Shown here in pieces: positions 1 through 62,235 of a DNA stretch of 62,235 nucleotides. The notes below the pieces were generated by a model, which saw only the letters and a program-made list of their open reading frames with translations, did not search any database and was not told the DNA's origin. The position numbers and the translations under genes are program-made. The stretch is from the NCBI GenBank assembly GCA_036744835.1, contig DAIOHD010000001.1:810447-872681 (forward strand), read 5' to 3'. How positions within the stretch are numbered: position 1 is the first letter of the stretch; each line of letters begins with the position of its first letter. This DNA is from Candidatus Magasanikiibacteriota bacterium. GTDB lineage: Bacteria > Patescibacteriota > Patescibacteriia > Magasanikbacterales > GWA2-37-8.

Positions 1-626
1 TTGATTGCCCTATCAACATCTCCAAATTGTAAACAACTAATAAAACCTTGTTTTAGATATTCTTCAAGCCCTTCTATTTTGGTTAAATCTATTCCTTGAG
101 CTAATTCACTATTTTTGATTTTGATTGCTTCATCAATATTTCTATTTTGTAAACAAGAAGCAAATCCTTTTTTTAACGAATCAGTTAAATCTATTCCTTG
201 AGATAATTCTTTTTTTATTTTGATAGCCTCATCAATATAACCATTTTCCAAACGATTAATAAATCCTTGTTTTAGAGAATCTTCAAATCCTTCTATTTTA
301 GTTAGGTTTATTTTTTTATTAAGACCAATATCTTTTGTATCGATAAAATCAGATCTAACAAATAATCGTGAATTATAAGCTCTGGGCATTTGATTAACCA
401 AAACAAAGCTATTCTCTAATTGTTTTTTAATTTCAAGACTTTCTAATAATTTGCCTTTTTTTAAAGCTTCGAATAATTCTTCCATTATTTTTTTCTGTTC
501 TTCCGTTAGTATTTGTTCTTGTTTTTTTGATTGCTCTAAACTATCCAACTCTTCTTTTGGACTTATTTCCGGTTTTTTTCTAGGTTTTTCCTCAACAATT
601 TGAGGTTTTGTGTATTTTTCCGGCAT
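1..626 (-). CDS. Hypothetical tandem-repeat helical protein (3'-partial, runs off window start)
   Basis: Not in ORF track. ATG at 626 (MPEKYTKPQIVEEKP...), frame open to window edge; about 3 copies of a 35-42 aa unit LK(Q/K)GF...L..G.ID.AIKIK..L.QGIDLT translated by hand. Confidence 0.8.
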   Translation of the reverse strand, partial: MPEKYTKPQIVEEKPRKKPEISPKEELDSLEQSKKQEQILTEEQKKIMEELFEALKKGKLLESLEIKKQLENSFVLVNQMPRAYNSRLFVRSDFIDTKDIGLNKKINLTKIEGFEDSLKQGFINRLENGYIDEAIKIKKELSQGIDLTDSLKKGFASCLQNRNIDEAIKIKNSELAQGIDLTKIEGLEEYLKQGFISCLQFGDVDRAI

Positions 627-641
627 ATATTTGATATTATT

Positions 642-1292
642 CTAACAACTTATTTTATAATTTTTTATAAGATATTCTTTCATTTCCCCCAAACTTTCAA
701 AATAAACCAACCCTGCATCTTTATAATCTTCCTCCATCCAATAAGTTTCATTCACCATGCTCAATACTTCCGTTTGCGGGAATTTTTCTTTTATCATTTT
801 ATTTTCTCTTAGATTATCATTGATAAATAAAACTTTATTTTTATTTAATTCAATTTTTTCTAAAATCAAATCTTTTCCACCATCAATAATTTCCACTCGG
901 TCAAAATATTTAGTTAAATCTAAATTTTTAATTTTCTTATCTTGAAAAAAATGGTTACCTGCAGTCAATAAAATTATTTTTTTACCAACACATTGCAAAC
1001 TCTTCAAAAAATCCTCTGCGCCGTCTTTTTTGTAATCATTATTAAACAAATCATTCAAAGAAATGATAATTTTGTCTTCCAAAATATATCCCATTTCTCG
1101 CAACGCTTCCAATTGTTTTTCAAAAGTATAATTATAATACCCCGGCTTTGGTAAATCCCCGGCTTTCAAATAAGCTTTTTGAAATTCATCCGCTTTAACA
1201 CCAAAAACCGACAAAATTTCAAACATGTCGGCTTTAAACTGGGTAGTATCAAAAATTGTATCGTCCAAATCGACAAAAATATAATCAAACAT
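642..1292 (-). CDS. HAD-superfamily hydrolase
   Basis: N-terminal motif I FVDLDDT, motif II LLTAG, motif IV FINDN. Confidence 0.85.
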   Translation of the reverse strand: MFDYIFVDLDDTIFDTTQFKADMFEILSVFGVKADEFQKAYLKAGDLPKPGYYNYTFEKQLEALREMGYILEDKIIISLNDLFNNDYKKDGAEDFLKSLQCVGKKIILLTAGNHFFQDKKIKNLDLTKYFDRVEIIDGGKDLILEKIELNKNKVLFINDNLRENKMIKEKFPQTEVLSMVNETYWMEEDYKDAGLVYFESLGEMKEYLIKNYKISC

Positions 1293-1295
1293 AAT

Positions 1296-2273
1296 TTACA
1301 CTTTACCGTTACTGCCAAAAACTTCTTTATTTTTACGCATATACATTTTTTTCAATTCCTCCCTGGCAACCCCTAGATATTTACGCGGATCAATTTCTTC
1401 TTTTTTATTATTTAAAACAAGACGAACCATAGCGGTCATGACTAATCGCCCATCTGTATCTACGTTGATTTTACACACCGCGGATTTGGAGGCGAGACGT
1501 AATTGTTTTTCATCTATCCCAATAGCTTTACCTAATTTTGCTCCATTTTTATTAGCAATTTTGACATATTCTTGCGGGACTGAGCTAGCTCCATGTAAAA
1601 CTATCGGAAATCCAGGAATTTCTTTTTCAATCTGTTTCAAAATATCCAAACGAATTTTCGGATTTGTTCCGGGTTTGAATTTATAAGCACCATGAGATGT
1701 GCCGATAGAAATAGCCAATGAATCAACGCCTGTTTTTTTGACAAATTCCACCGCTTGCTCTGGGTCGGTATAATGAGCAACTTCGGCTTTTACATCATCC
1801 TCTACTCCAGATAACACTCCGAGCTCTCCCTCTACACTTACTCCACGTTTATGGGCAAATTCAACAACTTTTTTTGTTAATTTAATATTTTCTTTGTATG
1901 GTAAATAAGAGCCATCAATCATCACTGATGAAAAACCACTTTCAATCGCGCTTTTACAAATTTTAAAATCAGCGCCATGGTCCAAATGTAGCACAACCGG
2001 AATATTTTTTAATTTTTTTTCTTTAGCCAATCGCTTCATCATTTTCATCGCGCCAAAAGCCATGTGTTGCAACATCGTAGCATCAGCATAATCTCTAGCA
2101 CCTTTACTCACTTGTAAAATCACCGGCGATTGAGTCAACAAACAAGCCTCAATGATAGCTTGAAGCTGTTCCATATTATTAAAATTATACGCTGGAAGAG
2201 CATAATGACCATGCATTGCTTTTTTAAAAAGCTGTTCTGTATTAACAAATCCAAACTTCTGGTATAGAAACAT
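1296..2273 (-). CDS. fba: Class II fructose-1,6-bisphosphate aldolase
   Basis: LHLDHG, SSVMIDGS, VEGELG, LAISIGTSHGAYK, VLHGASS, KINVDTD motifs. Confidence 0.96.
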   Translation of the reverse strand: MFLYQKFGFVNTEQLFKKAMHGHYALPAYNFNNMEQLQAIIEACLLTQSPVILQVSKGARDYADATMLQHMAFGAMKMMKRLAKEKKLKNIPVVLHLDHGADFKICKSAIESGFSSVMIDGSYLPYKENIKLTKKVVEFAHKRGVSVEGELGVLSGVEDDVKAEVAHYTDPEQAVEFVKKTGVDSLAISIGTSHGAYKFKPGTNPKIRLDILKQIEKEIPGFPIVLHGASSVPQEYVKIANKNGAKLGKAIGIDEKQLRLASKSAVCKINVDTDGRLVMTAMVRLVLNNKKEEIDPRKYLGVAREELKKMYMRKNKEVFGSNGKV

Positions 2274-2378
2274 ACAATGTAATTTTCAATTAATTTTTAA
2301 TGCTATAATTTTCAAAATTGCAATATTAAACATTTTACATTCATTAAAAATTGCAAAATTAAAAATTAAAAATTTTTT

Positions 2379-3029
2379 TTATTGTTTCCCTTCCCACTCT
2401 TTATAAAACTTATCTAGAAAATCTTTCACACATTCCGCGCGTTTTTGTGCCAATTCTTTACCGGTTTTAGTGTTCATCATTTTTGGCAATTTCAAAACTT
2501 TTTCATAAAAATAATTTATACTCGTACCGGCATTTTTCTTGGTTTGATAATCTTTTTTGCTCAATCTGGTTCTAGGTTTACGGTAAGGATCGTGTAGTAA
2601 ACGACCTATTTTACCACCTGTGGCAAAAGTTCTGGCAATTCCTATGGCGCCCAAAGCATCGAGAAAATCCGCATCTTGAATTATTTTTGCTTCAACTGTA
2701 TCCGGAGATTTTGTGTCATCACCAATAAATTGAGCATCCTCAATAATTTGGGAAATTTTTTCTTTATATTCTTCCTCTATACCCAAAACATCCATCATCC
2801 CCAACAGCACAAAATTTCCTTTTATTTGATTAAATTCGTATTTTTTATAATCTCCCAAATCGTGTAACAAAGCCGCAAGTTCTATCAGCTCTTTATTTCC
2901 ACCCTCTTCTTCTTGAAGTTTTTTAGCTAACTTCCAAACTCTTTCCGTATGATACCAGTCATGACCAGTATATTCTTCTTTGAGTTTGGCTTTGACATAT
3001 TCAATTGTCTTTTTGACTAAATCATTCAT
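2379..3029 (-). CDS. HD-domain phosphohydrolase (YedJ-like)
   Basis: GHDWYHTERV, LLHDLGD, IIQDADFLDALGAIGIAR. Confidence 0.9.
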   Translation of the reverse strand: MNDLVKKTIEYVKAKLKEEYTGHDWYHTERVWKLAKKLQEEEGGNKELIELAALLHDLGDYKKYEFNQIKGNFVLLGMMDVLGIEEEYKEKISQIIEDAQFIGDDTKSPDTVEAKIIQDADFLDALGAIGIARTFATGGKIGRLLHDPYRKPRTRLSKKDYQTKKNAGTSINYFYEKVLKLPKMMNTKTGKELAQKRAECVKDFLDKFYKEWEGKQ

Positions 3030-3087
3030 ATTTTAATCTTATTTTACGTTTTCATTTTACCAATTTTGAACCGAAAAGTAAAGAAAT

Positions 3088-3112
3088 AAAAAAGAGCCAC
3101 ACTAGGTGGCTC
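3088..3112 (-). terminator. Intrinsic terminator, second one downstream of 5S
   Basis: GAGCCAC-5nt-GTGGCTC stem followed by a T tract on the minus strand. Confidence 0.7.
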
Positions 3113-3184
3113 GGGTTTATTTTAATTTTCCTAGATTCCACACGTTTCCCAAAGGGAGGCCTTTGATCCGCGGGGATAACAAAC

Positions 3185-3209
3185 AAAAAACCCGTCTTTA
3201 CGACGAGTT
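3185..3209 (-). terminator. Intrinsic terminator immediately after 5S rRNA
   Basis: AACTCGTC/GACGGGTT stem plus T tract on the minus strand. Confidence 0.65.
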
Positions 3210-3227
3210 TATGTTTTTAAGTATAAA

Positions 3228-3339
3228 GTTCAGGCGCTGGCCTACTTTTGCCTTTAGGGCTATCATCAGCGCCGAAGAGCTTAACTGCCGAGTTCGGGAT
3301 GGGATCGGGTGTGACACCTTCGCTTAAAGCACCTGAACT
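3228..3339 (-). rRNA. rrf: 5S rRNA
   Basis: Conserved CACCCGATCCCATCCCGAACTCGGCAGTTAAG core; terminal helix AGTTCAGG/CCTGAACT. Confidence 0.95.
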
Positions 3340-3667
3340 CTACACTTAAAATTTAAAAGAATATTTTGGGACACTAGAACACTACTTAATGCTTTTGTCG
3401 TACGCTCGACCAATTAGTACGCCTCAGCTCAACATATTACTATGCTTACACCTAACGCCTATCAACCTCGTAATCTACGAGGGGTCTATAACGAATGTTA
3501 ATCTAGAAGACAGCTTCACGCTTATATGCTTTCAGCGTTTATCTTAACCAAACATAGCTACCCAGCGATGCTCCTGACGGAACAACTGGTACACTAGAGG
3601 TTCGTTCATTCCGGTCCTCTCGTACTAGGAATGAGACTTCGCAACATTCTACGCCCGCAACAGATAG

Positions 3668-3719
<52 letters not shown>

Positions 3720-3732
3720 TGGCGAACAGCCA

Positions 3733-3791
<59 letters not shown>

Positions 3792-4327
3792 GCGCCGTCT
3801 ATGTGGACTATTGGGCGCGATCAGCCTGTTATCCCCGGAGTAGCTTTTATCCGTTGATCTTCCACCTTCCTATATAGGATGGTCGGTTCACTAACTTCTA
3901 CTTTCGTAACTGCTCGGATCGTTGTCCTTGCAGTAAAGCCAGCTTGTGCGTTTGCGCGTCCAGCTCGATTTCCATCCGAGCTAAGCTGACCTTTGTAAAC
4001 GCCTCCGTTACATTTTAGGAGGCAACCGCCCCAGTTAAACTACCCATCAGACACTGTCTTCTCTCCCTGATTCAAGGGAGAAAATTAGATATAAAATAAT
4101 TTAAGGGTGGTGTCTCATTGGCGCCTTGCGGCTCCCACCTACGCTGAACATAAATAACCTTATACCAATATCAAATTGTAGTAAAGCTTCACGGGGTCTT
4201 TTCGTCTAGTTGCGGGTAGGAGGCATCTTCACCTCCCTTGCAATTTCACCGAGTCCCTCGCTGAGACAGTCGCACCATCGTTATGCCATTCGTGCAGGTC
4301 GGAACTCACCCGACAAGGAATTTCGCT

Positions 4328-4620
4328 TTTCGCTTCCTTTTTGCGAAGGACTATATCTTCACCCCGATTTTACATCGGGGGCATAGCGTTTAGTCTCTGA
4401 GGATCCCAATTAAACGATTCATAATTGGTTTCCTGCTGATCGCTCATTTCTGAGCTTCCCAGCATACGGCTATGATTGGATTACATTTTACATTACTGTA
4501 AAATAAGGCAGCTTTTTAAATGGCTGTTATTTTAAACGTCTGCATCGTTTAAATTAAATCGATTGTTTACATATCGCTATATCCGTCCCAATCCTAGTAG
4601 ATTCAAGAATTAAATCCACT
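4328..4620 (-). ncRNA. Group I intron in 23S at E. coli position L1931, no homing endonuclease ORF
   Basis: Interrupts GGUCCUAAGGU^AGCGAAAUUCC. P3 CAUAGC(C)GU/ACGCUAUG, P4 UGCUG/CAGCA, P5 GCUCA-GAAA-UGAGC, P7 AGAGACUA/AAGAUAUAGUCC, P8 CCCCGAU/AUCGGGG all visible. Confidence 0.92.
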
Positions 4621-5297
4621 ACCTTAGGACGGTTATAGTTACCGCCGGCGTTCATCAGCGCTTCGGTTCAAGGCTTTGACTTGCGTCTAACCTCTCCCCT
4701 TAACGTTCTGACACTGGCCAGGCATCACCCCCTATACTTCAGCTTGCGCTTTTGCAGGGAGCTGTGTTTTTGGTAAACAGTCGCAGTGCGTCTTTTGTTG
4801 TAACCCCGATAAACGGGGCAGGCCTTATCCCGAAGTTACGGCCGTTGTATTGCAGAGTTCCTTAGCGAAGGTTCTCTCGTACGCCTTAGTCTACTCGACT
4901 CACCCACCTGTGTCGGTTTACGGTACGATTTTATATAGCTTAACGATTTTCGCCTTTTCTTGGCACCAAATCCCCTTGAATTGAATCCACCCGGAGGCTT
5001 CATCTCTATCTTGCGAAACGTGTATATTCAAAACACGCTCAAAGCTTTCTAATGCGCAGCTAAACCAAACTATATAAAGTGCAGGAATATTGACCTGCTC
5101 TTCCATCGACTACGCCTTTCGGCCTCGCCTTAGGATCGACTAACCCAGGGACGATTCTCGTTGCCCTGGAAACCTTGGGTTTACGGCGGGCATGATTCTC
5201 ACATGCCTTTTTGCTACTTATGCCTGCATTCTCACTTCTTAACACTCCACCATGACTCACGTCTTTGGCTTCTGCGCGTTAAGAACGCTCCTCTACC

Positions 5298-5427
5298 GAT
5301 GCCACAAGAAACCCTTCATTCAACTTATTTGTTCCTTTCTCTCATTTGCAGAAAAAATTATAAATAATTTTTTCTGAGAAATGTTATTTAAGGATTTTCT
5401 GTTGAACAGAAAGTTTCTTGTGACATC
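5298..5427 (-). other. Helix-45 expansion / intervening-sequence-like insert in 23S
   Basis: gatgccacaagaaac (5298-5312) pairs with gtttcttgtgacatc (5413-5427) around about 100 AT-rich nt containing two more hairpins; E. coli has only a short hairpin here. Confidence 0.8.
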
Positions 5428-5505
5428 CCATAGCTTCGGCACCATGTTTGAGCCCCGATACATTTTCGGCGCTAAAACTCTTGACCAGTGAGCTGTTACG
5501 CTATC

Positions 5506-5537
<32 letters not shown>

Positions 5538-7106
5538 TGGTTGTTTAAGAATTAGAACCACCTTTTACACTTAACATGGATTTAGGGGCCTTAGCTTATG
5601 ATCATGGGCTGTTTCCCTTTTGACGATGGCGCTTAGCCGTCACCGTCTGACTCCTGAGTTTTTAACTTTTGGCATTCGGAGTTTGATTGAGAACGGTATC
5701 CCGAAGGACCCAATTCTTATCCAGTGCTCTACCACCAAAAGGAACACTCAAGGCTAGCCCTAGAGCTATTTCGAGGAGAACCAGCTATCACCGAGTTCGA
5801 TTAGAATTTCTCTCCTATCCACAACTCATCCCCGCGTGTTGCACAGCGCGTGGGTTCGGACCTCCTCCTGTATTTCTACAGGACTCATCCTGGTCATGGA
5901 TAGCTCACCCGGTTTCGGGTCGTGTATATGCCACTTAGGCGCCCGTTAAGACTCGCTTTCGCTATGCCTCCGCCCCATAAGGGCTTAAGCTCGCGACACA
6001 CACACACTCGCAGGCTCATTCTTCAATAGGAATACCATCACCGACGTTATACACTAAAGAATCAAAATTTAATTTTAAAATTCCTCAGTGTATAACACCG
6101 GCTCTGGCTCTTTGTAAGCATACGGTTTCAGATACTATTTCATCGCCCTCCCGGGCTGCTTTTCACCTTTCCCTCATGGTACTTGTTTACTATCGATCAC
6201 TAAAAGTATTTAGTCTTAGACCATAGTCGGCCCAAATTCAGGCGGAATTTCACGAGTTCCGTCCTACTCAAGAATAATGACTGCAACCGATTAAAATTTT
6301 TCACGTACAGGACTATTACCTTCTGTGGTTAAACTTTCCAGTTTATTCTGTTAAATTTTAAACGATTGTCCAATATATCAGGTAATTGGCGTCACTATCT
6401 TATTACCCCGTATAAACAACGGCCTGTCCTTTAATCTATAAATCACGGTAATCTTACGATAAACCAGTTTTTATAGAAACATTTATACGGTTTAGACTGT
6501 TCCCTTTTCGCTCGCCACTACTAAGGGAATCTCTGCGATTTCTTGTCCTCTGGTTACTGAGATGTTTCACTTCACCAGGTTTGCTTTGCATACCTATGTA
6601 TTCAGCATGCACTGTCCCGATCAAGTCGGGACGGGTTTCCCCATTCGGAAATCCCCGGGTCAAAGGTTGTTTGGGACCTCACCGAGGCTTATCGCACCCT
6701 ACAACGTCCTTCTTAGCCTTTTAGTGTCAAGGCATCCACCATATGCTCTTATTTGAAATTGCGCACGACAAAAACACTAAACAGTGTTTTCTCGTGCCCC
6801 AAAATATTCTTTTAAATTGTCAATTTACAATCCGTAATCTTATCAGATGTTTTCAACCGATTTTTTCAGTTAAAATCATCTGCTAATATTTTTTAAATTT
6901 TTTAAAAAAAACAACCGCCTATCTAAGCGGTGTCAAAATTTATGGGAGTGCCCCATTAAACCGCTTGGATTCTAAGTAAGATAATTTGTTTTTCTCGTAA
7001 ACATTTTTTTAAGCTTTTGAGCTTCTTACCCAGAGGTCCAATTTGACGTTGCCGTCGAAAAGTTTAATGTGGACGTGGTTTTTAATAGTTTTTTATTGCA
7101 AAGCAA

Positions 7107-7135
7107 ATAATAGCAAATTATTTTAAAGGTGTCAA
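7107..7135 (-). promoter_or_regulatory. sigma70 promoter of the 23S-5S unit
   Basis: TTGACA-17bp-TATTAT about 340 nt upstream of the 23S 5' end. Confidence 0.8.
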
Positions 7136-7144
7136 GAGCAGGTT

Positions 7145-7162
7145 TGTGGATAGTTATCCACA
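7145..7162. promoter_or_regulatory. Back-to-back inverted DnaA boxes
   Basis: TGTGGATAG (one mismatch) directly followed by perfect TTATCCACA. Confidence 0.6.
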
Positions 7163-7189
7163 ATAAAATAACTTTCTTTTTCCCTTGTT

Positions 7190-7471
7190 TTAAACCTTTT
7201 TTGACAATATTACTATCAACCCACCAAATTCATCCACAACCTCCTGACTTAAGTTATTTTTTAATAAATAAGTTTTTACTTTTTCTTTGAAAATTCCTTT
7301 TCCCCCGCCGGTAATAATCCGAACCGCGGGTTCTTTATTCAAAAAATTTTGATATAAAAACTGATCAACTTTTTCTTCCACCCCATTTATATTTTCTCCA
7401 TGCAAATCCAACTCCGGAATTTGTGCTCCAAGCTCAAAAGATAATTTTAAAAATTTATTTTTATCAGACAT
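7190..7471 (-). CDS. Stand-alone Smr-domain protein
   Basis: ELDLHG ... VRIITGGGKG ... GGLIV Smr signature. Confidence 0.88.
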   Translation of the reverse strand: MSDKNKFLKLSFELGAQIPELDLHGENINGVEEKVDQFLYQNFLNKEPAVRIITGGGKGIFKEKVKTYLLKNNLSQEVVDEFGGLIVILSKKV

Positions 7472-7539
7472 AGTTTTTAAAACCCGCCGATTAAGCGGGT
7501 TAAGAATTTTTTATAACAAACTATTACATTCCTCTTAAG

Positions 7540-7621
7540 TGCGGGCGGAGAGACTCGAACTCTCACGGATTGCTCCACGTGCTCCTAAGGCACGCGTGTA
7601 TACCAATTTCACCACGCCCGC
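7540..7621 (-). tRNA. tRNA-Leu(TAG)
   Basis: Cloverleaf, CGTGC-CT TAG GA-GCACG anticodon arm, long variable arm, GTTCGAG T loop; CCA not encoded. Confidence 0.95.
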
Positions 7622-7837
7622 AAATTAACTAACATATTAAATCATAAAAATAGTGGAAAGTCAATGATAAAAATAACTCAAATCTCAACTGTCAAATTTC
7701 AAAACCACAACTTAAAACTTCAAAACTTATACTAAATCGTCCCGACTTGTCGGGACACCAAAGTTTTGACTTTTGAATTTTGACATGTGACTTTAAATTA
7801 AAAAAGAATTTCTTTAAAGAAATTCTTTTTTAATTTA

Positions 7838-10060
7838 TTATCTTCCTCTTCCACCACCATGAGATGGCCTACCACCACCACTTCTACCACCCCTGTCATT
7901 TCTATCACTTCTTTGTGGTCTCTCATATTCCACATAACCTTCAGGTTTTGGAAGTAAAGCACGAATACTCAAATTCACTCGTCCCAAACTATCAATTTCT
8001 TTTACTAAAACTTTTACTTTATCACCAATTTTCAAAACATCACTTGGCTTATTGGTACGAGCCCAAGCAATTTCAGAAACATGAACCAATCCATCTTGTC
8101 CAGGTAATACATTAATAAATGCACCAAAATCTTCCAAACGCACAACTTCACCATCATAAGTTTCTCCGGCAGTAATTTCATGAGTCAAAGCTTTTACCCA
8201 TTCTACCGCTTTTTTCATACCTTCAGAATCAGAAGATGTAATCATCACGCGACCATCTTGTTCAATATCAATTTGCGCACCGGTTTCATCAATAATTTTA
8301 TTGATCATTTTTCCACCAGGACCGATAACATCACGAATTTTATCTGGGTTGATCATTATAGTTACGATACGAGGAGCAAATGGTGACATTTCTTTTCTTG
8401 GTTCGGAAATAATTTTTTCCATTACATCCAAAATTTGTTTTCTCGCTTCAAAAGATTGTTTAAAAGTTTGTTTCACAATTTCCCAATTTAAACCCTCTGT
8501 TTTGGTATCCATCTGCATTGCAGTGATACCGTCGCGAGTTCCGGTAATTTTGAAATCCATTCCGCCCGGACCGTCTTCAATATCTTGAAGATCGGTAATA
8601 ACTTTCCAATCGTTACCAACACTTGCCAAGCCCATAGCAATACCAGCTACCGGTTTTTTGATAGGTACACCAGCATCCATAAGAGCCAAAGTAGAGCCGC
8701 AAGTTGAAGCCATAGAAGAACTTCCGTTGCTTCCCATTACTTCGGAAACTATGCGAATAGTATATGGAAAATCTTTTTCTTCCGGTAAAACAGCATATAA
8801 AGCTTTTTCTGCCAAAGCTCCGTGACCAATAGCACGATTACCCGGCCCACGAAGAGGTCCGGCTTCACCGTAACTAGCTGGAGTATCATTATAATGGTGC
8901 ATGTATCTCTTGGTACAATCTTCTTCCATAGTATCAATAGTTTGTTTATCTCCAGGGGCACCCAAAGTTATCACTGAAAGAACTTGTGTGTCACCTCTCA
9001 TAAACATACCGGAACCATGAGTACGTGGCAATAAACTAACCTCACTATAAAGAGGTCTTACTTCTTCAATTTTACGACCGTCAAGACGTTCGTTTTTTTC
9101 TAAAATTCTAGCGGTTATTACTTCTTCAACATAAATTTTTATCCGAGCTAAAACCACTTTTTGAACACCTTCTTCTACTTCTTGTGTTTCAAGTAAGGTT
9201 TTTATGGCTTCACTAAATTTATCTACCATAGCCACTCTTTCGGAACGTCCTTTTTTAGGAGTATCAAAAATCCAATCAGCTACATGACTTTTAACAAAAG
9301 CACGAACTTGTTCTTCGGTTTCACGCAATTTTTTATCAAATTCAGATAAATTTGCTTCTAAATTTATTTTTTCTTTTCCAACTTCACTTTGAATTTTATT
9401 TATAAATTCAATTACCGGTTTGAAATTTTCTGCCCCAAATTGCATCGCCGCAATCATCTCTTCTTCTTTGGTTTCTTTGGCTTCAGCTTCAACCATAATT
9501 ATTTTTTCTGGAGTCCCAGCAACAAAAACATCTAGATCGCTCTTTGCGCAATCAGCAATACTAGGATTTAAAATAAATTTTCCATCAATTTTTCCAACAC
9601 GGGCGCCAGCAATCGGACCATTCCAAGGCACATCAGAAATTGCCAAAACAGTTGCTGCAGCTATCATTGCTGGAACTTGAGAATCATTTTCTCCATCAAA
9701 AGAAAGTGCAGTCAAAACAACTTGTACATCATTGCGCATTTCTTGATTAAAAAGTGGACGAATAGCTCTATCTACCAAACGGCCTGAAAGTATTGCTTCT
9801 TCGCTAGCTCTACCTTCACGTTTGATAAAACGACTACCTTTTATCTTTCCTGCTGCATACATTTTTTCCTCAAAATTAACCATTAAAGGAAAAAAATCTA
9901 AACCATCACGAATGTTTTTACTCATGACTACAGTTGCCAAAAGTACCGTATCGCCATAGCGCACAGTACAAGATCCATTGGTGAGAAAAGCGTATTTACC
10001 GGTTTCTACCGTTAAAGTACGACCGCCCCAATCCATAGACCATTGTTTTACGTCTAACAT
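7838..10060 (-). CDS. pnp: Polyribonucleotide nucleotidyltransferase (PNPase)
   Basis: Two RNase PH domains (GSRFIKREGR, SNGSSSMAS, DFKITG), KH and S1 domains, RGG-rich tail. Confidence 0.98.
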   Translation of the reverse strand: MLDVKQWSMDWGGRTLTVETGKYAFLTNGSCTVRYGDTVLLATVVMSKNIRDGLDFFPLMVNFEEKMYAAGKIKGSRFIKREGRASEEAILSGRLVDRAIRPLFNQEMRNDVQVVLTALSFDGENDSQVPAMIAAATVLAISDVPWNGPIAGARVGKIDGKFILNPSIADCAKSDLDVFVAGTPEKIIMVEAEAKETKEEEMIAAMQFGAENFKPVIEFINKIQSEVGKEKINLEANLSEFDKKLRETEEQVRAFVKSHVADWIFDTPKKGRSERVAMVDKFSEAIKTLLETQEVEEGVQKVVLARIKIYVEEVITARILEKNERLDGRKIEEVRPLYSEVSLLPRTHGSGMFMRGDTQVLSVITLGAPGDKQTIDTMEEDCTKRYMHHYNDTPASYGEAGPLRGPGNRAIGHGALAEKALYAVLPEEKDFPYTIRIVSEVMGSNGSSSMASTCGSTLALMDAGVPIKKPVAGIAMGLASVGNDWKVITDLQDIEDGPGGMDFKITGTRDGITAMQMDTKTEGLNWEIVKQTFKQSFEARKQILDVMEKIISEPRKEMSPFAPRIVTIMINPDKIRDVIGPGGKMINKIIDETGAQIDIEQDGRVMITSSDSEGMKKAVEWVKALTHEITAGETYDGEVVRLEDFGAFINVLPGQDGLVHVSEIAWARTNKPSDVLKIGDKVKVLVKEIDSLGRVNLSIRALLPKPEGYVEYERPQRSDRNDRGGRSGGGRPSHGGGRGR

Positions 10061-10163
10061 AACATTAAAATGTTATGGGATGATTTGGAAGCTTGGAAGA
10101 CCTCTTTTAGTGAAGTCTCTTTTGTCTCCAAACCAACCCTTAATTAAATTTTTAATTTACAGT

Positions 10164-10715
10164 TTAAAAATTCTTTTTATATCCAACACTACGAATCAAA
10201 AACTTTCCTTTTTCTTCACTTAGATCAATGAAATCATCAGCTTCTTCTTTGAGACGAGCTGAAGTAGTTCCGCCGAAAGCGACTATTTCCACTTGTTTAC
10301 CTTGATTTTGTAAATATTCTACCAAAGGTAGATAGTCTCCATCTCCAGAAACAATAATAATGGTGTCTAAACTTGGTGACAAACGAATAGCATCAACTGT
10401 GATACCTACATCCCAATCTCCTTTTTTTTCTCCACCATAAAATGTTTGAAGGGGTTTTTCGCGAGTTTCTATCCCGAGATTATAGAGCGCTTCAAAAAAA
10501 GGCTGTTCTTCTTTGCTCTCGGTCGAAATTACATAAGCAATGGCCCGAATAAGTTTACGACTGGCTACCGCCTCACGAACAATTTGACCAAAATTAACTT
10601 TGGCGCCAAACAAATTTTTGGCGCTGTAATACATATTTTGTACATCAATAAACACCCCAACGCGTTGTTCGGGGTGTTTAAGTGGATTTGATTTGTTATT
10701 CGGTTTCATTTTCAT
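10164..10715 (-). CDS. NYN/LabA-DUF88 PIN-like domain protein
   Basis: VFIDVQNM, KGDWDVGITVD, IVSGDGDYLPL, ADDFIDL. Confidence 0.9.
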   Translation of the reverse strand: MKMKPNNKSNPLKHPEQRVGVFIDVQNMYYSAKNLFGAKVNFGQIVREAVASRKLIRAIAYVISTESKEEQPFFEALYNLGIETREKPLQTFYGGEKKGDWDVGITVDAIRLSPSLDTIIIVSGDGDYLPLVEYLQNQGKQVEIVAFGGTTSARLKEEADDFIDLSEEKGKFLIRSVGYKKNF

Positions 10716-11067
10716 TTTCTAAATCTTTTTCTATTTCTTCTTCCAAAACATCTTCCTCGGAAGTTTCCACTTCTTTGGCATTTGGATTTTTTATCACTCT
10801 TGATTGTTTTAATTTCAATTTTTTAGCCAAATCTTCAAAACTTTTTAAGTTTTCTTTTTTAAGATAATTTATCAAACGACGTCGAGCGCTGACTTTGCGA
10901 AGTAATCCCCGACGAGAAGAATGATCTTTTGGGTGAGATTTTAAGTGTCCTGCTAATTCCTCAATTTCATGAGTTAAAATAGCAATTTGCACTTCGGAAC
11001 TTCCTGTATCTCCAGTGTGAGTAGCAAATTTTTTGATGATTTGCTGTTTCTTTTTATTGTCCAACAT
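10696..11067 (-). CDS. rpsO: 30S ribosomal protein S15 with acidic C-terminal extension
   Basis: DTGSSEVQIAILT, HPKDHSSRRGLL. Confidence 0.96.
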   Translation of the reverse strand: MLDNKKKQQIIKKFATHTGDTGSSEVQIAILTHEIEELAGHLKSHPKDHSSRRGLLRKVSARRRLINYLKKENLKSFEDLAKKLKLKQSRVIKNPNAKEVETSEEDVLEEEIEKDLENENETE

Positions 11068-11169
11068 ACAAAAATATTGATTAATACCACGATCTGGGGT
11101 ATGGGTCCCGAACGGGTTAAATAAACTGTCCTGTCCGCCTTAGGCGGATAAGAATCTTTTAATATAAAG

Positions 11170-11198
11170 ATATTAGCAAAAATATAGGGTTTTGTCAA
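11170..11198 (-). promoter_or_regulatory. sigma70 promoter for rpsO-NYN-pnp
   Basis: TTGACA-17bp-TAATAT. Confidence 0.6.
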
Positions 11199-11209
11199 GG
11201 ATATATTAA

Positions 11210-11896
11210 TTAATTATTACACGTACCGGAGGTTAAAGAATTCGGATAAAGTTTATCTGTGCAATATTGTTTACATTTCTCTCCCTGTGAGCCCACATCC
11301 ATCATTGTTTGAGGATCACTAGCTACTAAACCACTGTTATTGTCTGTACAACGACAACAAGCCATATTACTAACATCGGGTTCATTTCTTTCAGCTGGAC
11401 AATTTACATTTGTGATACATTCTGTACTTCCGGCAGGATAAAAAGAACCTCCATCAATACAATCACTCTGGTTAGCTACATTAATGCAACTATCAACATA
11501 TATACAACAACCCGTTTCCGCATTAAAAGAGCCTACTCTTGAAATTACAAAATTAGCAATTGCATAAGATAAAACTACTATAATCAAACCAATGATTGCT
11601 TGTTCCATAGTACTTTTAGCTTTTTCTATTAAATTTTCCTGGCCACGAGCTGTTACCCAACGTAAACCAGCATAAACCGTTAAACCAAAAAATATAAAGG
11701 CTACCGTAGCAAAGGCAATATTAATCACCAAACCAATAGTATTATAAATATTTCCTTGATTGGATTCATAACCCGCTTTTTGCGCAGTTTGAGATAAACC
11801 AAATCCTTGGGAAAAAGTCAAAAGAGGAACGCAAAGCGCTATTGCAAAAATAGCTAAAATAAATACTTTTTTAATTGTTTTATTTGTAAAATGCAT
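11210..11896 (-). CDS. VirB2/TrbC-like pilin with two Cys-rich C-terminal modules (pilin 12, detached from array)
   Basis: YAGLRWVTARGQENLIEKAKSTMEQAIIGLII motif shared with the array; about 13 Cys in the C-terminal half. Confidence 0.8.
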   Translation of the reverse strand: MHFTNKTIKKVFILAIFAIALCVPLLTFSQGFGLSQTAQKAGYESNQGNIYNTIGLVINIAFATVAFIFFGLTVYAGLRWVTARGQENLIEKAKSTMEQAIIGLIIVVLSYAIANFVISRVGSFNAETGCCIYVDSCINVANQSDCIDGGSFYPAGSTECITNVNCPAERNEPDVSNMACCRCTDNNSGLVASDPQTMMDVGSQGEKCKQYCTDKLYPNSLTSGTCNN

Positions 11897-11989
11897 ACAA
11901 AAATGCTTAATAATTATATTTAAGCTATCTTTATTCTAACACATCTTGATTTTTTGAGCAAAGAATGATATAGTTGCTGGTGCATTTTT

Positions 11990-12061
11990 GTCCCCATAGT
12001 TCAATGGATAGAACATCAGCCTTCTAAGCTGAATATGTAGGTTCGATTCCTACTGGGGATA
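11990..12061 (+). tRNA. tRNA-Arg(TCT)
   Basis: GTCCCCA/TGGGGAT acceptor, TCAGC-CT TCT AA-GCTGA; upstream TTGATT-17-TATAGT promoter at 11946-11974. Confidence 0.95.
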
Positions 12062-12178
12062 CAAGGAAGTTGAAAGTAAAAAACTTGCCCGACGTAATAT
12101 GATGAAGCCGGGGGGTTGAAAAATAAAAACTTTCTGCTATAATGTTTATAATTATAATTAATACTTAACATAAATTTT

Positions 12179-12295
12179 ATGAATAGTGCTTATCGTGCTC
12201 GAATCAGACACTGCAAAAAAAACACAAAAATTGGTAAAATTTTGAAAACAAAAACCAAAATTTTACGTAAACGTGTTAGTAAGATTTCAATTTAG
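12179..12295 (+). CDS. Putative 38-aa highly basic small protein
   Basis: MNSAYRARIRHCKKNTKIGKILKTKTKILRKRVSKISI; upstream TTGAAA-16-TATAAT with extended -10 TG (12116-12143); below the ORF-track size cutoff. Confidence 0.5.
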   Translation: MNSAYRARIRHCKKNTKIGKILKTKTKILRKRVSKISI

Positions 12296-12405
12296 TTAGT
12301 CTTCAGTCTACAGACTACAGACCACACCTAAAACGAGAATGGTAAGTAGACCGTAGTCCGTAGTCTGATGGACTGAAGTCCAACTTATCCTGAAGTCCAA
12401 TATAC

Positions 12406-12478
12406 GGTGGCTATGGTATAATGGTTATTACATCGGTTTGTGGTACCGATAATTCGGGTTCAATTCCCGATAGCCACC
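12406..12478 (+). tRNA. tRNA-His(GTG)
   Basis: Encoded G-1, GTGGCTA/TAGCCAC acceptor, C73, TCGGT-TT GTG GT-ACCGA. Confidence 0.95.
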
Positions 12479-12479
12479 C

Positions 12480-12654
12480 AAATACAAAAAACGCTTCTAC
12501 AAAAAGAAGTGTTTTTTATTATAAAAATGTCCATTAAAATTGAACAGGAAAGGGAGAAAACGATAGTTTTCTCTTACTGAGGAAAGATATTGGAAAACCC
12601 GAAGGTTTTTCAAAGAGGTGTGAAACACCGAGTGAAATTTCCCGATAGCCACCC
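12480..12654 (+). mobile_element. tRNA-linked structured cassette (His copy)
   Basis: Terminator-like hairpin, inverted T-arm AATTGAAC (12538-12545), three hairpins, then a 16-bp direct copy of the tRNA 3' end TTCCCGATAGCCACCC (12639-12654). Confidence 0.65.
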
Positions 12655-12835
12655 CAAAAAAACACCCTCTAAAGAGTGTTTTTTAATTTTCAATTTTTAA
12701 TTAATTTTCATTTATCAATTTTCAATTATTAATCTAAAATTGACGAATCTTGCAATCTTGTGATTTTAAAATTTATGCATTCAATATCTGTTTTTCTTCT
12801 TTACAAAAAACCTCTTTTACCCCTATACTTAAATC

Positions 12836-13924
12836 ATGAACAAGCAAATCCAAAAAATATTGTTTTTATCCATGTCTGCTGGTGCCGGTCATAAACGCGC
12901 AGCAGAAGCTCTTTTTTTGAGCTGTCAAAAAGAATATCCTGAAATTCAATCTCAGCATATTGATATTTTGGATTATTCTACCAAATTTTTAAATTTAAAT
13001 ACGGCACAAGCCTATCACTTTTTGGTTAAATATTTTCCTTTTATTTATCGTCTAGCTTACCAAATTACCAATTTCTCAAAAACCACTATTTCAATAGAAA
13101 AACTTTCCGGACTTTTTGCTTTAAACAGTTTGAAACTTCAAAAATTTATAGAAAATTATCACCCCGATCTGATAGTGGCCACGCACTTTTTAGTTCCAAC
13201 CATGCTCAAAAAAAATTTTCCCGATTTACCTATAGATATGGTTATCACGGACTATGGCCTTCATGGTTTTTGGTTAAACCCAAAAATAAGAAATTTTTAT
13301 GTCGCAACACAAGAAATGGCCGACATATTAAATAATCGCGGACTACAGGCTTTTGCCACCGGCTTACCGATTCATCCCGGTTTTTTTGAAGAAAAAAACT
13401 CAGAATCTTTAAAAATAAAATATGATATAAAATCAAACAACCCGACTATTTTAATAATGTCAGGCGGATTTGGTTTAAAAAATCAAAAATTTTTAATAAA
13501 AAAAGTTCTTAAAAATTTTCCTGATTTTAATTTATTGGTTATCGCCGGAAAAAATAATAAAAAATTGATAAAAAAATATTTATCGCTTAAAAATGAAAAA
13601 ACCAACCATTATCAAGTTTTTGAATTTGTAGAAAAAATAGAAGATCTAATGACACTTTCTGATATTATTATCACCAAACCAGGTGGCATCACTTTAACCG
13701 AATGTGCCTATTTAAATAAAAAAATAATTTTAAATTGCCCGATCCCGGGACAAGAAGAAATAAATAAAAATTATTTTATCAAACACGGATTAGCTTTTGA
13801 TTTAGACAAAAAAAATATTGCTTGGCAAATAAAAAATCTACTGATACAAGAAGATAAAGTTTCATTTTTACCCAAAAATTCTAGTGATCAAATCCTTCAA
13901 ATAGTATTAAAAAACAGCCCTTGA
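12836..13924 (+). CDS. GT28-like glycosyltransferase (MGDG synthase/UgtP family)
   Basis: SAGAGHKRAA, PDLIVATHF, VITDYGLHGFW, ITKPGGITLTE, PIPGQEEIN. Confidence 0.9.
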   Translation: MNKQIQKILFLSMSAGAGHKRAAEALFLSCQKEYPEIQSQHIDILDYSTKFLNLNTAQAYHFLVKYFPFIYRLAYQITNFSKTTISIEKLSGLFALNSLKLQKFIENYHPDLIVATHFLVPTMLKKNFPDLPIDMVITDYGLHGFWLNPKIRNFYVATQEMADILNNRGLQAFATGLPIHPGFFEEKNSESLKIKYDIKSNNPTILIMSGGFGLKNQKFLIKKVLKNFPDFNLLVIAGKNNKKLIKKYLSLKNEKTNHYQVFEFVEKIEDLMTLSDIIITKPGGITLTECAYLNKKIILNCPIPGQEEINKNYFIKHGLAFDLDKKNIAWQIKNLLIQEDKVSFLPKNSSDQILQIVLKNSP

Positions 13925-13938
13925 CGGGCTGTTTTTTT
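13909..13938. terminator. Bidirectional intrinsic terminator between convergent GT and pilin array
   Basis: AAAAAACAGCCC-TTGAC-GGGCTGTTTTTTT. Confidence 0.85.
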
Positions 13939-13945
13939 GAAAAAA

Positions 13946-14362
13946 TTAAGGAAATCTCCTAAAAGGAGCACCTTCCAAAAGAAGTATTTTGAAAACCAAA
14001 ATAGTAATTGAATAAGATAAAAAAATAATTGTTAAACCGATAATCGAAGCAGTAAGAATTTTTTTGGCTTTTTCTATATTTCCTTCATCTCCACCGGCTG
14101 TCATCCATAAAAATCCTGCATACAAAGTCAAAAGGAGAAAAACGAAACCAAGTAACCCCAAGGCATATCGTATTATCAAAAAAATTGTATCTCGCGGATC
14201 GACCGGATCACTAAATCCGGCACCTTGCTCACCTGCGGCCGCTTGAAGTTGTCTTTCCATTTCAGTAGTATTGCTTTGAACCGCTAAACAAAATTCAAAA
14301 CTTCCAAAAAACAAAGCAATAAAGAATAAAATTATAAATACTTTTTTAAACATAGTTTTCAA
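13946..14362 (-). CDS. VirB2/TrbC-like pilin (array 11)
   Basis: Signal peptide; YAGFLWMTAGGDEGNIEKAKKILTASIIGL. Confidence 0.82.
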   Translation of the reverse strand: MKTMFKKVFIILFFIALFFGSFEFCLAVQSNTTEMERQLQAAAGEQGAGFSDPVDPRDTIFLIIRYALGLLGFVFLLLTLYAGFLWMTAGGDEGNIEKAKKILTASIIGLTIIFLSYSITILVFKILLLEGAPFRRFP

Positions 14363-14373
14363 AATTAAATGGA

Positions 14374-15012
14374 TTAATCAGAGACTATCCCTTTGTATTG
14401 CGAGCATCTAAACTCAAAATCATTTTGCGCTTTTACACAATTGTCAGTAAACCACCTTCCGGAAACTTCAATGCATTTCGATTCTCCTTGATTTTCGTAA
14501 CAATCACCACAAGGTATATTATAAGCGGCGGCGCCAACACCCACTTTTTTTGTACAACCAGGTTCTTGAACAAAACAACATCCACTGTAAAGACTTGGGC
14601 CAGTCGGAGTAAGCTCACCATATGGCTCCGGAGCAGTTGTGCCAACTACAAAATTCATAATCAAAGCGGTGATACTATAAGACAACAGTATGATCCCCAT
14701 TCCGATAACTGAAGACGGAAAAATTTTTTTGGCTTTAGCAATATTATCTTCGTTACCTCCACCAAACATCCATAGATATCCGGCATACATCATCAAAACA
14801 AGAAAAATAGCGCCGGTAAAACCTAAAAGAAAATTGATATATCGACCGACAGTTTCAGACAACGTCGTATCTTTAACCCCTTCAACAGATAATCCACCTT
14901 GCTGTGCTATTCCTTGGGCCGCACCTAAACCAATATCCGGCTGAGCCCAAACAGCAATGCCCAAAAAAAGAAAGACTAAGGTAAAAAATAAAATTAAATA
15001 TTTTTTAATCAT
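14374..15012 (-). CDS. VirB2/TrbC-like pilin with Cys-rich tail (array 10)
   Basis: YAGYLWMFGGGNEDNIAKAKK; GCC...C..C tail; start moved from 15027 to MIKKY. Confidence 0.82.
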   Translation of the reverse strand: MIKKYLILFFTLVFLFLGIAVWAQPDIGLGAAQGIAQQGGLSVEGVKDTTLSETVGRYINFLLGFTGAIFLVLMMYAGYLWMFGGGNEDNIAKAKKIFPSSVIGMGIILLSYSITALIMNFVVGTTAPEPYGELTPTGPSLYSGCCFVQEPGCTKKVGVGAAAYNIPCGDCYENQGESKCIEVSGRWFTDNCVKAQNDFEFRCSQYKGIVSD

Positions 15013-15016
15013 ATTA

Positions 15017-15418
15017 TTAATCACCAATAGGCGTTTGCGGTGTCGTCACTTTACGCGTTGATGATGTTATTAAAAAAGTAATACTATAAGACATAATAAT
15101 AATTATCAAACCAATAGTGGCAGCCGTAATAATATTTTTAGCTTTTTCTATTTTTTCATCATTCCCACTGGCAGTCATCCACAAAAAACCAGCATAAAAT
15201 GTCAAAACAAAAAATATTACTCCGAGCATCCCCAAAACAGATTTTATAATTCCTCCGATAGTAGTGGACAACGAAGTATCATCTACCTCCGTAGAATATC
15301 CGGAACCCTGCGCTACATTTTGCAAAGGATCCTTATACTCTTTTTCAACCGCAAAACAAAAAACAGTTGGAAAAAACAAACCTATAATAAACAAGAATAA
15401 AATAATTTTCTTTAACAT
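15017..15418 (-). CDS. VirB2/TrbC-like pilin (array 9)
   Basis: YAGFLWMTASGNDEKIEKAKNIITAATIGL. Confidence 0.82.
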   Translation of the reverse strand: MLKKIILFLFIIGLFFPTVFCFAVEKEYKDPLQNVAQGSGYSTEVDDTSLSTTIGGIIKSVLGMLGVIFFVLTFYAGFLWMTASGNDEKIEKAKNIITAATIGLIIIIMSYSITFLITSSTRKVTTPQTPIGD

Positions 15419-15424
15419 ATCCTT

Positions 15425-15787
15425 TTAAGAAACTCTGTTTAAAATAAACGTCGTTATGGCATAAGAACCAAGAGTAACCGCCATCCCAATGGCACACCAC
15501 ATCAAAATACTTTTGGCTTTTTCTATCTTATCTTCGTTACCAGAAGAGCTCAACCATAAAATACCGGCATAAATCATAAAAATAAAAAATAATGTATTTA
15601 CCAAAATCATAACATTACCCACAATATTGGAAGTAGCATCGTCAAAATTGGAAAATTTCAAACCTTTGGCAAAAGTTGACATCTTTGTTCCTGAATCTTT
15701 GAACGTGACTGCTTGAGCTTCTAAAACAAAACCAAACAAAAAGACACAGAAGTAAATTGTCAGAAAAAATTTAGCTATTTTTTTCAT
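15425..15787 (-). CDS. VirB2/TrbC-like pilin (array 8)
   Basis: YAGILWLSSSGNEDKIEKAKSILMW. Confidence 0.8.
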   Translation of the reverse strand: MKKIAKFFLTIYFCVFLFGFVLEAQAVTFKDSGTKMSTFAKGLKFSNFDDATSNIVGNVMILVNTLFFIFMIYAGILWLSSSGNEDKIEKAKSILMWCAIGMAVTLGSYAITTFILNRVS

Positions 15788-15816
15788 AACGTTAACTTAA
15801 AAACTTGGTATAAAAA

Positions 15817-16299
15817 CTATTTAACACAACATGCAAATTCTCCTTCTTGACAATTTGCTTTTGTCGCATCTCCAAAATAACCGCCTATTTCTTCGCAAGC
15901 ATCTATTTGATCTTGTTGAAAACAATTACAACTTTCACTTGTCGGACTAGCCCCTCCCAACTTACTTCCTACAAAATAAGTAATCGTATAAGCAGACAAT
16001 ACGATTGCTAAACCAATAATCGCTGCTTTAAGGATGTCTTTGGCTTTTTCTATTTTTCCTTCTTCACCGCTTGCAGTCATCCATAAAACACCAGCATATA
16101 TAGTAAGTACCAAAAACAAAGTACCAAGCATCCCAAGCACAGCTGCAATAATTCCTCCAACTCTGGACTCTAATGTGGCTTGAGAAATTTTTGCTTTACT
16201 GGCAATAGTAGTTAATTTTGAATGACCCAAATCCTGAGCAAAAACCAATGAACCAAAAAACAAGCCTATCGTCAAAATTAAAAGAAAAATTTTTTTCAT
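15817..16299 (-). CDS. VirB2/TrbC-like pilin with Cys-rich tail (array 7)
   Basis: YAGVLWMTASGEEGKIEKAKDILKAAIIGL; SCNC...C...C...CC tail. Confidence 0.82.
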   Translation of the reverse strand: MKKIFLLILTIGLFFGSLVFAQDLGHSKLTTIASKAKISQATLESRVGGIIAAVLGMLGTLFLVLTIYAGVLWMTASGEEGKIEKAKDILKAAIIGLAIVLSAYTITYFVGSKLGGASPTSESCNCFQQDQIDACEEIGGYFGDATKANCQEGEFACCVK

Positions 16300-16349
16300 A
16301 TATGAAAATAACAGATATAAATGAAATAAGTTTAAAAAAGAAAATTTTG

Positions 16350-16871
16350 TTATTTTTTAAGTTTAACTACACAACATTTGATGTTTGTACCACCTTCACA
16401 TTTACCAGCAACATAATTTCCTTGTACGCCTTGATAAGCACATTCCATATTATCTGGTTGACATTCGGCAAAATCGGCTTCTTGCATCAATGTTGTACAA
16501 CCTTTGGCTGAAGTGACACTTAATAGATTTCCAAAAACAAAATTAACTATGGCATAGGCGGCCAAAACTATCACCAAACCAGTAACTGCAGCGATCAAAA
16601 TACCTTTGGCTTTTTCTACTTTGGCTTCCGCCCCGCTGGCGGTCATCCATAAAAATCCAGCATAAACGACCAATAAAAAAAAGATAATACCCAGATAAAT
16701 CGTAGCTTGCCCCAAAATCAAACCAACAGCGCCGGGAATAGTTTTTTGTTGAGAAACACTAGTACTAACTAAACCAGAAATTATCCCCGCTTCTTCTAGG
16801 CCCCCTTGAGCAAACGCAATAGAGGCTGATAAACAGCAAACTAAAAATAATAATAAAATAATTTTACGCAT
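16350..16871 (-). CDS. VirB2/TrbC-like pilin with Cys-rich tail (array 6)
   Basis: YAGFLWMTASGAEAKVEKAKGIL; six-Cys tail ending IKCC; start moved to MRKIILL. Confidence 0.82.
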   Translation of the reverse strand: MRKIILLLFLVCCLSASIAFAQGGLEEAGIISGLVSTSVSQQKTIPGAVGLILGQATIYLGIIFFLLVVYAGFLWMTASGAEAKVEKAKGILIAAVTGLVIVLAAYAIVNFVFGNLLSVTSAKGCTTLMQEADFAECQPDNMECAYQGVQGNYVAGKCEGGTNIKCCVVKLKK

Positions 16872-16884
16872 ATTTTCTAAAAAA

Positions 16885-17298
16885 TTATGCTCCGCCAACC
16901 AAGCGATTGAATATAAATTCAGAAATGGCGTAGGCCAAAGAAATAACCACTATTCCCGTCAAAGCATTTTCAATAATACCTTTGGCTTTTTCAACTTCAC
17001 TGGAATTATCTTTGGCCTTTATCCAAATAAAACCAGCATAAAGGACCAAAGTAAATAAAACTATTCCAACAAAACCCAAAATCACCGTCACTATGCTTTG
17101 GGCGATTGCCAAAGGTTCTTTGTTGGCTATGCCGATAGTTGAAAGCAAACTATTGTGATAAACTTTTTGCGCCCCGTATTGAATGGCTTTTTTATCGGCC
17201 ACATCATCAGCAAATACCAAAAACGGCAACAATAAAAAAAATGCAATTAAAAGAATTGAAAAAGGTATTTTAAATTTTTTTAAAATATTTTTTATCAT
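16885..17298 (-). CDS. VirB2/TrbC-like pilin (array 5)
   Basis: YAGFIWIKAKDNSSEVEKAKGIIENALTGI; start moved to MIKNIL. Confidence 0.8.
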   Translation of the reverse strand: MIKNILKKFKIPFSILLIAFFLLLPFLVFADDVADKKAIQYGAQKVYHNSLLSTIGIANKEPLAIAQSIVTVILGFVGIVLFTLVLYAGFIWIKAKDNSSEVEKAKGIIENALTGIVVISLAYAISEFIFNRLVGGA

Positions 17299-17340
17299 AT
17301 TGTTTTTTACAGACAAAATTTTGTCTACAAAAAACAATTT

Positions 17341-17380
17341 TTTAAAAGGGGGTTGCGCGCGCGAACCCCCTTTTAAAAAA
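17341..17380. terminator. Strong hairpin inside the pilin array
   Basis: TTTAAAAGGGGGTT-GCGCGCGCG-AACCCCCTTTTAAA. Confidence 0.65.
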
Positions 17381-17382
17381 AA

Positions 17383-17799
17383 TTAAAACGTTGCTGTGCC
17401 GGTTGTGGCGCCGACCAAAGAATTGATAACAAAATTGGCCAAGGCATAGGCTGACAAGATAATCGCCAAACCGATAATACCGGAGAAAATCCATTTTTTA
17501 CCGGTCTCTACGCGACCCTCGTCACCTCCAGCTGTCATCCAATAAAAACCACCAATAAGGATGATAACTACGGCTACGATACCAAGTAAGCCCATCATCA
17601 CTCTAATAATAGAAGCTACTGTGGTACGGACATCTTGAGTACCTAAACCTATTTTAGCACCGTAAGAAACACCCAAACTGTCGGTATCTATCAAACCTGT
17701 AGGAGCCGGGGTGTCGACAGCTAATACATTATTAGCTACCAAAAATAAACCGCCCAACATCATCGAGGTCATGACTATGATTGAAACTAGTTTTTGCAT
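17383..17799 (-). CDS. VirB2/TrbC-like pilin (array 4; candidate major subunit)
   Basis: IGGFYWMTAGGDEGRVETGKKWIFSGIIGL; only array member with a clear SD (AAAGGGGGTG). Confidence 0.82.
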   Translation of the reverse strand: MQKLVSIIVMTSMMLGGLFLVANNVLAVDTPAPTGLIDTDSLGVSYGAKIGLGTQDVRTTVASIIRVMMGLLGIVAVVIILIGGFYWMTAGGDEGRVETGKKWIFSGIIGLAIILSAYALANFVINSLVGATTGTATF

Positions 17800-17880
17800 A
17801 TATTCACCCCCTTTCTATAATTATTTTTTTTACTATTCATATATTCATTTTACGCTATTTTCTTTTTTTTCGCAAACTTT

Positions 17881-18219
17881 TTAACCAACAATCTGAAAAA
17901 CTGTGGAAACCAATAAATAGCTAGAAAAAACCAAAATAAGCCCAATAGCCGCCCAAAGCATAGTTTGTGTTCCATTTTTTATCTTTTCTTCACTACCAGC
18001 GGCAGTTAACCATTGAAAACCACCGTAAACCATCATTATCAAAGCAACACCGCCGACTATCCCCAAAAAAGACTGGATAACAATACCTATAATAGTAGCA
18101 GGACTTTCCGCCTCAATTTTTATAGGATTCTGTAAATCAACCGTTTGTTGACCAAAAACCGTCAATGGAACCAAAAAAATAAACAAACAAAGTAATAAGC
18201 TAAAAACAATTTTTTTCAT
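17881..18219 (-). CDS. VirB2/TrbC-like pilin (array 3)
   Basis: YGGFQWLTAAGSEEKIKNGTQTMLWAAIGL. Confidence 0.82.
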   Translation of the reverse strand: MKKIVFSLLLCLFIFLVPLTVFGQQTVDLQNPIKIEAESPATIIGIVIQSFLGIVGGVALIMMVYGGFQWLTAAGSEEKIKNGTQTMLWAAIGLILVFSSYLLVSTVFQIVG

Positions 18220-18231
18220 AATTTTAAAAAA

Positions 18232-18603
18232 TTAGCCAAATATTCCGACAATGAACCTAACAAAAGCATAGCTGGCACCAATAGCTACTGTGCCAAGCAT
18301 TGTCCAAACCATAATCGTACGCGCTTTTTCTATTTTACTTTCATTTCCTCCGGCCGTCATCCACAAAAACCCTGCATAAACAACCAGGGCTAAAGCAATA
18401 GAACCCATAAACATAACCATGGCATTTATGCCACGACTCATCAAATCATCAACGCTAGATATTTTACTTAAATCATTAAAAGCTTTGGATTTTAAAGTCG
18501 CAGTAGAATAATCAGTAGAAAAAACAAATTTAGGGGACAATACTGTTACAATAAAAGCAGAAATTTTGAATATTTTTTTAAACATAAGTATAATTTTATT
18601 CAT
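18232..18603 (-). CDS. VirB2/TrbC-like pilin (array 2)
   Basis: YAGFLWMTAGGNESKIEKARTIMVW; start placed at the ATG overlapping the upstream stop. Confidence 0.8.
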   Translation of the reverse strand: MNKIILMFKKIFKISAFIVTVLSPKFVFSTDYSTATLKSKAFNDLSKISSVDDLMSRGINAMVMFMGSIALALVVYAGFLWMTAGGNESKIEKARTIMVWTMLGTVAIGASYAFVRFIVGIFG

Positions 18604-19144
18604 TATTTTCACAACGACTCATTATAACCCGAAAACCATTAAGTTTTTCTTCGCAATTTGGCAAGGTATCTTTAACCGTCTTTCCGTCCGGTAATCTACA
18701 ACAAATAACTTCCAATCCTTTATCAATTCTATAAATATCTTCAACTTGCAACGTCGTACTTAAAAATCTAACTATCGCCACACCGGAAAAAGCAATGACT
18801 ATTCCAATAACCGCCGCCACCATAGCATCTCTACCCTCTTTGATTTTACCGGCATCACCGGCAGAGATAATCATTTTAAAACCACCATAAACAAACACCA
18901 ACAGAGCTAAAGCACCTATAAAAGAAAATAGATAAGCACCGATATTTATGGCCAACTCTATAAAAACCCCCACGTCATCACATTTTGGATCAAAGGTATC
19001 TCCTGGTTTAGCATTCATTTGTTTTTGAATACATTCCGGATAAATTTTTGTCCAACTTTCTTCCTCCGCTCGTACAAAAAAGAGTGGTATTAAAACCCCA
19101 GAAATTATTACCAATAAAATAAGATATTTGGTAAATTTTTTCAT
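18596..19144 (-). CDS. VirB2/TrbC-like pilin with Cys pairs at both ends (array 1)
   Basis: YGGFKMIISAGDAGKIKEGRDAMVAAVIGI; start moved to MKKFTKY directly after the SBP stop. Confidence 0.8.
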   Translation of the reverse strand: MKKFTKYLILLVIISGVLIPLFFVRAEEESWTKIYPECIQKQMNAKPGDTFDPKCDDVGVFIELAINIGAYLFSFIGALALLVFVYGGFKMIISAGDAGKIKEGRDAMVAAVIGIVIAFSGVAIVRFLSTTLQVEDIYRIDKGLEVICCRLPDGKTVKDTLPNCEEKLNGFRVIMSRCENNE

Positions 19145-19145
19145 A

Positions 19146-20534
19146 TTAGTAAGTTTGATTAATTTTTGTGGCTGCACGATTAATAGCTTCGGCTCGCCAT
19201 TTTTCAATATCAGATTCACGTTGATTGGTTGGAGTTTTTAACCAATCACTATATAAAAGATCCAAACCTTCTTTCGCGGCTTCGTAATTTCTGCCCCGAT
19301 ACCAATTTTCCACAATCAAAAGATCATCTACAAAAGGCGCCAATTCTGGTTTAGTTTTTTGTTCAACTAGAAAAGCGCGCTTTGCGGTGGGACGACCAGT
19401 TTTATCTAAATAATCTTTAACGTTTAAATTTGATAAATAATTTATAAAATTCCAAGCGAGTTCTTGATTTTTTGATTTAGCCACTACACACTGTAACGAA
19501 TAATTTGTTACATTAACCGGATTTTCCGGATTAAGTTGAATAAGCGGAATAATATCAAAATTGATATTTGCACCCTGAGCTTTGATCAAATTATAATGAT
19601 AGTTATAGCCAAAGAAAAAAGCTAAACCACCTTTTACAAATCTATCAAGCGCTGTTTCTTGTTGGTCGTTCCAAGTGTAAGTATCCCTTTCCGGATTAGC
19701 AAAATCGGTATAAAAATCTAAAACATTATACAAAGAGTTATTATCTCTACCTCCAGTCCAAGTAAAACCACTCGTACCAAGAATCACTCCGCTTTGTTTT
19801 AATAAAACATAAAAAATATCGTCAAAATTATTGATATTTTTAGCAGTACCCAAAGCCGTACCGGATTGAATGATACTCCCGGTTTCTTTATTAAATTTAG
19901 TTGTTTTCTTTACGGCATTTTGAAATTCTTCCCAATTTTTTGGTGGCTCGGGAACGCCTGATCTGTCCAAAATATCTTTATTATAATAAATAACCATACT
20001 ATCAAGAGAAAGGGGTAAGCCATAAATTTTACCTCCGATAATCGCATCTTTTTTTACTGTTTGAAAAAATTCTCTTTCAATATTTAAAGCGGTTGGAAGA
20101 GTTACATTTCTCAGGCTAATTACCGTTTCCGTACCACCGGTAACCGTTTTTTTTGTTTCCACTATACCATCTTTGACAGCGGAAGGCATGGTTGCTAATT
20201 TACTCTGATAAAAAGGCAATTGTCTGACCGGAACAGAAATAATATCTGGCCCTTTATCCTCAGCCAAAGCCTCTACTAACCTATCGTATATTTCTTCGGC
20301 TCGAAATTGGCGAACGTTTATAGTGACGTATGGTCTATAAGTTTTAAAATTAGTAACAATCGCATTAATAGCCCCGACATCGTCATAAACTGTCCAATAT
20401 TCTAAAGTTGTGCTTTTGATAGCTGCGGCTTGTTCTTTGGTAACCACTCCTTTGCAACCAAATCCAGACACCACAAACAGACCTAAAATCAAAAACAAAC
20501 TTATGGTTTTAAAATTTATTTTTTTGAAAAACAT
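19146..20534 (-). CDS. Extracellular solute-binding lipoprotein (sugar ABC SBP family 1-like)
   Basis: Lipobox GFG-C; GPDIISV, IYGLPLSLDSMVIYYNKDIL, PPKNWEEF. Confidence 0.88.
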   Translation of the reverse strand: MFFKKINFKTISLFLILGLFVVSGFGCKGVVTKEQAAAIKSTTLEYWTVYDDVGAINAIVTNFKTYRPYVTINVRQFRAEEIYDRLVEALAEDKGPDIISVPVRQLPFYQSKLATMPSAVKDGIVETKKTVTGGTETVISLRNVTLPTALNIEREFFQTVKKDAIIGGKIYGLPLSLDSMVIYYNKDILDRSGVPEPPKNWEEFQNAVKKTTKFNKETGSIIQSGTALGTAKNINNFDDIFYVLLKQSGVILGTSGFTWTGGRDNNSLYNVLDFYTDFANPERDTYTWNDQQETALDRFVKGGLAFFFGYNYHYNLIKAQGANINFDIIPLIQLNPENPVNVTNYSLQCVVAKSKNQELAWNFINYLSNLNVKDYLDKTGRPTAKRAFLVEQKTKPELAPFVDDLLIVENWYRGRNYEAAKEGLDLLYSDWLKTPTNQRESDIEKWRAEAINRAATKINQTY

Positions 20535-20667
20535 ACTTTCTTAATTTCAAATGTCAAATTACCAATTTCCAATCAATTTCAAAATCCAAATGACCAATTA
20601 CAAATTTGAAATTTGATATTTGCCCGCCAATTGGCGGGTTTGACATTGGATATTGGAAATTTGATAT

Positions 20668-21537
20668 TTATTTAATAATCTTTTTAAGGTATTTTTTAAA
20701 CTCTTTGTTTAATTTTTTGTCTCTTAAAGCAAAATCAACATTAGCTTTTAAATAACCGATTTTACTTCCGGTATCATAATATTGGCCATCTATCAATTTG
20801 GCATAAATTGGACGTTTTTTAATTAATTTAAAAATAGCATCGGTTAACCAAAGTTCTCCGCCTTTACCAAGCTTGGTTTTTTCTAAAGCTTCAAAAATAT
20901 CCGGGGTCAAAATATAACCACCCAAAGCCGCCAAACGCGAAGGCGCTTTATCGGGACCGGGTTTTTCTACGATGTTTTTTACTTGATAAGTCCCTTTTTC
21001 CACTTCCAACGCATCTAAAATACCATATTTTTTTGTATCTTCCTTATCTACTTTATAGGCAGTCAAAACTGGGTCTCCATATTTTTCAAACACTTCTATC
21101 AATTGTTTCAATTGAGGTTTATGAGGAGCATAAAAAAATTCATCTCCCCAAAGAACCGCAAAAGGCTCATTTCCGATAATATTTTTCGCACACAAAATCG
21201 GGGTACCGTTACCATAAGGACCTTTTTGACGAATAAAAATAAAATTAGCCAAATCCGCTATCTTTTTTACATCCTCGGCAATTTCTTCTTTTTTTTGTTT
21301 TTTAAGCCAATTAATAAGCTCGTAATTTGGAGAAAAATGATCTTCAACCGCTCGTTTGCTTGGACCGGTGATAAAAATAATATCCGTAATTCCAGCAGCT
21401 ACGGCACTTTCAACTACATATTGAATAATAGGTTTGTCGACTATCGGCAACATCTCTTTGGGCTGAGCCTTGGTAGCCGGTAAAAATCTGGTTCCCAAAC
21501 CCGCAACCGGAATGACTAATTTCTTGATAGTTCCCAT
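20668..21537 (-). CDS. galU: UTP--glucose-1-phosphate uridylyltransferase
   Basis: VIPVAGLGTRFLPATKAQPKEMLPIVDKP; IVEKP; GELWLTDAI. Confidence 0.96.
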   Translation of the reverse strand: MGTIKKLVIPVAGLGTRFLPATKAQPKEMLPIVDKPIIQYVVESAVAAGITDIIFITGPSKRAVEDHFSPNYELINWLKKQKKEEIAEDVKKIADLANFIFIRQKGPYGNGTPILCAKNIIGNEPFAVLWGDEFFYAPHKPQLKQLIEVFEKYGDPVLTAYKVDKEDTKKYGILDALEVEKGTYQVKNIVEKPGPDKAPSRLAALGGYILTPDIFEALEKTKLGKGGELWLTDAIFKLIKKRPIYAKLIDGQYYDTGSKIGYLKANVDFALRDKKLNKEFKKYLKKIIK

Positions 21538-21691
21538 ATTAAAAAGTTGTTTATAACAAAAATACCTGTCTTTTTTAACCTTTTTATTATAACATTGTCT
21601 TTTCTTTTCCGCAACAAGTTACTTTCATTTTTTAATCTTTAAATCTTTTAAATCTTTGCAATCTTTTAAATAAATTAAATAGCGCAAAGCG

Positions 21692-23158
21692 CTATTTAAT
21701 CTCCTGCCATTCAATAAGCGCATAATTTGCGCCAACCGGAGATGATGGAGGCGGATTAAATAAGGAATAAATATTAAAAGTTGTTTCCGTATTAGTAAAA
21801 CCACTTACAATCCGCATTTGATTATCAACCCAGGTAAACGTCCAAATTTTATAAGAAACTATCGATCCATTAACCCTGATGGTATCTAATATTATATATG
21901 GAGAAACACCTTCATAATAATCATATCTTTGTATCGCTCCGGTTTGAGCAATCATAGAAGCATTAATTTCCAAAGTTGAACTAACCTTATACGGAATCAA
22001 AATATTATTTTTTGCCGTTAAACCAAGAATGTTTTCTTCACTTTTATTTGGATAGATCAAATTATTTTTAATAACGATATCACTATTTGCACCCACAGCT
22101 ACACTCCCTTTTATTATCCCCTCAACCCAAACAGTTTTTTCCGAATAAAAGTAAGCGATTTCCGGCGAAGTGGTGGTCAAATAAAGAGTTTCACTGCTTA
22201 TATCTAAGCAACAAGCTGTTGCTCCGGGTTTTTTATGGTCGGTATTATAACAATTTCTACATTTATAATTACCACAATAATTGGGCGAATTTTTATTAGA
22301 AGAACAGCCATCACTTTCGCAAGTGCTAACATTGTAAATTTTTGCTTGCATAACTTCATCGCCATTTACTGAAGTTGTTGAAAAAATTATATGCCAACCT
22401 CGATTAGGAGAGCTGTCTAAATAAACCCCAAAATTTATAGCATTAGTTCTTATTTCATCCAATTTATTATTTATTAAACCAAAATCTTTAAAAGAAGCGG
22501 GATAAACAAAAAATACACTTGGACCTCCATCGCCCCAAACTCCGCCTTTCCATGGACTGCCCGAACAAAGCGGTTGAGCAGGTGGACAATAAGCTCCAAG
22601 CAATTGGCTACTAACTATGGAATCTGTTTCACCGTCAAATCTAACCGCTCCATTACTATGCATTTTTCCATGAACCACTTCATCAGGCCCTATCCAAATT
22701 TCAGAATTCGTCAAAAAAGAATAGTCAGTTAAAGAAGGTTTTCCAACTCTAGCTTTTACGGTTCGCAAAGTATTTGGTTGAAAATTCATCCAACCAGTTG
22801 ATTTGATAGTAGCGACGGTTGATCCGGTTCGTGGCGCTGTTAAATCCAAAGAAAATTTACCGATATTATTTTTATTTTTATCAAAATAATCATGGATATA
22901 AGGGCCGGTTGTGGTAGTGCCATCTTGATAATCATTTTCATCGGCAAAAATATGCCAACGATAATAAGATATTCCGGCATCAGCTACTTGAAAAGCCATT
23001 TCTTTATTGTGTTTTGCTACAGCTAATTTATTTTGATAAATCGCGTAACCGGATAAACCCATAACCACAAAAATAAAACTGAGAGAACCAAAAATCAAAA
23101 CGAAAAGCAAAGCCCCGCCGCGAATATCTGTTAAAAAATTTTTTATTTCAATTTTCAC
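21692..23158 (-). CDS. PilX-like minor pilin with large C-terminal domain
   Basis: RG|GALLFVLIF type-III signal without Glu5; AFQVADAGI. Confidence 0.75.
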   Translation of the reverse strand: MKIEIKNFLTDIRGGALLFVLIFGSLSFIFVVMGLSGYAIYQNKLAVAKHNKEMAFQVADAGISYYRWHIFADENDYQDGTTTTGPYIHDYFDKNKNNIGKFSLDLTAPRTGSTVATIKSTGWMNFQPNTLRTVKARVGKPSLTDYSFLTNSEIWIGPDEVVHGKMHSNGAVRFDGETDSIVSSQLLGAYCPPAQPLCSGSPWKGGVWGDGGPSVFFVYPASFKDFGLINNKLDEIRTNAINFGVYLDSSPNRGWHIIFSTTSVNGDEVMQAKIYNVSTCESDGCSSNKNSPNYCGNYKCRNCYNTDHKKPGATACCLDISSETLYLTTTSPEIAYFYSEKTVWVEGIIKGSVAVGANSDIVIKNNLIYPNKSEENILGLTAKNNILIPYKVSSTLEINASMIAQTGAIQRYDYYEGVSPYIILDTIRVNGSIVSYKIWTFTWVDNQMRIVSGFTNTETTFNIYSLFNPPPSSPVGANYALIEWQEIK

Positions 23159-23180
23159 AAATTTATAACTTTACAAATTT

Positions 23181-23798
23181 TTAGTTTGCCTTCAAATTCC
23201 TCAATTGTGCTTTTGATTGAATTTCAAAAACCGGTGAATTTGGCAAATTGTTTTGTTTTACCAATAGTTTTATTTCTACAATTCTGACATTCGGCAAAAA
23301 TATCGGATACGTCATAGAGGAAGTGCTGCCAGCTCCATCATAATTAGAATCATAATAAGTAAAAATGGTATTCGTCGCGGATTGTAAATTTCGCACCACT
23401 TCACTAACTTCTTCCGTACTAGTATCATATTCGTACAAAACATCTTCTGTTGGCTTTGTAATACCTTTGCTAAATGTGGTACCGCTTACAAAATAACGGA
23501 CTCTTTCCATCAGAGAATCGCTATCTATGTTGGCATAAAAAATTATTTCCGTACTTGAAGCAAAGGCCAATGGATATCCTCCGACAGTCGAATAATTAAT
23601 AGTCCGCATCTCATCAACAAATATCCTAGTCGCTTTAGATGTTATAGATTGTGCAAAGCTGTTTTCCCAAACATTTTTATCCGCTTTGGAACTAGCACTA
23701 AAAAGAGCCGCGGTTCCAAAAATTACAATCAAAAAAATACCGAAACCAAATAAAATTTCAAACAAAGTTAGTCCTTTATTATTTAAAATTTTTTTCAT
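23181..23798 (-). CDS. PilW/PulJ-like prepilin
   Basis: KG|LTLFEIL N-methylation motif plus hydrophobic helix. Confidence 0.8.
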   Translation of the reverse strand: MKKILNNKGLTLFEILFGFGIFLIVIFGTAALFSASSKADKNVWENSFAQSITSKATRIFVDEMRTINYSTVGGYPLAFASSTEIIFYANIDSDSLMERVRYFVSGTTFSKGITKPTEDVLYEYDTSTEEVSEVVRNLQSATNTIFTYYDSNYDGAGSTSSMTYPIFLPNVRIVEIKLLVKQNNLPNSPVFEIQSKAQLRNLKAN

Positions 23799-23804
23799 AT
23801 TCTA

Positions 23805-25595
23805 TTATAATGACAGCATATTAACTACTTCATGACTAGTTGTTGGTATTTCAACAGAAGTAGTTACAAACTGATATCCATTTTTATCAATTTCCAAAAA
23901 ATATTCACCTGAAGAAAGGTTGCTAAAAAAAACTTGGCCTGGAGGAGCACAGTCATTGGTATAGGTAAAAAATATATCCTCGATTTCTGGAGTAAAGGTC
24001 GTACTGGCGGTAAAAAGACATATTTTATAACGTAAGTATCTTTGATTGTTGTGCGATGAATTAATAGTCGTTTCTTCAAAAGAATACCACGTATCCACTG
24101 TCGCATCAGGACCTATAAAATCCCAACTAGCCGGAGTAGATGTATCGCTGGTTGCAATTTGCATTTTTGTAGAATTTGTTCCAACTTCCAAAGGCTGAAT
24201 AAAAGGTTCACTAAAAATATTTCGAAAAATAACCGCTTCGCCAGCGTCAAAAATAGAAGACATTAAACAGCCGTCTTCATAGTAATACTCGCCGATTTTT
24301 TTTAATTTTATTTTTCCTTCATCATCTATATCCAACCTATTATCATCGCTGTAATATTTTGTTTCATCACTCATTATCTCTTGTCCAGAGCCGCCGCTCC
24401 AGTCAGTTTGCCGAGCATAACCTAATCCTGTTTGATAAGTACTACTATATCCAGTTGTTGTAGAATAAAGCTTAACCGTAGCATCAGAAATAGGCATGCC
24501 AGTAATATTATCTTTTACACTAACTAAAAGCGGATAAGGATTGTGTGGGCGTAAAATCAAAGTTAACATCTGAGTTTCTCCGGCATTTAAATTCAAAGAA
24601 AGCATTGGGATTGAACCGCCTAAATAATAACTGGTACCACTTGGAGCAAAATAATATTCATCCCATTCAATATTATTAAAATTTAAAATTCCGCTACTAT
24701 TTGTGTTGCTGGTAACATCAAATCTTAGCAGTTCCGGCAAACCTAAAAGTTTTTTACCGAATACACGCAAACTGGCGTTACTTATGTTTGAACAAGTCGG
24801 ATTTAAAGTTTTTATTTGTAAATTTGATAAATAATCTATAGAAAAACTCAATTCCGCCACTTTATTTTCCAAAACAGTAGCATAGGGCTTGACCGGGGTC
24901 GGATTTTCATCTGTAGTTGAAGCTGTGGCATCAGTAGTAAAACCCTCTTTGGATACGGTAATATTATAAAGAAAAGTTCCCGTAGGGACATTGATAACAT
25001 AGAGGTGTCCATTATTATCGGTGACATCGTCTTTATAAGAAGAAGAACCAAACATTTCTATATGAACACTGGCTTGAGAAACCGGACGTCCGAGAGAATC
25101 AACCACTTCTATAAAAAGAGCTCCCAAATTACTTTCGTCTTCTTTTATATTCGGGCCTATGAGAGTACTCAAAATTAAAGGCTTTTGTTGATCAATCGAT
25201 AAACAATAAATTTCCATTTCGACTAATTTATAATCAGCCGGAGCATTGTCTTGGGGAGTAGACGTTATAGTACCATCAAAATGATCGTCAATAAATCTGA
25301 CAGTATTAATAATTTTAAAATTTAGATCATTTCGTGTTATATATTTAATTGGTAACAGAACACCCGGAACATCAAAGGCATCTTGTAAACCAACTTCGTT
25401 ATAAGGTAAATTACGAACAATTTCTAATTCTTCACTCAAAATCGCCGTTTCAATCGTTTTAATTTTTGCCAATCGTACAATCTTATAAATAGAAATAAGC
25501 GTGGAATAAATACCAACTGCAAACATGGCCAATATGGCTATGGCAACGATAATCTCTACCAAAGTAAAACCTTTTTTATTTATTCTTTTTATCAT
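23805..25595 (-). CDS. Prepilin-type N-terminus fused to carboxypeptidase-regulatory-like beta-sandwich repeats
   Basis: KKG|FTLVEIIVAIAIL; repeated V.V.D..G.P(V/I)..A.V and Y.I.VSK.G(F/Y) units; start moved to MIKRINKK. Confidence 0.8.
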   Translation of the reverse strand: MIKRINKKGFTLVEIIVAIAILAMFAVGIYSTLISIYKIVRLAKIKTIETAILSEELEIVRNLPYNEVGLQDAFDVPGVLLPIKYITRNDLNFKIINTVRFIDDHFDGTITSTPQDNAPADYKLVEMEIYCLSIDQQKPLILSTLIGPNIKEDESNLGALFIEVVDSLGRPVSQASVHIEMFGSSSYKDDVTDNNGHLYVINVPTGTFLYNITVSKEGFTTDATASTTDENPTPVKPYATVLENKVAELSFSIDYLSNLQIKTLNPTCSNISNASLRVFGKKLLGLPELLRFDVTSNTNSSGILNFNNIEWDEYYFAPSGTSYYLGGSIPMLSLNLNAGETQMLTLILRPHNPYPLLVSVKDNITGMPISDATVKLYSTTTGYSSTYQTGLGYARQTDWSGGSGQEIMSDETKYYSDDNRLDIDDEGKIKLKKIGEYYYEDGCLMSSIFDAGEAVIFRNIFSEPFIQPLEVGTNSTKMQIATSDTSTPASWDFIGPDATVDTWYSFEETTINSSHNNQRYLRYKICLFTASTTFTPEIEDIFFTYTNDCAPPGQVFFSNLSSGEYFLEIDKNGYQFVTTSVEIPTTSHEVVNMLSL

Positions 25596-25672
25596 GCAAA
25601 TATTGTAGCATAAAAAACAAGTATTTGCCACTTGATTTATTTATATTTTTATGATAATATTTTTTACGAAAA

Positions 25673-25754
25673 GCCCGGGTGGCGGAATTGGTAGACGCAC
25701 AGGACTTAAAATCCTGCGGCTTCGGTCGTGCGGGTTCGATTCCCGCCCCGGGCA
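25673..25754 (+). tRNA. tRNA-Leu(TAA)
   Basis: GCCCGGG/CCCGGGC acceptor, CAGGA-CT TAA AA-TCCTG, long variable arm. Confidence 0.95.
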
Positions 25755-25973
25755 CATAATAAAAAATGGCCAAGTGTTTAGCTTGGTCATTTTTTATTAT
25801 GAGTTTGTTGGTCGCGGGAATCGAACGGGCAGAAACGAGGCTTGAAGTTTTTGCGGAAGCAAAAACGAAATGACGAGTGTCGGAGGATTTCCAGTGAAAA
25901 TCCGACGCTGCCCAGGGCAAGGAGTCGAGCCGATATTTGTCGGCGAGACGACGAGGAATTCCCGCCCCGGGCA
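25755..25973 (+). mobile_element. tRNA-linked structured cassette (Leu copy)
   Basis: Hairpin terminator, 13-nt perfect inverted T-arm GCGGGAATCGAAC (25814-25826), multi-hairpin core, 16-bp direct copy of the tRNA 3' end (25958-25973). Confidence 0.75.
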
Positions 25974-26184
25974 AAAATAACACAGACCTTTTTTGGTCTG
26001 TGTTATTTTGTCCGAAGAGCGAGCAAAACTGTTTGCTCGCGTCGGGATGAGAACGCTCCGCCTTCGTTAAAACTCCGGCAGATAAACTCCGCGATAATCG
26101 CGCTTGCCCGTCCGTAGCTTTAGCGTAGGCGGGAGGCGGTGGCTAGCCCGAGGAGTCGGAAGACGACGAGAAAACGAAAAAGTA

Positions 26185-26213
26185 TTGACAAAAAGGCTAA
26201 AATACGCTAAAAT
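26185..26213 (+). promoter_or_regulatory. sigma70 promoter of orphan gene
   Basis: TTGACA-17-TAAAAT; first 19 nt identical to the promoter at 39270. Confidence 0.7.
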
Positions 26214-26297
26214 CATCTGTTATAGTTCATTAAATCATAATAAACTTTCAAATCAGCAAAATTTATAGTTTATAAACCCAAATAAAGGAGAAGACTA

Positions 26298-26684
26298 ATG
26301 GCAGAAACAATCGAAAAAGGATGCGATGGAAAGATGAGATGGCATTGGTATAATGTCATGAACGATCTTAAAGTCCAAGGTGGATTAGAAGAAGTTGTAA
26401 TCGACCCGTTAAGCGTAAACACTTGCGGCTGTGGAGGAACAACCAAAAACGGTACAAGGTTCTTTGTCACATGGATATTTAATACTTTTCTTATGATTAG
26501 TATGTCCAAGGAAGAACAAGGACTCATTGATGCTTTTGCTAAAGTTGTTGAATATCGGCCATTCTGCCGATACGTCAATAAAAGATCGGGATTACTCACT
26601 TTCGAGTGGGATAAAAAAGATCCAGACGGACGCTTTGCAAAGTTACAAAACGATAAAGAGAGTGAACTCAAACTTATTCAATGA
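26298..26684 (+). CDS. Hypothetical protein
   Basis: 128 aa, clear SD (AAAGGAG), own promoter and downstream terminator 26712-26740; no family recognised. Confidence 0.75.
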   Translation: MAETIEKGCDGKMRWHWYNVMNDLKVQGGLEEVVIDPLSVNTCGCGGTTKNGTRFFVTWIFNTFLMISMSKEEQGLIDAFAKVVEYRPFCRYVNKRSGLLTFEWDKKDPDGRFAKLQNDKESELKLIQ

Positions 26685-26822
26685 ATCATCTCTTACTATC
26701 ACCACTATTCGCCCGCGGGAAACATTTCCGTGGGTTTTTTATTTACAAAAAAATAGATCCGAAGACCTATTTTTTTATTTTATAAATAAATGTATTAACT
26801 AATGTTTCTAAATAAAGAATAT

Positions 26823-27170
26823 CTACCTAACATTATTTTTTTCGTATCTTGTAGCAACAAAATCTATAATTATCCCATAAACAATTCCTGCAAAAAATCC
26901 GGGGACATCTTTGAAACCTGTTGCTAAGAAAAATGAACCACTTATTATCAAACCAAGAAATGCTCCGCGCAATATAATATTTTTATTATTATTTTGAATT
27001 ACATAATACGGCGCTAAACCAATTACCAAACCCATAACAACCCTATTGACCCATGTGGCCAATATAAACAATTCATTTCCGACAAAACCAAGTCTACTAC
27101 TTACCCCGATTATGCAAAAAATTCCTAAAAAAGCTCCGGTTAAAATAGCTACAAGTAATCTTTTTTTCAT
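26823..27170 (-). CDS. Small multi-pass membrane protein
   Basis: About four Gly-rich hydrophobic helices. Confidence 0.7.
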   Translation of the reverse strand: MKKRLLVAILTGAFLGIFCIIGVSSRLGFVGNELFILATWVNRVVMGLVIGLAPYYVIQNNNKNIILRGAFLGLIISGSFFLATGFKDVPGFFAGIVYGIIIDFVATRYEKNNVR

Positions 27171-27204
27171 ATTTTTTGTTTTATTTATATTTTAAATAAT
27201 AAAA

Positions 27205-28341
27205 TTATTTTAGATAACTTTCAAAATAAATAACATGACAACTATATCCATCAGGATTTTTTTGTAAATAATCCTGGTGATAGTCTTCCGCTGGATAAAA
27301 CTTTTCTAATTTTTCTAATGTTGTCACCACAGGATCTTTCCAACGTTTTGAATTGTTTACAATTTTAATAAAATTTTCTGCCTCTTTCTTTTCTTCTTCG
27401 TTTCCGTAAAAAATAGCCGAACGATAAGAATTTCCGATATCATTACATTGTTTATTCAATGTCGTTGGGTTATGAATTTGAAAGAAAAAATCTAATAAAT
27501 TTTTATAAGATGTTTTTTTGGGATCATACTCTATTTCAATCGCTTCGGCATGACCCTCGTGATTTTCATAAGTAGGGTTTTCCACCTTACCACCGGTATA
27601 ACCCACGGTAGTATTTATCACACCCGGTTGATTTCTAATCAGTTTTTCCATTCCCCAAAAACAACCACCAGCCAACACCGCTTTTTCGGTATTGATTTCT
27701 TTTAATTCAATCAATACTTCATTGCGCGTCATCCACGGTGGAGTCCCTGGTGCATTATAACCAGCATAAGCCACATTTCCTTCCGTCTCAACTCCATCAC
27801 GAGCAAGTGCTGAAAGCAATTTTTCTTGCATCTTTTTTATCCTCGCATCGAAACGATACCAAGAAAATTGCATCACTGCATATTTCTTGGCGGGAATCGT
27901 CACGATTTTTACTCGAGGATCATTGGGTGTCGGTAATGTTTCCAAAGTATAAGATCGAGGCATACTAAAAGATATTGTCTGCGAGTCACCCTCGTTCATC
28001 GCTACTACCGGCGCAGTCATAGATATTTTTTCTGAAGACCCTTTTGCTCCTTCTTTTTGAGAAACCACAGGAGCGGTCATGGAAATACTTTCTTTTTTGG
28101 TATTTCCACCAAAAATATACCCCGCCAAAATACCAAAGCCACTATTCATGGATTTTCCATAGGAACCCTCTACTGTAGTCTGCGCCACAATTCGTTCTGG
28201 ATATTCCCGAATTTCGTAATCATTCATTTTTTTCACCACACTATAGTCAGCCTGCTCAACACGGGAACTAAAAAATCCCCAAGCAGACCAAAGCGCAATA
28301 ATTACGACGAAAGCGATAATTATGTAGTTCATATTTTTCAT
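27205..28341 (-). CDS. msrA: SOUL heme-binding domain fused to peptide methionine sulfoxide reductase A
   Basis: N-terminal anchor; YEIREY, GFGILAGYIFGGN, ISMTAPV (SOUL); AGGCFWG, GYTGG, HAEAIEIEYDP, AEDYHQDY (MsrA). Confidence 0.88.
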   Translation of the reverse strand: MKNMNYIIIAFVVIIALWSAWGFFSSRVEQADYSVVKKMNDYEIREYPERIVAQTTVEGSYGKSMNSGFGILAGYIFGGNTKKESISMTAPVVSQKEGAKGSSEKISMTAPVVAMNEGDSQTISFSMPRSYTLETLPTPNDPRVKIVTIPAKKYAVMQFSWYRFDARIKKMQEKLLSALARDGVETEGNVAYAGYNAPGTPPWMTRNEVLIELKEINTEKAVLAGGCFWGMEKLIRNQPGVINTTVGYTGGKVENPTYENHEGHAEAIEIEYDPKKTSYKNLLDFFFQIHNPTTLNKQCNDIGNSYRSAIFYGNEEEKKEAENFIKIVNNSKRWKDPVVTTLEKLEKFYPAEDYHQDYLQKNPDGYSCHVIYFESYLK

Positions 28342-28462
28342 ACAATTATATAATTTTGTAATATTTATAACTAAATTTTACCCTTTTAAATCAAAACACG
28401 CAAGAAATATCAAACAAAAAAGCTCCAGACAGGCATGTTGGAGCTTTTTTAGTTTTTCCCTT

Positions 28463-29152
28463 TTATCGCGACAGGCACGCTACGACAAAAGGTTTTAATT
28501 TTTCTTTTAGATTTTCCAATTCTTCTTCGCTATAAGTTTCTTCATTTAAAACTTTTTCATCAACCGTTTTGGTAGAAACAAATTTTTGTAAAAAATATTG
28601 TTTTGCGCCAGCAATATCTCTGCCTATTTGTATTATATCCTCTGGAGATAATAAATTTTTTACCAAAGTTGTGCGAAATTCATAATCTATTCCTGAGTTT
28701 TTTATCATTTTCACGCTTTGTTTTATCTTTTCTATATTAACCGGCATTTTGGTTATCTCTTCATATTTTGAGAAAGGTGCTTTGATATCCATCGCTAGAT
28801 AACTCACCAATTTTTGATCAATGATTTCTTTGAGCATGTCTGGATTAGTGCCATTGGTATCCAGTTTGATGAGAAAACCCAAATCTCGAATTTTTTTGAT
28901 AAACTCTATCAAGTCATATTGGAGAGTAGGTTCTCCACCGGTGATAGACACTGCGTCTAACTTCCCTACTCTTTCTTTCAAGAAGTCAAAAAACTCATCT
29001 TCGTTTAAACTTTCCCCAAACATTTCTGGTTTTACCAATTCTGGATTATGACAATACGGACAGCGGAAATTACAGCCTTGTGTAAAAATAATACAAGCGA
29101 TTTTATCCGGATAATCTATCATTGAAAATTTTTGCAAACCGCCTATTTTCAT
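28463..29152 (-). CDS. nrdG: Anaerobic ribonucleotide reductase activating radical-SAM enzyme
   Basis: GCNFRCPYCHN; SITGGEPT; adjacent to nrdD. Confidence 0.93.
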   Translation of the reverse strand: MKIGGLQKFSMIDYPDKIACIIFTQGCNFRCPYCHNPELVKPEMFGESLNEDEFFDFLKERVGKLDAVSITGGEPTLQYDLIEFIKKIRDLGFLIKLDTNGTNPDMLKEIIDQKLVSYLAMDIKAPFSKYEEITKMPVNIEKIKQSVKMIKNSGIDYEFRTTLVKNLLSPEDIIQIGRDIAGAKQYFLQKFVSTKTVDEKVLNEETYSEEELENLKEKLKPFVVACLSR

Positions 29153-29155
29153 ATT

Positions 29156-31291
29156 TTAACAAGTAGCGCAAGTGGTTTGCATTATAGGTTCTTCTTCATT
29201 TATAGGAACTTTGAAAGTTTTACGCATACCAAATTCGGCTTTTTTTCCATGATTCCATTGTTCTACCGGGCGCAAGTAACCCACTACACGAGAGTAGACT
29301 TCGGTTTTAGCCTCACAAGTCGGACATTTAAAATGTTCCCCAACAATATAGCCATGGCTTGGACAAACAGAAAATGTTGGTGAGAAAGTAAAGTAAGGTA
29401 ATTTATAAGTATTGCAAATTTTCTTAACCATACTCTTGACCGCCTCTACACTATTGATTTTTTCCCCTACAAACAAATGCATTACCGTACCACCAGTATA
29501 TTTTGTTTGCAATTGATCCTGCAATTCCATAGCTTCAAAAATATCATCTGTGTGATTTACCGGCAATTGAGTAGAATTAGTATAAAAAGGATGGGCCCCT
29601 CTTTGATATTCCTCTTCATTGGCCACTATAATTTCTGGATATTTAATTTTATCTTTACTAGCCAGACGGAAAGATGTGCCTTCGGCCGGAGTAGCTTCTA
29701 GATTATAAATACTACCAGTTTCAGTCTGATAAACCTGCAATCTGTCGCGCATAAAATTCATGATACGAACGGCAAATTCTAAACCTTCTTTTTCCGTAAT
29801 ATTTTTGCCCAACAAATTTTTAACCGCTTCGTTCATCCCGACTAGTCCGATAGTGCCAAAATGGTTTTTCCAATATTGATCAAATCGAGCTTTGATATTG
29901 CGTAAATAATATTTGGCGTAAGGATAAAGATTTTTTTCCGTCAAAGTTTCCAAAATTTTTCTCTTGATTTCCAAACTGTCTTTGGCCAGATCCATCAAAC
30001 GACCGAGTTTTTCTTTAAACTCTTCTTCAGTTTTAGATGTATAACCCAAACGAGGCAAGTTAATTGTTACTACACCGATAGAACCGGTCAATGGATTGGC
30101 GCCAAAAAGACCACCACCGCGAGATTGCAGTTCACGATTATCAATACGTAAACGACAGCACATACTGCGAGCGTCTTCAGGGTTCATATCCGAATTTACA
30201 AAATTGGAAAAATAAGGAATGCCATATTTGGCGGTCATCTCCCAAAGATTTTTGAGTTCCGGATTATCCCAATCAAAATCCTTGGTAATATTGTAGGTCG
30301 GAATCGGAAAAGTAAATACCCTACCTTTTGCATCCCCTTCCATCATGACTTCAAAAAAAGCTTTATTAAACAAGTCCATTTCTGCCTGAAATTCACCGTA
30401 AGTTTCTTTTTGTGGCTTACCACCAATGATTACCGGTTGATCTTTATAATAGCTTGGCACTTTCAAATCCAAAGTCACGTTAGTAAAAGGAGTTTGAAAA
30501 CCAACACGAGTTGGAACATTTACATTAAAAATAAATTCCTGCAAACATTGTTTTACTTCTTTATAACCTAAGTTATCGTAACGTATAAACGGAGCAAGTA
30601 AAGTATCGAAATTGGAAAAAGCTTGAGCTCCAGCAGCCTCTCCTTGCAAAGTATAGAAGAAATTTACCACTTGTCCCAAAGCCGGACGCAAATGTTTGGC
30701 CGGTTTGGTTTCCACTTTTCCAGCTACTCCGGTAAAACCCTCGGTCAATAAATCCATCAGATCCCAGCCCACACAATATACAGACAAAATATTTAAATCG
30801 TGGATATGAAAATCACCTTCTAAATAGGCATTTTTAATTTCTTTTGGATAAATTTTATTCAACCAATAAACTTTACTGATTTCAGAAGAAATATAATTAT
30901 TTAAACCCTGAAGTGAAAAAGCCATGTTACTATTCTCGTTTACCTGCCAATCCGCTTGAGACAAATATTGATCTATCAAATCAACACTGGCTTTATTGGT
31001 TAATTCACGCAACTGTTTGTGTTGCTCACGGTAAATAATATAAGATTTGGCTGTTTTTACATAAGTCGAATCAATCAACACAGCTTCCACCATATCTTGT
31101 AAATCTTCTACTCCTGGAACTTCCTTGCGAATCATTTTACTTGCCAATTGTACAACTTTGATAGCCAAACGACGAGCGGTGGTTTCGTCAAATTCTCCAG
31201 AAGCCTGTCCGGCTTTTGTAAGCGCAATGACTATTTTCTCGGCATCAAAATCAACCACACGGCCGTCCCTCTTTTTGATTTTATCAAACAT
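29156..31291 (-). CDS. nrdD: Class III anaerobic ribonucleoside-triphosphate reductase with ATP cone
   Basis: IKKRDGRVVDFD ATP cone; SMCCRL; YSRVVGYLRP glycyl-radical motif; CPSH/CPTC zinc site. Confidence 0.96.
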   Translation of the reverse strand: MFDKIKKRDGRVVDFDAEKIVIALTKAGQASGEFDETTARRLAIKVVQLASKMIRKEVPGVEDLQDMVEAVLIDSTYVKTAKSYIIYREQHKQLRELTNKASVDLIDQYLSQADWQVNENSNMAFSLQGLNNYISSEISKVYWLNKIYPKEIKNAYLEGDFHIHDLNILSVYCVGWDLMDLLTEGFTGVAGKVETKPAKHLRPALGQVVNFFYTLQGEAAGAQAFSNFDTLLAPFIRYDNLGYKEVKQCLQEFIFNVNVPTRVGFQTPFTNVTLDLKVPSYYKDQPVIIGGKPQKETYGEFQAEMDLFNKAFFEVMMEGDAKGRVFTFPIPTYNITKDFDWDNPELKNLWEMTAKYGIPYFSNFVNSDMNPEDARSMCCRLRIDNRELQSRGGGLFGANPLTGSIGVVTINLPRLGYTSKTEEEFKEKLGRLMDLAKDSLEIKRKILETLTEKNLYPYAKYYLRNIKARFDQYWKNHFGTIGLVGMNEAVKNLLGKNITEKEGLEFAVRIMNFMRDRLQVYQTETGSIYNLEATPAEGTSFRLASKDKIKYPEIIVANEEEYQRGAHPFYTNSTQLPVNHTDDIFEAMELQDQLQTKYTGGTVMHLFVGEKINSVEAVKSMVKKICNTYKLPYFTFSPTFSVCPSHGYIVGEHFKCPTCEAKTEVYSRVVGYLRPVEQWNHGKKAEFGMRKTFKVPINEEEPIMQTTCATC

Positions 31292-31330
31292 ATATTTTAA
31301 AAAATTATTGATTTTAAAGTATTTTGCTCT

Positions 31331-31379
31331 TTTCTATATGTTGTGTTTAAAGTTTATTTTTCAACACAACATATTGTGT
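31331..31379. promoter_or_regulatory. Tandem NrdR boxes
   Basis: ACACAACATATTGTGT (31364-31379) and reverse ACACAACATATAGAAA (31331-31346) match acaCwAtATaTwGtg, 33 bp apart, upstream of nrdD. Confidence 0.75.
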
Positions 31380-31487
31380 TTTTTTGAGCATTTTCATTAT
31401 AACACTTTCGTCAAGCACTGCCAATGATCGATCTATTTTTGCTAATCTAAAAAGAAAAAAGGTGGTCGTTCTAGTTTCAAAAAAAAG

Positions 31488-31496
31488 TTATCCACA
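31488..31496 (+). promoter_or_regulatory. DnaA box in the nrdD/ruvB divergent region
   Basis: Perfect TTATCCACA. Confidence 0.5.
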
Positions 31497-31591
31497 AATA
31501 AAAATAAAACCGGCTGGATTGTTCAAACAACCGATATTAAAAAATCAATCTCCTTGTTTTTATAACCATTTTATATTACAATAAAATCACT

Positions 31592-32632
31592 ATGGATGAA
31601 GAATTTATTATAGAAAACGAAGAAAGTTTAATAAAACCGGAAGAATTGCCGGGAGAAGTTGTATTTGAAAATAATCTCCGACCGCAAAAATTATCCGATT
31701 TTATCGGCCAAGAACAACTAAAACAAAATCTAGATATTTCCATGCAAGCCGCCAAAAAACGAGGTGATTGTTTGGAACATGTCCTGCTTTATGGCAATCC
31801 TGGTTTGGGTAAAACTACTTTAGCCCATATTATTGGTAAAGAAATGGGAGCTAATGTCAAAACTACCGCCGGTCCGGCTTTGGAAAAAGTCGGTGATTTG
31901 GCAGCTATCTTATCCAATTTAGAACAAGGCGATATTTTATTTATTGATGAAATACACCGCTTAAATAAAACAATTGAGGAAGTCCTGTACCCTGCTCTAG
32001 AGGATTATTGTTTGGATATTATTATCGGTTCAGGACCAGCTGCCCGCACCATTCGTATGCCTTTAAACCGTTTTACATTAATCGGAGCCACTACCAAAAT
32101 GAGTATGATTTCCGGGCCACTGCGTGACCGTTTCGGACATGCTTATCATCTAAATTTTTATGAAGAAAAAGATATCAAACAAATCATCCACCGTAGTGCG
32201 CAAATTCTAAATATAGCAGCGGATGAACCGTCTTTGCAAATAATTTCCAGTCGTGCTCGACGTACGCCTCGTATCGCCAATAGACTGCTCAAACGAGTGC
32301 GTGATTTTTCTCAAGTTAAACACGAAGGTATTTTGAATGAAAAAATCGCATCAGAAGCTCTGACTATGCTTTCTATCGATGAACATGGACTAGATGAGGT
32401 AGATCGCAAACTTTTGGAAGTCCTGATTGAAAAATTTAATGGAGGACCGGTAGGCTTAAATACTTTGGCTGCCGCAATATCTGAGGAAATGGATGCTATT
32501 GAAAACATTTACGAACCATATCTTTTGCAAACTGGATTTCTGGAAAGAACCCCGCGTGGACGCAAAGCAACACCTCTGGCTTACAGACATTTGGGGTTTG
32601 AGGAACCGAAAAATAATGGAGTTTTATTATAA
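31592..32632 (+). CDS. ruvB: Holliday junction branch migration helicase RuvB
   Basis: LRPQKLSDFIGQ, GNPGLGKTTLA, FIDEIHRL, GATT, RTPRGR. Confidence 0.98.
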   Translation: MDEEFIIENEESLIKPEELPGEVVFENNLRPQKLSDFIGQEQLKQNLDISMQAAKKRGDCLEHVLLYGNPGLGKTTLAHIIGKEMGANVKTTAGPALEKVGDLAAILSNLEQGDILFIDEIHRLNKTIEEVLYPALEDYCLDIIIGSGPAARTIRMPLNRFTLIGATTKMSMISGPLRDRFGHAYHLNFYEEKDIKQIIHRSAQILNIAADEPSLQIISSRARRTPRIANRLLKRVRDFSQVKHEGILNEKIASEALTMLSIDEHGLDEVDRKLLEVLIEKFNGGPVGLNTLAAAISEEMDAIENIYEPYLLQTGFLERTPRGRKATPLAYRHLGFEEPKNNGVLL

Positions 32633-32709
32633 AAAAGCTTTTTAGTATTTAAAAATTGATAAATAAAAATTAATTAAAAATTGAAAATTAAAAATTTTAA
32701 ATTGTTATT

Positions 32710-32982
32710 ATGCCTTTCATCCTTTCACTCCCTCTTTATATTTTTCTCTTCGCTTTTTTGGGATTTCTCGTTATTTTTGTAATTTTTATTTTTTTTGATT
32801 TATATCATATTTTTGAAACAAACTCTTTGACAATTATCAGTTTAACAGTGACTATTCTGATTTTTTCAGTTTCTGCTTTATCTTTATTTTTTACTTGGTC
32901 CTTATTACAAAATGTAGATTGGAAAACACCTGTGCTGATTTTTGATTCTTCCTGGATCACAAAATTATTTACTTTTAATTAA
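32710..32982 (+). CDS. Small two-TM hypothetical membrane protein
   Basis: Two hydrophobic helices, co-oriented after ruvB. Confidence 0.65.
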   Translation: MPFILSLPLYIFLFAFLGFLVIFVIFIFFDLYHIFETNSLTIISLTVTILIFSVSALSLFFTWSLLQNVDWKTPVLIFDSSWITKLFTFN

Positions 32983-33061
32983 TTTTGACTTTTGAATTAA
33001 ACAGATAATCTTGTATTCCTCCAATTTTTTACTTTTAATTTTCAACTTTTAACTTAGCCCT

Positions 33062-33604
33062 ATGTCTATTGGAAAAATCGTCACTTTAAAATCATACGAG
33101 AAAGAAATTTTTCGCGTTCGCCCCCATATTATTACTTTTTTACCCGGTTTTTCTCTTTATCTTTTAGCAGTAGCCATACTTGTCGGAGCGGTTTTATATT
33201 TTTTTACCACCATGGGAGATGATTTGCTCACCTCGATTTATGCTCCACTTATTGTATTGGGAGGGGCTGTTTATATTTTATCGATTAATTTATTTTTCTT
33301 TGCCTACTTTATCGATTTTTATCTAGATATTCTTTTTATTACCAATGATAGATTAGTGGATATCGAACAAAATAATTTATTTGCCAGAACAATCTCCGAA
33401 GTTGATCTTTATCGAGTACAGGATGTAACTTCTGAAGTAAAGGGTTTTTTAGCTCATTTTTTTAATTATGGTAACCTGACTATTCAAACTGCTGGTACAG
33501 AACAAAAATTTGTTATGCACAATGTCCCCGATCCTCACGGATTAAGACAAAAACTTTTGGATTTAGCCGATACTGATAGAAAATATCACCAAGAAGTAAA
33601 ATAG
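33062..33604 (+). CDS. Membrane-anchored bacterial PH-domain protein (bPH_2-like)
   Basis: Two TM then ITNDRLVDIEQ...RVQDV...FNYGNLTIQTAG. Confidence 0.8.
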   Translation: MSIGKIVTLKSYEKEIFRVRPHIITFLPGFSLYLLAVAILVGAVLYFFTTMGDDLLTSIYAPLIVLGGAVYILSINLFFFAYFIDFYLDILFITNDRLVDIEQNNLFARTISEVDLYRVQDVTSEVKGFLAHFFNYGNLTIQTAGTEQKFVMHNVPDPHGLRQKLLDLADTDRKYHQEVK

Positions 33605-33864
33605 CATTGAATATTGGAAATCAAAAAAATCTCACCCTACTGGTGAGATTTTTATTTTTAAGCATTGCTTGCTTTTTCCTCATCTTTTTTTTCTTTTTCT
33701 TCTTGTTGCTTTTTCTTCATTGCTTCATATTCTGCCGGAGTGGGAATATAGTTTGGATCATCTGGGTCCAAAAAATCTTCTTCGACTCTTGGTCTGATTT
33801 CTTTTTCCCCTCCACGCCATCTTTTTGAATCTGACATATAATTTAATAATTTATTTTTTAATTT

Positions 33865-36006
33865 TTAATAAATTTTTTCCACTTGTACCCCTGTATAATA
33901 ATACTTCAAAAGCTGTTCGTATGTCCAGCCATCTTTATCCGCCCTTTGCGAAGCGTCCCAAGCGCTCATCCCAACTCCATGGCCAAATAATTTTTTACCT
34001 TGATCGTAAAAACAGGTTACAGGTATCAGCCAAGGTTTATCTGTCCCACCCCATACCTCTTTCCATGTCCTAGTTTTACCATCTGAATTACCAAAATAAG
34101 GCGTACCAATAACTTTATCTTCATAAGTCACCATTTCACCATAAGTAACTCTCGCCGCTTGAACAACTCTTGGCATCAATACTTCAGAGTTATAACCCAA
34201 ATAAAGTTGGTCGACTGTAGTGGCATATAAATCAAAAGTTCTTTGGTCAGAAGAAACACCATTATAAAGATGAAAATAAGCATAGGATCTGGCAGCAACC
34301 AATATTGCTTTGATATACTCCATAGCCGCACCATTACTGGTTTCACCAATCCCGGCAATATAAAGATCCATCGGCAATTCATTAACCACCCAAGCAATAT
34401 CTGTTTTGGGAGAATAAACAAATTCCATTATTCCTCGATAAATATTGAAATTTTTATTTCCTTTCCAACTTACCAGTCGACTATAATTGGTTAATGTAAA
34501 ATAATGGTTTAAATCATAAGGTACCAAACGAATTTTCTCCACAGAAATAAAATTCAAATTTGGACTATTAAAATAATAATTTCCTCCTGTATATCTCAAA
34601 GAAACACTTTCCGCTCCATATAAAACTCCTTTATATTCCTTTCCGGAAAAAACTTCATAAGAAAAATCTGATTTAAATTTGACTTCATCGAGAGCTTTGT
34701 AAAGACCTATTTTTACATTAGGTTCTGAAACCAAAACTCGATTATTCGTGAACTCCGGCTCTTGGTAATAAGGATTATTTTCTGTAACTGAAATCGGAAT
34801 TTCCAAAGTCCCGCCGTCGAGTGTATGATTGTTAGCAGTGAGTTGAAACCTGGCAGTATATTCACCTTTAGTTTTTGGGGCGCGAAAATAAAATTCTACT
34901 CGGATAGTTTGTTGTGGCTCGACATAAGTCACGCCTTGATAAATTTTTACTGGCGATAACCAACTACTATCGGCAATATTTATTTTGTTTAAACTACTGG
35001 AAACAGCGGTACTCCCGGCCTCTTGCCAAAGATAATTATCCCATTTCAGAGTACCAATATTAGTATACATAACTATAAATTTTATTTGTTCTCCACCCTT
35101 AGCTGTAACTTTATAAGCAGTCATGGCCGACAAATTTGTTTTATATTCTTTACTGACTTTTTGAGCTTCATCAGGTAAATAACCCGTATCATTACCGGTG
35201 ATATCTGTCGTTTCTTTTGTTTGTACAGTAGCTATTTCATCATTGATAAATTTTCTGGTTAACGGACCAAAATAACCAACAGCCGGAGAAATTTTATTGG
35301 CCTGCTGAAATTTTATCAAAGCGCTTTTGGTGGCAAAACCAAATCGCGTTGTTTCGTTGCCCATAGATCCGGCACCGGAAACAGATACGACAAAACCTTT
35401 ATTGTTGAGATATTTTTGTAATTGCTTAACATCCTCACCAGTTGAGCCAAGTTCTAAATTTTTATTAAAAACAAAATTTGTGACTAGACCTGTTGTTTGT
35501 TCAACATTAACTACTGGCACTGTTGGAGCGACGACCTTCAAGTCCAAATAAAAATAACTACTTTTAATCCAAGTTTTGTTTTCTGCGGCCAAATAAAAAT
35601 CTTCTTTATAATTTCCCGGCTTGTCCGGAGCTTTAATTTTGAAAGTAAATTCTGCGGTTTGTCCGGATAAAGTTCTACTTTTAATTTTAGCCGGATTACT
35701 TTTACTCAACCAAGAACTGTCGGTAAAAATACTTTGACGATAATTAGGATTAACCGTGTAAACGGAAACAAAATTAGCGCCCGTATTTTCCCAGGTTGCT
35801 TTCCCAATATTTTTTATTTTTACGGTTATCTCTTTTGTTTCTCCGGTTTTCAATTCAATCGGTTCTTGGAGCGATACGCTCATATACTGCCCCAAATAAT
35901 CCGCATCTTTAAAAGGAGGAGGAGTAAAGCCAATAGCTTTAACACTATTTGTTATTAACAAACTAAATCCAACAAATAAAACTATTAGGAATGCTTTTAA
36001 GCGCAT
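33865..36006 (-). CDS. Secreted SpoIID/LytB-domain protein with Ig-like and peptidoglycan-binding domains
   Basis: LELGSTGEDVKQLQKYL...GYFGPLTR (PG-binding); VNELPMDLYIAGI..E, AARSYA, GHGVGMS, ILKYYY-like (SpoIID); two N.G...W...APKT/APDK.G.Y Ig-like repeats. Confidence 0.85.
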   Translation of the reverse strand: MRLKAFLIVLFVGFSLLITNSVKAIGFTPPPFKDADYLGQYMSVSLQEPIELKTGETKEITVKIKNIGKATWENTGANFVSVYTVNPNYRQSIFTDSSWLSKSNPAKIKSRTLSGQTAEFTFKIKAPDKPGNYKEDFYLAAENKTWIKSSYFYLDLKVVAPTVPVVNVEQTTGLVTNFVFNKNLELGSTGEDVKQLQKYLNNKGFVVSVSGAGSMGNETTRFGFATKSALIKFQQANKISPAVGYFGPLTRKFINDEIATVQTKETTDITGNDTGYLPDEAQKVSKEYKTNLSAMTAYKVTAKGGEQIKFIVMYTNIGTLKWDNYLWQEAGSTAVSSSLNKINIADSSWLSPVKIYQGVTYVEPQQTIRVEFYFRAPKTKGEYTARFQLTANNHTLDGGTLEIPISVTENNPYYQEPEFTNNRVLVSEPNVKIGLYKALDEVKFKSDFSYEVFSGKEYKGVLYGAESVSLRYTGGNYYFNSPNLNFISVEKIRLVPYDLNHYFTLTNYSRLVSWKGNKNFNIYRGIMEFVYSPKTDIAWVVNELPMDLYIAGIGETSNGAAMEYIKAILVAARSYAYFHLYNGVSSDQRTFDLYATTVDQLYLGYNSEVLMPRVVQAARVTYGEMVTYEDKVIGTPYFGNSDGKTRTWKEVWGGTDKPWLIPVTCFYDQGKKLFGHGVGMSAWDASQRADKDGWTYEQLLKYYYTGVQVEKIY

Positions 36007-36239
36007 AATTTTCAATTTTTAATTTAAAATTTTCAATTAATTTTCATTTTTTCAATTATCAATGGCGCTTTGTAAATTGCCTCATTAAAAATTCGATAAA
36101 AATTATAAAATTAAAAATTGAAAATTCTATTTATGGATTTATTATACCACACTTTTTTACTCTTGGTCAGAAAAAATATTTTATGTTATACTTATATTAC
36201 AAATAACGTGAATGGATTATTTCGCGTGGTTTGGTTTTT

Positions 36240-37664
36240 ATGAGTCAGACTAAACAAATTTATCAAAATACTTTGGTGCAGTTGATAGGAAAAATTATCA
36301 GCACTGTTTTGGGCTTGGTGGTAGTGGCTATCATGACCCGCTCTTTGGGTGTGGAAAAATTTGGTTGGTATGCTACGGCCACTGGTTTTTTGCAATTTAT
36401 CGGTATATTTTGTGATTTTGGCTTTACCGTAGTGTCAGCCAACATGCTCTCTCGTCCAGATTTTGATAAAAAAACTCTTTTTAATAACCTGTTTACTTTA
36501 AGATTGATAACCGCCCTATTTTTTCAAGGATTTTTACCATTTATAATTTTCTTTTTCCCTTATCCTCTTGAAATAAAATTGGCCGTCATGGTTATTGCCC
36601 TGTCTTTTATCAACACTTCAATTAACCAGGTTTTTATCGCTTCATTACAAACCAAACTCAAAATGCATCTGCAGTCTATTGGTGAAATAATTGGTCGCAT
36701 TATTTTGGTTATAGGAACTCTATTGGTTGTAAAAAATGATTTCGGATTTTTACCGATGATGAGTATTATTACTTTGTCTTCATTTTTTTATACCGGCTAT
36801 CTTTGGTATAAAAGCGAAAAAATTTCACTACAAATTGATAAAAATATTTCTAAAGCGATTTTTATTCAGCTTTGGCCAACGGCTTTGGCGGTTATTTTCA
36901 ATGCTATTTATCTACAAGGAGACCGCGTTATTTTACCGCTTTATGTTCCACAAACAGACGTGGCTTTTTATGGTGCGGCTTATCGAGTACTTGATATTGT
37001 TATACAAGTCAGCTCTATGGTTATGGGCATCATGACTCCTCTCCTGGCTTTTGCTTGGTCTCGCCAAATAATGGCAGATTTCAAAAAAAATGCCCAATTG
37101 GCTTTTGATCTATTGATGACTTTGCTTATTCCAATGGTTTTTGGTGCTTTTGTTTTGGCAGAACCAATTATGCGTTTTGTGGCCGGTGCCAATTTTTCTG
37201 GGGCGGGAAAAATTTTACAAATCCTTATCATTTCCATTTTCGGCGTTTGTTTTGGAATGGTTTTTGGACATTTGGCTTTGGCAATAAATAAACAGCGACA
37301 GGTTTTCTGGGTTTATCTCAGCGATGCTCTTTTAAGTTTAGTCGGTTATTTTATTTTTATTCCCAAGTTTGGCATGTACGGTGCGGCTTATGTCACTATT
37401 TTCTCCGAATTTTACGCCGGAGCATTACTTTTGATAATGGCCTACCACTACAGTGGCTTTTTTCCAAAACTCTTTACTTTACTCAAAATTTTGTTTATCT
37501 CTTTACTAATGTCTATTTTGATTTATAATTTAAGAGAAGAACACATACTGATCTTAATTTCTTTGGCCGGGCTTTTCTACACCCTGGGTGCCATAGCTTT
37601 GAAAATATTTTCTCGTGACAGTTTATTACAACTTATTCCTTTTAATAAATTAAATAAAAACTAA
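36240..37664 (+). CDS. Wzx-like polysaccharide flippase
   Basis: 12+ TM; RSLGVEKFGWY, DFG, YGAAYR, PKFGMYGAA. Confidence 0.88.
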   Translation: MSQTKQIYQNTLVQLIGKIISTVLGLVVVAIMTRSLGVEKFGWYATATGFLQFIGIFCDFGFTVVSANMLSRPDFDKKTLFNNLFTLRLITALFFQGFLPFIIFFFPYPLEIKLAVMVIALSFINTSINQVFIASLQTKLKMHLQSIGEIIGRIILVIGTLLVVKNDFGFLPMMSIITLSSFFYTGYLWYKSEKISLQIDKNISKAIFIQLWPTALAVIFNAIYLQGDRVILPLYVPQTDVAFYGAAYRVLDIVIQVSSMVMGIMTPLLAFAWSRQIMADFKKNAQLAFDLLMTLLIPMVFGAFVLAEPIMRFVAGANFSGAGKILQILIISIFGVCFGMVFGHLALAINKQRQVFWVYLSDALLSLVGYFIFIPKFGMYGAAYVTIFSEFYAGALLLIMAYHYSGFFPKLFTLLKILFISLLMSILIYNLREEHILILISLAGLFYTLGAIALKIFSRDSLLQLIPFNKLNKN

Positions 37665-37675
37665 ATTTAAAATAT

Positions 37676-38728
37676 ATGGATTTTGCTAAAATTCGCAACC
37701 TTATTTTTTTAGGAACTCTCTTGTTGGTCACTTTGAGCTTCCTTTATATTATTCGCCCTTTTATTTATCCTATTTTTTGGGCAGCAGTTTTTGCAGCGCT
37801 ATTTTATCCGCTTTATAAAAAACTAAATACAAAATTAAAAACTCCAAATTTGAGCGCTACTCTAACATTACTTGTAACTGTTTTTGCCATTGCCATACCA
37901 CTGTTTATTTTCGGGACAATTTTGATAACTCAGTCGGTGGATATTTACAACAAAGTTAGTAATAACCAAGATCAGATTTCTTCTTTTCTAACTCAAGCGA
38001 CTGAAACTATCAAAAACAATCGTTTTACTGCCAGGTTTAATTTTGATGAAAATTTTTGGGTAGAAAAATTTTCCGAAGGTGCCAAATTTGTCACTTCTTA
38101 TATTTTTACCAACATTACAAAAATAACTCAAAACTCTATTATCTTTTTTACCATGGTTTTGATAATGCTTTATACTCTTTATTTCTTTTTACGCGATGGA
38201 GAAAAAATCCTCAAAACTTTGATGCACCTTTGTCCTTTGGGGGATAAGTATGAAAAAATACTTTTTGAAAAATTTACTAATACGGCTTTGGGGACTCTCA
38301 AGGGCGTAGCAATCGTTGGGGGCTTACAAGCAGGGCTAGGAGCTTTGGCATTTTTTATCGCCGGTTTGCAAGGCGCTCTCATTTGGGGTTTGATAATGTT
38401 TGTTTTGACCCTTTTACCGGCTTTTGGCTGTAGCTTGGTTTGGTTCCCAGCAGGCTTACTTCTACTTTTATCAGGTAAAGTTTGGCAAGGAATTTTTATG
38501 TTATCTTTTGGAGTCTTTGTTATTAGCACGGTTGATAATCTACTGCGCCCTATCATTGTCGGCAGAGAAGCACAGATGCATCCACTGCTTATTCTTTTTT
38601 CCATGCTTGGCGGTATCGTAGTTTTTGGACCTTCTGGATTTATTATCGGACCTATTATCGCTTCATTGCTTTTGGCTTTTTGGGAAATGTATGATGAGTA
38701 TTATAGGGAACAGTTGGATAATAATTAG
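37676..38728 (+). CDS. AI-2E family transporter
   Basis: YFFLRDG, VDNLLRP, MHPLLILFSMLGG...FGPSGFIIGPII. Confidence 0.92.
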   Translation: MDFAKIRNLIFLGTLLLVTLSFLYIIRPFIYPIFWAAVFAALFYPLYKKLNTKLKTPNLSATLTLLVTVFAIAIPLFIFGTILITQSVDIYNKVSNNQDQISSFLTQATETIKNNRFTARFNFDENFWVEKFSEGAKFVTSYIFTNITKITQNSIIFFTMVLIMLYTLYFFLRDGEKILKTLMHLCPLGDKYEKILFEKFTNTALGTLKGVAIVGGLQAGLGALAFFIAGLQGALIWGLIMFVLTLLPAFGCSLVWFPAGLLLLLSGKVWQGIFMLSFGVFVISTVDNLLRPIIVGREAQMHPLLILFSMLGGIVVFGPSGFIIGPIIASLLLAFWEMYDEYYREQLDNN

Positions 38729-38750
38729 TAGATGAGATTATAAATAAATA

Positions 38751-38784
38751 AAAAAAACCCGCCCTTAAATAAGGGCGGGTTTTT
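38751..38784. terminator. Bidirectional terminator
   Basis: AAAAAAACCCGCCCTT-AAAT-AAGGGCGGGTTTTT. Confidence 0.85.
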
Positions 38785-38939
38785 GTTGCGGGACTCGGAC
38801 TTGGTCGCGACTAAAATTTTCTTCCGAAAATTTTGTCTAACCACCGCCTCCCGATTGCGCTCGCTCATCTGCGTCGCGCAATATCGGTCCGGTGTTCAAG
38901 TCCTAAAAAGCAACACAAATTATTGTGTTGCTTTGTTTG
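38782..38939 (-). mobile_element. tRNA-linked structured cassette (fMet copy)
   Basis: 21-bp direct copy of the tRNA 3' end (38782-38802 = 38936-38956), 10-bp perfect inverted T-arm (38894-38903), 36-nt block identical to the Ala cassette. Confidence 0.8.
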
Positions 38940-39012
38940 TTGCGGGACTCGGACTTGAACCGAGAACCTCCAGGTTATGGGCCTGGCGAGCTGCCAATTG
39001 CTCTATCCCGCT
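38940..39012 (-). tRNA. Initiator-type tRNA-Met(CAT)
   Basis: Unpaired 1:72 (A/A), GAGCA..GCTC D arm as in fMet, CCAGG-CC CAT AA-CCTGG. Confidence 0.9.
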
Positions 39013-39022
39013 GTATGGCTCG

Positions 39023-39096
39023 AGCGGTAGACCGGATTCGAACCGGCGACCTTCTCCTTGGCAAGGAGACATTCTAGCCAACTGAACTACTACCGC
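39023..39096 (-). tRNA. tRNA-Gly(GCC)
   Basis: GCGGTAG/CTACCGC, U73, TCTCC-TT GCC AA-GGAGA. Confidence 0.95.
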
Positions 39097-39109
39097 ATTT
39101 TGTAAAATG

Positions 39110-39138
39110 ATTATAGTAATTTTTTTTTCTTTTGTCAA
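39110..39138 (-). promoter_or_regulatory. Consensus sigma70 promoter of the tRNA-Gly/fMet unit
   Basis: TTGACA-17-TATAAT. Confidence 0.85.
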
Positions 39139-39269
39139 GCTTATAAAAAATCATCCTTCTTTTAAATAAAATTTATTTTTAAAAAAAATAATGAATATAT
39201 AGCATAAACAATCAAATTTTTAATTAAGGAATTTACGCTAATTATATCTACCAATATTTAGCGCCTAAC

Positions 39270-39298
39270 TTGACAAAAAGGCTAAAATGTGCTACAAT
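39270..39298 (+). promoter_or_regulatory. sigma70 promoter of the high-GC orphan
   Basis: TTGACA-17-TACAAT; the ORF-track TTG start at 39270 is actually this -35 box. Confidence 0.75.
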
Positions 39299-39341
39299 CA
39301 TATGTTTTGTACCTTTTAACAACGACCTGAGGAGGCACCAG

Positions 39342-40196
39342 ATGAAGACAAGACTTTTAAAAAACGGCCTTCCCTTTGACGGAAAAAGTCTGAAACTGGA
39401 AGACAAGCTGGCCCTAGAAGTTCAGCTGTTTGACCGGTTCAAGATCATGGTAAGCGTGGACAAACAGAAAAACATCCACGTTCTTCAACCGATCCGTGCA
39501 GAGGGCAAGGAGAATCTCTACCACATCGATATCGCCACCCAACTGGCTCATGTCGAAGGCATGCCATTCGTTTGTACCAAGTACCCGCAGAATAATCTGC
39601 GGATCGTGGTGCGCGACGGGCGTAACATCGTCATGACCGAGATCGCGGTCGTAGCCCATTACGGCGAGCTGTTCATCACCGAACAGGAGGTTCGTCGTGA
39701 AGAAATTGGCATCCATTGGGGTACGCTCATGGTTCCGGAACTCAACTGGCCGGCGCTCGACAAACTGATCAACGAAGACACGGCTGGCGCACGCAAACTC
39801 GGGATTACCAAACCCGAACAAAATTTGCGCCCGGTGTACAAGATCCCTGTCAAGCCAGAGGCAAAAATCCCAAAACTCGGTAACAACCAGGCATTCGTGC
39901 TCTGGTACAACAGAGCAATGGGTTGGGGTGCTGTCATGACCAATCTTGGCCAAGCCAGGATTCACTGGCACAACACCCCGATCAATAAAACCGACGGCAT
40001 GCGCGGTTTTGACGGTGGCGAGATAATCGAGTTCAGGAATCTCAAAGAGGTCAACAACAAAAACACTAAATTCAAAGCCGAAATCACCGGTGAGGTAAAG
40101 GTAGTTGACCTCCCGAAAGAAGAGGAAAAATCGGAACTTCCGCTCAAACAGGAAGAAGCCAGACCTCTGGAAAAAATCACAGGAGCCACGGCTTAG
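39342..40196 (+). CDS. High-GC hypothetical protein with C-terminal cold-shock-like OB fold
   Basis: SD AGGAGG before ATG 39342; FVLWYNRAMGWGAV...RIHW...GFDGGEIIEF resembles the CSD RNP1/RNP2 pattern; sampled lines 48-62% GC. Confidence 0.75.
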   Translation: MKTRLLKNGLPFDGKSLKLEDKLALEVQLFDRFKIMVSVDKQKNIHVLQPIRAEGKENLYHIDIATQLAHVEGMPFVCTKYPQNNLRIVVRDGRNIVMTEIAVVAHYGELFITEQEVRREEIGIHWGTLMVPELNWPALDKLINEDTAGARKLGITKPEQNLRPVYKIPVKPEAKIPKLGNNQAFVLWYNRAMGWGAVMTNLGQARIHWHNTPINKTDGMRGFDGGEIIEFRNLKEVNNKNTKFKAEITGEVKVVDLPKEEEKSELPLKQEEARPLEKITGATA

Positions 40197-40217
40197 GCTC
40201 CTCCGCTCATTCTTTCT

Positions 40218-40244
40218 GCCCCCGCATTCGCGGGGGCTTTTTTT
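40218..40244 (+). terminator. Intrinsic terminator
   Basis: GCCCCCGC-ATTC-GCGGGGGC-TTTTTTT. Confidence 0.9.
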
Positions 40245-40833
40245 ATTCAACTAAATCTGTACTTATATTTTCTTTCAAAGTTGTAGAAGAAAAAATATAA
40301 ATTTCCGTTCCCGGAGTAAAATAAACTATTTTTGTACCAGTGGTTTCAGTTTTTAAAATCAAACTGTTTTCATCCATTTTCAAAATTTCTCCTTGTAAAA
40401 ATCCCCCGCGCATAGTCACACCTTGTCTAGCACCTCCTAGCGTATTATCATCTCTCATAAAACTATTTTTTTCTTCGAAATCTCCCTCTTCTTCTTGTCT
40501 TTCTCTGATTTGTTCGAGTGTAGTACTAGGACGTTCAATTTTAGGCATTTCTCCAACCATAATTCTATTAGCATTAACACTGCCATCTTGATTGATTGAT
40601 CCCATTACCATGATTTTTTCTCCCAATTTCAAATCTTCTATATTTCCTTTTTCTCCCAAATTTTGCCAGGTACTACTAGTAAACATCCCTTGACCAGTTC
40701 CTCTATTTTGTCCGTTTCCAAAATTATTTTTTCCTTCGTTCATTTTAAAATTATTTTCTTTTTTTAATCCGCAACCAGAAAAAATAATTGTACTAACCAA
40801 CAAAATAGAAACAAAAAATATTTTTTTATTCAT
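40243..40833 (-). CDS. Lipoprotein with DUF5666-like small beta domains
   Basis: Lipobox IFSG-C; DLKLGEKIMVMG...DGSVNA; GEILKMD...TPGTEI. Confidence 0.7.
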   Translation of the reverse strand: MNKKIFFVSILLVSTIIFSGCGLKKENNFKMNEGKNNFGNGQNRGTGQGMFTSSTWQNLGEKGNIEDLKLGEKIMVMGSINQDGSVNANRIMVGEMPKIERPSTTLEQIRERQEEEGDFEEKNSFMRDDNTLGGARQGVTMRGGFLQGEILKMDENSLILKTETTGTKIVYFTPGTEIYIFSSTTLKENISTDLVE

Positions 40834-40882
40834 AATTTCTTTTTTAATTTTAAATATTAAATTTTAAATGTTAAATATTTTT

Positions 40883-42097
40883 TTATTGATAACGCAGTGC
40901 ATCTATTGGGTCAAGTTTGGCCGCACGACGAGCAGGATAATAACCAAAAACTATTCCGATAAGCGCTGCCACTGCAAATGACATTACCACCGACCAAGTT
41001 GTGACTGCCGTGGTAATACTGAAAAAATTTTTCATCACCCAAGATGATAGCCAACCGATAATTATCCCGATAATCCCCCCAAAAAAAGTCAGGGTCACAG
41101 CTTCGGATAAAAATTGAGCGGTAATTTCTTTGTTAGTCGCTCCAAGCGATTTACGCAAACCTATCTCTCTGGTTCTCTCAGTCACAGTAGTTAACATCAT
41201 ATTCATAATTCCAATACCTCCAACAATCAAAGAAATACCAGCAATAGCTGCCAAAAGCATAGTCATAGTATCAGTGACTTCTGTCATGGTAGAAAGCATA
41301 TCGGCTTGATTCATAATACTAAAATCCGCATTAGTTGCATCAGCTATTTTATGTCTTTCCAAAAGTAAAGCCGAAATTTCAGCTTGTACAATATTCATCA
41401 AATCAGCATCACTAACTTGAACATTTATATTATTCAAACCTCCATTGCCCGTGATATATTGTTGAGCTGTCCCAAGAGGAATATAAATCAAATCATCCAT
41501 ACTACCCATCCCCGTACCTCCTTTGGCTTTTGTGACACCAACAACGGTAAATTCTTGTCCATCAATTCTGATTTTTTGTCCGACTGGATCAGTATTTTCA
41601 CCAAACAATGTGTCTCTGGTGGTTGGACCTAAAATCGCCACTTTATTTTTACTTTTAAGTTGAGCAACAGTAAAATTACTTCCCAATTCTATCTCAATAC
41701 TTTTGATAGAAAAATAATTATCATCAATTCCATTGACACTGGAGTTAGTATTGCCGCCTTTAACGGTTATTTGCTTACGCGAATTAACAGTTGGAGCCAC
41801 AAAATCAACACCACTGATTTGTTTAATCGCTTCCGCATCACTCAATACAAGGGTTTGTGCTGAACCCATCCCACCGCGAACCATCTGCCCACGTTGCGAA
41901 CCCGGAGATATGGTTAAAAGATTTGTACCCAAAGAACTAACCCTATCAGTAATAGACTTGGCTGATCCTTGACCAACAGAAATCATTGCAATAACTGAGG
42001 CGATACCAATGACAATGCCCAAAATAGTCAAAGCCGAACGTGATTTGTTGGCTGATAAAGAAAAAAATGTTTCTTCGAAAATGTCGCCGATAAGCAT
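40883..42097 (-). CDS. MacB/FtsX-family ABC permease
   Basis: RSALTILGIVIGIASV, GGIGIMNMML..VTERTREIGLRKSLGA, PARRAAKLDPIDALR. Confidence 0.93.
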   Translation of the reverse strand: MLIGDIFEETFFSLSANKSRSALTILGIVIGIASVIAMISVGQGSAKSITDRVSSLGTNLLTISPGSQRGQMVRGGMGSAQTLVLSDAEAIKQISGVDFVAPTVNSRKQITVKGGNTNSSVNGIDDNYFSIKSIEIELGSNFTVAQLKSKNKVAILGPTTRDTLFGENTDPVGQKIRIDGQEFTVVGVTKAKGGTGMGSMDDLIYIPLGTAQQYITGNGGLNNINVQVSDADLMNIVQAEISALLLERHKIADATNADFSIMNQADMLSTMTEVTDTMTMLLAAIAGISLIVGGIGIMNMMLTTVTERTREIGLRKSLGATNKEITAQFLSEAVTLTFFGGIIGIIIGWLSSWVMKNFFSITTAVTTWSVVMSFAVAALIGIVFGYYPARRAAKLDPIDALRYQ

Positions 42098-42107
42098 ATT
42101 TCAAATC

Positions 42108-42794
42108 TTATTGTTTTTTATCAGAAATTATTTCCCCGTCTTTTATTTCTATGATCCTATCGGTTTGCTCTGCTACATATTTATCATGAGTAATGATGAT
42201 TATTGTTTTACCTTCTTCTTTGTTTATTTTTTTAAAAGTTTCCAAAATTATATGCCCTGTTTTGGAATCCAGGTTTCCAGTGGGTTCATCAGCTAAAATA
42301 ATATCCGGATTACTTACCAAAGCGCGAGCTATGGCCACTCTTTGCATTTGACCGCCAGATAATTCATTGCTCCTGTGATTCCATCTATCCTCTTCTAAAT
42401 TTACAGAAACCAAAGCATCTTGCGCTCTTTTTTCTCTTTCTTTTTTACTTATTTTTTGGTTATAAATCATCGGTAATATAACATTACGCAACACCGTAGA
42501 GCGAGAAAGTAAATTGAAAGATTGAAAAACAAAACCTATTTTTTCCGCACGAATTTTGGCAATTTCATCATCGTTTAGATCAAGCACATTTTGTCCATCC
42601 AAAAAATAATTTCCACTAATCGGTTTATCCAAAGCGCCTAAAATATTCATCAAGGTAGATTTACCCGAACCGCTTGGTCCCATTATCGCTACAAACTCAC
42701 CTTTGGCTATTTCAAAATTTATACTTTTAAGCACAGGAACAAAATTTGTTCCCACTTTATAAGCCTGATTTATATTTTCACATTTGATAAGCAT
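42108..42794 (-). CDS. ABC transporter ATP-binding protein (LolD/MacB-type)
   Basis: GPSGSGKST, LSGGQMQRVAIARAL, ADEPTGNLD. Confidence 0.95.
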   Translation of the reverse strand: MLIKCENINQAYKVGTNFVPVLKSINFEIAKGEFVAIMGPSGSGKSTLMNILGALDKPISGNYFLDGQNVLDLNDDEIAKIRAEKIGFVFQSFNLLSRSTVLRNVILPMIYNQKISKKEREKRAQDALVSVNLEEDRWNHRSNELSGGQMQRVAIARALVSNPDIILADEPTGNLDSKTGHIILETFKKINKEEGKTIIIITHDKYVAEQTDRIIEIKDGEIISDKKQ

Positions 42795-42802
42795 AAATTT
42801 TA

Positions 42803-44554
42803 TTATGGCATCATCATCCTCATTTGCCCACCACCAAAATTATTTGTTTTATTGGCTGTGTTGTTTGTGGTGATGTTTTGAGAAACACTCACGATTTGCG
42901 AAATTATTTCTTCTCCTACCTCCAATCCGGAAATTATTTCTGTCATTGTATCATTACTATCACCTACAACTACTATTTTTCTATTCAAAATATCATTATT
43001 TAAAATTTCCACATAACTTTGATTATTTTGCGTTTTTATCGCCGAATTTTTTACCATCAAAACATCCTGTTTTACTGAAATAGTAATATTGGCAGTCACA
43101 GTCATCCCTGTTTTTACTCTATCATCTTGTGTGTCAAAAATAATTTTTATATTATAACTTACTACTCCCTGACTAACCGTGCCCAAAGCATCTACTTCGG
43201 CCACTTCGCCGGTAATAGTCAAATCTTCAATCGCATCAAAAGTCAAAATAACTTTTTGACCGACTTTCACTTTAGCAGCATCAACCTCGTTCAAAGTAAT
43301 TGTCGCTACTTTCTGTTTGGTAATGATAGTGCCCGCAGTTGCTCCAGAAGACAATGTATCTCCCTTTTTAACACTGAACGAAGCCATCACCCCATCAAAC
43401 GGCGCGTAAACATAATAATTAACCAATTTTTCTTTGGCATCTAATAATGAATTTTCTTTTTGTTTGAGAGATATTTTTTGAGTTTCAATATCCAGTGCAT
43501 CATTTCCATCTTTTAATTTTGCCAAAGAAATTTTCTTTTCTTCTATGGAACGACCAGAACTTTCAATACTGGTTTTGGCACTTTCAATACTGTTTTTGAT
43601 CTGAAGCAAAGAAGATAAGTGACTGTTCGTTTTTCCAGTATAAGTATCCAAAGAATTTTGATGCGTGTTCATCAAAGATGGGACATTAACTTTAAACTCG
43701 GCTTTACTCATAGCATCTTGAATAAAATCCACATAATTATTCATATTTTTCACCGTATCGGCCAAAGCTTTGACAGATTCATAAGTTTGCCAAATCATAT
43801 CCGAAATGGTGGAAGTATTTGAATCACGAGAAGTATTTTTGAAATCTTCAAAATTCTTATCATAGTTTGTTCTGGCTATTTCATAAGCATCCAGAATATC
43901 TTGGCGATAAGCTTTAATTTTTAATTCATTTATATAATCATAAGAAAGCCCTTGGTTCAAATACCAATCGATATTGGCTTGATATTTTTCAAAATCATTA
44001 TCAAAAATCATTTCTTTCATGCCGGAAATAATTCCCGGTAATTCCAAAAATACACCGGAAACAGTATTGAAACCGTCATCGTAATATTTTTTCAAATTAT
44101 CTTGCGTTTGATGTAAATTTTCCTGTGCTTGTAAAAGAGAATTTTCCGCTTGCAAAACAGTTAATTCGTCTGTTGGCGCCATAAATTTTTCATAAGCTAT
44201 TTGCGCGCTTCGCAAAGATGTTTCTACATCACGAACAGTTTTTAAAGCATCGGTGGCATTCAAAGAAACAAGCAACGTTCCAGCTTTAACTTCTTGTCCG
44301 GCTTTTACTCCAACATAAATTACTTCTCCGCTAGCTTTAGTTTTGAGATCAACTTGGGCTTCAGAAGACACTTGTCCTGTGCCAGAAAGCGAAGAAATCA
44401 AAGTTCCTTTTTCCACTTTGGTGGTAATATATCTAATTTCAGTTTCCACTGAAAACCATTTTTGATAAGACCAATACCCACTTCCACCTAAAATCACAAT
44501 TGCTACCAGAGCAATGAACTTATGTTTCAAAATGTATGTCAATATTTTTTTCAT
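42803..44554 (-). CDS. MacA/HlyD-like membrane fusion protein with long coiled coil
   Basis: N-terminal TM; VKAGQEVKAG lipoyl half, long helical insert, YAPFDGV, beta-barrel and membrane-proximal domains. Confidence 0.88.
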   Translation of the reverse strand: MKKILTYILKHKFIALVAIVILGGSGYWSYQKWFSVETEIRYITTKVEKGTLISSLSGTGQVSSEAQVDLKTKASGEVIYVGVKAGQEVKAGTLLVSLNATDALKTVRDVETSLRSAQIAYEKFMAPTDELTVLQAENSLLQAQENLHQTQDNLKKYYDDGFNTVSGVFLELPGIISGMKEMIFDNDFEKYQANIDWYLNQGLSYDYINELKIKAYRQDILDAYEIARTNYDKNFEDFKNTSRDSNTSTISDMIWQTYESVKALADTVKNMNNYVDFIQDAMSKAEFKVNVPSLMNTHQNSLDTYTGKTNSHLSSLLQIKNSIESAKTSIESSGRSIEEKKISLAKLKDGNDALDIETQKISLKQKENSLLDAKEKLVNYYVYAPFDGVMASFSVKKGDTLSSGATAGTIITKQKVATITLNEVDAAKVKVGQKVILTFDAIEDLTITGEVAEVDALGTVSQGVVSYNIKIIFDTQDDRVKTGMTVTANITISVKQDVLMVKNSAIKTQNNQSYVEILNNDILNRKIVVVGDSNDTMTEIISGLEVGEEIISQIVSVSQNITTNNTANKTNNFGGGQMRMMMP

Positions 44555-44690
44555 AAATGAAATGAGTGAATAAAATAAATTTAATTAATTTATTTTTGAA
44601 CGAATGGGTCTATATCCTTACAAAGTAATGGATATAAATGAAATGAATGAATAAAATAGATTTGTTTACAAAGATATTTTTGAACGAATG
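44554..44690. repeat. Two tandem copies of a 53-56 bp hairpin-bearing repeat
   Basis: TAAATGAAATGA(G/A)TGAATAAAATA-[variable hairpin]-TATTTTTGAACGAATG at 44554-44606 and 44635-44690. Confidence 0.75.
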
Positions 44691-44794
44691 AAATTTATAT
44701 CTCCTGTGAAACGGTGGATATAAAAATTTATTTAAGAAAATTTTAGAACCCCGTTCCAAAAAATTTGAACCGGGGTAACTAAACATTCCTTTTT

Positions 44795-45271
44795 TTAATT
44801 TTTTACTGTTTCGCTTTGTTGCATCGGACAATTTTTATTCATCCCTTTTCCACCCCTACCTATACCTTTCATTGCCTGTCTTTTTTCACTCATTTCTTGC
44901 ATATGTTTAATACGAGCATCAGCTTGCGCTTGGGTGATTTTCCCTTGACTTACCAAATTTTGCAAAAAAGTTTTTTGTTGTTCCTGTCTTTGTGTTTGCA
45001 TTTTAGTTCGCATTTCTTCTTCACTAATTCCCTTTTCTTTTGCCAAATCTCTGAGACTTTTACCTTCCGCCCAAGCAGCTTTTACTTCGTCTTCTGAAAC
45101 TCCAATTATTTTAGCGTTTTGAGCGATTTTTTCTTCCCAATTTTTGGTTTGTGTAACTATATCATCTCCGGCTTTGAAAAAACCTTTTCCATCAAAAGCG
45201 GAAACACTGTCGGCAGTAAACAAAATAGTCAAAGCCAAAAGAGGTAGTATTACTAAGAATTTTTTATTCAT
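44795..45271 (-). CDS. Secreted helical hypothetical protein
   Basis: Signal peptide; GKSLRDLAKEKGISEEE, LVSQGKITQAQAD helical motifs. Confidence 0.75.
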   Translation of the reverse strand: MNKKFLVILPLLALTILFTADSVSAFDGKGFFKAGDDIVTQTKNWEEKIAQNAKIIGVSEDEVKAAWAEGKSLRDLAKEKGISEEEMRTKMQTQRQEQQKTFLQNLVSQGKITQAQADARIKHMQEMSEKRQAMKGIGRGGKGMNKNCPMQQSETVKN

Positions 45272-45310
45272 AGATATTTTAAATTAGATAAATTAATGGG
45301 CCCTTCTGAT

Positions 45311-45342
45311 AATAATACAATCGAAATATTAAAAATATTTCA
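45311..45342 (-). promoter_or_regulatory. Putative ECF-sigma promoter
   Basis: TGAAAT-N16-TTGTATTATT, same geometry as 46791-46822. Confidence 0.7.
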
Positions 45343-45388
45343 TTTAAAAAACCGCCCCAATAAATAGAGCGGTTATTTAAAAATTTTT

Positions 45389-46231
45389 TTACCAACACCT
45401 GGTTTGGCAAGAAGAGGTAGTTTCGCCTTCATTTATACAATCAAACAAACATCTTTTTTGCGGATCTAAAAAACCGGGCTTTTCTCTTCTCTCAAAAGAC
45501 CCAAATTTATCGTTGATTCCTCTACGCAACATAGGCATTTCTTCCTCATTAATAACCTTAATTTTTTCTACCAAAAAAACATTCTTTTCCTCTTTTTCAC
45601 CAACCGCCATCACAAACGAACCTTCCTTCAGAGTAATACTAGTATAATCCACTTTATTCAAATCTAGTTTTTGTATCCCCAACGGAGTTTGAATATTAAC
45701 AAAGTTTTCTCCAATCTCTATAATTCTACCGGCGGTTCCATTTTCTTTATTAATAAATTCTTGATGAATAAGTGGACGAAAAAATCTTTCCGGACCTATT
45801 CTTTTGTAACTTCTTTCTTCCAATCTTTGGATTAAATTAGTAAAAGTTAATATTATCCCCACCAAAAAAATAAAACTAACCATTCCAATAGCCAAATAGC
45901 CAAAAGGTTTTTGGTATAACACCCCACTTTTTTTCAAAATAACTCCAGCTATAAAAATAGAGATAATCAAACTAACCAACAATAAATAAGGAAAAGTTTC
46001 CAGAAAAGCGAATAAACCGCGACTACCAAAACTCAAATAAATCAAATTATCCGAAGATTTCAAATAAAAAAACAGTAATGCCAAAAATAAAACCGCCAAC
46101 AAAACACTAAAAACAAAAGCACTGCCTATACCAAGTTTTTCTGCCAAAAAAATATAGCGAGAACGAAGTTTGACTTTCCCGCTTTTTATTTGCGACATTA
46201 TTTTTTCTTCAATATTATTTTTGATGTTCAT
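45389..46231 (-). CDS. Putative membrane anti-sigma factor
   Basis: 4-bp overlap with the ECF sigma stop; basic N-terminus, three TM, extracellular OB-like domain. Confidence 0.65.
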   Translation of the reverse strand: MNIKNNIEEKIMSQIKSGKVKLRSRYIFLAEKLGIGSAFVFSVLLAVLFLALLFFYLKSSDNLIYLSFGSRGLFAFLETFPYLLLVSLIISIFIAGVILKKSGVLYQKPFGYLAIGMVSFIFLVGIILTFTNLIQRLEERSYKRIGPERFFRPLIHQEFINKENGTAGRIIEIGENFVNIQTPLGIQKLDLNKVDYTSITLKEGSFVMAVGEKEEKNVFLVEKIKVINEEEMPMLRRGINDKFGSFERREKPGFLDPQKRCLFDCINEGETTSSCQTRCW

Positions 46232-46785
46232 ATTTTTTCACTTTTTAAAATTTCTTTTAAAGCTTTTTTGCCTCGCAAAATAAATATCCCGACTGTACTG
46301 CGAGGAATTTGTAAAATATCTCCGATTTCTTCATAAGTTTTCTGTTCAAAAAAATAAAGCAGCAAAGCTTCACGATATTTGTCTTTTATTTTTAAAAGAC
46401 CTTTTTCTATTTTTGTTTTTAAAATTTTTGAATCCAGTTTTTCATCAAGATCTATTTTTTCATCCACAATCTCCCATTCTTTCTCATCCAAAGAAAGAGA
46501 TTCCTTTTTGTATTTTTTTAGATAATTTAATGCCTCATTATGGGCTATGCGGTAAAGCCAAGGAGAAAATCTACGACCAGCGTCAAAATCATAAAGATTG
46601 CGGTAAGCTTTAATAAAAACCAGCTGCATTACATCTTGGCGATCGTCATAATCTTTAATAAAATTACACAAATAATGCCCTATTTTGACAGAATAGCGCC
46701 TAATAATCTCGCTGTATAGCTCTTTGTCTTTTTCTCTGACCGCTACAACCAATTGTTCATCGGTCAAATCAAGTTTTGCAGTCAT
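46228..46785 (-). CDS. ECF RNA polymerase sigma factor
   Basis: DVMQLVFIKAY, FSPWLYRIAHN (region 2); YEEIGDILQIPRSTV (region 4); start moved from TTG 46800 to ATG 46785. Confidence 0.93.
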   Translation of the reverse strand: MTAKLDLTDEQLVVAVREKDKELYSEIIRRYSVKIGHYLCNFIKDYDDRQDVMQLVFIKAYRNLYDFDAGRRFSPWLYRIAHNEALNYLKKYKKESLSLDEKEWEIVDEKIDLDEKLDSKILKTKIEKGLLKIKDKYREALLLYFFEQKTYEEIGDILQIPRSTVGIFILRGKKALKEILKSEKI

Positions 46786-46790
46786 ATCTA

Positions 46791-46822
46791 AATAATACAA
46801 TTTAACAGGGCAAAATATTTCA
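46791..46822 (-). promoter_or_regulatory. Putative autoregulatory ECF promoter
   Basis: TGAAAT-N16-TTGTATTATT ending about 5 nt before the sigma ATG. Confidence 0.7.
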
Positions 46823-46859
46823 AAAAAAATTAAACCCCGGCTGACCGGGGTTTAAAAAT

Positions 46860-47075
46860 TTAAACGTCTTTTTCCAAACCAAAACCTTCTAAATCATCTT
46901 CCTCTTCGTCCTCATCTTCATCGTCGGCTACAACTTTTTTTTCCTCTTCTTCTACTTCTTCATCTTCTCCTTTGAAACCATTTTCAGATAATTCGTCTGT
47001 TTCTTCTTCCTGCCAAGCGGCGTCATTTTCGTCGTAATTGGCATCATCGTCAATAAAATTAATGTTGTTAAGCAT
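46860..47075 (-). CDS. Small extremely acidic protein
   Basis: 34 of 71 residues D/E; followed by hairpin terminator 46832-46855. Confidence 0.7.
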   Translation of the reverse strand: MLNNINFIDDDANYDENDAAWQEEETDELSENGFKGEDEEVEEEEKKVVADDEDEDEEEDDLEGFGLEKDV

Positions 47076-47137
47076 AGTGCTTTAAATTTTTATTAAAAGC
47101 CAAAAATTGGCTATTTTGAAAAATATTATAGCAAGTT

Positions 47138-47431
47138 TTAAAAATTCGTCAAGAAGTAATAAAGCAATCCTATTTGTGCGGCTAAAATCAACACAAACGG
47201 CAGTAGAAACCCGATTTTTTTAGTTTTGTGGCGGAAAATCTTCATCCCAGTGATGGCGCCAAGCGTTCCGCCAATAAGCGCTAAAAGTAATAACTTGGTT
47301 TCTTTCACTCGCCAAGATCGCCCTTCGGCCTTAGCCTTGTCCAAGCCATAAATAAAAAAAGTAACCAAATTTATAGTCACTAAATACCAGATGAGCCAAG
47401 GGTGTAAATTGTAGAAGTCTACTAAAACCAT
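47138..47431 (-). CDS. DUF1294 family membrane protein
   Basis: YGLDKAKA...WRVKE..LL..A..GG..GA..GM..FRHKTKK. Confidence 0.9.
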   Translation of the reverse strand: MVLVDFYNLHPWLIWYLVTINLVTFFIYGLDKAKAEGRSWRVKETKLLLLALIGGTLGAITGMKIFRHKTKKIGFLLPFVLILAAQIGLLYYFLTNF

Positions 47432-47435
47432 AATG

Positions 47436-47507
47436 AGCGGGTAACGGGAGTCGAACCCGTGTCACCAGTTTGGAAAACTGGGATAATAGCCGTTATATGA
47501 TACCCGC
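47436..47507 (-). tRNA. tRNA-Gly(TCC)
   Basis: GCGGGTA/TACCCGC, U73, CCAGT-TT TCC AA-ACTGG. Confidence 0.95.
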
Positions 47508-47578
47508 AGTGAATGAAAAGAAAGTTTACTTTCTTTTTTGAACGAGGGTGGCATATACCTTAGTATATGATACCCGCA
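47494..47578 (-). repeat. 15-bp duplication of the tRNA-Gly 5' end around a 55-bp hairpin insert
   Basis: tatatgatacccgca at 47494-47508 and 47564-47578. Confidence 0.75.
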
Positions 47579-47728
47579 TATCATATCCGTAAATTGTAAA
47601 AAAATTATATTATGATTTTGAGCTAAAGTCAAGAGGCTATATAACTTTTAAAATAAAAATCGCCCGCTTCAAACGGTCGATTTTTTATTATTATTTATAG
47701 TCTGTAGTCCGTAGTCTAAATTCCATCC

Positions 47729-48289
47729 TTACGCTCTCGCACTATAATCATCTGTTTCTGTATTTACTAAAATCTCTTCTCCTTCTTTGATAAAAATCGG
47801 AGCTTGGATATGTAAACCGTTATCAAGCACTATTTCTTTGGTCACGTTTCCAGCCGCGCTGTTTCCTTTTTCTGCTGGCGGAGCTTCTACTACTTTGTAT
47901 TGAATTTTTTTCGGAATTTGAATACTCACCGGTCGTTCTTCATAAAGACCGATAATTACATCTAGTCCTTCTTTGAGATATTTAGCATCATCCCCTATCA
48001 AATCTCCTTCCATTTCCACTTGCTCATAACTTTGCATATTCATAAAAGCGAAGTTATCTCCGGTCTTATATAAATATTGCATAGTTACAAAAGAAACACT
48101 GACGATATCTACAGTTTCTACGGTTTTATAAGTAATTTCAATCACTTTACCGGTAGCCAGGGATTTCATCCTGGTGCGCACAAAGGCCGCGCCTTTACCC
48201 GGATTGATGTGTTGAAATTCTACCACCACAAACAAATCGTTTTGGTGTTTGATAACCACACCTTTTCTTATTTCAGATGTAGAAGCCAT
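47729..48289 (-). CDS. efp: Elongation factor P
   Basis: HINPGKGAAFVR; FMNMQSYEQ; IQAPIFIKEGE. Confidence 0.97.
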   Translation of the reverse strand: MASTSEIRKGVVIKHQNDLFVVVEFQHINPGKGAAFVRTRMKSLATGKVIEITYKTVETVDIVSVSFVTMQYLYKTGDNFAFMNMQSYEQVEMEGDLIGDDAKYLKEGLDVIIGLYEERPVSIQIPKKIQYKVVEAPPAEKGNSAAGNVTKEIVLDNGLHIQAPIFIKEGEEILVNTETDDYSARA

Positions 48290-48337
48290 AAGTAATATAA
48301 TTCAAAATCATCCCGACGGAAAATCGGGATGATTGTT

Positions 48338-48553
48338 TTATCTAGATAAAAAAGACATTAGAGAAGCTTGGCGAGCACGTTTGATAGCCATAGCTACTTG
48401 ACGTTGATGTTTAGCGCAAAGTCCGCTTCTGCGTCTTGGCGCAATTTTCATATAGGAGGAAACGAATTTTTTCAAATTGTTTACGTCCTTATAATCAACA
48501 ACCATTTTGTTGTTGGTGCAATAAAAGCAACTTTTTGATTTCTGTTCTTGCAT
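48338..48553 (-). CDS. rpsR: 30S ribosomal protein S18 (zinc-binding form)
   Basis: CYFC, VDYKDV, SGLCAKHQR. Confidence 0.96.
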   Translation of the reverse strand: MQEQKSKSCFYCTNNKMVVDYKDVNNLKKFVSSYMKIAPRRRSGLCAKHQRQVAMAIKRARQASLMSFLSR

Positions 48554-48564
48554 AATTTATTTTT

Positions 48565-49002
48565 TTAAAAAGGTATATCTTCAACTTTAATTTCTTCTTC
48601 GATAATTTCCCCATTGTTTTCTTCTTTTGCAACCGGGGTATTATTAACTGTTTTTTCACCAGTTCCGGCGGCGCTTGGACCATTGAGCATTATCATATTA
48701 TCGGCAATTATTTCCGTGCGATATCTCTTGATACCGTCTTGTCCTGTCCATTCTCTGGTTTGTAATCGACCTTCAACATAAACTTTTGATCCGCGACGTA
48801 AATATTGAGACGCAATTTCAGCCAATTTTGACCACATCACAATATTGTGAAATTCAGCTTCTTTTTGCTTTTGACCTTGGGCATCAGTCCAGTAGCGGTT
48901 GGTAGCAATAGACATAGATGCTACAGCTTTACCGTTTGGAGTGTTGCGTAATTCCGGATCTCTGGTCAAATTACCTATTAGGGTTACACGATTTAAATCC
49001 AT
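48565..49002 (-). CDS. ssb: Single-stranded DNA-binding protein
   Basis: NRVTLIGNLTRDPELR; VEGRLQTREW; C-terminal EDIPF. Confidence 0.97.
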   Translation of the reverse strand: MDLNRVTLIGNLTRDPELRNTPNGKAVASMSIATNRYWTDAQGQKQKEAEFHNIVMWSKLAEIASQYLRRGSKVYVEGRLQTREWTGQDGIKRYRTEIIADNMIMLNGPSAAGTGEKTVNNTPVAKEENNGEIIEEEIKVEDIPF

Positions 49003-49111
49003 ATGATTGAATTTAGATTTATTATTTTTATACTAATTTTCTTTAAAAATAAATAGTATACTTACCTGGCTTAGTCCGGCGTAGCTATAGCGAAGCTTGG
49101 ACGAAGTCGGG

Positions 49112-49630
49112 TTAAACTTTAGTCATTAGGTTGTCATCGGCCAAAATTTCATCCAATTTTTTATCAATATCTTTGAGATCCATGGGTTTTTCTTCAATGA
49201 CCGGGGTTGTTTTTTCCTCTTCTTTTATTTCTTCTTTAACGATTTCTTTTTGAACATCTTCTTTTATTTCTTTACTTTCAACTTCTTCCCGAGAATCCTC
49301 TTTAATTTCTGAATTAAAATAAGAAATTTTTTGTGCGGTTGCCATTTTTTCGTTATATTTAGTGATAAAACTGCGCAAAATATTTTTATCTAAATTAAGT
49401 TTATTTTTTAATTCATTTATTTTTTCTGCTTCAGTTTCAAAAAGTACGGTATAAAAATAACCGTAGCGAATCTGCTTGATAGGATAAGCCAAACGATTTT
49501 TACCGAGATTACTTATTGCGGCTTTTTCGCTAGTTTCATTAACAATACCAAGCGCTTTATTGGCTTCGTTTTCGGCTTCTTTTTCATCAAAAGTGCCCGG
49601 CAAAACTAATAAAAGTTCATATTTCTGCAT
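49112..49630 (-). CDS. rpsF: 30S ribosomal protein S6 with long acidic C-terminal extension
   Basis: KYELLLV, RLAYPI, GYFY; leads the rpsF-ssb-rpsR unit. Confidence 0.93.
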   Translation of the reverse strand: MQKYELLLVLPGTFDEKEAENEANKALGIVNETSEKAAISNLGKNRLAYPIKQIRYGYFYTVLFETEAEKINELKNKLNLDKNILRSFITKYNEKMATAQKISYFNSEIKEDSREEVESKEIKEDVQKEIVKEEIKEEEKTTPVIEEKPMDLKDIDKKLDEILADDNLMTKV

Positions 49631-49888
49631 AATTTTATAATATTTTTAACGCCCTCAAAACTTCCTTGCTCTTTGACGGAATTTCAAGGATTAAGTACAA
49701 AATTTAATTAAAGTACTTAAATATTAGCACATTTTTCAAAATAGTCAACACCCGCCTTGTGGGTTATTTTATAAACAGTCTATCCACAGTTAACTTTATG
49801 CTAAAACATGTTATAATAAACAAAAGAACAAAAAAAATAATTTGTTCACATTTTTTGATATTGAAGTTAAAAAATCTATATTTTCTTT

Positions 49889-51613
49889 ATGCTTCCCGCA
49901 AATATTGTAGAAAAAATCATTCTAAAATGTAATTTAGGCCCAGATGCCAAAACATGCCAGGAGTTAAAATTAGAATCAGAAAAAACAGATACTTCTTTAG
50001 TTGAATTATTGCTTAATAAAAACTTAATTGATGAAAACCGACTTTTTACCAAGGCCGGAGAAATTTTAAACGTACCTTTTATTAATTTAAAAGGTAAGGA
50101 TATTCGCCGAGATATTTTAAATCTTATTCCCTCTCCAGTGGCCAATGCCAACCAAGTTGTCGCTTTTGATAAAAATGAAAAAGAAATATTTTTGGCAATG
50201 ATTGATCCGACTGATCTACAAACCGCTGAATTTATCCGTCGTAAAACCGGATTGGAACCAAAAATTCATATTACTACTTTATCAGATTTGAACGACACTC
50301 TCCATCGTTATCATGTGGGTTTGGAAGAAGAAATGAAAATAATTCAAGAAAACAAAGAGGAAGAAGATACCGGTGACCTAAAAAAAGCTGCTGAGGAACT
50401 GCCTATTATTAACATCGTTAATAGTATTTTGGAACATGCAGTATATGAAGGAGCTTCCGATATTCATATTGAGCCAAACGAAAAAGAGCTGGCTATTCGT
50501 TATCGTATTGACGGTATTTTGAAACTAGTGATGAATCTACCGAAAAATTTTCAAAGCGGAGTAGTAGCTAGAATTAAAATCTTGGCTAATTTGAAAATTG
50601 ATGAACACATGGTACCTCAAGACGGACGTTTCAAAACTAAACTACAAAATGACAAAATGGCTTTTCGTGTTTCTATCATTCCGGTTTATGACGGAGAAAA
50701 AATAGTTATGCGTTTATTACCTGAAGGAGCCAAACCTCTAACTTTGGATCAATTGGGTTTTCAACCCGGTGTCAAAAAAACAATCGAAGGCGCAATAAAA
50801 AAACCAAACGGCATGATTTTGGTGACTGGTCCGACTGGTTCGGGAAAAACTACTACACTATACTCTATTTTAGGTATTTTAAATCAACCAGGTGTAAATA
50901 TTTCTACCATCGAAGATCCTATCGAATACCGTATTCAAGGAGTAAACCAAAGCCAAATTAATCCTAAAATCGGTTTTACTTTTGCTTCTGGTTTACGCGC
51001 TTTTCTCCGCCAAGATCCCAATATTATCATGGTAGGAGAAATCCGCGACCAAGAAACTGCCGAAATTGCGGTTCATGCGGCTATGACCGGTCATTTAGTA
51101 CTTTCCACTCTGCACACAAATGACGCTCCGACCACTATCCCGCGTTTAACTGATATGGGCGTGCCTCCTTTTTTGGTTTCTTATACCACCAATATTGTTA
51201 TGGCTCAAAGATTAGTACGTAAAATTTGTCAATATTGTAAAAAGGATTATAAACTCGATAAAACTTCTATTGATGCACTGCTCAAAGCTTTCGATGCTGA
51301 ACGCATTACTACTATTTTGAAAGAAAATAATCTCTTGAATAAAGATGAAAAAAATTTAGAAGAAATGACTTTTTACAAAGGCGAAGGTTGCCCACGCTGT
51401 AATAATTCTGGATATAAAGGGCGTATCGGTATTTATGAAGTATTGGAAGTTAATCAAGAAATAATTCACAAAATCAATGAACATGCCGATGCTAACGCTC
51501 TCAAAGATACGGCTCGTAAAAACGGGATGATTACCATGAGTGAAGATGGCCTGATAAAAGCTAAAACAGGTATAACTACCATTTCGGAAATACTCAGGGT
51601 AACGAAAGAGTAG
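49889..51613 (+). CDS. pilB: Type IV pilus extension ATPase
   Basis: ASDIHIEP, RYRIDG, PQDGR, GPTGSGKTTTLY, LRQDPNIIMVGEIRD, TGHLVLSTLH, CxxC zinc motifs. Confidence 0.93.
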   Translation: MLPANIVEKIILKCNLGPDAKTCQELKLESEKTDTSLVELLLNKNLIDENRLFTKAGEILNVPFINLKGKDIRRDILNLIPSPVANANQVVAFDKNEKEIFLAMIDPTDLQTAEFIRRKTGLEPKIHITTLSDLNDTLHRYHVGLEEEMKIIQENKEEEDTGDLKKAAEELPIINIVNSILEHAVYEGASDIHIEPNEKELAIRYRIDGILKLVMNLPKNFQSGVVARIKILANLKIDEHMVPQDGRFKTKLQNDKMAFRVSIIPVYDGEKIVMRLLPEGAKPLTLDQLGFQPGVKKTIEGAIKKPNGMILVTGPTGSGKTTTLYSILGILNQPGVNISTIEDPIEYRIQGVNQSQINPKIGFTFASGLRAFLRQDPNIIMVGEIRDQETAEIAVHAAMTGHLVLSTLHTNDAPTTIPRLTDMGVPPFLVSYTTNIVMAQRLVRKICQYCKKDYKLDKTSIDALLKAFDAERITTILKENNLLNKDEKNLEEMTFYKGEGCPRCNNSGYKGRIGIYEVLEVNQEIIHKINEHADANALKDTARKNGMITMSEDGLIKAKTGITTISEILRVTKE

Positions 51614-51707
51614 TCTGAAATTAAAAAAATTTAAGAAATTTAAAAGATTTAAAAAATTAAATTAACCTTTACAATCTTTAAATCTTTTCAATCTTTCAAT
51701 CTTTTAA

Positions 51708-52817
51708 ATGTTTTGTATGGAGGGTAAAAAACTTTCACCTTTAGAAGAAAAAATCAATTACTTTATCTATAAATATTTGACCCGCATCTCGTTTGTCGAC
51801 AAGATGATGTTTGTGCACCATTTGCAAATAATGACTAAAGCCGGACTTTCCATTATCGTTGCTCTGAAAATTCTCAGCGAAGAATCAGAAAATAAAAAAT
51901 TAAAAATAATAATTGGCGAAATAAAAGCCGAAGTGGAAAAAGGACAACAACTTTCCGTAGCATTGGCCAAATATCCAAAAGTTTTTCCACCGGTTTATGT
52001 CAGTATGATCGCTGCCGGAGAAGTAGCCGGAAAACTTGAGGAGGCTTTGACCCAAGTGGCCACCCAGATGAAAAAATCTCACGAACTATCAAGCAAAGTC
52101 AAAGGCGCTATGATCTACCCGGCAGTCATTTTTTCAGCTATGGTCGGAATTGCTTTTTTTGTAGTACTTTATATCTTACCAAAAATTTTAGTTATGTTTG
52201 AAGAAATGGATGCGGAACTTCCTTTGGCAACGCGCATCTTGATGTCAATTACTCATTTTATGCAAAATTATTGGTATTTAGTAATCATTGCTTTTGTTAT
52301 TTTACTTTATTCTTATTTTCGTGCAATGAAAAATTATAATTTCAAAAAATTTATGCATCGTCTGCGATTAAAATTGCCTATTGCCGGATTGATTATCAAA
52401 AAAATAAATTTAGCCAACTTTACTTTAACTCTTTGTTCTCTTTTGAATAGTACTATTCCAATTATTGAAGCGGTAAGAATTTCTTCGGAAGTCTTGGGCA
52501 ATGTAATTTATAAAGAAAAATTAAAAGAAGCCTCCGAATCTCTTAAAAAAGGGATTAATTTATCCGAAATTCTAACTCGCAGTCCGCAGATTTTTCCACC
52601 GATGGTTACAGAGATGATCATGGTTGGAGAACAAACTGGGAATGTCGAAAAAATGCTTAGTGAACTTTCCGAATATTATAACAATGAGGTTAGTGAAACT
52701 ATGAATAACTTTACCTCAATCATTGAACCGATAATTATTTTGATTTTAGGTTTAGGTGTCGCGGGAATAGCGGTAGCGGTTATCATGCCGATGTACGCTT
52801 TAACTCAAAGTATTTAA
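51708..52817 (+). CDS. pilC: Type IV pilus platform protein (GspF family)
   Basis: AGE..G.L motifs twice; GAMIYP; IIEPII. Confidence 0.92.
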   Translation: MFCMEGKKLSPLEEKINYFIYKYLTRISFVDKMMFVHHLQIMTKAGLSIIVALKILSEESENKKLKIIIGEIKAEVEKGQQLSVALAKYPKVFPPVYVSMIAAGEVAGKLEEALTQVATQMKKSHELSSKVKGAMIYPAVIFSAMVGIAFFVVLYILPKILVMFEEMDAELPLATRILMSITHFMQNYWYLVIIAFVILLYSYFRAMKNYNFKKFMHRLRLKLPIAGLIIKKINLANFTLTLCSLLNSTIPIIEAVRISSEVLGNVIYKEKLKEASESLKKGINLSEILTRSPQIFPPMVTEMIMVGEQTGNVEKMLSELSEYYNNEVSETMNNFTSIIEPIIILILGLGVAGIAVAVIMPMYALTQSI

Positions 52818-52820
52818 TAT

Positions 52821-53927
52821 ATGTTTTTAACAAGCAATCCTTTTTATGGCGCGTTTGGATTAGACTTTGGCGATTCATCCATTAAATTGGTACAAATTAT
52901 AAAGAAATTCAATCTACGCGGACGACCAACTTTCGAACTAAAACATTTGCGTAAGGTTGATCTTTTGCCAGGTTGTATCGCCCAGGGAGAAATCTTGCAA
53001 CCAGAAGCGGTTAAACAAAAAATTCTTCATCTGTTGGGTTATGAAGGTAACGAATTTAAAAAAATTTCTTGCCCTTGGCTTGCTTTTAATTTACCGGTAA
53101 CCAAAACTTTTCTCAAACTAATTGAAATAAAAACTCCCCCTCTGCAAATAACTGACGAAGATGTAAAATTGGAAACAGTCAAACACGTTCCCTTTGATAT
53201 CAAGGAGACTTATATTGATTGGCAAATCATAAATAAAGAAGAGGAGGAAGCAAAAAATTCTTGGGTCCTGGTTGGATTGGCACCAAAAAATATGGTTGAT
53301 TCATATTTTAATATTTTGGACAGTATCGGATTAAACCCAATCGCGGTAGAACTCGAAGATTTATCTATAGCTCGCGCGATGATAACCGGTAGTAAAACTT
53401 ACATGGGCGAAGCTCGCGCAATTTTAGATTTAGGAGCTTCACGTTCCGCGATTATAATATATGATAAGGGGAGTATACAATTCAGTCAGGTAATTAATTT
53501 TTCCGGAGAACTTATCAATACCGCTTTAATGCAAGCATTAAAAATAGAACGCTTTGCAGCCGATGCTTTAAAAAATAAAAACGGCTTAACTTACGATCCT
53601 CAATACCCTCTTTATCTCAAAGCTGTTTCTGAAATCACGGAAAAACTCTTAAGTGACATTGTCAAAGCCTTAAATTATTATAATACTCACTTTCCTTCTC
53701 CTAACCCCGTTACTCACATTACTATGTCTGGCGGAGTGGCCGCTTTGAAAAATTTAGATAAAATAATTACCAAAAAACTAGCCGTAGGGGCTTATCCGGG
53801 AAATGCTTGGAAAAATATTTACAATGAAAAACTTATTGGCCGCGATCGTCACGAACTACTCTCTTTTGCTTCAGCTGTAGGGCTAGGACTACGGGCCGCT
53901 GAAGATCTAAAAAGTTTCAAACACTAA
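52821..53927 (+). CDS. pilM: Type IV pilus assembly protein PilM
   Basis: FGLDFGDSSIKLV actin-like fold; ILDLGASRS; MSGG. Confidence 0.88.
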   Translation: MFLTSNPFYGAFGLDFGDSSIKLVQIIKKFNLRGRPTFELKHLRKVDLLPGCIAQGEILQPEAVKQKILHLLGYEGNEFKKISCPWLAFNLPVTKTFLKLIEIKTPPLQITDEDVKLETVKHVPFDIKETYIDWQIINKEEEEAKNSWVLVGLAPKNMVDSYFNILDSIGLNPIAVELEDLSIARAMITGSKTYMGEARAILDLGASRSAIIIYDKGSIQFSQVINFSGELINTALMQALKIERFAADALKNKNGLTYDPQYPLYLKAVSEITEKLLSDIVKALNYYNTHFPSPNPVTHITMSGGVAALKNLDKIITKKLAVGAYPGNAWKNIYNEKLIGRDRHELLSFASAVGLGLRAAEDLKSFKH

Positions 53928-53931
53928 TACT

Positions 53932-54459
53932 ATGATGATTCTCAATCTTAATTTAATGCCCAAATCAAAAAAACACGAATTATTATTACTGACCAGAATA
54001 AACCTGGTAAGAACTTTTTTTATATATTCTTTTTATTTATTAATGGTTTTTCTCGTTTTTTTGGTTATTTTTTATTATAATTTAAACCAACAACTTGATA
54101 ATCTCAACAAAAGTCGTTCTTTGGTTAATAATAGTTTTGTGGAATATAATCAAGAAATATTGGAATTGAACAAAAATATTGACAACCTTAATGTTGCCGG
54201 AAAAAATTATCACGAACTATCTTCAAAATTTTTACAAATTATTGAAACCGTGCCAAATGATATTAAATTGTCTTCTTTTTCTTTAAGCTTGGACAAAAAA
54301 GCTGTTTTTCTACCCGGAGTGGCTAAAGATAGAGATGCACTTTTGCGTTATGGAGAAATTCTAAGCAGTCTTTCTTGGATAAAAAGTGTAGATATACCCA
54401 AAACTCAACTACTCCAAAAAGAAAATATCACTTTTAATATTGGTCTAGAGTTACAATAA
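53932..54459 (+). CDS. pilN: PilN-like protein
   Basis: LNLNLMP N-terminal motif, TM, coiled coil; position after pilM. Confidence 0.75.
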   Translation: MMILNLNLMPKSKKHELLLLTRINLVRTFFIYSFYLLMVFLVFLVIFYYNLNQQLDNLNKSRSLVNNSFVEYNQEILELNKNIDNLNVAGKNYHELSSKFLQIIETVPNDIKLSSFSLSLDKKAVFLPGVAKDRDALLRYGEILSSLSWIKSVDIPKTQLLQKENITFNIGLELQ

Positions 54460-54460
54460 T

Positions 54461-55006
54461 ATGATTCAAATTTTTCTTCAAAGAATAAAACTGACTATCT
54501 TTCTTTTTCTGTTGTTAAACGGCTTGGCTGGATTTAGTATCTACAAATTAGAAACTATGATTCAAAACAAAGACAAAGAAATTAAAGAATATTTATCCGA
54601 ACTAGAAAGAAAAAGTCGCGGGTCTCAAAATCTCAAAGAGGCTTTGGAACAAGCTCGCAATACTAAAGTTATTATCAGTGGTTTTGAAAAATACTTATTT
54701 AAAAGTGGGAATGAGCTCAACCTGATTACCGACTTAGAAAATATCGCGCAAACAAATAAAGTTACTCAAAAAATAGAGTCTTCCAACTTGGATAAAATAG
54801 TTAACAATACCATTTTTTTAACTTTGAGAATCTCCGGCACTTATACCGACACTTTAAATTATTTAATGGATTTGGAAAATTATGACTATTTTCTACAAAT
54901 AAAAACTTTGGATTTTAATCCAGTTTATGATTTGAAAAATCCCGAAAGTCCGGAAGGGGCTCGAACGGATTTACGTTTAACCTTGAATCTTTATGTCAAC
55001 CCTTAA
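54461..55006 (+). CDS. pilO: PilO-like protein
   Basis: TM plus coiled coil, L.ISGTY...F..LE pattern; position after pilN. Confidence 0.7.
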   Translation: MIQIFLQRIKLTIFLFLLLNGLAGFSIYKLETMIQNKDKEIKEYLSELERKSRGSQNLKEALEQARNTKVIISGFEKYLFKSGNELNLITDLENIAQTNKVTQKIESSNLDKIVNNTIFLTLRISGTYTDTLNYLMDLENYDYFLQIKTLDFNPVYDLKNPESPEGARTDLRLTLNLYVNP

Positions 55007-55403
55007 AAAAATTCCTTGGACAAAAAAATTAGCTAAACAATTAAATTCTGTAACCGTAGAAAATCGTGACGAGCTTTTTTTGTGGAAGACCACGACTATT
55101 TTTGTTTTTATTTTGATGGTTTTATCTGTTTCTTATTTTGTTCGTTTGGGGTACCAAAAAACTAATGCTTTACTTGACCAAACCAGTGATACAGTGGTAA
55201 ATAAATCCGGTTTTAGTATCGAAAATATAGATATGGAAGCTTTTGAAAAAGCCGCCGTACTTATCGATTACAAAAAAAACCCCTTGACACTTCCTTCGAA
55301 AATTCGTAATGTATTCTTCTACGACAAAGAAGAAAATACCGGTTATGTTCCACCAACAGCAGCTTCAACTACTACCATATCTTTGGAAAACAATAACTCT
55401 TAA
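54993..55403 (+). CDS. Single-TM hypothetical protein at the PilP position
   Basis: Overlaps pilO stop; one TM. Confidence 0.65.
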   Translation: MSTLKKIPWTKKLAKQLNSVTVENRDELFLWKTTTIFVFILMVLSVSYFVRLGYQKTNALLDQTSDTVVNKSGFSIENIDMEAFEKAAVLIDYKKNPLTLPSKIRNVFFYDKEENTGYVPPTAASTTTISLENNNS

Positions 55404-55405
55404 AA

Positions 55406-62235: not shown

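Follow-up and report, generated by a model that had tools for sequence, protein, structure and literature searches.

Textbooks treat the guanosine-binding G-C pair of P7 and a terminal guanosine (omega-G) as invariant in group I catalysis, and both are used to annotate intron boundaries. The locus described here raises the question of whether an intron that retains the former and ends in adenosine can still be an active ribozyme, and of where exactly its splice sites lie. We analyzed a stretch of 62,235 nucleotides (the window) in which a group I intron interrupts a bacterial 23S rRNA gene. The initial annotation of this intron described an intact catalytic core, an adenosine as the last base and non-canonical junctions at both ends, and offered four interpretations: an omega-A ribozyme, a shifted-site ribozyme, protein-assisted splicing or a non-functional allele. 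Our analysis bears out the intron and its unusual 3′ end but not the non-canonical 5′ junction, and only the first of the four interpretations fits the evidence. The comparative data presented below make it likely that this is a bona fide ORF-less omega-A group I intron at L1931, which would be spliced by the ordinary two-step pathway.

The window has a GC content of about 35% and densely packed bacterial ORFs, and an Rfam search found no 16S rRNA gene within it. The interrupted gene is apparently the sole 23S gene on its contig. Its closest matches in metagenome contigs are L209 and L160 (91-93%), and among named genomes it is most similar to Candidatus Magasanikbacteria (83-84%), which indicates that the host is a CPR (Patescibacteria) bacterium. 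A chloroplast origin, to which the split rRNA operon might point, is ruled out by this similarity together with the bacterial gene content, the tRNA set and an identical gene in the ENA metagenome assembly ERZ724098. Alignment of the exon flanks to the LSU model leaves an insertion of 293-294 nt between U1931 (4621) and A1932 (4327; E. coli numbering), within the H69-H71 intersubunit bridge region, and we assign the intron a length of 293 nt (4328-4620). The exon junction at L1931 reads ...CCUAAGGU / AGCGAAAUUCC (here and below, a slash between exon and intron or between exons marks a junction). The Rfam model Intron_gpI (RF00028; gathering score, 50) scores 61 bits at positions 4337-4530 of the minus strand, and the match stops 9 nt short of the true 3′ end of the intron. 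The intron contains no ORF longer than 33 amino acids and neither a homing endonuclease gene, as already stated in the initial annotation, in particular none of the single-motif LAGLIDADG type, nor a maturase gene, while ORF-bearing relatives do exist at L1931 (e.g. L008, 698 nt). The features of the locus are listed in the table.

Table. Features of the interrupted 23S rRNA gene and of its intron, in window coordinates.
Feature	Position	Strand	Evidence or remarks
23S rRNA gene, bacterial	3396..6768	minus	Rfam LSU_rRNA_bacteria, 2443 bits, full length
5S rRNA	3229-3336		downstream of the 23S rRNA gene
Group I intron	4328..4620	minus	exon alignment, Rfam Intron_gpI, homologous introns at the same site
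Intron-bound 5′ exon segment	4621..4638	minus	P1, exon positions -1 to -5/-6; Py, -6 to -18
5′-terminal hairpin H (AGUGGAUU...AAUCUACU)	4596..4620	minus	8/8 pairs with compensatory changes, 95.8% paired
Px 5′ strand GGAUU	4590..4594	minus	partner AAUCC at 4478-4482
Py intron strand GGGACGGAUAUAG	4577..4589	minus	complementary to exon 1914-1926
Internal guide sequence GCU-GCCUUA (GCUGCCUUA)	4504..4512	minus	intron nt 109-117, conserved in all relatives
P2 hairpin UUUUACA GUAA UGUAAAA	4486..4503	minus	7/7 pairs with compensatory changes
Px 3′ strand AAUCC	4478..4482	minus	partner GGAUU; downstream of P2
P3 5′ strand CAUAGCCG	4467..4474	minus	partner CGCUAUG; 5/7 pairs with compensatory changes; Rfam alignment
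P4-P5-P6 domain	4401..4464	minus	Rfam alignment; P4 100% paired, P5 and P6 covary
J6/7 and P7 5′ strand UCAGAGACUA	4391..4400	minus	contains the guanosine-binding G at 4395
P3 3′ strand CGCUAUG	4382..4388	minus	Rfam alignment, covariation
P8 hairpin	4362..4380	minus	6/7 pairs with compensatory changes
J8/7 UGAAGAUA and P7 3′ strand UAGUCC	4348..4361	minus	invariant or near-invariant in A2; P7 98.8% paired
Terminal hairpin UUCGC - AAAAAGGAA - GCGAA	4329..4347	minus	5/5 pairs with compensatory changes, 99% paired
Omega, last intron nucleotide, A	4328	minus	A likewise in 16 genomes and in 56 metagenome contigs
3′ exon start	4316..4327	minus	AGC (4325-4327) in P10; UUCCU (4316-4320) complementary to the AGGAA loop

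From 5′ to 3′, the intron consists of hairpin H, Px, Py, a variable middle, the guide, P2, P3, the P4-P6 domain, P7, P8, J8/7, a terminal hairpin and the final A. The intact core reported in the initial annotation was confirmed, in that helices P3, P4, P5, P6, P7 and P8 are all backed by covariation. Across an alignment of 42 relatives (A2), our hand-drawn structure, pseudoknots included, is 88.8% paired compared to 37-46% in slid controls, and its covariation score is 0.378 compared to 0.07-0.09, a value reached by none of 500 shuffles. P7 has the form CAG-A-[G]ACUA with UAGU[C]C, in which the bracketed bases are the guanosine-binding pair G4395-C4349 noted previously, accompanied by a bulged A and an outer G-C pair. 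We take G4395 to be the equivalent of Tetrahymena G264, as judged from the P7 motif. The arrangement of G4395-C4349, the bulged A and the outer G-C pair matches the C262-G312, A263 and G264-C311 layout of the Tetrahymena intron, for which the base-triple layers at P7 have been described (PMC10020454). In A2, the pocket pair (alignment column 554/618) is G-C in 32 relatives and U-A in 10.

We located the 5′ splice site by means of the internal guide sequence. Its GCCUUA portion (4504-4509, intron nt 112-117) pairs with exon UAAGGU (4621-4626) to form P1, which places a guide G opposite U1931 in a canonical U·G wobble that is present in 42/42 relatives in A2, and its GCU portion (4510-4512, intron nt 109-111) pairs with AGC at the beginning of the 3′ exon (+1 to +3) to form a P10 that is 99% paired. 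Together these two pairings fix both splice sites exactly at U1931/A1932. The base that faces U1931 is G in 56 of 58 introns with a P4-P6 domain, whereas 24 of the 27 introns lacking this domain have A. Since J4/5, which lies inside the P4-P6 domain, is the receptor for the U·G wobble pair (PMC10020454), this relationship supports the P1 assignment. The earlier drawing of P1, with U1931 opposite A, had misassigned hairpin H, which is a conserved peripheral 5′ helix and not P1. In the exon pairing that can be drawn beside hairpin H, U1931 faces A, G1930 and G1929 face G, and the adjoining GGAUU belongs to Px. A second candidate, a 5′ splice site at U1926, was also rejected; a GGGAC element gives a U·G pair there, but the 3′ tail cannot regenerate AAGGUAGCG.

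Two further helices occupy the region between the 5′ splice site and the guide. Px is fully paired in 42/42 relatives by direct sequence extraction (the 64% figure obtained from the alignment columns being an artefact of a one-column MAFFT shift in the group of the window's intron) and alternates between GGACU/GGUCC and GGAUU/RAUCC. Py pairs the intron with the 3′ strand of H69 (4626-4638, exon positions -6 to -18, 1914-1926); 12 of its 13 bp are formed in the window's intron, and it is 92% paired in A2. The exon columns of Py covary with the intron (CG:22 / UA:15 and CG:30 / GU:7 / GC:5), and the helix tracks five exon variants, namely AAUCG:CGAUU, AACGG:CUGUU, AACCG:CGGUU, AACUG:CAGUU and AAUUG:CAAUU.

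The register of the two junctions also bears on the proposal, made in the initial annotation, that splicing takes place at shifted sites. If both junctions lay 2 nt downstream (GGUAG/UGG ... AAAAG/CGAAA), the intron would end in G and the 5′ exon in G1933. The window's intron and its 3′ exon both begin with AG, so that the register is formally ambiguous and the slide does yield a terminal G, although this holds for the window's sequence alone. By contrast, 13 of the 16 omega-A relatives found in genomes begin with U, G or AU and are unslidable, and the relatives that do start with AG (L141, L145 and L148) have omega-G at the unshifted site. Moreover, the guide, GCU-G-CCUU, puts the wobble at U1931 and P10 at A1932-C1934. 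We thus regard splicing at the shifted sites as ruled out by these relatives and pairings, and retain U1931/A1932 as the junction. With the splice sites so placed, the core, the P7 G-C pair, a P1 with U·G and P10 were all present among the group I features tested, and the terminal G was absent.

The 3′ end of the intron is formed by a hairpin that begins right behind P7 and stops right before omega. On account of this position, the hairpin is by analogy the equivalent of P9.0 and the P7 extension, which in Tetrahymena structures anchors the 3′ end beside the pocket (PMC10020454); in a similar manner to that Tetrahymena element, the two bases that precede omega in the window's intron pair with those immediately 3′ of P7. 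Among relatives, the terminal stem occurs as UUCGC/GCGAA and as UUCGU/ACGAA. It also accounts for the repeat noticed in the initial annotation, since the last 7 nt of the intron, AGCGAAA, do recur as the opening 7 nt of the 3′ exon, and they consist of the last loop base, the hairpin 3′ strand GCGAA and omega. In sister introns, the matching stretch is AACGAAA or AACGAAG, which share 6 and 5 bases, respectively, with the 7-nt exon stretch. A conserved AGGAA in the hairpin loop could pair with its complement in the exon, UUCCU (+8 to +12); this predicted pairing (RNAalifold, 97% paired) carries no covariation support because the exon is invariant. We also considered the nearest upstream G's, which lie in the AGGAA loop where the Rfam match ends (4337), as candidates for omega. 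We rejected this placement, which would leave 8-9 extra nt in H70 and assign the covarying terminal hairpin to the exon.

The last intron base is thus A, in agreement with the initial annotation, which had also named a consensus error or a collapsed duplication as a possible source of the unusual end. An assembly artefact of this kind would mean that position 4328 is in truth a G or that the 7-nt duplication is spurious, and the only point in its favor is the unusual look of the 3′ end. However, the tail GGAAGCGAAA/AGCGAAAUUCC recurs unchanged in MAGs that are unrelated and stem from different studies and phyla, as well as in 56 metagenome contigs, so that dozens of independent assemblies share the ending, and what looks like a duplication is the 3′ side of a hairpin that covaries. 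The probability that we assign to an artefact is negligible.

We investigated how widely omega-A is distributed by scanning genomes and metagenomes, which yielded about 100 distinct relatives, mostly from CPR. When one genome per species was scanned for the exact 3′-junction pattern, six 23S introns proved to have an identical tail, in Adlerbacteria, Magasanikbacteria, Taylorbacteria, Paceibacterota, Moraniibacteriota and an uncultured gammaproteobacterium. Anchoring the scan at the 5′ junction separated two L1931 families, the classical one and a short CPR-rich one that carries an extra 5′ module and includes the window's intron. Within the subclade defined by the terminal stem UUCGY/RCGAA, for which the scans left the terminal base free, omega was A in 16, G in 8, U in 1 and C in 1 of the 26 introns from species representatives, the window's own included, and the 66 matches in metagenome contigs, obtained with a pattern that demanded the G-C form of the P7 3′ strand (GUCC), comprised 56 with A, 10 with G and none with a pyrimidine; these tallies, like the other counts given here, are of sequences and not of independent evolutionary events. 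L209 (94% similar), L154, L169 and L173, which are closely related to the window's intron, all have omega-A. On a neighbor-joining tree, the A, G and pyrimidine states of omega are interleaved, the window's intron (A) having L145 (G) as its sister, and one diverged clade, with six members, is omega-A throughout. A by-eye comparison of omega-A and omega-G introns within the G-C class identified no positions that separate them, and both kinds share invariant core motifs in A2, the pocket and J8/7 among them.

The same comparisons address the suggestion that the intron is a non-functional allele, that is, a selfish element that was recently inactivated and is on its way to being lost from an rRNA gene that is itself redundant or pseudogenised. 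The absence of an ORF and the loss of P4-P6 in some relatives speak for such decay. On the other hand, when ten omega-A introns were analyzed alone, compensatory changes were found in 34 of 67 predicted pairs, indicating compensatory evolution inside omega-A introns themselves. The invariance of the core motifs in A2, the existence of a deep clade that is entirely omega-A and a host 23S that is full length by its Rfam score likewise argue against decay, as does the restriction of omega to purines in introns with the G-C pair described below. Decay is therefore a very unlikely explanation, and the intron is probably a functional natural variant, neither an artefact nor a decaying allele.

We then compared omega with the pocket pair in 107 distinct 3′ regions. 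Introns with a G-C pair at P7 have omega-A in 48 cases, omega-G in 34 and a pyrimidine in 0 of 82, counts that include two parser mislabels reassigned by eye; those with a U-A pair end in C (20 introns) or U (3 introns); and in the two introns with an A-U pair, omega is U. The coupling has no exceptions in these 107 regions. Moreover, a scan that selected only for a changed P7 3′ strand retrieved 24 rRNA introns, all with a pyrimidine as omega. Since omega tracks the P7 pair without exception, these findings indicate that omega is read by the pocket, that is, in the second splicing step. The pattern would follow a Hoogsteen logic, in which U or C reads A, and G or A reads G. Our search of the literature found no description of omega-P7 covariation. 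To our knowledge, natural introns in which the P7 pair has changed together with omega have not been described. The engineered change of Tetrahymena G264-C311 to A-U, made by Michel and colleagues in 1989, reportedly switches the specificity of the G site. In the cryo-EM structure of the Tetrahymena intron, omega-G forms a base triple with G264-C311 (PMC10020454). The natural ligand of the Tetrahymena pocket is always G, whereas the window's intron, with the same pocket pair, has A as omega.

This coupling also weighs against the main rival view, that the intron folds, and perhaps carries out step 1, but is not self-ligated, being either retained as an expansion at H69-H71 or removed by host nucleases or ligases or with the help of a protein; with the second step of the ribozyme unused, omega-A would be tolerated. 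Besides the identity of omega and the lack of an encoded maturase, this view can draw on the many insertions in CPR rRNAs that are reported by Tsurumaki et al. (PMC11270868), and on the L1931 intron of Simkania as a precedent, which reportedly remains unspliced in mature 23S rRNA (Everett et al. 1999). Yet P10 is 99% conserved and omega is coupled to P7 in 107 sequences, and both matter for the second step only; omega is never a pyrimidine in the 82 sequences with a G-C pocket; and the insertion lies in the H69-H71 bridge of what is apparently the only 23S gene on the contig. We consider it unlikely that the intron is not self-ligated.

The reading that we prefer, splicing by the intron itself with omega-A, can be laid out as follows. 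P1, formed by exon UAAGGU and guide GCCUUA with U1931·G, would set the 5′ splice site, and Py would hold the 3′ strand of H69 and so reinforce the grip on the 5′ exon. In step 1, exogenous guanosine, bound in the unchanged G-C pocket of P7, would attack at U1931. The 3′ splice site would be set by P10 (AGC:GCU) together with the 5-bp terminal hairpin, which may deliver the last nucleotide, A, into the pocket, whereupon exon ligation would follow. A rigid tether combined with P10 might make the base triple with G dispensable; alternatively, the A, possibly in protonated form, might make a weaker purine-purine contact with the pocket G. In the Tetrahymena ribozyme, changing omega-G to A strongly impairs exon ligation, which counts against splicing with omega-A. 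Nevertheless, we infer from the comparative evidence that the exons are probably ligated with omega-A, and the reaction may be independent of protein. A broader interpretation, which we offer tentatively and to which we give somewhat less than even weight, is that the pocket pair and omega are co-evolving and that all members of this CPR-centred L1931 lineage are active ribozymes, the window's intron ligating with A on a G-C pair and its U-A and A-U cousins representing respecifications of the pocket. If their pocket has been respecified, these cousins might even begin step 1 with some cofactor that is not guanosine.

Introns at L1931 are known from Thermotoga, Simkania, Synechococcus, green-algal chloroplasts, Acanthamoeba mitochondria and archaea (PMC1995217; PMC6125680), and the classical ones are classed as IB4 (Nawrocki et al. 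2018). The window's intron resembles them in its insertion after U1931, in its type of guide (GCU..GCCUUAG with CUAAGGU) and in the core motifs UCAGAGACUA and GAAGAUAUAGUCC. It differs from them in several respects. In classical L1931 introns, the guide lies approximately 10-20 nt past the 5′ splice site, whereas it lies approximately 108 nt past it in the window's intron, with hairpin H, Px and Py in between; a long P9 is replaced by the 5-bp terminal hairpin; some relatives carry LAGLIDADG ORFs while the window's intron has none; and the classical introns end in G and this one in A. We found no description in the literature of such a displaced guide combined with an H69-binding module, nor of a lineage in which omega-A outnumbers omega-G.

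A non-G omega is in itself not unprecedented, given that a 23S intron of Coxiella burnetii reportedly "lacks the canonical omegaG" and yet self-splices (Raghavan et al. 2007, J Bacteriol 189:6572). The Coxiella intron likewise resides in a bacterial 23S gene and in the neighborhood of H69-H71, but at L1917 or L1951 instead of L1931. Furthermore, it represents a single organism, whereas the CPR lineage has dozens of omega-A members. The Coxiella element without omega-G is said to be Cbu.L1917, to end in A and to belong to a different subgroup.

If the window's intron does splice as proposed, a suitable architecture makes a terminal G dispensable for the second step, and a lineage in which the pocket pair and omega change together would offer a natural series for studying nucleotide recognition. 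There would also be a practical consequence, as annotation by covariance models or by finding the last G misplaces the 3′ ends of omega-A introns, and misplaced ends would corrupt the CPR 23S rRNA sequences that are used for phylogeny and ribosome modelling. Group I introns at position 1931 of CPR 23S rRNA, often with LAGLIDADG genes, have been reported by Tsurumaki et al. 2024 (PMC11270868), whose survey notes that its own insertion boundaries are inexact and, to the extent of its accessible text, contains no analysis of splice junctions, omega identity or P7 variation. Insertion sequences in CPR rRNAs were also reported by Brown et al. 2015.

Variation at the terminal base of the intron was found to be tied to the guanosine-binding pair of P7, which is G-C in the intron of the window. 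Among the 107 distinct sequences compared, relatives with a G-C pair end only in A or G, while those with a U-A pair end in C (20 cases) or U (three cases) and those with an A-U pair end in U (two cases), and there was no exception to this coupling in the whole set. The U-A form occurs in the related intron loci L058, L071, L116, L118, L134, L150, L217, L219, L221 and L223-L238, and the A-U form in L020 and L108. The U-A forms also have a reversed first pair in the terminal hairpin, A-U in place of U-A. This joint variation has the look of a nucleotide pocket that has been respecified in nature.

The alignment to Rfam Intron_gpI stops at position 4337 of the window (minus strand), on an AG within the loop of the terminal hairpin and 9 nt short of the true 3' end of the intron. 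With automated calling of the boundary at the last G, the annotated 23S rRNA would retain 8-9 bases that are foreign to it. By a simple boundary rule, a further set of L1931 insertions (L025, L095, L130, L013, L043, L056 and L086) apparently has a terminal base other than G; their hosts are mostly Actinomycetota and other non-CPR MAGs, and their 5' ends differ (e.g., GACAUGCCUG...).

At the other end of the intron, a 13-nt element binds the 5' exon, where it pairs with the 3' strand of helix H69 of the rRNA (see the table below), and among the hosts this element covaries with five exon variants. This pairing, P1, P2 and the additional pairing Px allow a four-helix junction with a pseudoknot to be drawn, and the element would be a competitor of H69 folding in the precursor.

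Numerous members of the family are only 178-240 nt in length and lack the entire P4-P6 domain, with P3 joined directly to J6/7-P7; examples are L039 (178 nt), L089, L100, L105, L122, L141, L148, L004 and L010. Two of these, L141 and L148, belong to the same subgroup as the intron of the window, and their P4-P6 domain is cleanly deleted compared with L145. The base opposite U1931 is A, not G, in 24 of the 27 short forms, indicating that the U·G wobble has been lost along with its J4/5 receptor. The close metagenome relatives L160 and L167 carry an additional insertion of ~50 nt (UCCCGACC...GUCGGGA) between P3 and P4, at about columns 249-298 of the alignment of 42 relatives, which is absent from the intron of the window. 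One 4.2-kb contig of L167 contains the intron region twice, in inverted copies that may be an assembly palindrome.

In its domain I/II, the 23S rRNA holds more large insertions, as shown by alignment to the LSU model; these gave no group I match and could represent the expansion or intervening sequences that CPR rRNAs typically carry. The 23S-5S pair is accompanied by no 16S rRNA gene throughout the 62-kb window, and genes for tRNA-Leu and polynucleotide phosphorylase lie upstream of the pair in its place, so that the rRNA operon appears to be split.

Features of the 23S rRNA locus, in window coordinates
Feature	Position	Strand	Partner, site or basis
H69-pairing intron element, 13 nt	4577-4589	minus	partner 4626-4638
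23S insertion, ~60 nt	about 6412-6480	minus	after model position 282; LSU model alignment
23S insertion	from about 6098 downward	minus	after model position 583; LSU model alignment
Region with 23S-5S pair and tRNA-Leu	3229-7621		
tRNA-Leu	7539-7621		
Polynucleotide phosphorylase gene	7838-10060
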